A stretch of DNA of 64,000 bases from Patescibacteria group bacterium (GTDB lineage: Bacteria > Patescibacteriota > Microgenomatia > Daviesbacterales > UBA10151). Location: NCBI GenBank assembly GCA_023379125.1, contig JAMCSY010000025.1, forward strand, positions 252 to 64,251, read 5' to 3'. The notes under the pieces are model-generated. The model searched no databases. It worked only from the letters and a program-made list of their open reading frames with translations, and had not been told where the DNA came from. This document shows, in pieces, positions 1-64,000 of this stretch (position 1 is the stretch's first letter; each line of letters starts with the position of its first letter). The position numbers and the translations under genes were made by a program.

Positions 1-163
1 AGACATTAAGATGGAGCCTGAGATACGAATTGAAACTCAGAACTCTGAAACAAGTCAGCCTAATGTAGACAAAAAAATAACAACTAAATCAGAAGGAGGT
101 AAAAGTAAGCTTGTGAGTCGTAAGACTACTAAAACAGTCCAATCTCGGACCAATAAGTCTAAA
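1..163 (+). CDS. 3' end of upstream ribosomal-protein gene (probably L22 C-terminal Lys-rich tail), partial
   Basis: Open frame from the window edge to TAA at 161-163; Lys/Thr-rich tail; lies immediately upstream of rpsC as in the S10 operon. Confidence 0.35.
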
Positions 164-168
164 TAATT

Positions 169-813
169 ATGGGAAGAAAAGTTAATCCAATTGGTTTTAG
201 AATGGGTGTTACGAGTTCCTGGCAATCCAGGTGGTTTGCTGATGATAAAAAATATAAACAATACATTCAAGAAGATATTAAAATTAGAGAATTACTGATG
301 AAAAAATTGAAACTAGCTGGTATTAGTCGAATTGAAATTGAGAGAGCTAGTAATAAGTTAAAGGTTATGTTGTATGTGGCCAAACCTGGTGTTTTAATTG
401 GCCGTGGAGGAACTGGTTTAACTGAACTTAAAAAGTTTTTACTCCAGCAATTACATGTTAAAGATGAAAACTCTTTAGAAATTGCCCCAATGGATATGCG
501 TGCCCCAGATCTATCTGCTTATTTTGTAGCTCAAAATATCGCTGAGCAATTGTCTAGACGTTTACCAGCTCAGCGAGTAATGAATCAAGCAATTGAGAGG
601 GTGATGCGAGCAGGAGCCAAAGGAGTTCGTGTAGCATTATCAGGTAGAATTGGTGGGGCAGAAATTGCTCGCCGTGAATGGAAAGCATCTGGAACAATGC
701 CCCTGCATACCTTAAGACAAGATATTGACTTTACCTCATACCCCGCTTTGACTAAATCTGGCTATGTCGGGGTTAAAGTGTGGATTAATAGAGGCGAAGC
801 AATTGAAAGCTGA
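169..813 (+). CDS. rpsC: 30S ribosomal protein S3
   Basis: KH/S3-C motifs (GIxxxIEIER, LxxQNIAEQL, GRIGGAEIAR); operon position. Confidence 0.95.
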   Translation: MGRKVNPIGFRMGVTSSWQSRWFADDKKYKQYIQEDIKIRELLMKKLKLAGISRIEIERASNKLKVMLYVAKPGVLIGRGGTGLTELKKFLLQQLHVKDENSLEIAPMDMRAPDLSAYFVAQNIAEQLSRRLPAQRVMNQAIERVMRAGAKGVRVALSGRIGGAEIARREWKASGTMPLHTLRQDIDFTSYPALTKSGYVGVKVWINRGEAIES

Positions 814-956
814 GAGCTTGAATAATAGATATTGAAGTAAGAATTATGAAGAAAAACATTATTAATTTAAATAAATCAGAAGGAGGTATTTGCTAAACAA
901 TTTTGCAGTGCAAACTAAATAGTAGTATCTAGTTTAGTTAAGATTGTTTAATTTAT

Positions 957-1376
957 ATGGCTTTACTGGTTCCCAAAAGAGCAAAATATAGAAAGACTTT
1001 TCGTGGAAAGAGAGGCGGGATGGCTACTCGTGGCAATACAATTTCTTTTGGTAATTTTGCTCTGAAATCGATGGAAAGAGGTTGGTTGTCCTCTCGTGAG
1101 ATTGAGGCAGCTAGAAGAGCAATGACCAACTTTACTTCTCGTGGAGGTAGGATTTGGATCAGAGTTTTCCCTGATAAGCCAATTACCAAGCATCCAGCTG
1201 AGTCACGCATGGGTTCTGGTAAAGGGGATGTAGTAGGGTATGTGGCAGTAGTTAAACCAGGTAGCTTAATTTTTGAAATGGGGGCAGTTAGCGAACCAAT
1301 TGCTCGGGAAGCAATGAGACTAGCTTCGCACAAATTATCATTGAAAACAAAGTTTATTACGAAGGAGGAGCTTTAA
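957..1376 (+). CDS. rplP: 50S ribosomal protein L16
   Basis: MLLPKRxKYRK-like N-terminus and RMGSGKG motif. Confidence 0.95.
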
Positions 1377-1434
1377 CTCGTTTTTGAAGCAGGAGACGAG
1401 CTAGCGAAGGCTCATCACAAAGGAGGGTTAATTT

Positions 1435-1692
1435 ATGAAAAAGAACGATTTAGTAGATTATAAAAAGCAGGATATTAAAGCATTGGTGAGTAGTATAGCT
1501 AAAACAAAAAAAGAGATACTAGATTTGATAATGGATCAAAAAACTGGTAAATTAACCAATCTGAGATTAATGAAAAACAAAAAAAGAGATGTTGCTCAGA
1601 TGAAAACAATCTTGAAACAGAAAGAATTATTGAAAGTCATAGAACAGACAATGGAGACTGAAAAAGTGAGTCAGGGAGCAAAGACTAAATAA
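1435..1692 (+). CDS. rpmC: 50S ribosomal protein L29
   Basis: Small helical Lys-rich protein between L16 and S17; RBS GGAGGG upstream. Confidence 0.8.
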   Translation: MKKNDLVDYKKQDIKALVSSIAKTKKEILDLIMDQKTGKLTNLRLMKNKKRDVAQMKTILKQKELLKVIEQTMETEKVSQGAKTK

Positions 1693-1708
1693 TGGTCTTG
1701 AGTAAATT

Positions 1709-2206
1709 ATGCTAAAGAAAACAACTAAAACAGAAAATAAACAAAAAGCAATACCAGCGACTGGTCAAATAATCAATGGTCGAGTGGTATCAGCCAAATT
1801 GCCACAGACAGTGGTGGTATTGGTAGAAGGCTTCAAAACTCACAAACTATACAATAAGGCCTTTAAGAGAAGCAAGAGATTCATGGTGCATGATGAAATT
1901 GGTGTTAAAGAAGGAGATTTAGTCAATATTGTCAAGACGAGACCATTCTCTAAAAATAAACATTGGCAAATTATTAACATAATTGGACGAGATATTGAAG
2001 CTATTGTCTCAGAGCAGCTAAAAGCTGAAGCAGCTGAAGCAGTAGCAGAAGTTATGCCAGTAGAAGAAAAAGAAGTAATTGGAGCTGAGAATAAGGAGTC
2101 AAAAACTGAAAAACAAGCAATTATGAAACCAGGGAAAGATCGTGATGGACTTTCTGACAGCAAGCTTGCTAGGAGAGAGAAAAGTCCGTCCAGAAAGTCT
2201 AAGTAA
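1709..2206 (+). CDS. rpsQ: 30S ribosomal protein S17 with ~80-aa C-terminal extension
   Basis: S17 OB-fold core (GxVVSxKMxKT..V.V.. HDE..... GD.V.I...RP.SK.K.W) followed by an acidic/Lys-rich tail. Confidence 0.9.
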   Translation: MLKKTTKTENKQKAIPATGQIINGRVVSAKLPQTVVVLVEGFKTHKLYNKAFKRSKRFMVHDEIGVKEGDLVNIVKTRPFSKNKHWQIINIIGRDIEAIVSEQLKAEAAEAVAEVMPVEEKEVIGAENKESKTEKQAIMKPGKDRDGLSDSKLARREKSPSRKSK

Positions 2207-2209
2207 TTT

Positions 2210-2578
2210 ATGGTACAACATAGATCAATCTTAAAAGTTGCTGATAATAGTGGAGCCAAAAATGTGCAGGTAATTCAACCATTGGGTGGTTCTGGTAAAA
2301 AAATAGTCCATATTGGGGAAATTTTTGTTGGGGTAGTCAAAGGAGCAAATCCTAATGGACAAGTTAAAGATTCTGAAGTGATTAGGGGTGTTTTGGTTAG
2401 AGCAAGAAAAGAGTCTCGTCGATCGGATGGTTCTTATATTAAATTTGACGATAACGCAACTGTCATTATTGATAAAGATGGTAACTTGCGAGCAACCAGG
2501 GTTTTTGGTCCAGTTGCTCGGGAAATTCGTGAGAAAGGATTTACCAAAATCGCTTCGTTAGCACCGGAGGTATGGTAA
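2210..2578 (+). CDS. rplN: 50S ribosomal protein L14
   Basis: [17 protein letters not shown] motif. Confidence 0.95.
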
Positions 2579-2889
2579 TTATGAAAATACATCGAGACGA
2601 TACAGTGATGATTACTTTAGGCAAAGACGCTGGTAAAAGCGGTAAGGTAGTTCGTGTGTTGGGTAAAGAAGGTCAAATATTAGTGGAAGGAATTAATATG
2701 GTGAAAAGACATTTAAGAAAAGTTGGCCAATCAGGTGGCCGTGAAGTGGAACTGGCTAAACCAGTAAATGTCAGTAATGTGATGTTGGTATGTCCAAAAT
2801 GTAAAAAAACAACGCGAGTTGGTTTTAAGGTTGATGGAAATAAGAAAATTAGAATATGTAAAAAATGTCAGGAGGTTATTGCTACCTAG
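2572..2889 (+). CDS. rplX: 50S ribosomal protein L24
   Basis: KOW motif ([10 protein letters not shown]), overlaps the rplN stop; C-terminal CxxC...CxxC. Confidence 0.9.
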
Positions 2890-2922
2890 TGTTAATTTTT
2901 GATCAGGCAGTAAAAATATACG

Positions 2923-3471
2923 ATGAACTTACTAATGAAAAAATATCAAGAAGAAATATTAGCTACCCTCAAAAAGGAGTATGGTATTAAAAATCATATG
3001 GGAGTACCAAGGTTACAAAAAGTTGTGATTAATGTGGGGATTGGTGACATTAAAGACGATCAATCAGCAATTGATAAGATTGTGGTCGATGTAGCGGCTT
3101 TAGCGGGTCAGAAGCCGGTTGTGACAAAAGCTAAACAAGCAATTTCCGCTTTTAAGCTTTCGAAAGGTCAACCAGTTGGTGTTACAGCTACTTTGCGAGG
3201 TGTGCGCATGTATGATTTTTTAGAAAAGCTAATTACAATTGTTTTACCTAAAGTACGTGATTTTCGTGGTTTGCCAACACAGTCTTTTGACAATCAGGGA
3301 AACTATACCTTGGGTCTTAGGGAACATGGTATTTTTCCGGAGGTTGATTATTCTACCTCGACATTCGAAAAGAGCAAGGGTCTAGAGATCTCGATTGTAT
3401 CGAATGCTCAGGATAAAGAAAGAGGTAAAAGATTGTTAGAATTAATGGGCATGCCTTTTAAGAAAAAATAA
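2923..3471 (+). CDS. rplE: 50S ribosomal protein L5
   Basis: L5 N- and C-domain motifs; operon position. Confidence 0.95.
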   Translation: MNLLMKKYQEEILATLKKEYGIKNHMGVPRLQKVVINVGIGDIKDDQSAIDKIVVDVAALAGQKPVVTKAKQAISAFKLSKGQPVGVTATLRGVRMYDFLEKLITIVLPKVRDFRGLPTQSFDNQGNYTLGLREHGIFPEVDYSTSTFEKSKGLEISIVSNAQDKERGKRLLELMGMPFKKK

Positions 3472-3483
3472 TTAATATTATCT

Positions 3484-3663
3484 ATGGCGAAAAAAAGTAA
3501 TGTAGTAAAAAATAAAGAAAAATATCAGGTGAGATACCACTCTCGCTGCTTGCGTTGTGGTAGATCACGTTTTGTTTACAGTAAGTTTGGTTTATGCAGA
3601 CTCTGTTTTAGAGAGTTGGCAAATTTAGGTCAGCTACCAGGAGTTAAAAAAGCTAGCTGGTAA
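3484..3663 (+). CDS. rpsN: 30S ribosomal protein S14 type Z (zinc-binding); missed by the ORF track because it is under 60 aa
   Basis: Hand translation [59 protein letters not shown]; CxxC-x12-CxxC; sits between L5 and S8. Confidence 0.9.
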
Positions 3664-3674
3664 CAAACAAAAAT

Positions 3675-4049
3675 ATGGATAAAGTTGGAGATTTATTAAT
3701 CAGAATTAAAAATGGATATATGGCTGCAAAGCTAGAAGTTATAGTGCCTTATTCCAAATTATCGATGGCGATTTGTCACCTACTGAGAGCAGAAGGATAC
3801 ATTGAGGACTTTAAAAATCAGGATCGAGAAATAGTTGTTAAATTACGCTATGAGAATCGTAAGCCAGCTCTGAGTGGAGTCACTAGAATTTCGAAGCCTG
3901 GAAGGAGAGTTTATAAGGGTAATAGTAGTATTCCACGAGTATACAATGGTTTAGGGGTAGCGATTATTTCTACACCAAAGGGTATTATGAGCGATGATCA
4001 AGCTAGAAAGGAGAAATTGGGCGGAGAAATTATGGCCTTCGTCTGGTAA
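3675..4049 (+). CDS. rpsH: 30S ribosomal protein S8
   Basis: DxxxDxLxRIKN N-terminus and C-terminal GGEIxxxVW. Confidence 0.95.
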   Translation: MDKVGDLLIRIKNGYMAAKLEVIVPYSKLSMAICHLLRAEGYIEDFKNQDREIVVKLRYENRKPALSGVTRISKPGRRVYKGNSSIPRVYNGLGVAIISTPKGIMSDDQARKEKLGGEIMAFVW

Positions 4050-4052
4050 GCA

Positions 4053-4610
4053 ATGTCAAGAATAGGTGATGCACCAATTAATATACCTGATGCAGTAAAT
4101 GTTGAAGTTGTTGGTCGTTTAGTTAAGGCCATTGGTCCTTTGGGACAACTTGAGCTGGAACATCGACCCGAGATTAAGGTTGAACACATTGAAAAACAGT
4201 TAATTGTGAAAAAGAATCGTAAGGATCAACAAGTGCGGGCGTTACATGGTTTAACCCGTTCGCTAATAAATAATATGGTGATTGGTGTAGAAAAAGGTTG
4301 GCAAAAAAGATTGGAATTAGTCGGAGTAGGTTTTCGAGCTCAGACTTCGGGCGAAAAATTAACTTTGAACGTCGGATTTTCTCATCCGGTAGAAATCACT
4401 GCTCCTGCAGGAGTAAAATTTGCTGTTGAGGATAACACTAAAATTATTATTTCCGGGATAGATAAGTATTTAGTTGGACAAATTGCGGCAACAATTAGAG
4501 CCGTCAAACCACCTGAACCATATCAAGGTAAGGGTATTCGTTATGCTGGTGAGCATGTTCGTAGAAAGGCTGGTAAGGCGGGTAAAGCTGGCGCAGCAGG
4601 AGCAAAATAA
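4053..4610 (+). CDS. rplF: 50S ribosomal protein L6
   Basis: MSRIG N-terminus, two L6 repeats, KGIRYxxExV. Confidence 0.95.
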
Positions 4611-4612
4611 TT

Positions 4613-4951
4613 ATGAAAAAATATCAACCAAGAGTCAGGCGACATTTAAGAGTTAGAAAAACAATTTTTGGAACTGCTCAAAAGCCAAGATTGGCTGTTT
4701 TTCGCTCGAATCAACATATCTATGCTCAAATTATTGATGATAACCAACAAAAAACATTGGTAGCAGCATCTGATTTAAAAATCAGTAATGCTAAAAAAAC
4801 TGAAGTAGCTTTTGAGGTAGGTAAAAATATAGCTAAAGATGCGATAAAAAAGGGAATAAAACTAGTGGTTTTTGACCGTGGTGGTTTTCTATATCACGGT
4901 CGTGTGGCTAAACTAGCTGAAGGTGCTAGAGAAGGAGGGCTAACATTCTAA
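4613..4951 (+). CDS. rplR: 50S ribosomal protein L18
   Basis: RLxVFRSNxHIYAQxIDD and FDRGGxxYHGRV motifs. Confidence 0.95.
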
Positions 4952-5592
4952 TGCATCCAGATAATATTCGTCATTCTAGATATGAGCGTGAACAATCTGA
5001 ATATTTTGAAAAGGTAGTTCAAGTTAACCGTGTCTCTAAAAAGACTCAAGGCGGTGACAAAAGATCTCTATCTGTAATTGTGGTGGCTGGAGATAAAAAA
5101 GGTAAGGTTGGTGTGGGATTGGGTAAGGCCCTTGATGTGCAATCAGCAGTCCGCAAGGCAACTAATTATGCCAAAAAACACTTAATAGAAGTGCCTTTGG
5201 TGGATAATCGGACAATCCCACATACTATTTTTGTTAAGCTAGGTGCAGCTAAGGTTTTGCTTAAGCCAGCACCGGCTGGAACAGGGATTATTGCTGGTGG
5301 TGCAGTGCGCGTAGTAGTGGAAGCAGCGGGAATTTCGGATGTGGTCTCAAAAATTATTGGTACCAGTAATCAAGCTTCAAACGTATATGCGACTCTGGAG
5401 GCGTTAGCGAAATTACGTACTGTGACTAGAAAACAGAATCGCTCTAAAGATGCACAAGCAAAAAAAATTAATGAATCTCTCTCTGATGCACACAATGAAG
5501 TATCCGCAAAAGAACAAATTATTTCACCTGTTCGCCCTCGTAGTAAACCACAAGGTACTCTTAGACAAAATAAAACTAAGGAGAAAAAATAA
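4951..5592 (+). CDS. rpsE: 30S ribosomal protein S5 with ~50-aa Lys-rich C-terminal extension
   Basis: S5 dsRBD and C-terminal domains (VxRVxKxxxGG, GTGIIAGG). Confidence 0.95.
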
Positions 5593-6029
5593 TGTCTATA
5601 ATCAGTGTGAAAGTTGTGACTAGATCAAAAAAAAGAATTGGCCGTGGGTTAGGTTCAGGGAAAGGTAAAACTGGCGGTCGAGGTATGAAGGGGCAAAAAG
5701 CTCGAGGCAAATCACCTTTTGGCTTTATTGGTGGAACTTTGCCTATTTATAAAAGGTTGCCTTATCGTCGTGGTGTGGGCAATCCAAAACGGACAGTCAA
5801 ACCATCGTTAATTCAGCTTTCACAATTGGCTAGTTTGCAGGCTAATACTACAGTTGATTTAAACAGTTTATTGGAAAGTAAAATTATTACTCAACAGGTG
5901 GTAGTAAAAGGTGGGGTAAAAATTGTCAGTGGTGGTCAGATAAGTATACCTTTGGTGATCAAAATACCAATTTCTGCGATGGCTGCCCAAGCTGTAATTA
6001 AAGCCGGAGGAAAGGTGGACAATGCCTGA
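5592..6029 (+). CDS. rplO: 50S ribosomal protein L15
   Basis: GRGxGSGxGKTxGRGxKGQ motif; starts at the rpsE stop, so no L30 gene is present. Confidence 0.95.
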
Positions 6030-7311
6030 GTTACTCTCACCGATCATTAATTCTTTTCGCATCAGAGAGCTTCGTCAAAAAATCCTAATTACAGCCGCGA
6101 TTATAGTTATTTTCAGAATTGCCGCTCATATTCCTGTTGGTGGAGTAAATGTAGCAGCCTTACAACAGCTTTTTCAAGGATCACAGTTACTCGGTTTACT
6201 AGATATCTTTTCTGGTGGGACATTAGCCAACTTTTCGATTGTCTCTTTAGGCCTTAATCCCTATATTAACGCTTCAATTATTGTCCAATTATTAACTATG
6301 GTTTTCCCCTCACTAGAAGCTTTATCAAAAGAAGGTGAATATGGTAGGCAAAAAATTAATCAATATACACGATATCTAACAGTTCCCTTGGCAATTGTCC
6401 AGTCTATTGGTATGGTTACACTTTTAAAAAGCCAAGGAATTGTGATTGATGTTACGCCTATTAACATTCTCACGATTATTGTGACAATGACCGCAGGAAC
6501 AATTTTTGTGATGTGGTTGGGAGAGTTGATTTCGGAGTATGGGATTGGTAATGGAATCTCGCTACTTATTTTTGCTGGGATTGTTGCCAGGACTCCGGTG
6601 GCTTTGGCGCAAACTGCCTCTGTTGCTGATGCACAACAAATATTACATATTTTAATTTTCGCGGCATTAGCTTTAGTTGTGACAGCTGGAATTGTCTTTA
6701 TTAACGAAGCTCGTCGACAGGTATTAGTGCAATATGCCAGGAGATTTCTTGGTGGTCGAGAGGTAGGGGGAGCTTCAACCTATCTACCATTACGTATTAA
6801 CCAAGCAGGTGTGATCCCAATTATCTTTGCTGTTTCACTAGTATTAATCCCATCTTTTGCCGGGCAATATCTGTCTCAGCTGCCTCAGCCAGCTTTACAA
6901 AATATTGGCAGGTGGTTTCTAACTTATTTTCAAGTCAGATCACTGGCGTATAATGCTGCCTACTTTTTGTTAGTGATCGGTTTTACTTATTTTTATACTG
7001 CTGTCATATTCAATCCGACCAAGATTGCTGACGAAATTAAAAAGGCAGGTGCTTTTATTCCCGGAGTCAGACCAGGAGCGACTACTGCGTCTTACCTCAA
7101 CTATATTTTAACCAGAATTACTTTAGCTGGTGCGATTTTTTTAGGAATAGTAGCGATTTTACCAACAATTGTTTCTGACATGACTGGTGTAACGACACTA
7201 GCGATTGGTGGAACCAGCATTTTAATTGTCGTTTCTGTAATTTTAGATACAGCTAAACAGTTTGAGAGTAAATTAGTAGAAAGAAATTACGATTCTTTTC
7301 TTGGGAGATAA
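6022..7311 (+). CDS. secY: preprotein translocase subunit SecY
   Basis: 10-TM profile, LxIFxLGxxPYIxASII motif; operon position. Confidence 0.95.
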
Positions 7312-7314
7312 GCA

Positions 7315-7860
7315 ATGAAGATTTTAATTACCGGTCCACAAGGATCAGGAAAAACTACACAGGCAGAAATTTTAGCGAAAAAATACCAACTAAATTTTTT
7401 TGGTGTGGGTGATCAGCTACGGGAACTAGCTAGTGAAGATAGCAATATGGGGAAAGCGGTTAAGGAGGCTTTGGATAAGGGTGAGTTGGTTGACAATCAA
7501 ATTGTAGCTAATTTAGTTAAAAAGACTTTTAATAAGGAGCAATATCGTTCGGGTTTTATCACTGACGGTTATCCACGAGATAAAGAGCAACTAGATTTAT
7601 ATGATCCACAATTTGATGTTGTGATTTATCTACAAATGAATGATGAGCAGGTCCAAAAAAGATTATTAGCCAGGGGTCGAAACGATGATACACCAGAGGA
7701 TATTGCCCATCGTCTAAGATGGTATCACCAACGAACTGGTCAGGTTTTGGATATTTACCGACAGCAGGGTAAGCTAATAGAAGTTGATGGTAACCAGACA
7801 ATAGAGCAAGTCACTGCTGAAATTGAACATAAACTAAAGGGTTTTTTGAATCATGAGTAA
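7315..7860 (+). CDS. adk: adenylate kinase (short form)
   Basis: P-loop GPQGSGKTTQ; operon position. Confidence 0.9.
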   Translation: MKILITGPQGSGKTTQAEILAKKYQLNFFGVGDQLRELASEDSNMGKAVKEALDKGELVDNQIVANLVKKTFNKEQYRSGFITDGYPRDKEQLDLYDPQFDVVIYLQMNDEQVQKRLLARGRNDDTPEDIAHRLRWYHQRTGQVLDIYRQQGKLIEVDGNQTIEQVTAEIEHKLKGFLNHE

Positions 7861-8638
7861 GCAGCTAAATACTGATAATTTAGTAAGAAGTTCAGATCAG
7901 TTAAAGTTGTTGCGCAAAAGTGGTCATATTAGTGCTTTGGCATTAAAAAAAGTTATCCAAGCGGTCAAACCAGGTTTGAGCTTAATGGAATTAGATCGTA
8001 TTGCAGAAGAAGAGATTATCCGTTTGGGCGCCAAACCTGCTTTTAAGACAGTACCAAATTATTACTGGACAACTTGTCTGACACTTAATGATGAAGTGGT
8101 ACATGGTATACCGCGAAACACTAAATTGCAGGAGGGAGATATTGTGAGTATAGATTTAGGGGCAATTTATCATGGTTGGTATTCAGATGTGGCATGGTCA
8201 ATTCAAGCAGGACAAAAAGCGCAGTTTAATCCAGTTAAAGAACAATTTCTAAAAGTTGGAGAAAAAGCTTTAAAGTCAGCCATTTCGCAAGCTGTTGATG
8301 GTAATCGAGTTGGAGATATTTCGGCGGCGATGCAAGCAGAAATAGAAAAAGCAGGCTATTCCGTTGTAAAAAGCCTGACTGGACATGGAGTCGGCAAATC
8401 TTATCACGAAGAGCCCGAAATACCAGGTTTTGGAAACAAAAATATGGGTATGTTGTTAAAAAGTGGTATGAGCTTGGCTATAGAAGCAATTTATGCCGCT
8501 GGTGAGGGTGAGGTTTTTGAAAAAGAAGATGGTTGGACGATTGCGACAGAAGATGAAAGTTTAAGTGGTTTATTTGAGATGACTGTAATTATTGCTAAAA
8601 ATCAGGCAGAAGTGATTACAGATTGGAGGCAAGTATAA
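7853..8638 (+). CDS. map: methionine aminopeptidase type I
   Basis: Pita-bread fold metal ligands (D..D..H..E..E pattern, HGxG). Confidence 0.9.
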   Translation: MSKQLNTDNLVRSSDQLKLLRKSGHISALALKKVIQAVKPGLSLMELDRIAEEEIIRLGAKPAFKTVPNYYWTTCLTLNDEVVHGIPRNTKLQEGDIVSIDLGAIYHGWYSDVAWSIQAGQKAQFNPVKEQFLKVGEKALKSAISQAVDGNRVGDISAAMQAEIEKAGYSVVKSLTGHGVGKSYHEEPEIPGFGNKNMGMLLKSGMSLAIEAIYAAGEGEVFEKEDGWTIATEDESLSGLFEMTVIIAKNQAEVITDWRQV

Positions 8639-8762
8639 ACTAAGTTGTCAGTAGAAAATGATTAGTTTACGCTTTTTCCAAGCGTTTAATGGGTAGATTC
8701 TAATAGAATTATAGGTTGTATTTTGAAGCTAAACCTGATACAATCTTAGATTGTAGATAAAA

Positions 8763-9026
8763 ATGAATAGTCAAAACAATACTGCTGCTCAAGATGTTAT
8801 TGAAGTTGAGGGAAAAATACTGGAAGTTTTGCCCAACACGTTATTTAGAGTGGAGATCGAGAATGCTCGAGACTTACCTGAACTAAATGGGAGGGTGGTT
8901 TTGGCTCATATTTCTGGTAAAATGCGTCTACATTATATTAGATTATTAGCTGGAGATCGGGTCAGAATGGAGATGAGTCCAAAATATGATTTGGATAAAG
9001 CCAGAATTACCTATAGGATAAGATAA
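8763..9026 (+). CDS. infA: translation initiation factor IF-1
   Basis: S1-like OB motif (LPNxxFRVExEN... [20 protein letters not shown]). Confidence 0.9.
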
Positions 9027-9156
9027 TTAAGAAGCGTTAAGTATACAATATTGGGAAAAGAAAGGATTTTACGCAGTACTAAGACGTGTAATAGATGATT
9101 TGGCAGTATAAACTGCTAGGTTGATTATTAGATAAGTCCAAATCTGTCTAAAGAAA

Positions 9157-9273
9157 ATGAAAGTTCAGGCATCTATCAAAGCAAGGTGTAAATTTTGTAA
9201 AATAGTCAAACGCGAAGGCGTGTTGTATGTAATCTGTTCTCGTGACCCGAGGCATAAACAAAGACAAGGATAA
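9157..9273 (+). CDS. rpmJ: 50S ribosomal protein L36; missed by the ORF track because it is under 60 aa
   Basis: Hand translation [38 protein letters not shown] (C-x2-C-x12-C-x4-H zinc ribbon). Confidence 0.9.
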
Positions 9274-9276
9274 AAG

Positions 9277-9600
9277 ATGACAATAGAAGGATCCGAACAG
9301 TCAGAAAAATTGATAAACAAAGAGATTGTACAAAATGCCACTAGAGTCACTTTACTAGCTCAACTTTATGGTATGGTCTTACTAAACTTGGTAGCTGAGG
9401 GTAAAGTTAGTGAAGACGAGATATGTTACATAATAACTAGATTAGGCAGTGAAGCTTCAGGTAGAAGATCATATGAAGCAGATACGAGAAGAATGTCGAG
9501 AAGACTAGGTATGTCAGAAGTAGATAGGATCCAGACTAACAGATGGGCTCTTGCTAATGCTGCGCGAATATTATTTGATCCTGAGGAGGTAGAAAAATAA
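9277..9600 (+). CDS. hypothetical 107-aa ORF inserted between rpmJ and rpsM (alternatively an extended alpha-operon leader)
   Basis: ATG 4 nt after the rpmJ stop, ends 2 nt before the rpsM ATG; non-repetitive protein-like composition; no family recognised. Confidence 0.4.
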   Translation: MTIEGSEQSEKLINKEIVQNATRVTLLAQLYGMVLLNLVAEGKVSEDEICYIITRLGSEASGRRSYEADTRRMSRRLGMSEVDRIQTNRWALANAARILFDPEEVEK

Positions 9601-9601
9601 A

Positions 9602-9973
9602 ATGGCCAGAATTGCAGGGGTAGAAATACCAGATAAAAAAAGAGTAGATATTGGGTTAACTTATCTTTATGGCATAGGTAGATCAAATGTCGGTAGTTTA
9701 ATTGAGGCAAGTGGTTTGGACGCCAACAAACGAGTTAAGGACTTAACTGAGGAAGAGGTTGGAAAGATTTTGAAAGCTTTAGAAAAATTTGTTGTAGAAG
9801 GAGATTTAAGACAAGAGGTCAACCAAAATGTTAGAAGGTTAGAAGAAATTGGCTCTTATCGAGGTTTAAGACATAGAAGAGGCTTACCTGCTAGAGGTCA
9901 GCGAACTAGGCATAATGCTCGCACAAAGCGTGGTAAAAGAAAAACTGTTGGTACAAGCAAGAAAGAAAAGTAA
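9602..9973 (+). CDS. rpsM: 30S ribosomal protein S13
   Basis: MARIAGVxIP N-terminus, GxRHRxGLPxRGQRTxTNART. Confidence 0.95.
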
Positions 9974-9975
9974 AA

Positions 9976-10380
9976 ATGGCTAAAAAGACTATTAAGAAAG
10001 CAACTAAAACAAGTAAAAAATCGACACCGAAACAAGTCTCAACGGGGAGATTTTATGTGACTGCAACATTTAACAACACCCTAGTTACCTTAACTGATTT
10101 GGCGGGTAATACTTTGTCTTGGAGTTCGTCTGGATCCTCTGGTTTTAAAGGAGCCAGAAAATCTACTCCTTTTGCGGCCATCACTGCAGTGGAAAAAGTT
10201 GCCAGCAAAGCCAAAGAAATGGGTGTGACTGCAGCAGAAGTCTACATAAAAGGTCCAGGACCTGGCAGAGATGCTTCAATTAGGGCGCTACGTAGTGCTG
10301 GATTGAATATCTTAATGATTGCTGATGTTACTCCAGTTCCTCATAACGGAGCTCGAGCAAAGAAGAAAAGGAGAGTATAA
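9976..10380 (+). CDS. rpsK: 30S ribosomal protein S11
   Basis: NNTxVTxTDxxGN, PHNGCRxxKxRRV. Confidence 0.95.
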
Positions 10381-10382
10381 AA

Positions 10383-28104: not shown

Positions 28105-30491
28105 TTTCTAACTCCTCGATGAACTTTTTTCTCAGTTTCTAAGATAGCCATTGTTGTTTTGATAATAGAATCAGGATTGAGAGAAATACTCTCAATGCCC
28201 AACTCGACTAAAAATTGAGCAAAATCTGGATAATCAGATGGGGCTTGGCCACAAATGCCCACATATTTATGATGTTTTTTAGCAACTTTAATCACTTGCT
28301 TAATCATTGCCTTGACTGATTCTTCTTTCTCATTAGCAATATGGGCCAGATGAGCGTTATCACGATCAATCCCCAAGGTCAGTTGTGTCAAATCATTAGA
28401 GCCAATCGAAAAACCATCAAAAATCTTAATAAACTCCTCAGCCTCAATAATATTACTAGGGATTTCTGCCATCATATAGACCAGCAAATCATCAACACCT
28501 TTTTTCAAACCATATTCCACCATTTTTTGGGCAACTTTTCGTCCCTCTTCTGGAGTACGACAAAACGGTACCATTACCGCAATATTTTTTAAGCCCCATT
28601 CTTCGCGAGCAATTTTAATCGCTTTACACTCTAGGCCAAAGGCATGTTCAAAATTTGGGTCATAGTAGCGAGAAGAACCACGCCAGCCAATCATTGGGTT
28701 TTCCTCTTTAGGTTCATATGCTTCTCCACCAAGCAAAGTAGCATATTCATTAGTTTTGAAATCAGAGAATCTAACAATAATTTTCTTAGGATAAAAAGCA
28801 GCAGCAATTTGCGCTACACCTTGCGCCAATTTTTGAACATAAAAATCGACCTTGTCAGGATAACCTAATGCCAGTTGATCAATTTGCTCTTTTAATTTTT
28901 TATCGGTCAGCTTATCAAAGTTGATAAGGGCATTAGGATGAACTTTAATATGTGAGGCAATAATGAACTCTTCCCGGGCCAGTCCGACACCATCGTTAGG
29001 TAAAAATGAGGCTTCATAAGCTTCATCAGGACTTCCGATATTAATCATAATCTTAGTCTTTGGCTTTTTTAGGTTATTTAAAGAAAATGTTTTTACTTCC
29101 CAGTCACACTTACCCTTCCAAACATAACCTTCTGCTCCAGTTGAACAATCCACTGTGATTAACAGACCATTCTTGATCTTTTCGGTAGCAAACTGTGAGC
29201 CAACAATTGCCGGTATACCTAGTTCCCGGGAGACAATCGCTGCGTGTGAAGTACGTCCCCCCTCATCGGTCACTATTGCCGAGGCAATTTTCATAATTGG
29301 TTCCCAATCTGGATCAGTCATTTTGGTAACCAAAACTTCGCCTTTTTTAAATTGATTGATCTGGGAAGCTGATAAAATTACATGAGCTTCACCATCAGCA
29401 ATCTTGGCACCAACAGAGGCCCCTTTCACAATCATTTCAGTGCTCTTGTGCATAATATAGCTAGTTATTTCTGTCGTGGATTTTCCTGCATGGATAGTTT
29501 CTGGTCTGGCTTGGACAATAAATAATTCCTCACTCACACCATCCTTGGCCCACTCCATATCCATGGGTTTGCCATAATGTTCCTCGATTTGTACAGCCCA
29601 TTTAGCCAGCTGAATGATTTCTTTGTCTTTAAGAGTGAATTGTTGCTGTTTTTCTTTGGGAGTGTCAATTAACTTAGTAGCTTTTGCTTCACTGCCATAA
29701 ATGAGAGTTTGTAATTTAGTCCCCATTTCCTTGGCGATGATTGAAGGAAAACCTTTTTTTAAAGTTTCTTTGTGGATTTGGAACTCGTCAGGAATTACTG
29801 CCCCTTGGACAATCATTTCTCCTAAACCCCATGAAGAGTTAATAACCACTACTCCTGGAAAGCCAGTATCAGGATCAATTGAAAACATTACTCCGGAGCA
29901 AGCCTTATCTGACCGAACCATTTTTTGTATTCCAACTGAAAGATAAATTTTAGTATGATCAAAACCTTTATCTTCCCGATAGGAGATAGCCCGGTCAGTA
30001 AATAGTGAAGCAAAGCATTCTTTGGTGGCAGTTAACAGCTTCTCAATACCTACAATATCTAAGTAAGTTTCTTGTTCGCCAGCAAAAGATGCCCCGGGTA
30101 AATCTTCGGCAGTTGCTGAAGAGCGAACAGCCACATCGACGTTGGCAACTTTAAATTGATGAGATAATTGCTGATAAGCCTCTTCTAACTCTGTTATTAA
30201 TTGTTCTGGGAGTTTAGCATCAACGATTGCTTGGCGGATTTTTCTACCTCTTGCTTGTAGATTAGCCAGATTTTTGGTGTCTAAGTCGGCCAAAACTTCT
30301 TTAATTAAAACATCCAGCTGATTTGCCTGGAGAAATTCTTGGTAAGCATCAGCAGTAATGGCAAAACCATTAGGGATATTAACACCTCTTTTTGTCAGCT
30401 TGCGGTACATCTCTCCCAGTGAGGCATTTTTACCTCCAACCTTGGGGACATCAGCAATGGTTAGGTCTTTAAACCAAATAATTCTTTGCAT
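28092..30491 (-). CDS. ppsA: phosphoenolpyruvate synthase (pyruvate, water dikinase)
   Basis: N-terminal ATP-grasp (VGGKNASLGEM), phosphohistidine domain (GGRTSHAAIVSRELGIPAIVG), PEP-utilising C-terminal domain. Confidence 0.9.
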   Translation of the reverse strand: MQRIIWFKDLTIADVPKVGGKNASLGEMYRKLTKRGVNIPNGFAITADAYQEFLQANQLDVLIKEVLADLDTKNLANLQARGRKIRQAIVDAKLPEQLITELEEAYQQLSHQFKVANVDVAVRSSATAEDLPGASFAGEQETYLDIVGIEKLLTATKECFASLFTDRAISYREDKGFDHTKIYLSVGIQKMVRSDKACSGVMFSIDPDTGFPGVVVINSSWGLGEMIVQGAVIPDEFQIHKETLKKGFPSIIAKEMGTKLQTLIYGSEAKATKLIDTPKEKQQQFTLKDKEIIQLAKWAVQIEEHYGKPMDMEWAKDGVSEELFIVQARPETIHAGKSTTEITSYIMHKSTEMIVKGASVGAKIADGEAHVILSASQINQFKKGEVLVTKMTDPDWEPIMKIASAIVTDEGGRTSHAAIVSRELGIPAIVGSQFATEKIKNGLLITVDCSTGAEGYVWKGKCDWEVKTFSLNNLKKPKTKIMINIGSPDEAYEASFLPNDGVGLAREEFIIASHIKVHPNALINFDKLTDKKLKEQIDQLALGYPDKVDFYVQKLAQGVAQIAAAFYPKKIIVRFSDFKTNEYATLLGGEAYEPKEENPMIGWRGSSRYYDPNFEHAFGLECKAIKIAREEWGLKNIAVMVPFCRTPEEGRKVAQKMVEYGLKKGVDDLLVYMMAEIPSNIIEAEEFIKIFDGFSIGSNDLTQLTLGIDRDNAHLAHIANEKEESVKAMIKQVIKVAKKHHKYVGICGQAPSDYPDFAQFLVELGIESISLNPDSIIKTTMAILETEKKVHRGVRKWLK

Positions 30492-30552
30492 AGGCAGAAA
30501 GCTTCTTTAAGGTTAACACAGAAGGTTTCTTAGAGTAAAGGGTAAAAAATCC

Positions 30553-30626
30553 GGTCGGGGTGGGGAGAGTTGAACTCCCTACATCTGGACCCCCAGCCCA
30601 GCGTTCTACCGGTGAACTACACCCCG
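30553..30626 (-). tRNA. tRNA-Pro (anticodon GGG)
   Basis: Hand fold: 7-bp acceptor C1:G72 with A73, U8, A14, G18G19, anticodon loop CUGGGGG (U33, G37), T-loop TTCAACT; the 3' end encodes CC then G, so the CCA is incomplete. Confidence 0.85.
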
Positions 30627-30832
30627 AATCTGCAAGAGGGGAGAAGAGGTCAGTGGATGTTAGCTTAAAAGCACTGACGTTCTCTGATTATGTAAAGATT
30701 TTAGCAAAATTTACTAGATAAAGCTATTATTCTTATAGCTTCCCTACTCTATTAGTATGTATCCATACAGCAAAGCAATATCAAATCTGGATAGTTGAAA
30801 TATAAAAACATGTTGATATAATACTAATTAAG

Positions 30833-31906
30833 ATGCCTCAGACAAATTCCACTGCAAAATCTGCTGCTGTCTTAGCCGCTATGCAGCAAATCCAAAAACA
30901 ATATGGTACTGGCTCGATTATGAGGTTAGGGGAGCGGGTAGAGAAGATGTCCATCGATACAATTCCCACCGGCTCCTTAGCGCTAGATTTAGCCCTGGGC
31001 GTAGGAGGTTTGCCTAAAGGCAGGATCGTTGAGATATATGGTCCGGAGGCTTCAGGTAAAACCAGTATTGCCTTGCATGTCATTGCTGAGACTCAAAAGC
31101 GAGGAGGCGTAGCTGCTTTTATTGATGCCGAGCATGCTTTAGATCCGGTCAGAGCGCAAAGGATCGGTGTTAACTTAGATGATTTGTTAATTTCTCAGCC
31201 CGATACTGGTGAGCAAGCTTTGGAAATTGCGGAAACTTTGATTCGTTCCGGTGGTGTGGATGTTATCGTTATTGATTCAGTAGCCGCACTGGTACCTAAG
31301 GCAGAAATTGAAGGTGAAATGGGTGATGCCATGGTGGGAGTCCAGGCTAGATTAATGTCTCAGGCTTTAAGAAAGTTAACTGGAGCAATCTCCAACACTA
31401 ATACTATTGCGATTTTTACAAATCAGTTAAGACAAAAAATCGGGGTGATGTTTGGCAATCCGGAAACAACTCCGGGTGGGCTGGCCCTAAAATTTTATGC
31501 CTCGGTCAGGTTAGATATCAGAAAGATTGAAAATATTAAAGTAGATAATGAAGTTGTGGGTTCCAGGCATCGTGTCAAAGTTGTTAAAAATAAAGTAGCT
31601 CCCCCATTTCGAACTGCCGAATTTGATATGGATTCTGATGGTATTTCTCATAACGGTGAACTTTTAGATATTGGTATTGAGCTAGGGATCTTAACTAAAT
31701 CTGGGGCTTTTATAAAATGGGTAGATAAGATGTTAGGGCAAGGCAGGCAAGCAGCCATTGACTACCTTAAGGAAAATTCCAAGGAAGCAGAAAGATTAGA
31801 AAAAGAGATCAGGGAAATTTGGAACAAACAGAAAACTGGTCAGGAAATAGTTGTTGGTAAAGAAGAAGGTGTTGAGGAAAATGGGGTAGCTAAAGAAGAG
31901 GTTTAA
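30833..31906 (+). CDS. recA: recombinase RecA
   Basis: Walker [11 protein letters not shown]1/L2 loop motifs. Confidence 0.95.
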
Positions 31907-31931
31907 TCTTATCAAACTTGGCTTAAGACTA

Positions 31932-32594
31932 ATGCCAAAAATTACCACTGTAGAACTGCAAAAAAAGAACCCTCATCGTTTTAATGTTTATCTTGATGGT
32001 CAGTTTGCTTTTGGTGCAGACGATGATCTACTAGTTGAGTACAAAATTATCTCAGGTAAAGAAATTACTCAACAAGAACTAGATAAATTATTATTTGCGG
32101 CTGAGATCGGTAAGCTATTGGAAAAACTGTACGGACTTTTAACAATCAGGCAAAGGTCCAAAAAAGAAATTGTCGATTATTTGCATCGTCTGTCTTTTAA
32201 AAGGCAGATCAAGAATCAAGATCCTCTCTCAGATGCTGTGGTTAATCAGCTGATACAAAGACTTGAACAAAAAGCTTTAATCAATGATTTACAGTTTGCC
32301 AAAAGTTGGGTGGCAGCCAGGCGAAAATCTAAACAAAAAGGTCTACAAGCTTTAAAAACTGAGCTTTACCAGAAAGGAATATCAAGAGAGATTATTGAGG
32401 AGGTTCTAGCTCAAGATCATTCTGAGTTTGATGAAGAAATTTTAGCTGAACAGGCTCTGCAGAAAAAACTGAAAGCATGGAGTCAATTGCCTCAAGTTGA
32501 TTTTCGAAAAAAAGCTACTGAATTTTTACTTCGCAGAGGGTTTAACTACTCAATAGTTACTAATCTTATTGCAAAGATTTCCCAAAAAAGGTAG
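31932..32594 (+). CDS. recX: regulatory protein RecX
   Basis: Lies immediately downstream of recA; three-repeat helical RecX pattern. Confidence 0.8.
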   Translation: MPKITTVELQKKNPHRFNVYLDGQFAFGADDDLLVEYKIISGKEITQQELDKLLFAAEIGKLLEKLYGLLTIRQRSKKEIVDYLHRLSFKRQIKNQDPLSDAVVNQLIQRLEQKALINDLQFAKSWVAARRKSKQKGLQALKTELYQKGISREIIEEVLAQDHSEFDEEILAEQALQKKLKAWSQLPQVDFRKKATEFLLRRGFNYSIVTNLIAKISQKR

Positions 32595-32805
32595 AATATC
32601 TTATCTTAAGAAAGATATTGAGGAAATTATGGATATTAAAGGAGTTGACAACCATAACCAATATTTTCTTCAGCCCCTAATTTAGGGGAAACTTTGATGC
32701 AACTATCTTTCTGAGATTATTCTAGTCAGCAGAAGGTATCATGAATTTTTGGCATTTTAGCTTAACGTTAGTTAGTAGATAAATCCAAAAAGTCCATATG
32801 AAATA

Positions 32806-34146
32806 ATGCAAAAAAATTTTGGTCCAGGTAATAATCAAAATGATCAAAACCCTAGTCAAAACGGGGATTTTGTCAAACAGGAAACAGAGCTAGCACGTCG
32901 AGAAGGAATTTTAGAAGAGCGGGAAAGAATTATATCTGAAAAACAAAGAGAAGTTGATGAACATTTAGCTGATTTGGAAAAAAAGAGAAAAGACTTAATC
33001 TCTAAGTTGGAAAAATCAGCAGCTATGTCTGAAAATGATGCCCAGAAATTACTTTTAGAAAACGTAGAGAAAGACTTATCCTCAGAGATTTCTAAACGTA
33101 TTAAGCAATCAGAAGATGAAATTAAACTTGAATCAGACAAGCGAGCCAGAGAATTGTTGGCTGAAGCTATGTTACACGGAGTAACAGATTTTGTAGCAGA
33201 GTTTACTACCTCCCAAGTTGAATTACCTGATGAAGAAATGAAAGGTAGGATTATCGGTAAAGAAGGTCGTAATGTGCGTACTTTTGAAAATGCTACTGGT
33301 GTGGATGTTTTGATGGATGAAACACCAGGAGTATTAATTTTGTCTTCTTTTGATCCAGTCAGAAGAGAAATTGCGAAAATTGCCCTACAAAGGTTGATGC
33401 AAGATGGGCGAATCCAGCCACAACGTATTGAAGAGATTGTGGACAGTACCCGTGCTGATGTGGAAAAACTAATGTGCCAAGCTGGTGAGGATCTTTGCCA
33501 TGAAGTTAATGTTTATAATTTGCCCTCAGAGCTTATTTGCTTATTAGGAAGATTTAAATATCGATATTCTTATGGGCAAAATATGATTCAACATACTTTA
33601 GAAGAAACAAAAATAGGAATTGCTTTGGCTAAACTACTTGGAGCCAATGTAAATATTGTTAGATTAGGTTGTTTATTACATGATATCGGAAAAATAGTTA
33701 CTGAAGGGGATGAGGGAACACATGTTGAGAAGGGCGTTCAAGTTGCCAAGAAGTATGGACTGCCTGATGCAGTGATAAATTGCATTGCTGAACATCACGA
33801 GGATAAACCCTTCTCTTCAGTAGAATCAATTATTTGTTATATTGCTGATGCAATTTCTGGAGCCAGGCCAGGTGCCAGAAGAGAGGATGTTGAAAGCTAT
33901 ATCAAGAGAATTGATGACATTGAAAAAATTGCTACTTCATTTGAAGGGGTAGATAAGGCTTTTGCTGTAGCTGCAGGAAGAGAAGTAAGAGTAATAGTAT
34001 TTCCAGACAAAATTTCTGATGATGAGCTACCTAAACTCACTCATGATATTGCTCAGCAGATATCCCAGGAAGTAATGGTGCCTGGCCAGGTTAAAGTGAC
34101 TGCGATTAGAGAAGTGCGAGCAGCTGAGTATACAATGACCTCCTAG
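32806..34146 (+). CDS. rny: ribonuclease Y (KH + HD domains; no N-terminal TM)
   Basis: KH motif GRIIGKEGRNVR; HD domain LLHDIGK. Confidence 0.85.
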   Translation: MQKNFGPGNNQNDQNPSQNGDFVKQETELARREGILEERERIISEKQREVDEHLADLEKKRKDLISKLEKSAAMSENDAQKLLLENVEKDLSSEISKRIKQSEDEIKLESDKRARELLAEAMLHGVTDFVAEFTTSQVELPDEEMKGRIIGKEGRNVRTFENATGVDVLMDETPGVLILSSFDPVRREIAKIALQRLMQDGRIQPQRIEEIVDSTRADVEKLMCQAGEDLCHEVNVYNLPSELICLLGRFKYRYSYGQNMIQHTLEETKIGIALAKLLGANVNIVRLGCLLHDIGKIVTEGDEGTHVEKGVQVAKKYGLPDAVINCIAEHHEDKPFSSVESIICYIADAISGARPGARREDVESYIKRIDDIEKIATSFEGVDKAFAVAAGREVRVIVFPDKISDDELPKLTHDIAQQISQEVMVPGQVKVTAIREVRAAEYTMTS

Positions 34147-34270
34147 TCTGTTTACTCTTTACAAAGTCTAGCTTTTTTGCTAAATTCAATTCAGGTATGA
34201 TCAAGAATATAATCTAGCCTTTTAGTCAAAAGATATTAAATAAGGCTAATTATTTTTTCATATTTGTACT

Positions 34271-34543
34271 ATGACGAAAAATGAGTTGATTGAAAAAGTT
34301 GCTAAGAAGTCTTCACTGACGAAAAGAGCAGCCGCAGACGCGGTGAATTCAACTTTTGATTTGATCAGAGATTCGCTGACCCGCGGTGAGAAAGTAATCA
34401 TCACAGGCTTCGGCACTTTTTTGATTAGGAAGCGTGCTGCTAGGCGTGGTCGCAATCCTCAAACTGGGCAGACGATACAGATCCCAGGAAAAAAGTTACC
34501 AGGTTTTACAGCAGGAAAAACTATTAAAAGATTAATTAAATAA
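34271..34543 (+). CDS. hup: DNA-binding protein HU
   Basis: MTKxELIxxVA N-terminus; GFGxF ... RNPxTG arm motif. Confidence 0.9.
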   Translation: MTKNELIEKVAKKSSLTKRAAADAVNSTFDLIRDSLTRGEKVIITGFGTFLIRKRAARRGRNPQTGQTIQIPGKKLPGFTAGKTIKRLIK

Positions 34544-34596
34544 CTCCCCTTGTTTGTTTGACATTTGTTTCTGTCAGTAATATATTGTATCCATAC

Positions 34597-34887
34597 ATGT
34601 CAAAGCCAAGTATTGACCGTGTTGTTAACGTACCTGACGAGATGATCCGTAAACTATTAACTGATAGTGAAATCAGGATGGTTAAACAGCGTCTATTAAT
34701 TATTAATCTGCTTGATGAAGGTTTGTCTATTCGTCAGGTGGCTGAAAAAGCTAAGGTAGGCACGGATACAGTGGTTAGAGTGGCCCGTATGGCCCAAAAA
34801 CATAGCTTGCGCAAGAATCCTCATAGCAGACGAACAATGAAAAAAGTTCCTGGCAAAACTGCTTGGATTTTTGGTAGATCAGAGTAA
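34597..34887 (+). CDS. TrpR-like YerC/YecD-family protein
   Basis: LTDSEIRMVKQRLLIINLLDEGLSIRQVAEKAKVGTDTVVRV matches the YerC/YecD family; start adjusted from TTG 34558 to ATG 34597. Confidence 0.6.
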   Translation: MSKPSIDRVVNVPDEMIRKLLTDSEIRMVKQRLLIINLLDEGLSIRQVAEKAKVGTDTVVRVARMAQKHSLRKNPHSRRTMKKVPGKTAWIFGRSE

Positions 34888-35480
34888 CTGTAACGTTTCC
34901 CGTAGTTTGTTTAATTGTTGCCGACATAATTTTAAATCTGGATTGCTGGTTATAATGTGATCTGCTTTTTCTAAGGCTTGCCTGGTCAATATCTTTTAAA
35001 AGTTCTGCCAATTTCATGTATCCGCCAGAAACCCAGACATCTTTATTGTACTTATCCTCGGTTTGGTTGGCCTCGAGTTCAGCGATATGTTGTGATAATC
35101 TCACAAGAGCGCTTTTATCACCTACTTGATATTCGGCAAAGCTGAGGTGAATTTTAATATCAGTAACTATCACTGGACGATTAAAGCTTGCCGGAGGGTT
35201 ATGTAGCATGTTTGCTAAAGCCTCTTGATAGAACTTGACAGCTTGTTGGTGGTTGCCTAAAGTTTCCTCAGCTTTGGCTAAATTATAAAGCGGGTACTGC
35301 CAATGCCTGTGGATCATGGCTATTTTTAGCGATTTCAACAGCGGAATTTGCTGATGACTTAGCCAGAATTAAAAAATTCTGATCTTGAGTCTGTTCAAAA
35401 AGATGACGAAATGTGAGAAAGCGGGACGCCAAAACTTCAGTAAACCCAATCGTATTTCCTTCCTGTTGATAAGCTAACAT
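34775..35480 (-). pseudogene. TPR-repeat protein gene split by a frameshift
   Basis: Two consecutive minus-strand ORFs in different frames (35480..35283 and 35338..34775); spliced translation reads as continuous TPR (…ALAVPAL|YNLAKAEETLGNHQQAVKFYQEALA…); T5 run at the junction; the 3' end also overlaps the yerC-like gene by ~110 nt. Confidence 0.5.
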
Positions 35481-35526
35481 TTTTGACTCAATATCAAAAA
35501 AAGCTCATAGGATATAATTACGACAG

Positions 35527-36507
35527 ATGAACCAAAAAATTTTGGTGATAATGGGTCTGACTACCACCGGTAAAACCGATTTAGCGCTTAAGTTTGCTCG
35601 GAAACTTAATGGCGAGTTAATCTCTTGTGATTCGCGACAAGTTTTTACTGGTCTTGATCTTGGCACTGGTAAATTGCCTAGTCAGGAAAAAACAGTCAAA
35701 ATTGAAAAATTTCCTGGTCATTGGAGAATAGATGGTGTTTTGGTACATATGTATGATGTAGCAGATCCTCGACAAAGATATACGGTGAAAAATTACACTG
35801 ACCAGGCTGAGGAAGTCATCAGCAATATTATAAAGAACAGAAAACTTCCTATTATAGTGGGTGGTACTGGACTATATCTCAAAGCTTTACTTGAGGGTTT
35901 GCCAAACTTGGCTATTCCAGACGATCTTTCTAAGAGGGGAGATCTAGCGAAGTTGAATCTTAAAGATCTGCAGGAGCAATTAATTAAACTTAGTCCGCAA
36001 AAATGGCAATCTCTAAATATGTCAGATCGTCAGAATCCAAGAAGACTTCTCCGCTCTATTGAATTATTAAATATGAATCCATACAGCAATACAAGAATAA
36101 AACAATTGGGTTTAGAATCTAAATTTAATGTTTTAAAAATAGGTTTGACTGCTCCACGGCCTATAATTAACAATCGTATTAATTTACGTTTGTCTGCAAG
36201 AATTCAGCAAGGTTTAATGGAAGAGGCAAGGAAATTGTATAGTCAGGGCTTGAGTTTAGATCGGATGAAAGAGTTAGGCTTAGAATATGGTTGTTTAGCT
36301 GATTTATTAGCAAAACAAATAGACAAACATCAATTTGAACTGGATTTACAAAATAAAATACACCAATTTGCCAAAAGACAATGGACTTGGTTCAAGAAGG
36401 TAAAAAAAGTGTATTGGTTTGATATTACTGCTACAGATTGGACTACTCAGGTAGATAATTTAACACACTCATGGTACTATTCAGGCAAAGAGGGAGCTTT
36501 GGGCTGA
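35527..36507 (+). CDS. miaA: tRNA dimethylallyltransferase
   Basis: P-loop GLTTTGKT and DSRQVFxGLDIGTGK motifs. Confidence 0.9.
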   Translation: MNQKILVIMGLTTTGKTDLALKFARKLNGELISCDSRQVFTGLDLGTGKLPSQEKTVKIEKFPGHWRIDGVLVHMYDVADPRQRYTVKNYTDQAEEVISNIIKNRKLPIIVGGTGLYLKALLEGLPNLAIPDDLSKRGDLAKLNLKDLQEQLIKLSPQKWQSLNMSDRQNPRRLLRSIELLNMNPYSNTRIKQLGLESKFNVLKIGLTAPRPIINNRINLRLSARIQQGLMEEARKLYSQGLSLDRMKELGLEYGCLADLLAKQIDKHQFELDLQNKIHQFAKRQWTWFKKVKKVYWFDITATDWTTQVDNLTHSWYYSGKEGALG

Positions 36508-37484
36508 TGAATAAAAGAGTTGATATATCTTATCGTACGGTTGTTTTTATCACGATTTTTTTCCTGCTTTTATGGATCCTTTTTTTGATTCGAGACATTA
36601 TTTTACTGCTTTTTGTCGCCTTCATCTTTATGTCGGCAATTTCACCATTAGTCGAAAGATTAGTTAAAATTAGAATACCTCGCCCACTCGCTATTTTAAT
36701 CTGTTTTATTTTTATAGTTGGAGCTTTTATCTTGATGGTGACATTTGGATTTACACCATTAATTAATCAGATTGCTGGATTATCGGAAAAATTAGCAGAT
36801 ATCATTGGGACTTTGGTTAATTCAAAATTTGTCGATCAATCGATCATCAATCAAGAGTTGAGTAGCTTGTCTCATCAAGTAATTAATTTTACTGTGGGTT
36901 TATTTGAGAATTTAATTGGCTTTGTCAGTGTAGTAGTAATGACTTTTTATCTGTTGTTAGACCGGGAGAAAATTGAAGGTAAAACAATTGGTCTTTTTAC
37001 TGGAAATCAAGAGAAGGTACAAAGATTAATTAGGAAAATTGAATATAAACTAGGTGCTTGGTTGAGAGGTCAATTAATATTATCGGCTTTAATCGGCATT
37101 TTGTCATATACAGGTTTGCGCATATTAGGGATTGAGAACGCTTTGCCACTTGCTATTTTGGCGGGATTTTTAGAAGTTGTGCCAGTAATTGGTCCAATAA
37201 TCTCTGCCATTCCAGCAATTTTACTTGCCTTAACTATTTCGCCTTTCACTGCTGCCTTGGTTGCCTTATTATATTTAGCGATTCAGCAATTAGAAGGACA
37301 TATTGTGGTACCACAGGTGATGAAGCGAGCAGTTGGGTTAAATCCTTTGCTAGTCATCCTTGCTATCTCGGTTGGGGGACGTTTATTAGGTATAGCTGGA
37401 GCACTACTCGCTGTTCCTATTGCTGTTGTTATCCAAGTGATAATTGAAGAGGTTCTAACCCCTTCTCATCTGCATGAGATTTGA
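36507..37484 (+). CDS. AI-2E family transporter (PerM/YhhT-like)
   Basis: 8 TM; C-terminal PLLVILAISxGGxLxGIxGALLAVP motif; ATG overlaps the miaA TGA (ATGA). Confidence 0.8.
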   Translation: MNKRVDISYRTVVFITIFFLLLWILFLIRDIILLLFVAFIFMSAISPLVERLVKIRIPRPLAILICFIFIVGAFILMVTFGFTPLINQIAGLSEKLADIIGTLVNSKFVDQSIINQELSSLSHQVINFTVGLFENLIGFVSVVVMTFYLLLDREKIEGKTIGLFTGNQEKVQRLIRKIEYKLGAWLRGQLILSALIGILSYTGLRILGIENALPLAILAGFLEVVPVIGPIISAIPAILLALTISPFTAALVALLYLAIQQLEGHIVVPQVMKRAVGLNPLLVILAISVGGRLLGIAGALLAVPIAVVIQVIIEEVLTPSHLHEI

Positions 37485-37510
37485 TATAGATTACCTGAAA
37501 ATGGTATAAT
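37482..37510 (+). promoter_or_regulatory. sigma-70-like promoter (TTGATA-N17-TATAAT)
   Basis: Near-consensus hexamers with 17-nt spacer, located directly upstream of the RNase P-like element. Confidence 0.55.
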
Positions 37511-37517
37511 TTTTGTG

Positions 37518-37700
37518 CCTAGGAGGTGGACGATACTCAGAAGTAATTTTGAGAGGAAAGTCCAGACAGCATAGAGTAAGGTGCCCGCCACAAGGCGTGG
37601 AGCCGTAAGGCCTAGTTAGAGTAACAGAGACGAGCTGGGTGGCGCCAGATGAAACGATCAAGCGACTGGATTCCATAATTTTGTGGAGACAATCCTCCCT
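37518..37700 (+). ncRNA. rnpB: RNase P RNA-like element (type A-like P4 and 3' motifs; apparently lacks the S-domain; 3' boundary uncertain)
   Basis: GAGAGGAAAGTCCAGACAGCATAGAGTAAGGTGCC matches bacterial CR-I (GAGGAAAGUCCGGGCUCCAUAGGGCAGGGUGCC) at ~28/33 positions; downstream AGATGAAACGATCAAGCGACTGGATTCC resembles the AGAUGAAUGAC...ACAGAACCCGGCUUA region, with CTGGATT complementary to the P4 5' strand; GNRA hairpin gccGTAAggc. Confidence 0.5.
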
Positions 37701-37909
37701 GCTGCAATCCTAGAATTAGTCGGACTACTCGTCCTAAGACTTAAATCAGGAGCACTCCGTCAAATACGGAGATGAAGTGACTTTTTAATCACATCATAGA
37801 TAAATTTCGTCAGCTTAATAGAATTCTCAATAATATTAAGCGACAGAATCTGGCTTACAGCTTCCTAGGCATTGAGAGAATCTCAGATACTTCTTTTCAA
37901 ACTCCTTGC

Positions 37910-39304
37910 TTGCTTCAGGGAACTACTTTGTTTAAACTAAAAAATGTGAATGATGTTGACCTTACTCTAAGTCAGAAACATTTGGTTTTAGTTTTTGCTT
38001 ATGCTCCCACAGGATTAGGCCATCTACGAGTTACAGAAGCGCTCTATCGAGGTTTAGCACCTGAAGTGAACTCAATATTACTTCGAGCACAAGATTCTCA
38101 AGGTGAGTTTTGGCATTATGTGACCAGTATCATGCCTGGTGGACCTGCTTTTTTAGAATGGTCGCAAAAAGGGTTGCCAGAACTTCTTTTTACAAAAGTC
38201 TATCGCTTTCTACTTCGTTCTCAAACTAAGACTTTATATCAGCAAATGTCTACTATTCTTGATGAAAGGATTGAGTTACCAAAAACTGTTTTGGTGGTAG
38301 CTACTCATTTTGGTTTGGCTCACCAACTGGCTCAGATAAAGGAAGCGCTAGAACTAGATAAATGGGTAAAAATTATTTTAGTTGTTCAGGTAACTGATGA
38401 TACGGATCAACATATCTGGTATGTACCTGGAGCAGATATGATTTTTGTTCCGAGTGAAAAAACTAAAAAAGCTTTGGAAAGTTATGGAAAAATACACAAT
38501 CTACCACCAGTCCGTTTTGAAGTTTTACCTTATCCAATTACGCCTGCTTTAGCGGAAAAGTTAACAGCAGAACAAATGCAAAACAAACTCGCTCAATTAG
38601 ATAAAGATAGTAAAAGTATGATTGAAACAGCAATTCCTATTTCCGGGGCAGCAGTAGGAATGGATTTTTCTTTAATCTTGATGGATGAGTTACATAAATT
38701 ATCAGCCCGTTTCCGTTTTTGTATTATTTCTCGTTATGCTTCCTACACACAGCCGTTTTTGGCAAAATTAACGGAAAGACAGTTCGCTGAGTTAGAAGTA
38801 TCACCTTCAACTAGAGAGATAGTTGATAAATATGAAGATGTTTATGAGCGAAAGGTTATCTCTTTGGAAATGACCAAGCCGAGTGAGCAGGCATTTAAAG
38901 CTTTGTTTAATCCTAACCAAAGAGGAGGTTCAATTTTGCTTTTTGCTAAACCTGTCGGTAAACAAGAATATGATAATTTAGATTTTTTAAGAAGACATGG
39001 GTTAATTCCTCTAGAATCTGAACAAAAGGCTTTATGGCAGAAAGCAGCTAGAGGTTTGCCCTCAGATGGTTTAGGAGGGGAAGAGGTAGTGCAAAAAGCT
39101 GCACACTGGCGAGGTATCATCATACCTCATCAGCCAAAACACGCTGCACAATTTATATGGTGGTGCCTAAATGAAGGGTTATTTACTGCAATGGCTGGTT
39201 CATTTATTGAAGCAAGAGACTATAATCATACAGATGAGCTGGGTAGCGATGGTGTGCAGAAATTCTGGAAAAAAATTGCGCAGTTAGTAAAAGAGGTAGG
39301 TTAG
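37910..39304 (+). CDS. putative GT28-family glycosyltransferase (MGDG-synthase/MurG-like)
   Basis: N-terminal VLVFAYAPTGLGHLRVTEAL resembles the GT28 Gly-rich loop. Confidence 0.4.
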   Translation: MLQGTTLFKLKNVNDVDLTLSQKHLVLVFAYAPTGLGHLRVTEALYRGLAPEVNSILLRAQDSQGEFWHYVTSIMPGGPAFLEWSQKGLPELLFTKVYRFLLRSQTKTLYQQMSTILDERIELPKTVLVVATHFGLAHQLAQIKEALELDKWVKIILVVQVTDDTDQHIWYVPGADMIFVPSEKTKKALESYGKIHNLPPVRFEVLPYPITPALAEKLTAEQMQNKLAQLDKDSKSMIETAIPISGAAVGMDFSLILMDELHKLSARFRFCIISRYASYTQPFLAKLTERQFAELEVSPSTREIVDKYEDVYERKVISLEMTKPSEQAFKALFNPNQRGGSILLFAKPVGKQEYDNLDFLRRHGLIPLESEQKALWQKAARGLPSDGLGGEEVVQKAAHWRGIIIPHQPKHAAQFIWWCLNEGLFTAMAGSFIEARDYNHTDELGSDGVQKFWKKIAQLVKEVG

Positions 39305-39374
39305 GTTTTCCTTAGTTCCTTGACAAAACGTCCTATTTATATTAGCATTTAGATGCTTATCTAATTATCTAATT

Positions 39375-39644
39375 ATGGATATGGTGTTTAAAGCTTTATC
39401 AGATAATACTAGGAGAAAAATATTAGAAGTGCTCAGGAAAAAAGATATGACAGTTGGTGAAATTGCTCAGTATTTTGATATCTCTGGAGCAACACTTTCA
39501 CACCATCTGGATATCCTGAAAAGAGCTAATTTAGTAATTTCAGAACGTAAGGGGCAGTTTATCTGGTATTCTCTAAATATGTCAGTACTAGAAGATGCTT
39601 TACAAAAAATATTTAATACTTTTAACAGAAAGCAGAAAAAATGA
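39375..39644 (+). CDS. ArsR/SmtB-family transcriptional regulator
   Basis: wHTH LSDNTRRKILEVL ... VGEIAQ ... SHHLDILKRANLV. Confidence 0.85.
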   Translation: MDMVFKALSDNTRRKILEVLRKKDMTVGEIAQYFDISGATLSHHLDILKRANLVISERKGQFIWYSLNMSVLEDALQKIFNTFNRKQKK

Positions 39645-40420
39645 ACAAACTTAACTTAGGATTAATTGGGCTTATGATTGCGGGGGCGATATTGCTTTAT
39701 CCGGAACTGCCCAGTATTTTACCAGTACATTGGGGTATTAATGGGCAAGCTGATGGTTTTTTGCCCAAAACTTATGCCGTCTGGTTATTGCCAGGATTAG
39801 CTTTGCTGGTATTTGGCCTATTTAAAATTCTGCCCTCGCTTGATCCAAAGCGTGATAAATATGCATTTTTTAAAAGAGAGTGGCAAATTATGCAAATTGC
39901 CATCATTGCTTTTTTTGCCTATATGGAATTTGTTACTTTTTATTTAGCCTTAAATCCTACGATGCAAATTCAGCATTTTATTTTTATTGGCTTAGGTTTG
40001 CTTTTTATTTTAATTGGTAATTTTTTGGCTAAAGTTAGACAAAATTACTTTATTGGGGTCAAGCTGCCTTGGACTTTGGCCAGTGAAGATAATTGGAATA
40101 AGACACATCGTTTTGCTGGTTGGTGTTTTGTGGTTGCTGGAATAATTACTGTGATTGAAGGGATAGTTATTTGGTTTGCCCCAGGAATAATTTTTGCCAG
40201 TATTATTTTAGCTGCACTCTTGCCAATCATTTACTCATTTTTATTGTTTAAAAATATGGTTGAAAAGATGAAAGTAGTCTATTTGGCACTTGGAATAATA
40301 ATATTTGCTCTAATTTTTATTAGGCTTGTTAGTGGTGAGGATAACTGGGTTTGTCAGAATGGTCAGTGGGTGAAACATGGTAATCCAAGTACGCAAATGC
40401 CTCTGAGTACTTGTCCTTAA
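39641..40420 (+). CDS. SdpI/YhfL-like membrane protein (DUF1648 + SdpI)
   Basis: LPVHWGINGQADGF N-terminal motif, 6 TM; translationally coupled to the ArsR gene. Confidence 0.6.
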   Translation: MNKLNLGLIGLMIAGAILLYPELPSILPVHWGINGQADGFLPKTYAVWLLPGLALLVFGLFKILPSLDPKRDKYAFFKREWQIMQIAIIAFFAYMEFVTFYLALNPTMQIQHFIFIGLGLLFILIGNFLAKVRQNYFIGVKLPWTLASEDNWNKTHRFAGWCFVVAGIITVIEGIVIWFAPGIIFASIILAALLPIIYSFLLFKNMVEKMKVVYLALGIIIFALIFIRLVSGEDNWVCQNGQWVKHGNPSTQMPLSTCP

Positions 40421-40452
40421 AAGGGATCTATATCTGGTATACTGGCTTTAAT

Positions 40453-41973
40453 ATGTTAGCCAAAGTTATATCTGGTGTAAATCAGGGACTAGAGGCAATT
40501 CCGATTACTGTGGAAGTAGATATTGCTGCACAAGGTTTGCCCTCACTGACAATCGTAGGATTGGCTGATCGGGCTGTAGAGGAATCAAAAGAAAGAGTCA
40601 GATCAGCTATTAAAAACAGCGGCGCTGATTTTCCACCGCGCCGGATCACGATTAATCTAGCACCAGCAGATTTGCCCAAAGAAGGTCCTTCATTTGATCT
40701 GCCAATTGCCCTGGGAGTCTTAATGGCTTCCGGTCAAATTGAGAAGAAAATAAGCGATATTTTAGTTGTGGGGGAATTATCTCTGGATGGGAGTTTGAGT
40801 CCCACGCATGGAATTTTATCCTTTGCATTGCTTGCTAAAAAGATTGGTTTAGCAGCAATTTTTGTACCCAAAGCAAATGCTGAAGAAGCTGCAGTTGTTG
40901 ATGGACTAGAGGTTTATGCCTTTGAGAGTTTAGAGCAAGTGGTCAAGCATATTAATGGTTTAGTTACTATCAGTCCTCAGCCAACAACTGATGTATTTGT
41001 CGAGATGGAACAATCTTATGAATATGATTTTAAAGATATCAAAGGTCAGCAACAGGCCAAACGTGCTTTAGAAATCGCGGCAGCAGGGGGACATAATGTC
41101 TTACTCAAAGGTCCACCTGGAGCGGGTAAAACACTTCTTGCCAGATCTTTTCCCTCGATTCTGCCACAAATGACCAAAGAAGAAGCTTTAGAGGTGACAA
41201 AGTTATACTCAGTCTCTGGTAATCTTTCTCAACAAACTCCAATTATGAGAAAAAGGCCGTTTCGCTCTCCTCATCACACTGCTTCTTATGTAGGGATAGT
41301 AGGTGGAGGTAATACTATTCGGCCAGGAGAAATATCCTTAGCTCACCGTGGGGTACTTTTCTTGGATGAACTCCCTGAATTTCCTCGGCAAGTGTTAGAG
41401 GCTTTAAGACAACCTTTGGAAGATAAAGTAGTCACAATTTCCCGAGCTGTAGGATCACTCACTTTTCCTTCACAGTTTATCTTACTTGCTGCTTATAATC
41501 CTTGCCCATGTGGTTTTTTAGGTAGCCCTAATAAAAGGTGTGTATGTTTACCAGGACAGATCGCGCGATACAAAAAGAAAATCTCTGGACCTTTGATAGA
41601 TAGAATTGATATTCATCTAGAAGTTCCCCCAGTAGAAATAGAAAAATTGACCAACCAAGAAGAAGGGGAAAGCTCTCTAGCTATTAGGAAAAGAGTTGAA
41701 AAAGCTCGCCAAACTCAATTACAGCGTTTTGCTGGCAAGGGAATTTTAACTAATTCGGAAATGAATAATCAGCTTATTAAACAGTTTGTACAGCTAGATG
41801 AAGAAGCTTTAAATTTATTAAAACTAGCTGTTTCCAGGATGAATTTATCTGCCAGAAGTTACCACCGAATATTAAAGCTAGCGCGAACAATTGCTGATTT
41901 GGCAGATTCCAAACAGGTTCTCTCTGATCATATAGCCGAGAGCCTAACGTATCGTCCCCATGATGAAGTCTAA
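40453..41973 (+). CDS. comM: Mg-chelatase-like AAA+ ATPase YifB/ComM
   Basis: ChlI-like N-terminal domain, Walker A GPPGAGKT, Walker B VLFLDELPEF, C-terminal domain; start adjusted from TTG 40411 to ATG 40453. Confidence 0.9.
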   Translation: MLAKVISGVNQGLEAIPITVEVDIAAQGLPSLTIVGLADRAVEESKERVRSAIKNSGADFPPRRITINLAPADLPKEGPSFDLPIALGVLMASGQIEKKISDILVVGELSLDGSLSPTHGILSFALLAKKIGLAAIFVPKANAEEAAVVDGLEVYAFESLEQVVKHINGLVTISPQPTTDVFVEMEQSYEYDFKDIKGQQQAKRALEIAAAGGHNVLLKGPPGAGKTLLARSFPSILPQMTKEEALEVTKLYSVSGNLSQQTPIMRKRPFRSPHHTASYVGIVGGGNTIRPGEISLAHRGVLFLDELPEFPRQVLEALRQPLEDKVVTISRAVGSLTFPSQFILLAAYNPCPCGFLGSPNKRCVCLPGQIARYKKKISGPLIDRIDIHLEVPPVEIEKLTNQEEGESSLAIRKRVEKARQTQLQRFAGKGILTNSEMNNQLIKQFVQLDEEALNLLKLAVSRMNLSARSYHRILKLARTIADLADSKQVLSDHIAESLTYRPHDEV

Positions 41974-42023
41974 CGAGAAAACAAAAGACTCCCCCAAAGG
42001 AGAGCCTTTTGTAAACGGTGAAA

Positions 42024-42047
42024 ATCTGTCTTTTTTCAAAAACAGAT
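42024..42047. terminator. hairpin terminator between convergent genes (serves the minus-strand small gene)
   Basis: ATCTGTcTTTTTTCAAAAAaCAGAT, 10-bp stem with one mismatch, flanked by A4 (T4 on the minus strand). Confidence 0.5.
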
Positions 42048-42062
42048 CCTAGGTTGTTTAAA

Positions 42063-42206
42063 TTAGACTTGAGCGCCAATTTTAAACATTCCAGTTCCGC
42101 AAACAGAGCATGTGCCCTTAACCGCCTTTTTTCCATTTTTCATGGTGGTGTTTTGGGCGTTATTAGCTTCTCTCATCGCACGACATTTTACACAATACAT
42201 CTGCAT
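42063..42206 (-). CDS. small double-CxxC zinc-ribbon protein (47 aa); missed by the ORF track because it is under 60 aa
   Basis: Hand translation MQMYCVKCRAMREANNAQNTTMKNGKKAVKGTCSVCGTGMFKIGAQV; strong RBS GAGGAGGTGA 8 nt upstream. Confidence 0.65.
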   Translation of the reverse strand: MQMYCVKCRAMREANNAQNTTMKNGKKAVKGTCSVCGTGMFKIGAQV

Positions 42207-42238
42207 AGATTTTCTCACCTCCTCTCAAAAAGATCTTC

Positions 42239-42532
42239 TTATAAAGTAAATAAACCACGACTAGACAATAAAAAAATTGCCATCTGTAAAATAATAGCTC
42301 CGGCTGTTAAAAACGCGATTTTGGTCATATCTTCTTTAAGATAAGCTAGTTCATGTTTATCGGCTGTTTGAGCTGAAGGCGATAAGAAAGAAGCTGGGTT
42401 ATTTGTCTGCTTGGTTGGATCAGCAGAGTTGGAATAATGGTGTAGCTTGGTTTGTTTGCCGTAGAGTTGGTCATTTATAAGCTGTAGCCTTTTTTCTAAA
42501 TCAGTGTTTTTTTTGCTCTGGGAATAGGCCAT
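42239..42532 (-). CDS. hypothetical small protein with C-terminal TM helix
   Basis: ORF co-oriented with and 32 nt upstream of the Zn-ribbon gene; C-terminal hydrophobic segment. Confidence 0.4.
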   Translation of the reverse strand: MAYSQSKKNTDLEKRLQLINDQLYGKQTKLHHYSNSADPTKQTNNPASFLSPSAQTADKHELAYLKEDMTKIAFLTAGAIILQMAIFLLSSRGLFTL

Positions 42533-42908
42533 AATCAGTACTTTTATCAGCAGATTTTTACAAATCTCACTTGTAATTATTTACTAGGTAAGACTTGTCT
42601 GAGCTCACTTGAGCCTAGCATGAAAAAATATGCCTGTCAAGCCTAGCCAGAAAGTTTTATCTGTCTTGGCACAAACTCCTCTCGTCGATAAGAATGGTTG
42701 CTAACCCCCCCCCGTTTGGCAAATTTTACTTACCACAAAAAGGAGAGATTTTGTGGTCATTTACTTGCATTTCATGCTCATTGACAAAATAAACCCAGCG
42801 CGTGTATAGTTTAAAAGAGTAAGGAATGTATCCAGATAGAGAATTTTTTTGGCTTTTAAGCCAAGTAAGCTGGAAGAGATCCTCAACTATTCAGATTATC
42901 AAATTAAA

Positions 42909-44099
42909 ATGTTAAATCTTGGAAAACTTTTTAGTAGTTTAAGCTCTTTGCAAAGAAGTTTAGTGGTATCAATAATTGCTTTAGTGCTTTTCTTTACTTC
43001 TGCTGGTTTATCTTACTCTGTGTTTTCTAAGAACAGTCCACTCAGTAGTGCAACAGATAACTCACCTTTACCAGGGCCATCACAGGTGATCACTGAAGAT
43101 CCTTCCCAACCCAAAACCGAAAGCTGTCCTTTAAATGGGTCAATGCATACTAAGCAAGCTCGAGATAATTGGTCAACCAGATTACCTTTAGCTGTGATGA
43201 TAGAAAATCACCCTGATGCCAGACCTCAGTCTGGTTTATCATCAGCAGATATTGTCTATGAGGCAGTAGCTGAGGGTGGTATAACCCGTTTTATGGCAAT
43301 TTATCTATGTAACTTAGGTGAAGCGCAGGTAGGGCCAGTCCGCTCTGCAAGAACATATTTTATAGACTGGTTGTCAGAGTATGATGCTGTTTATGCTCAT
43401 GTGGGAGGTGCTAACACTCCTGGACCAGCTGATGCTTTAAGTCAAATTGTGAAGTATGATATTAAAGATTTGAATCAATTTAGTATCGGTTTTCCAACCT
43501 ATTGGCGTGATTATCAACGTTTGGGTAGAAATGTGGCCACAGAACACACAATGTATTCTACAACTGCCAAGTTATGGGATGTTGCTGCAAAGAAGGGTTA
43601 TGTAGCAGCAGATTCAGAGGGTAATAAATGGTCAGATACTTTTGTGCCTTGGAAGTTTAAAGACGATAATAAAAATACCCCAGCAGGTAGTGCGATAGCA
43701 GATAAGATTGATGTTACTTTTTGGCAAGGATACTCTGACTTTAACGTAACTTGGCAGTTTGATGGTACCTGTGATTGCTATAAAAGATTTAATGGTGGAG
43801 CACCACATATTGATCTAGACAATAACCAGCAGTTAACAGCTAAAAATGTAGTTGTCCAATTCGAAAAAGAATCTCGCGCCAACGATGGCTATGAAAATAA
43901 CGAACACTTGCTTTATAAAACAATCGGTTCAGGCAAAGCCTTAATTTTCCAAGATGGCAAAGTAATTGAAGGAACTTGGAATAAAGCTTCGCGCACTGAT
44001 CGCACTATTTATAAAGATAGCCAGGGTAAAGAAATTGCTTTTAATCGTGGGGTGATTTGGATCCAAACTGTCCCGGAGGGAGCCAAAGTCGATTACTAA
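42909..44099 (+). CDS. DUF3048 (YerB-like) membrane-anchored protein
   Basis: CPLNG ... RLPLAVMIENHPDARPQSGLSSADIVYEAVAEGGITRFMAIY matches the DUF3048 core; start adjusted from TTG 42849 to ATG 42909. Confidence 0.65.
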   Translation: MLNLGKLFSSLSSLQRSLVVSIIALVLFFTSAGLSYSVFSKNSPLSSATDNSPLPGPSQVITEDPSQPKTESCPLNGSMHTKQARDNWSTRLPLAVMIENHPDARPQSGLSSADIVYEAVAEGGITRFMAIYLCNLGEAQVGPVRSARTYFIDWLSEYDAVYAHVGGANTPGPADALSQIVKYDIKDLNQFSIGFPTYWRDYQRLGRNVATEHTMYSTTAKLWDVAAKKGYVAADSEGNKWSDTFVPWKFKDDNKNTPAGSAIADKIDVTFWQGYSDFNVTWQFDGTCDCYKRFNGGAPHIDLDNNQQLTAKNVVVQFEKESRANDGYENNEHLLYKTIGSGKALIFQDGKVIEGTWNKASRTDRTIYKDSQGKEIAFNRGVIWIQTVPEGAKVDY

Positions 44100-44189
44100 A
44101 CTGTGGTTTAACTTATCTGCCCGGAAAGGGGGGAGAAAGGGATTATAGTTTAAGGCCGGAATTTTCTAGCTAAAAAACTATAATAGAGT

Positions 44190-44774
44190 ATGGAAGAATT
44201 GTTTGTTTCGCGTGTCCGGGTCAAGCTTCTAACATTATTTTTAACTGCAACTGAACCATTACTTCATGTCCGTGAGATTGTACGTCGCACTAGTGAGGAA
44301 ATTAATGCCATTAGAAGAGAACTTCTTAGGATGGAAAAGTTTGGGATGGTCTCTTCCGAGTGGAGAGCTAATCGACGTTTGTATCATTTTCGCAAGGACT
44401 ATATCTTCTACCCGCAAATTTTAGGGATGGTCGCTAAAACAACTGGTTTGGGTGGAGAAATTGTTGAAAAGAAAAATAGTTTAGGCAAAATTAAATACGC
44501 AATGGTTTCTACTAGACTGATTAAAAAAATTCCTTCAGGTCCAGAAGATGTTGACTTGTTAATCGTTGGCCAGATTGTTATGCCACAATTACAAGCGATT
44601 GTAGCTAATGAACAAGCTAAACGTGGTCAAGAGATCAATTATTCTTTTATGGATGAAGCAGAATTTAAATTCAGGGTGCGCCGTCGAGATCCATTCATTC
44701 TCAAGGTGCTCACACAGGCCAAGATTATGTTGATTGGGGATGAGGATGAAATGTTGTCGGGGATTGTGATATAA
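44190..44774 (+). CDS. winged-HTH + minimal nucleotidyltransferase fusion protein
   Basis: N-terminal wHTH (LHVREIVRRTSEEINAIRRELLRMEKFGMV); C-terminal G..S-x12-DVDLLIVG resembles the Pol-beta NTase GS...DxD. Confidence 0.4.
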   Translation: MEELFVSRVRVKLLTLFLTATEPLLHVREIVRRTSEEINAIRRELLRMEKFGMVSSEWRANRRLYHFRKDYIFYPQILGMVAKTTGLGGEIVEKKNSLGKIKYAMVSTRLIKKIPSGPEDVDLLIVGQIVMPQLQAIVANEQAKRGQEINYSFMDEAEFKFRVRRRDPFILKVLTQAKIMLIGDEDEMLSGIVI

Positions 44775-44906
44775 CTTCCACCTGCATCCTAGATGGATAT
44801 TTAGAAGGAAACCTTTTAAGTTGAAGTTCGTAAGGTTTTTATGCTTTACATATTAAGCTGATTAGCTTTATATGTTGAGTGATTGAAGGTAAAGTATAAT
44901 CTGTAT

Positions 44907-46268
44907 ATGCGTCCAAAAATAAATTTGTGGTTAATTATCTTACTGACCTTGCTGGCGATATGGGTCAATTTGCCAGCGATCAATCTACTGCCAACCAGCG
45001 TTGATCTTTTTGGTAAAAAAATTAACCTAAATGTGGCTGATCAATATCTTGATCCGGTGGTACAAAAAATCAGTGATAAGTTTCCGATTAAGCTAGGTTT
45101 GGATTTGCAAGGGGGGACTGAGCTAACCTTGCAAACCAATATGGATAAGATTGCTCCTGCTGATCGCGATACTGCTTTAGAGGCAGCTCGTCAGGTTATT
45201 GAAAATAGAGTGAATCTCTATGGTGTATCAGAAGCAGTGGTACAATCTTCCAAACTTGGTGATCAAAGAAGAATCTTGGTTGAGTTACCTGGGGTTAAAG
45301 ATGCCTCAGTTGCTGCAAATTTGGTGGGTAAAACTGCGCAACTAGACTTTCGAGAAATTCCAGCCTCGGCTGAAGCTGAGGCAAGTAAATCTGGGATACC
45401 GGCGGTTTATTTTGCCCAACCAACCGGTTTAACCGGAGCTGATTTAAAAAAAGCCAGTGTTTCTTTTAATGGTACAAATAAAAACGGTACTCCCGTAATT
45501 GAAATTCAGTTTACTGATCAAGGGGCGCAGAAATTTGCTGAAATTACCAAACGCAATATTGGTAGACCTTTGGTGATATTTCTTGATGACCAACCTATCT
45601 CAGCTCCCACTGTGAGCCAAGAAATTATTGGTGGTAATGCTGTGATTGAAGGTAATTTTACTCTCCAAGAGGCTAAAGACTTAAGCATTCAGTTAAACGC
45701 GGGAGCATTACCTGTGCCAATTGAAATTATCCAGCAAAGAACAATAGGAGCAACATTAGGGAACTCTTCTGTGCAAAAAAGTTTAATTGCCGGAATTATT
45801 GGAATTACGACGGTAATTTTATATATGCTAATTTATTATCAGGTTTACGGTTTATTAGCAGATTGTGCTTTGCTGATTTATACTTTGGTGGTTTTGGCTG
45901 TTTTTAGAGTGGCTGGTTTTACCTTGACTTTGGCAGGAATTGCTGGATTTATCCTATCTATCGGTATGGCAGTTGACGCTAATGTGCTAACTTTTGAACG
46001 TATGAAAGAAGAATTAAGATCAGGTAAAGTGGGTAGTCTTGCCTTAGAAGCAGGTTTTAATCGGGCTTGGACTTCAATCAGAGATTCAAATATTTCCTCG
46101 ATTATTACGGCCACAATTTTATATATATTTGGCACGAGTGTAGTTAAGGGTTTTGCCTTAACCCTAATTGTAGGAGTGTTAGTCTCAATGTTTTCCGCGA
46201 TCTTTGTGACCAGAACGTTACTCAGATTATTGCCGCGGTTTAGTAGGACTCAGATTCACAAGAAATAG
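44907..46268 (+). CDS. secD: protein translocase subunit SecD
   Basis: N-terminal TM, periplasmic domain, 5 C-terminal TM; start adjusted from TTG 44883 to ATG 44907. Confidence 0.9.
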   Translation: MRPKINLWLIILLTLLAIWVNLPAINLLPTSVDLFGKKINLNVADQYLDPVVQKISDKFPIKLGLDLQGGTELTLQTNMDKIAPADRDTALEAARQVIENRVNLYGVSEAVVQSSKLGDQRRILVELPGVKDASVAANLVGKTAQLDFREIPASAEAEASKSGIPAVYFAQPTGLTGADLKKASVSFNGTNKNGTPVIEIQFTDQGAQKFAEITKRNIGRPLVIFLDDQPISAPTVSQEIIGGNAVIEGNFTLQEAKDLSIQLNAGALPVPIEIIQQRTIGATLGNSSVQKSLIAGIIGITTVILYMLIYYQVYGLLADCALLIYTLVVLAVFRVAGFTLTLAGIAGFILSIGMAVDANVLTFERMKEELRSGKVGSLALEAGFNRAWTSIRDSNISSIITATILYIFGTSVVKGFALTLIVGVLVSMFSAIFVTRTLLRLLPRFSRTQIHKK

Positions 46269-46285
46269 TTAAAATTATTTAATAT

Positions 46286-47164
46286 ATGCAGTTTAAAACT
46301 ACAAATAAAAAGTACGAATACCTAAGAAAAAAATGGATTGCCAAACAAGCTCATTCTTCACAAAAATTAATTGAAAAACATGGTTCCCTGATCAGACATT
46401 TAACAATTGGTGGATTAGGTGGGTTGGTGATGTTGACTACTCCTGGCCTTAGTGCGGCCATGCCTGATCAACAAATTTATGATAGCGCCCAAAAAATTAC
46501 TAGCCTAGAAGACAAGAACATTGCTTTGGCCAAAACCTTACAAGGTATTATACCTGATCAAGTTGGGTCACTAAATAAAGTTCAAGAGGATAATATTGCC
46601 AAAACTTTATCTGAGGAATTTGATATGCCAGTCAGTGCTGAGATAAATGGAATTAGATTAAATCGCTCATATGGTTTAATTGGAGGAGAACAGCACCTCT
46701 ACCGCTATCCAGGTGATACTGTTTTTAACCAAATGGATACGACTGTTGATTGGGCAATGTATGGATCAGCTGGTATGGCTCCAGGTTTGGGGGCTTGGGG
46801 TTACTTTGCTCCATCTAAAGCCCAGTTGACAGCGGAAGATATCGCTCGGGAAAAGTACTATATTGCTGTACAAACATTTCTAGCACCCAGTTTTGCTGAA
46901 AATGTTGCTAACTATCGGGACTTTTTTAAATACCGCAAGATGTTAGTAGTCAACCCGCAGACAGGCCAAGCAGTTGTGGCTGATATTGCTGATGCTGGAC
47001 CAGCTGAATGGACAGGTAAGCAATTAGGTGGTTCACCAGAAGTCATGCAGGCCCTTGGCTTGGGGTCTGGTTCTCGGAAAGGAGCAGTGTTATATTTTTT
47101 TATTGATGACCCAAATGATCAAATTCCCTTAGGACCAATTAATGCTAAGGGGATAGAAAGTTAA
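46286..47164 (+). CDS. hypothetical membrane-anchored protein inserted between secD and secF
   Basis: N-terminal TM (HLTIGGLGGLVMLTTPGLSAAMP); no family recognised. Confidence 0.55.
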   Translation: MQFKTTNKKYEYLRKKWIAKQAHSSQKLIEKHGSLIRHLTIGGLGGLVMLTTPGLSAAMPDQQIYDSAQKITSLEDKNIALAKTLQGIIPDQVGSLNKVQEDNIAKTLSEEFDMPVSAEINGIRLNRSYGLIGGEQHLYRYPGDTVFNQMDTTVDWAMYGSAGMAPGLGAWGYFAPSKAQLTAEDIAREKYYIAVQTFLAPSFAENVANYRDFFKYRKMLVVNPQTGQAVVADIADAGPAEWTGKQLGGSPEVMQALGLGSGSRKGAVLYFFIDDPNDQIPLGPINAKGIES

Positions 47165-47167
47165 TTA

Positions 47168-47503
47168 ATGAGTTATTTTTATTCACATTTAGTAGAAATA
47201 GACAGTGTAGTAATAGAGTTGGATACTTTAAACTTATCTGAGGAACAGAAAAAGCACTTAGCACAGCTCTTTGATGAACTGATTTTTCAAGAAGTGCTGG
47301 ATTTAGTTTTATCTAAGCTTGCAGCAGTGGATAAAAAAGAATTTGTAGAAAAATTAGCAAAAGATAGATCTGATAAACAATTAATGGTGTTTGCCAAGTC
47401 CAAAATAGATAGTATTGAGGATGAGCTTATAGAAGCAGTAAAAAACCTAACTGAAGAATTATTAGCAGATATTCAACACTCAAAGAAAGGAGAGGAGAAT
47501 TAA
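47168..47503 (+). CDS. hypothetical acidic helical protein inserted between secD and secF
   Basis: Tightly packed ORF (3-nt gap upstream, 6-nt gap to secF); acidic coiled-coil-like composition. Confidence 0.5.
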   Translation: MSYFYSHLVEIDSVVIELDTLNLSEEQKKHLAQLFDELIFQEVLDLVLSKLAAVDKKEFVEKLAKDRSDKQLMVFAKSKIDSIEDELIEAVKNLTEELLADIQHSKKGEEN

Positions 47504-47509
47504 TATAAA

Positions 47510-48397
47510 ATGATTGATTTTATGAGTAAAAAATATTGGTATTTTGCTTTGTCGTTATTAATTATTATTCCTGGTGTTATTTCCTTAATCATGTTCGGTT
47601 TAAAACTTAGTGTAGATTTTACTGGGGGAACTTTGTTGGAATATCAATTCACTCAGCCAATTGAACAAACTAAGTTGCAAAATGTACTTACTCAAGACAA
47701 TGTCAATGTCTCCTCGATTGTTTATTCAGACAACAATACATATCTAATTCGTACAAAATCTATACCGGAGAGTAAAATCGCTGAGGTTAAAAACTTATTA
47801 TCTCAAGATTTTGGTCAGGTTAATGAAATAAGTGTGGAAAATGTGGGACCAGTGATTGGCGCTGAGACAACTCGTAATGCGGTAATTGCTATCCTGATTG
47901 CTTCGATCGCTATTATTTTGTACCTAGCCCTCTCGTTTAGAAAAGTTCCCAAACCGGCTTCGTCATGGCGTTTTGGTATTACAGCTGTTGGCGCATTACT
48001 ACACGATGTTTTATTGCTGATTGGGGTTTTCTCTATTTTAGGACATTTCTTGGGAGTAGAGGTAGATGTTCTCTTTGTTACGGCTTTACTGACAATAATT
48101 GGTTTTTCAGTTCATGATACAATTGTTGTTTTTGATAGAATTAGAGAAAATTTACCCAAACACCTGTCCAGTCCGTTTGTGGTTGTAGCAAATATTTCGG
48201 TGACACAGACCTTAGGGCGTTCACTCAATACCTCATTGACTGTTTTGCTAACTCTGCTAGCACTCTATCTTTTTGGTGGAGAGACCATTAAATGGTTTAT
48301 TGTGGCCCTAATTGTTGGAATTATTTCCGGAACCTATTCATCAATTTTTAATGCGACAGCCTTACTGAGTTTGTGGGAAGAAAAACTGGGACATTAA
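47510..48397 (+). CDS. secF: protein translocase subunit SecF
   Basis: RBS AAAGGAGAGGAG; 6-TM SecF topology. Confidence 0.9.
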   Translation: MIDFMSKKYWYFALSLLIIIPGVISLIMFGLKLSVDFTGGTLLEYQFTQPIEQTKLQNVLTQDNVNVSSIVYSDNNTYLIRTKSIPESKIAEVKNLLSQDFGQVNEISVENVGPVIGAETTRNAVIAILIASIAIILYLALSFRKVPKPASSWRFGITAVGALLHDVLLLIGVFSILGHFLGVEVDVLFVTALLTIIGFSVHDTIVVFDRIRENLPKHLSSPFVVVANISVTQTLGRSLNTSLTVLLTLLALYLFGGETIKWFIVALIVGIISGTYSSIFNATALLSLWEEKLGH

Positions 48398-48402
48398 ATG
48401 AC

Positions 48403-49779
48403 TTAAGCTAGTTGCTTAATTCGTGTGATTAGATATTCTCGATTATTCTTACTACTATCATTAATTACTTCTTGAAAAAGCATCTTTAATACTTCACCAA
48501 CCTTGCGACTTGGCGGAATGTTAAGTATTGACATGACGTCTTGACCATCAACTTGTAAGTCTGTAATACTAAATGGTTTTTGTAAAACTTGATTGATTCT
48601 GGAGCGGAATTTTTCCATACGCCAAGAAACAGGATTTTGTGTCCCACCACCTAGTCGATCACCGATTCTCAGAGCAATCATGTCATTGATATTTTCCTTA
48701 CCAACATTTTTTATAAAGCGTCTAATGGCTGCATCAGTCTGTTTATCATCAACTGTAAAAAGATGCCAGCGAACTAACCGGTATAATTTATCTGTTTGTT
48801 TTTTAGACAAATTAAATCGTTTGGCAATCTGTAAAATAAGTCTACCGCCCACAAGATCATGGTTATAAAAAGTAACATTCCCTGTTTGATCGATATTATA
48901 AGTATCCGGTTTACCAATATCATGTAGCAATGTTGCTAGTCTGACTAGGGGATCAGTTGAAGGGGTAAATTTAAGCGCTTCTACGCTATGTTCACCAATA
49001 TCGTAAATACGAGTGTGCTTAGGACCTTCTTGCTGAATGCCAAAACATCGAGTAAGTTCTGGGAAAAGAATATCAAGAATCCCCGTCTCCTGAAGTTCTT
49101 TAATTCCTATGTATGGATTCGCTGATTCAAGTAATTTGAATAACTCTTCACGTATTCTCTCAGGTGCAATATTACTAATTAGCTGAGCATTTTGCTTGAT
49201 TGCTTGATAAGTATTACTTTCTATATCAAATCCTAATTGTGTTGCAATTCTGATTGCTCTTATGAGACGTAGAGCGTCTTCTTGAAAACGATCTTGCGGG
49301 TGACCAACCGCACGGACAATTTTCCGATGTAAATCTTCTTGACCTGTATAAGGGTCGATTATATTGCCTTGAGTAGATAAAGCGAGAGCATTGATCGTAA
49401 AATCTCGTCTGGCCAAATCCTCCCCGATTTTATTTGTCCAAGAAACCTCAAGGGGATGTCGGCTGTCCTGGTACTGTCCCTCTTTGCGCATCGTGGTAAT
49501 CTCAAAAATTGTTTCTTGATGATCATCTTCAATCTTGACTCCGACTGTACCAAAATTATTATCATAAAAACTTTGTGGAAACATTTGAACAATATCGTCT
49601 GGTCGCGCATCTGTTGTAAAATCCCAATCATCAACCGGGCGCTGCATGATTAGATCGCGAACAGCTCCTCCAACCACAAATACTTGGAAACCGTTGTTAG
49701 TTATTTTGTCCATAAATGTTTTTACGGTTTTTGGTAAAAGCTCTGTCATCATTTTCTTCTGACTTAAATTTAAGTTCAT
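48403..49779 (-). CDS. cca: CCA-adding enzyme / tRNA nucleotidyltransferase with HD domain
   Basis: GGAVRDLxxxxxxxDxDF head motif; RRDFTINA; HD domain LLHDIGK. Confidence 0.85.
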   Translation of the reverse strand: MNLNLSQKKMMTELLPKTVKTFMDKITNNGFQVFVVGGAVRDLIMQRPVDDWDFTTDARPDDIVQMFPQSFYDNNFGTVGVKIEDDHQETIFEITTMRKEGQYQDSRHPLEVSWTNKIGEDLARRDFTINALALSTQGNIIDPYTGQEDLHRKIVRAVGHPQDRFQEDALRLIRAIRIATQLGFDIESNTYQAIKQNAQLISNIAPERIREELFKLLESANPYIGIKELQETGILDILFPELTRCFGIQQEGPKHTRIYDIGEHSVEALKFTPSTDPLVRLATLLHDIGKPDTYNIDQTGNVTFYNHDLVGGRLILQIAKRFNLSKKQTDKLYRLVRWHLFTVDDKQTDAAIRRFIKNVGKENINDMIALRIGDRLGGGTQNPVSWRMEKFRSRINQVLQKPFSITDLQVDGQDVMSILNIPPSRKVGEVLKMLFQEVINDSSKNNREYLITRIKQLA

Positions 49780-49821
49780 TACTTTCAGATTTTACTCTTA
49801 CTGTGCTTATGTTACAATGCT

Positions 49822-51438
49822 TTGGCTATGCCCAGAGTTTGGAATATTCCCCCGCGCAAAAAAGCAGATATTATCGAACAGCTATTGTTAAATAGGAATA
49901 TTAGAAACGATCAGGAAAGACAAGATTTTATAAACCCTCAGCTCTCTCAATATACCAAGTCATTCCAAATCCCCGGAATATCGTTAGCCAGGGAAAGAAT
50001 ATTACAAGCAATTAAAAACGACGAGTTGATTATTATTTATGGAGATTATGATGTAGATGGAGTATGTGCCACCGCCATTATGTACCTTGGACTTACTAGT
50101 ATTGGGGCTAGGGTCTTTCCTTATATTCCTCATCGAGAAAAAGAGGGATATGGATTGTCAAAAGAGGGATTAAGCAGCGTTAAGCAAAAAGGTGGAAAAC
50201 TAGTCATCACTGTAGATAATGGGATTGTAGCTTTGGAGCAAGCAAAATATGCCAAAGAGTTGGGTTTAGATTTGATTATTACTGATCATCATACCGCAAC
50301 CACAGATCAACCTGATGCTTTATCAATAATCCATTCTACTCAAATTTGTGGTGCTGCTGTTGCTTGGTCATTGATTAAAAGTTTACTCCCTGCAGAAGAG
50401 GCAGAGGAATTATTGGACTTGGTAGCTTTAGCTACTATTGGTGATTTACTCCCGCTGCTAGGTGTCAATCGGGCTTTAGTTAAAGAAGGACTAAAACAGC
50501 TTAACAATACCAAAAAAGTAGGCTTACTGGCTTTGATTATTGAATCAGGGATTAACTTAGGTGAGGTTAATAGTTTTAGGGTTGGTCATCTGCTGGGGCC
50601 AAAATTAAATGCCATTGGTCGGTTAGAACATTCCATTGATGCTTTAAGATTACTTTGTACCAAAGATATTGCAAAAGCCAGAAGGTTAGCCAAACTGTTG
50701 GCTGAAACCAACGACCAGAAAAAGAAGTTGACTAGTGAAGCAGTCGATCTGGCTAAGCAAATGATTGTTCAGCAAAACGGTGCTTTTTTACAAAAGAAAA
50801 TTCTAATTTTACATTCTACTGAATGGATTCCGGGCATCATTGGTTTAGTTGCCAGTCGTTTAAGTGAAGAGTATAACTTACCAACTATTGTAATTGCTGA
50901 AGGAGTAAATGGATCAAAGGGATCAGCTCGTTCGGTAAATGGGGTTAATATTGTTGACCTCATAAGAAAAGGTGGCGAGCTGCTATTAGACGTTGGTGGT
51001 CATCCACAAGCAGCTGGTTTTACGATTAAAGCTGATCAGACAGCAAACTTTGTCAAGAGAATGGAAGATTTGATGGAGATGGTTGACTTAAATGAGCAAC
51101 AACCACTGAATATTGATGTGCAACTGCATTTAGCTGAAATTAACAAAAACTTGATTAATACTTTAGATGTTTTGGAGCCAGTTGGAATGGCTAATCCCCA
51201 GCCCATTTTTGCTTTAAAAGCTGTCCCCTTGTCTGATATAAAAACTGTAGGTAATGGACAACATTTAAAATTTAAAGCTGGTGAAATTGAAACGATTGCT
51301 TTTTCTCAAGGGAAACTGGCGTCGAAATTAGTAAATGGACAAAAGGTTGACTTGGCATTTAACTTAGAAATTGATAAATTTAACGGTGCGGAAAAAGTCC
51401 AATTAAAAATTGTGGACTTACATGCTGAAAATATATGA
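49822..51438 (+). CDS. recJ: single-stranded-DNA-specific exonuclease RecJ (DHH/DHHA1)
   Basis: DHH motifs (GDYDVDG, ITDHH), DHHA1 GGHxxAAG. Confidence 0.85.
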   Translation: MAMPRVWNIPPRKKADIIEQLLLNRNIRNDQERQDFINPQLSQYTKSFQIPGISLARERILQAIKNDELIIIYGDYDVDGVCATAIMYLGLTSIGARVFPYIPHREKEGYGLSKEGLSSVKQKGGKLVITVDNGIVALEQAKYAKELGLDLIITDHHTATTDQPDALSIIHSTQICGAAVAWSLIKSLLPAEEAEELLDLVALATIGDLLPLLGVNRALVKEGLKQLNNTKKVGLLALIIESGINLGEVNSFRVGHLLGPKLNAIGRLEHSIDALRLLCTKDIAKARRLAKLLAETNDQKKKLTSEAVDLAKQMIVQQNGAFLQKKILILHSTEWIPGIIGLVASRLSEEYNLPTIVIAEGVNGSKGSARSVNGVNIVDLIRKGGELLLDVGGHPQAAGFTIKADQTANFVKRMEDLMEMVDLNEQQPLNIDVQLHLAEINKNLINTLDVLEPVGMANPQPIFALKAVPLSDIKTVGNGQHLKFKAGEIETIAFSQGKLASKLVNGQKVDLAFNLEIDKFNGAEKVQLKIVDLHAENI

Positions 51439-52865
51439 ATCCTTTAGAGACGAAATTATTAAAACAAGCGATTGATTTTGCCACACTTTCTCTGGCGGGA
51501 AAGAAACGAAAGTCTGGTGAAGATGTAATTGATCATTGTATTAGGGTTGCTAATGATTTAGTGGCCATGAATGTAACTGATCAATTTACTTTAGTAGCGG
51601 CTGTGCTACATCATTGCGTGGCTGATGGGGCAGCAACTTATAAGGATGTATCAGAAAATTTCGGTGAAGAGGTTACAGCGATGATCAGAGCTTTTGATAG
51701 TCTGAAAATTGTTAAATTGGGTGAGGGACAAACCGAGATGTTTGTGGAAAATTTGCGTAAAATGTTTCTGGTTTTGGCCAAAGATTTAAGAGTGGTATTG
51801 ATTAAAATGGCTGATATTCAAGATAACTTAAAAACTTTAAGTTATTTGGAAAAAGATAAAAGACATGAGGTAGCTCAAGAAACCATTGAAATATTTGCGC
51901 CGATGGCAGAGAGGTTAGGTATGGGTGAGTTAAGAGGTGATTTACAAGATCTATCTTTTCCTTTTTATAATTTTGAAGGATATAAATGGGTCAAAAATTA
52001 TACTAAAAATAGGTTAAGTAAGTTAGGGAAGATGATGTTGCAGGTTAAGGCCAAACTTATGATTGCTTTTAATCAACAGCAAATTCCAGTTGATATTGAG
52101 AGTAGAGTTAAACACGTTTATTCACTTTATACCAAACTATTAAGACCAGAGATAGGTAAGGATTTGGATAAAGTTTATGATTTAATTGCTTTAAGACTGT
52201 TAGTCCAAACAGAAGAAGAATGCTATAAGATTTTAGGAATTGTCCATAAAATATTTCCTCCTGCTCCAGGACAAACGACTGATTATATTGCACATCCTAA
52301 ACCAAATGGATATAAATCAATTCACACCAAAGTAATTGGTCCAAGTAATATAATTTTTGAAATTCAAATCAGGACTCACCAGATGCATGAAGAGGCAGAA
52401 TATGGAGTAGCTGCTCACTGGAATTATGCAGACATGAAATCTCAGGGAAACAGTGATGAAAAAATTAGCCAAGGGTTTGCGGCTGGGGCGGAAAAATTAG
52501 AATGGGTCAAAAGATTATCCGAGTGGCAAAAAGAGATTGCTGATAATCAAGAGTTTCTAAAAACAATAAAAACAGATTTTTTTGGTGATCGGATATATTG
52601 TTTTACTCCCAAGGGTGATGTTATTGATTTACCCAATGGAGCTACTCCCATTGACTTTGCGTATAAGGTGCATACAAATTTAGGTAATCTAGTTACTAGT
52701 GCCAGTGTTAATAATCGGGTAGTATCTTTGGACACAAAACTTAAAAATGCTGATGTGGTCCAGCTAAATTTATCCAAAGACACTACTAAAAAGCCCAGCA
52801 GAGATTGGTTGCTCTTTGTAGCAACTTCTTTAGCAAAGAAAAAAATTAAAAGTGCTTATAAATAA
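51435..52865 (+). CDS. short RelA/SpoT homologue (HD hydrolase + synthetase, no TGS/ACT)
   Basis: HD domain (HCVADG, DLRVVLIKMAD) and synthetase motifs (YKSIHTKV, EIQIRTHQMHEEAEYGVAAHW); 476 aa. Confidence 0.8.
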   Translation: MNPLETKLLKQAIDFATLSLAGKKRKSGEDVIDHCIRVANDLVAMNVTDQFTLVAAVLHHCVADGAATYKDVSENFGEEVTAMIRAFDSLKIVKLGEGQTEMFVENLRKMFLVLAKDLRVVLIKMADIQDNLKTLSYLEKDKRHEVAQETIEIFAPMAERLGMGELRGDLQDLSFPFYNFEGYKWVKNYTKNRLSKLGKMMLQVKAKLMIAFNQQQIPVDIESRVKHVYSLYTKLLRPEIGKDLDKVYDLIALRLLVQTEEECYKILGIVHKIFPPAPGQTTDYIAHPKPNGYKSIHTKVIGPSNIIFEIQIRTHQMHEEAEYGVAAHWNYADMKSQGNSDEKISQGFAAGAEKLEWVKRLSEWQKEIADNQEFLKTIKTDFFGDRIYCFTPKGDVIDLPNGATPIDFAYKVHTNLGNLVTSASVNNRVVSLDTKLKNADVVQLNLSKDTTKKPSRDWLLFVATSLAKKKIKSAYK

Positions 52866-52884
52866 CATTATAATCACTAAAGCT

Positions 52885-53244
52885 TTAGGCTTTTAACCAG
52901 TTGCGACCTCTCAGCTGCCTTCTGGTTTCTGAACGTTTATTCGCAGTTGCTTGTATAACCCCAATTATCTTCTCTCTTCCCTTATCATATATTGATGTCT
53001 TAAGTGCGCGTTCTGAGATTGTTAAGCTAACGTACCACTGGTCAAAACGTTCAAGACTGCATTTAAAACGCCCTAATTTTTGGGTAGTTTGATGATGCTC
53101 AGTGAGGAGTGAGGCGAGTGGGCCAGCAGAGGCAGTAAGGGTATGGCCTTCGCGAGTTGTTAAAATGATACCTCTTACTCCCGATTCTTTTCCTTCTAAT
53201 CCCTCAGTCATAGATTTTTCACCTCCTTTCAACTGACTTATCAA
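52885..53244 (-). CDS. Roadblock/LC7 (MglB-like) domain protein
   Basis: GVRGIILTTREGHTLTAS resembles the Robl_LC7 core. Confidence 0.45.
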   Translation of the reverse strand: MISQLKGGEKSMTEGLEGKESGVRGIILTTREGHTLTASAGPLASLLTEHHQTTQKLGRFKCSLERFDQWYVSLTISERALKTSIYDKGREKIIGVIQATANKRSETRRQLRGRNWLKA

Positions 53245-54139
53245 TTTCTACAAGTAATTCAAAAGATTTTGCTAACATACTCCAAGCTGATGTTTGGAAT
53301 CTATGGGCATTTGGTTGCTTTAATTGCCAGATTAATGTGCGAAGTTGACGTTGTTGAGCAGTTAACATACCAAGCTCACCATTGGTAGCAACTCTTGTCC
53401 CATTGTTATATTCATTGGCAAGCTTTTGGACCATGGTAATGGTGAAACGGATTTCTGTTAAGAGATCACGCTCCTGAGCGGTGGGTTTACTTTCAGGCTT
53501 GTTAATAACTTGGAACCGTGCTCCTTCTACTTTAATTGCCTCTCCATCTTTGATGGGAACAATGTTTGCTGTAGTGCCTAACTCAGTAGCTTCTGCCAAA
53601 ATTAATTCCTGATAATTATCTTCAATGAAATGTGGCCAGGGTAGAAAGGGAATTAGTCCAAAACCTCGGCAATCTGCTTGGTATTGGATTGAGGGTTTGT
53701 TTTGTGGATGAAGGGCGACAGCGCTAAAATCTTCAGTTGCAAGTATGCTCCCTGCTGAATTTCCACCATAAATAATCCCACTATCGATGCATTCTTGAAT
53801 TGGGTCGTGTAAGTGGAGTCTGTCTAGTTGTTGGTGCAAAAAATAAATGTCTCCTCCCAAAAACCATAAAATTCCAGCTTTACCAAGTTTTCTTTCCAGT
53901 ATCCCAGGAGGATAATTGGCTAAATTGATCTCTTGAGTACTAAAACGTTGGGAGTTAAACCACCCCTGGGTTGGATTACTCTTTCTGGACCTAGACTGTG
54001 GTTTGGTACAAGAAATTAAACAAACTAAAGAGCTATTTAATTCACCACGAGGACCAGCCAAACTACTGAATTCAGATTTTAAGGTAGGATTGGATAAACC
54101 GTTTGATGTTAAAAATAATCGTCTTTCCATAATATGCAT
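53219..54139 (-). CDS. peptidase S51 (PepE/cyanophycinase-like) domain protein with ~100-aa C-terminal extension
   Basis: LFLTSNG ... ILWFLGGDIYFL ... IYGGNSAGS parallels PepE IIVGGGNTF and YIGWSAGA. Confidence 0.5.
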   Translation of the reverse strand: MHIMERRLFLTSNGLSNPTLKSEFSSLAGPRGELNSSLVCLISCTKPQSRSRKSNPTQGWFNSQRFSTQEINLANYPPGILERKLGKAGILWFLGGDIYFLHQQLDRLHLHDPIQECIDSGIIYGGNSAGSILATEDFSAVALHPQNKPSIQYQADCRGFGLIPFLPWPHFIEDNYQELILAEATELGTTANIVPIKDGEAIKVEGARFQVINKPESKPTAQERDLLTEIRFTITMVQKLANEYNNGTRVATNGELGMLTAQQRQLRTLIWQLKQPNAHRFQTSAWSMLAKSFELLVEIDKSVERR

Positions 54140-54309
54140 TAAAAAACCTCCCTTGCGGGAGGTAGAATCTACTTTCGTTTTAGATTTTATTTTATCTAAA
54201 ACGACCTCCCACAGATTTGCCCCAAATAAGGAGCAATCCTGAAAGGACTGTAATAATATTTTGTTTTATTGCCAAAGTCATTAACTAATTTTAATAGAGA
54301 AAAACACTC

Positions 54310-54337
54310 TTGTCAAACCAACTGAATTTGTTATACT
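54310..54337 (+). promoter_or_regulatory. sigma-70-like promoter (TTGTCA-N16-TATACT)
   Basis: Hexamers with 16-nt spacer; no coding gene downstream before a terminator. Confidence 0.4.
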
Positions 54338-54344
54338 TGCATTT

Positions 54345-54481
54345 AGCTAGGATGAAGTTAGGACAAACAATATATTTTTTTGGCTTTTACTTTACTTCCC
54401 TCAAAGGGGGGTTTAGTGTCTTAACTTAAAGTAAAAGTAAGAAAAAGACATTCCAAGCCTCCTCAAAAGGGAGGTTTTTTT
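54345..54481 (+). ncRNA. candidate small RNA (~135 nt) bounded by a promoter and an intrinsic terminator
   Basis: Contains an 11-bp perfect inverted repeat CTTTTACTTTA/TAAAGTAAAAG (54384..54437) and the terminator CCTCC-tcaaaag-GGAGG + T7 (54458..54481); no + strand CDS for 1.6 kb upstream. Confidence 0.4.
54458..54481 (+). terminator. rho-independent terminator
   Basis: 5-bp GC stem, 7-nt loop, followed by TTTTTTT. Confidence 0.6.
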
Positions 54482-54822
54482 GTGGGATTTCGAAAGGAGG
54501 TGAGGATTTTGGAAAGTCTAATAGATAAGCACATAACTCCCGTGTCTTTATTGGGGCAAGCGGGAAGAAGTGAACCAAAGTGTTTGGTAGAACAAACAGG
54601 TAGCTGCACTGGTTGTAATATCCTAGAGATATTTTTAGCTAAAAGAGCTGCTTTACCGCGGTCTGGTGAATCTGCATTAGCAACAAAAGTTAGAACTAGT
54701 CTTTGTCCTGACGGGATACAGATGCAAGTACCAAGGCGTGTTGAACAAAACATCTGGTGAATTTAAAGATATTAGGTGCTGGTTTGTAAATAACCTGCAC
54801 CTAATATTGTAAGATTTGCTAT

Positions 54823-54851
54823 TGCCAAGCATAATGTGAGTTGTTATGATC
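54823..54851 (+). promoter_or_regulatory. sigma-70-like promoter upstream of aspS (TTGCCA-N17-TATGAT)
   Basis: Hexamers with 17-nt spacer ~55 nt upstream of the aspS ATG. Confidence 0.45.
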
Positions 54852-54904
54852 AGTGCCAGAAAGGAGTTTTCTAAAAACCTTTGCGTGGCTTAAGATAACT
54901 TGAG

Positions 54905-56230
54905 ATGGATAGAACACTTATTATTGATTGTAATAACAAGATAGCGGAAGTTGTACGAGTCTTTGGTTGGGTACAAGTTAGGCGTGATCATGGCAAAATA
55001 GTTTTTTTAGATGTTTTAGATAGGTCAGGAGTAGTTCAGGTGGTGGCTACAGAAGGTTTGGCAGGTGATTTAAGAAGCCAAGATGTGATTAGTATAGAAG
55101 GTAAGGTTGCTAAAAGACCAGATAATTTAATTAACCCTAATTTGGAAACAGGCACAATCGAGCTACAAGCAAGCAAGATTGAAGTACTAGCCAAAGCAGA
55201 AGAATTACCCTTTGATATGGGTAATAAAGACCTTAACCTGCAGCTTCCTACTCTATTGGATTACCGAGGATTGACCTTAAGGCATCCCAAAGTCAAGGCA
55301 GTTTTTAAAGTTCAAGAAGTTGTGATTGATGCTTTTCGTGAAGCGCTACAGAAAAAAGATTTTACTGAATTTCAATCACCAGTAATTATTCCACAGACAG
55401 CTGAAGGTGGCGCTGAGGTTTTTGAAGTCAAATACTTTGACCACAAAGCTTATTTAGCCCAAAGTCCACAGTTTTATAAACAAATTCTAGTCCCAGTTTT
55501 TGAAAGGGTTTTTACTGTTAATAAAACACTACGAGCGGAGCCATCAGTAACTACGCGTCACTTAACTGAAGTGACTACATTAGATGCAGAGTTTGGCTTT
55601 ATCAAAAATTGGGCAGAAATAATGGAAATGGTAGAGTATGTTATTAAATATATTTTTGAACGCGTAGCTAAAGAGAATCAGACTGAATTAAAGTTATTAG
55701 ATGCAAGTGTGCCCCAGACCTCTCGTGAAATTCCCCGTATTAAGTTGAGGCAGGTACAAGAAATCATTTATCAAAGAACTGGACGTGATAATAGGCAAGA
55801 GCCAGACTTACAGCCCGATGATGAGCGAGAAATTTGTAAGTGGGCGCAAGAAGAACATCAATCAGAATTAGTTTTTGTTACTCATTATCCTGTTAAAAAG
55901 CGACCTTTTTATACTTTTGAAGATCCAGAGGATCCCGGATATACACTCAGCTTTGATTTGATTGGCAGAGGTACAGAATGGTTAACAGGTGGGCAAAGGA
56001 TTAATGATTTGGAAAAATTAATTGCTAACGCTGAAGAACGTGGTATAGATTTAAAAAGAAGTGAATTGTACTTGCAAGCGTTTAGATATGGTATGCCACC
56101 AGAAGGCGGATTTTCCTTTGGGTCAGAAAGAATTACTCAAAATATTCTAGGCTTAGAGAATGTCAGACAAGCTTCTTTGTTTCCTCGAGATATGGAGAGA
56201 GTCGATATCAGATTATCCTCGCAAAAATGA
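54905..56230 (+). CDS. aspS: aspartate--tRNA ligase, archaeal/type-2 (~440 aa, likely non-discriminating)
   Basis: N-terminal OB anticodon-binding domain (VxGWVxxxRDxGxxxFLxLRD), class II motifs 1-3 (FRNE-like, GGGSERI). Confidence 0.9.
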   Translation: MDRTLIIDCNNKIAEVVRVFGWVQVRRDHGKIVFLDVLDRSGVVQVVATEGLAGDLRSQDVISIEGKVAKRPDNLINPNLETGTIELQASKIEVLAKAEELPFDMGNKDLNLQLPTLLDYRGLTLRHPKVKAVFKVQEVVIDAFREALQKKDFTEFQSPVIIPQTAEGGAEVFEVKYFDHKAYLAQSPQFYKQILVPVFERVFTVNKTLRAEPSVTTRHLTEVTTLDAEFGFIKNWAEIMEMVEYVIKYIFERVAKENQTELKLLDASVPQTSREIPRIKLRQVQEIIYQRTGRDNRQEPDLQPDDEREICKWAQEEHQSELVFVTHYPVKKRPFYTFEDPEDPGYTLSFDLIGRGTEWLTGGQRINDLEKLIANAEERGIDLKRSELYLQAFRYGMPPEGGFSFGSERITQNILGLENVRQASLFPRDMERVDIRLSSQK

Positions 56231-57156
56231 TGCCCTTTGTCTATGGACTGGTAATTTTAGTTCTGTCTGTTAATGCAGTTTTAGGAATACCCAAAATTGT
56301 TAGTTTAGTGCAGGCTAAAATCAATCCTCCCGCCATCCCCAATAACTTAGTGTTAGGAGAACATCTAGTGGCAACTGCCTCTGCTGCCCCAGTTGTTTAT
56401 CTACCAATTAGCAAAAATATTCCACCTCCAACACTGACTGCTAATGCTGCCTTAGTAGAAGATCTAAATCATCATTTTCTTCTTTATGTTAAAGATCCAG
56501 CAAAAAGAGTACCAATTGCTTCAACAACCAAAATTATGACAGCCTTAATTGCGACTGAATATTACCAAGCAGATGATATTTTGACCGTGACACCAGAAGC
56601 TTCAGTTTCCGGATCAGCGATGGGTTTACAACTTAATGAAAAGATTAGTTTTATTAATGTTCTGTATGGAATGTTGTTAAATTCTGGTAATGATGCTGCC
56701 TTCACTTTAGCGGCAAATTATCCTGGAGGAGTGAGTGCTTTTGTAGATGCGATGAACGAGAAAGCTACTCAGATGAATCTGACAAATACTCACTTTGATA
56801 ATCCCGCTGGTTTTGATAGCCCACAGCACTACTCTTCGGCTGCGGATCTTGCTAAAATCGCCGAAAGCTTAACTCAAAATTCATTACTATCAAAGATTGT
56901 AGCTACCAAGGAGATGACCGTTTATTCAGTTGATTATAGTGTTGCCCATCAACTTAAAAACTTAAATATTTTACTTGATCTTCCTGGAGTAAAAGGTATT
57001 AAAACTGGTTATACCCCCGCGGCTAAAGAAAATTTTGTAGGTTTAATTAAACGTGATAATCAAACAATTTTAACTGTAGTTTTAGGAAGCGATGATCGTT
57101 TCGGTGAGACTGAAAACCTCTTTGATTGGACCTTTAATAATTTTGTTTTTCAGTAG
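56227..57156 (+). CDS. D-alanyl-D-alanine carboxypeptidase (peptidase S11, PBP5/6-like)
   Basis: SxxK (IASTTKIMT), SGN (LLNSGNDAA), KTG (IKTGYT) motifs; N-terminal signal/anchor. Confidence 0.85.
   Translation: MMPFVYGLVILVLSVNAVLGIPKIVSLVQAKINPPAIPNNLVLGEHLVATASAAPVVYLPISKNIPPPTLTANAALVEDLNHHFLLYVKDPAKRVPIASTTKIMTALIATEYYQADDILTVTPEASVSGSAMGLQLNEKISFINVLYGMLLNSGNDAAFTLAANYPGGVSAFVDAMNEKATQMNLTNTHFDNPAGFDSPQHYSSAADLAKIAESLTQNSLLSKIVATKEMTVYSVDYSVAHQLKNLNILLDLPGVKGIKTGYTPAAKENFVGLIKRDNQTILTVVLGSDDRFGETENLFDWTFNNFVFQ

Positions 57157-64000: not shown

Follow-up and report, generated by a model that had tools for sequence, protein, structure and literature searches.

A predicted full-length type A RNase P RNA gene that scores below the Rfam gathering cut-off in a probable candidate-phyla bacterium

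Results

The locus and its surroundings

In the window analyzed in this study, a 64-kb stretch of DNA, a noncoding element was identified as very probably rnpB; it would encode a complete RNase P RNA of bacterial type A, ~358 nt long and with a two-domain fold. This assignment was made from the sequence and its homologues; the features of the locus are collected in Table 1. The predicted promoter matches the consensus at 11 of 12 positions and carries an extended -10 element (TGgTATAAT, 37502-37510). The near-consensus sigma-70 promoter of the original prediction was thereby recovered, with a spacer of 18 nt in place of the 17 nt that had been given. Transcription would be expected to start at ~37515-37518, a few bases upstream of P1, and 23 of 26 homologues have a TATAAT-like hexamer (at least 5 of 6 matches) whose end lies 1-11 nt before P1. 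Expression of rnpB is predicted to depend on a dedicated promoter of the extended -10 class.

The next gene on the same strand (37946-39304, 452 aa) begins 74 nt after rnpB; its open reading frame has 464 codons' worth of protein (464 aa), and the called gene uses a later GTG start. The three bases after the only tRNA gene of the window are CCG rather than CCA. A regular-expression scan of all open reading frames in the 64-kb window returned no RnpA-like "RNR" motif.

Match to the Rfam class A model

The alignment to RF00010 (Rfam class A) spans 37518-37873 and covers model positions 1-367 of 367, with a score of 86.2 bits and an E-value of 1.4e-26 when an 801-nt region was searched (1.1e-24 for the whole window). 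It was the sole RNase P match in the 64 kb, and class A was the top-scoring member of the RNase P clan for this locus. The original prediction of a bacterial type A RNase P RNA was thus upheld, as was, for default thresholds, its remark that covariance models fail: the gathering cut-off of RF00010, which sets membership of the family, is 100 bits, and rnpB falls below it. Because of this shortfall, a gathering-threshold Rfam scan of the window reported the tRNA alone and missed rnpB, which was recovered in E-value mode. The score was drawn down to 86 bits by A/U-rich helices and by the shortening of P12-P14. Among eight close homologues, six scored 104-125 bits against the same model and the other two 93.5 and 99.2 bits; the deficit of rnpB is therefore quantitative. 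The fold was more stable than those of shuffled sequences (z = -5.68), and the length of ~356-358 nt is ordinary.

Table 1. Positions of the predicted rnpB gene and its elements in the window
Feature	Position	Strand	Description or support
Predicted sigma-70-type promoter	37481-37510	+	-35 TTGATA 37481-37486; -10 TATAAT 37505-37510
rnpB, full-length type A RNase P RNA	37515-37872 (longest P1)	+	RF00010 match, fold z, covariation
P1, 5' strand	37515-37527	+	pairs with 37860-37872; 92% of cells paired, 11/13 pairs compensatory
P2, 5' strand GACGA	37529-37533	+	pairs with UCGUC 37807-37811
P3 hairpin	37536-37553	+	7 bp, GUAA loop; RNAalifold prediction with compensatory changes
CR-I GAGGAAAGUCCAG	37553-37565	+	RF00010 alignment, P4 covariation
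P4, 5' strand AAGUCCAG	37558-37565	+	bulged U37561; pairs with 37850-37856
P5, 5' strand	37567-37570	+	pairs with 37701-37704; 100% paired
P6 pseudoknot, 5' strand GAGUA	37574-37578	+	pairs with P17 loop UACUC 37726-37730
S-domain	37579-37700	+	P7-P12, CR-II, CR-III, P13/P14-like hairpins
P7	37579-81/37698-700	+	100% paired, compensatory changes
P8	37584-37600	+	84% paired, compensatory changes
P9 gccGTAAggc, GUAA loop	37602-37611	+	86% paired, compensatory changes
P10	37614-15/37695-96	+	96% paired, compensatory changes
P11	37618-22/37689-93	+	99% paired, compensatory changes
CR-II AACAGAGA (ACAGAGA), J11/12	37623-37630	+	aligned to consensus cACAGAAA; invariant block in 25 homologues
P12, 4-bp stem and hexaloop GUGGCG	37635-37648	+	76-92% paired, compensatory changes
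CR-III AUGAAACG, J12/13	37649-37656	+	aligned to consensus GGUGAAA; conserved in 25/25 homologues
P13-like hairpin, AUC/GAU stem, loop AAGCGACUG	37657-37671	+	loop covaries with L12
P14-like hairpin, UCCAU/GUGGA	37672-37687	+	shortened form of a longer helix in relatives
P15-P16-P17 arm	37708-37751	+	P15 37708-11/37748-51, P16 37716-21/37738-44, P17 37722-25/37731-34
P18 hairpin	37755-37771	+	5-6 bp, A-rich loop
Extra hairpin between P18 and CR-IV	37772-37797	+	outside the E. coli-type model
CR-IV AGAUAAAU, J18/2	37798-37805	+	RF00010 alignment, homologue alignment
P19 hairpin between P2 3' and P4 3' strands	37813-37841	+	optional in relatives
CR-V ACAGAAUCUGGCUUA	37843-37857	+	true P4 3' strand is 37850-37856

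Homologues and covariation

The CR-I pattern was used to collect 25 homologues, most of them from candidate-phyla bacteria of the Microgenomates type; the conserved blocks follow one another in identical order in these sequences. The closest relatives of the RNA occur in metagenome-assembled genomes (MAGs) of Daviesbacteria, Microgenomates, Woesebacteria and WWE3. [quoted passage not shown] A metagenome scan with TGAAACGAYCAAGYNNNNGG gave mostly chance matches, with an RNase P RNA at 5 among the at least 120 loci listed.

Helices P1, P2, P4-P12, P15 and P17 were supported in the 25 homologues, mostly through compensatory changes. RNAalifold, applied to the 25 sequences, recovered P1, P3, P4, P8, P9, P12 and P17; of the 49 pairs, 33 showed compensatory change. 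Over the whole proposed structure, 79.4% of the cells were paired, compared to 68.2% in shuffles (none of 500 did as well) and 34-49% when the partners were slid. The percentages for P2, P3, P18 and P19 are underestimates, as MAFFT misaligned the variable hairpins; these elements were rechecked sequence by sequence using anchored scripts.

Catalytic domain

In the proposed fold, the catalytic domain would comprise P1-P5, the P4 and P6 pseudoknots, P15-P18 and P19. All five conserved regions (CR-I to CR-V) were found in canonical order, aligned to the model consensus and conserved in the 25 homologues. The CR-I/P4 stretch GAGGAAAGTCCAGACAGCATAGAGTAAGGTGCC is present at 37553-37585, as had been predicted, and RF00010 aligns CR-I there. 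P4, formed between CR-I and CR-V, is paired in every one of the 25 homologues, three of which show a double change from A-U to G-C, and its strands are ~285-290 nt apart, as in E. coli, not the ~110 nt originally proposed. P2 occurs in the relatives as at least eight different sequence pairs (e.g. GGAUGAU/AUCAUCU, GGACAGU/ACUGUCU and AGUAAUCG/UGAUUACU). For P6, 85% of the cells are paired and four of the five pairs are compensatory, GAGUA/UACUC in the window being replaced by GAGCA/UGCUC in relatives. P15 is fully paired with 4/4 pairs compensatory, and P17 is 80% paired. Points against the assignment are the sub-threshold score, a P2 of only 5 bp, minimal P13 and P14, a non-GNRA L18, and an L15 without GGU, the 3' side of this loop being AUC (37745-47).

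Specificity domain

The S-domain of the proposed fold would consist of P7-P12, CR-II, CR-III and two short hairpins at the position of P13/P14. From this position, the two hairpins probably correspond to P13 and P14 of E. coli. The P12 stem varies among CUGG/CCAG, UCGG/CCGA, CCGG/CCGG and CCGA/UCGG.

It had been predicted that this domain (CR-II/CR-III and P10-P12) was missing, which is contradicted by both the RF00010 alignment and the covariation. Several of the motifs named in that prediction were located correctly. The GNRA hairpin gccGTAAggc is P9. The AACAGAGA element is also real, but it is CR-II of the S-domain and not mere spacer. The stretch AGATGAAACGATCAAGCGACTGGATTCC occurs at 37647-37674, where its reading as the 3' region of the RNA was mistaken: AGAUGAAACG, likened to the conserved 3' AGAUGAAUGA region (CR-IV), is aligned by RF00010 as CR-III, and CTGGATT, taken for the 3' strand of P4, is located in the P13-like hairpin. 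The domain appeared to be missing because the first reading ended ~200 bases too early; the element had been closed at 37800, and the RNA continues to 37872-37873. At its real length, it is neither an RNA of ~180-270 nt restricted to the catalytic domain nor smaller than the known bacterial minimum.

Some relatives are genuinely small (L034, 269-271 nt; L067, 273 nt; L015, 281-283 nt). They reach this size by dropping P13/P14, P18 and P19, and even they keep the S-domain core of CR-II, P12 and CR-III; none is therefore a catalytic-domain-only RNA.

L12-L13 contact and extra hairpin

The truncated P12 (4 bp and a hexaloop GUNNCG) and the loop of the mini-P13 (AAGYNNNNG) form a candidate loop-loop contact. 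In the window, the pairs would be G37641-C37666, G37642-C37663 and C37643-G37662. In the 11 of 11 sequences having a mini-P13, 33 of 33 cells are complementary, with pair types GC/UA/AU and GC/AU; no shuffle of 500 did as well, and slid controls reached 9-42%. The short hexaloop P12 was found only together with the mini-P13 hairpin. These patterns suggest, at about even confidence, that the window RNA belongs to a sub-lineage of candidate-phyla RNase P RNAs in which the usual docking of L13 to the P12 helix has been replaced by a Watson-Crick kissing contact between L12 and L13.

Of 26 relatives, 11 have both P18 and the extra hairpin that follows it, and the sequences differ among them. Neither this hairpin nor the L12-L13 contact was found in the literature searched, the coverage of which mostly excluded the classical comparative literature on RNase P; both are put forward as modestly new observations.

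Alternative readings

Three other accounts of the locus were weighed. It is improbable that rnpB is a decaying or redundant copy, with RNase P activity coming from a second rnpB or a protein-only enzyme (e.g. HARP) elsewhere in the genome. The sub-threshold Rfam score and the short, A/U-rich P2 and P12-P14 would fit such a pseudogene. Against it, the RNA retains its five conserved regions, the two pseudoknots and the bulged U in P4, the promoter is intact, and related genomes have a single similar gene. Moreover, the changes relative to relatives are compensatory, not disruptive: C-G for U-A in P2, U-A for C-G in P6, A-U for G-C in P7, and U-A for C-G in P11.

Less probable again is that the locus belongs to the 452-aa gene downstream, as its 5' untranslated region or a cis-regulatory leader, and yields no stable RNA. 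The shared strand and the short intergenic distance are compatible with a leader, and between the two genes no strong intrinsic terminator was detected, only weak candidates. Against this reading, the locus matches a ribozyme family from end to end (E ~1e-26), and the homologues lie in differing gene contexts, some of them followed by clear terminators. The downstream protein was assigned to no recognised family and showed no link to tRNA processing.

The catalytic-domain-only mini RNase P RNA of the original prediction, in which P4 was formed by AAGUCCAG (37558-65) and CUGGAUU (37666-72), drew on the partial complementarity of these strands in the window sequence alone, and on the scale of the small relatives, but is refuted by the RF00010 alignment, by the covariation of P7-P12 and by a direct test of its P4, and has almost no probability left. 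In that test, 61.8% of the helix was paired, compensatory changes were lacking altogether, and the result did not surpass shuffles. One of the pairs (G/A) forms in no sequence, 12 of the 25 homologues do not have the 3' partner at all, and the canonical CR-V lies downstream. Of the P1-P4 pairings, P1, P2 and the canonical P4 were supported by covariation and the proposed P4 was not; the Rfam models did match an RNase P RNA, but over its full length, S-domain included.

Discussion

As a full-length type A RNase P RNA, rnpB is assigned its probable function from membership of the family. Together with the RnpA protein, the RNA would remove 5' leaders from pre-tRNAs. Recognition of the tRNA, at the corner between T-loop and D-loop, would fall to the S-domain, and the catalytic metal ions would be positioned by the P4 core.

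The value of the locus is mainly corrective: it provides no case of a bacterium that dispenses with the specificity domain of RNase P. It illustrates that the default cut-off of RF00010 misses a genuine rnpB in reduced, A/T-rich candidate-phyla genomes. Since rnpB scores 86 bits and yet has an E-value of ~1e-26, MAGs described as having "no RNase P RNA" need to be rechecked by E-value. In this lineage, CR-II and CR-III are kept, but the periphery of the S-domain (P12-P14) and P18/P19 appear to have been cut back or rearranged.

Comparison with known systems

The type example of the bacterial class A RNase P RNA (RF00010) is M1 RNA of E. coli. The window RNA has in common with it the order of CR-I to CR-V, helices P1-P5, P7-P12 and P15-P18, the P4 pseudoknot with its bulged U, the P6 pseudoknot, and GNRA loops on P3 and P9; the overall length and the spacing of the P4 strands (~290 nt) also match. 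It differs in that P12 is cut to 4 bp and a hexaloop, P13/P14 are hairpins of 3 and 5 bp, L15 lacks GGU, L18 is non-GNRA, an additional hairpin follows P18, and P19 is present. Type B RNAs have P5.1, P10.1 and P15.1, which are absent from type A. The type A hallmarks, namely P6 with P16/P17 and hairpins at the P13/P14 position, were found in the window RNA.

The GGU of L15 pairs with the 3' CCA of tRNA; it is common but not universal, being absent in cyanobacteria and in most CPR. The RNase P RNA of Mycoplasma fermentans, at 276 nt, is an example of a minimal bacterial one. The window RNA is not minimal, whereas the relatives L034, L067 and L015 reach that size.

The literature search returned no papers joining RNase P RNA with Patescibacteria by name, but diverged, sub-threshold RNase P RNAs in CPR genomes have already been reported (PMC8172020; see also PMC8457005 for background). 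Lui, Nielsen and Arkin (2021) found that the RNase P RNAs of 10 of 35 circularised CPR genomes fell below the RF00010 cut-offs, that many lack or reduce P13, P14, P16 and P17, and that the L15 UGG motif is missing in 23 of 35 (PMC8172020). The window sequence (GCA_023485375.1) is not discussed there. Like many of those RNAs, it falls below the cut-off or is without the L15 motif, both of which hold for it; it is among the more complete ones, in that it keeps P12, P16/P17, P18 and small hairpins of the P13/P14 type.

Identity and extent of the RNase P RNA

The RNA at 37515-37872 (+) is a genuine, ordinary rnpB with a complete type A fold. The 64-kb window was scanned with Rfam at gathering thresholds, which returned one tRNA alone, and then at E-value thresholds. 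In the latter mode, the whole of RF00010, the bacterial class A model (positions 1-367 of 367), aligned to 37518-37873 (+) with 86.2 bits (E = 1.4e-26 when computed on the region, 1.1e-24 on the entire window), below the curated cut-off of 100 bits; the same search of the window gave no second RNase P match. The original prediction had described a catalytic-domain-only RNA ending at 37800, with CR-II and CR-III missing and ~110 nt between the P4 strands. All of the strings that it quoted were located in the window. In the RF00010 alignment, however, AACAGAGA is CR-II, and AGAUGAAACG, which had been taken for the conserved 3' region, is CR-III. CR-IV and CR-V sit further 3', partly beyond 37800, and the P4 strands (37558-37565 and 37850-37856) are therefore ~290 nt apart, the spacing that had been quoted for E. 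coli. Judging from family membership, the RNA and RnpA would together cut 5' leaders off pre-tRNAs.

The promoter lies a few bases 5' of P1. As predicted, it is near the sigma-70 consensus (11 of 12 positions, with a TG extension), but the spacer is 18 nt, not 17. A TATAAT-like hexamer was present at the same place in 23/26 homologues. The downstream gene (37946-39304, +) had been called a glycosyltransferase; its 452-aa product had no Pfam match at E ≤ 0.001, and the public gene call carries no family.

Elsewhere in the window, a Phe_leader-like element (RF01859; 54359-54483, +) reached 52.4 bits, below its cut-off of 55 (E = 7.7e-08 on the region). It features A/T-rich hairpins and a terminator-like stem with a U-run, ca. 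420 nt ahead of the gene for a class II aminoacyl-tRNA synthetase (54905-56230), and could be an attenuator-type leader or a mere terminator.

Features of the RNase P RNA, its promoter, the tRNA gene and small relatives (window positions unless a locus is named)
Feature	Position	Strand	Basis or remark
Promoter -35, TTGATA	37481-37486	+	consensus match
Promoter -10, TATAAT, TG extension	37505-37510	+	consensus match
CR-I block, GAGGAAAGTCCAGACAGCATAGAGTAAGGTGCC	37553-37585	+	string located in sequence
Hairpin gccGTAAggc	37602-37611	+	string located in sequence
CR-II, J11/12, AACAGAGA	37623-37630	+	aligns to RF00010 consensus cACAGAAA
L12 hexaloop	37639-37644	+	three positions complementary to P13-like loop
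AGATGAAACGATCAAGCGACTGGATTCC	37647-37674	+	string located in sequence
CR-III, J12/13, AGAUGAAACG		+	aligns to RF00010 consensus GGUGAAA
Loop of P13-like hairpin	37660-37668	+	three positions complementary to L12
Extra hairpin, AUGAAGUGA...UCACAUCAU	37772-37797	+	between P18 and CR-IV
CR-IV, AGAUAAAU	37798-37805	+	RF00010 alignment
CR-V, ACAGAAUCUGGCUUA	37843-37857	+	RF00010 alignment
tRNA-Pro(GGG) gene	30553-30626	-	single tRNA gene in window
Small RNase P RNA, L034	5427-5698		269-271 nt
Small RNase P RNA, L067	6931-7205		273 nt
Small RNase P RNA, L015	887-1170		with L034 and L067, ~269-283 nt

Homologues

One genome per species was scanned with a CR-I pattern, yielding 72 loci (numbered with the prefix L), many of them in MAGs of the candidate phyla radiation (WWE3, Daviesbacteria, Woesebacteria, Microgenomates, Saccharibacteria); a metagenome scan contributed at least five additional loci among the matches listed. 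An identical copy of the RNA (L001) resides on GCA_023485375.1, contig JAMCZV010000021.1, which also has the window's miaA gene. Coordinates of the window and of this contig go out of step by one base over 37873-37946, the stretch that separates the RNA from the downstream gene. The nearest relatives were L058, L045, L034, L017 (from a Daviesbacteria MAG; 68% identical over 351 nt) and L015 (from a Microgenomates-group MAG). All conserved blocks were kept in identical order in these, and the peripheral hairpins varied in presence, absence or length. Six of eight relatives tested against RF00010 scored 104-125 bits, above the gathering score, and the other two 93.5 and 99.2; the window RNA thus belongs, with a slightly lower score, to a group accepted by Rfam.

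Several MAGs recorded as "uncultured Gammaproteobacteria bacterium" bear Microgenomates/Daviesbacteria-type RNase P RNAs (L058, L045, L034, L036, L052, L014, L020, L028, L070, L008, L072), and these labels look wrong.

Secondary structure and covariation

RNAalifold, applied to a 25-sequence alignment, predicted P1, P3, P4, P5/P7, P8, P9, P12 and P17, and 33 of the 49 pairs had a compensatory double change in at least one sequence. The full structure was also written out and counted over these aligned sequences, P4 and P6 being treated as pseudoknots. Standard pairs were formed in 79.4% of cells, compared to 68.2% in shuffles (0/500 were as high); when the 3' partners were slid by 1-3 columns, 34-49% of cells were paired. 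Because P2, P3, P18 and P19 were misaligned by MAFFT, they were examined per sequence with anchors. P2 was built from eight or more distinct pairs of complementary sequences among homologues (GACGA/UCGUC in the window, GAUGA/UCAUC in close relatives), and P18, the second hairpin and P19 folded locally wherever present. The whole RNA folded far better than shuffled controls (z = -5.68).

Pairing of individual helices in the 25-sequence alignment
Helix	Cells paired	Compensatory changes
P1	92%	11/13 pairs
P4	100%	A-U to G-C in 3 sequences
P5	100%	1/4 pairs
P6 (pseudoknot)	85%	4/5 pairs; GAGUA/UACUC in window, GAGCA/UGCUC in most relatives
P7	100%	2/3 pairs
P8	84%	5/6 pairs
P9	86%	3/3 pairs
P10	96%	1/2 pairs
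P11	99%	1/3 pairs
P12	76-92%	4/4 pairs
P15	100%	4/4 pairs
P17	80%	3/4 pairs

The P4 originally proposed (AAGUCCAG with CUGGAUU, 37666-37672) was paired in 61.8% of cells, indistinguishable from shuffles, with no compensatory changes; one pair never forms, and the 3' partner is missing from 12/25 homologues. Instead, CUGGAUU makes up the 3' half of a small hairpin (stem AUC/GAU here, ACC/GGU in relatives) that occupies the P13 position. Because this P4 fails the pairing test and its 3' strand belongs to another hairpin, the reading without an S-domain is refuted: the original observation was right in part, and its headline interpretation was wrong.

Peripheral elements

After CR-III, a hairpin of the form AYC-AAGYNNNNG-GRU was found in 11 RNAs (the window RNA, L058, L045, L036, L052, L014, L091, L088, L096, L148 and L109). 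P12 in all 11 is a 4-bp stem with a GUNNCG hexaloop, and this short P12 was found only alongside the AAGYNNNNG hairpin. Three positions of the two loops are Watson-Crick complementary in 33/33 cells, the pair types being GC/UA/AU and GC/AU, a result equalled by 0/500 shuffles. This complementarity suggests a candidate loop-loop (kissing) L12-L13 contact, which would replace the usual docking of L13 into the P12 helix. The peripheral contacts of type A RNAs and their role have been described (L8-P4, L9-P1, L18-P8, P13/P14; PMC8457005).

The extra hairpin directly 3' of P18, which the E. coli-type model lacks, accompanied P18 in 11/26 relatives, with differing sequences; two Chloroflexota MAGs (L044, L027) are among these.

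The classical minimum for a bacterial RNase P RNA is 276 nt, and the small relatives in L034, L067 and L015 are at or below it. They lack P13/P14, P18 and P19, retain CR-II, P12 and CR-III, and scored 108-125 bits against RF00010, above the Rfam cut-off. The sizes and scores of L034 and L067 mean that this lineage does contain very small RNase P RNAs; small size is reached by trimming of the periphery, with the S-domain core retained.

Comparison with published candidate-phyla RNase P RNAs

L15 of the window RNA (37745-37747) is without GGU, the motif that pairs with the tRNA 3' CCA, and tRNA-Pro(GGG) is followed by CCG, so that a 3' CCA is not encoded. This agrees with the report on the majority of RNase P RNAs from the candidate phyla radiation, in which the UGG motif was missing from 23/35 (PMC8172020). 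In that study, Lui, Nielsen and Arkin found the RNA only below the RF00010 cut-offs in 10 of 35 circularised genomes; P13, P14, P16 or P17 was missing in many, and P12 or P18 in some (PMC8172020). Sub-threshold RNase P RNAs in candidate phyla are an already published phenomenon, to which the window RNA adds a further, comparatively complete example.
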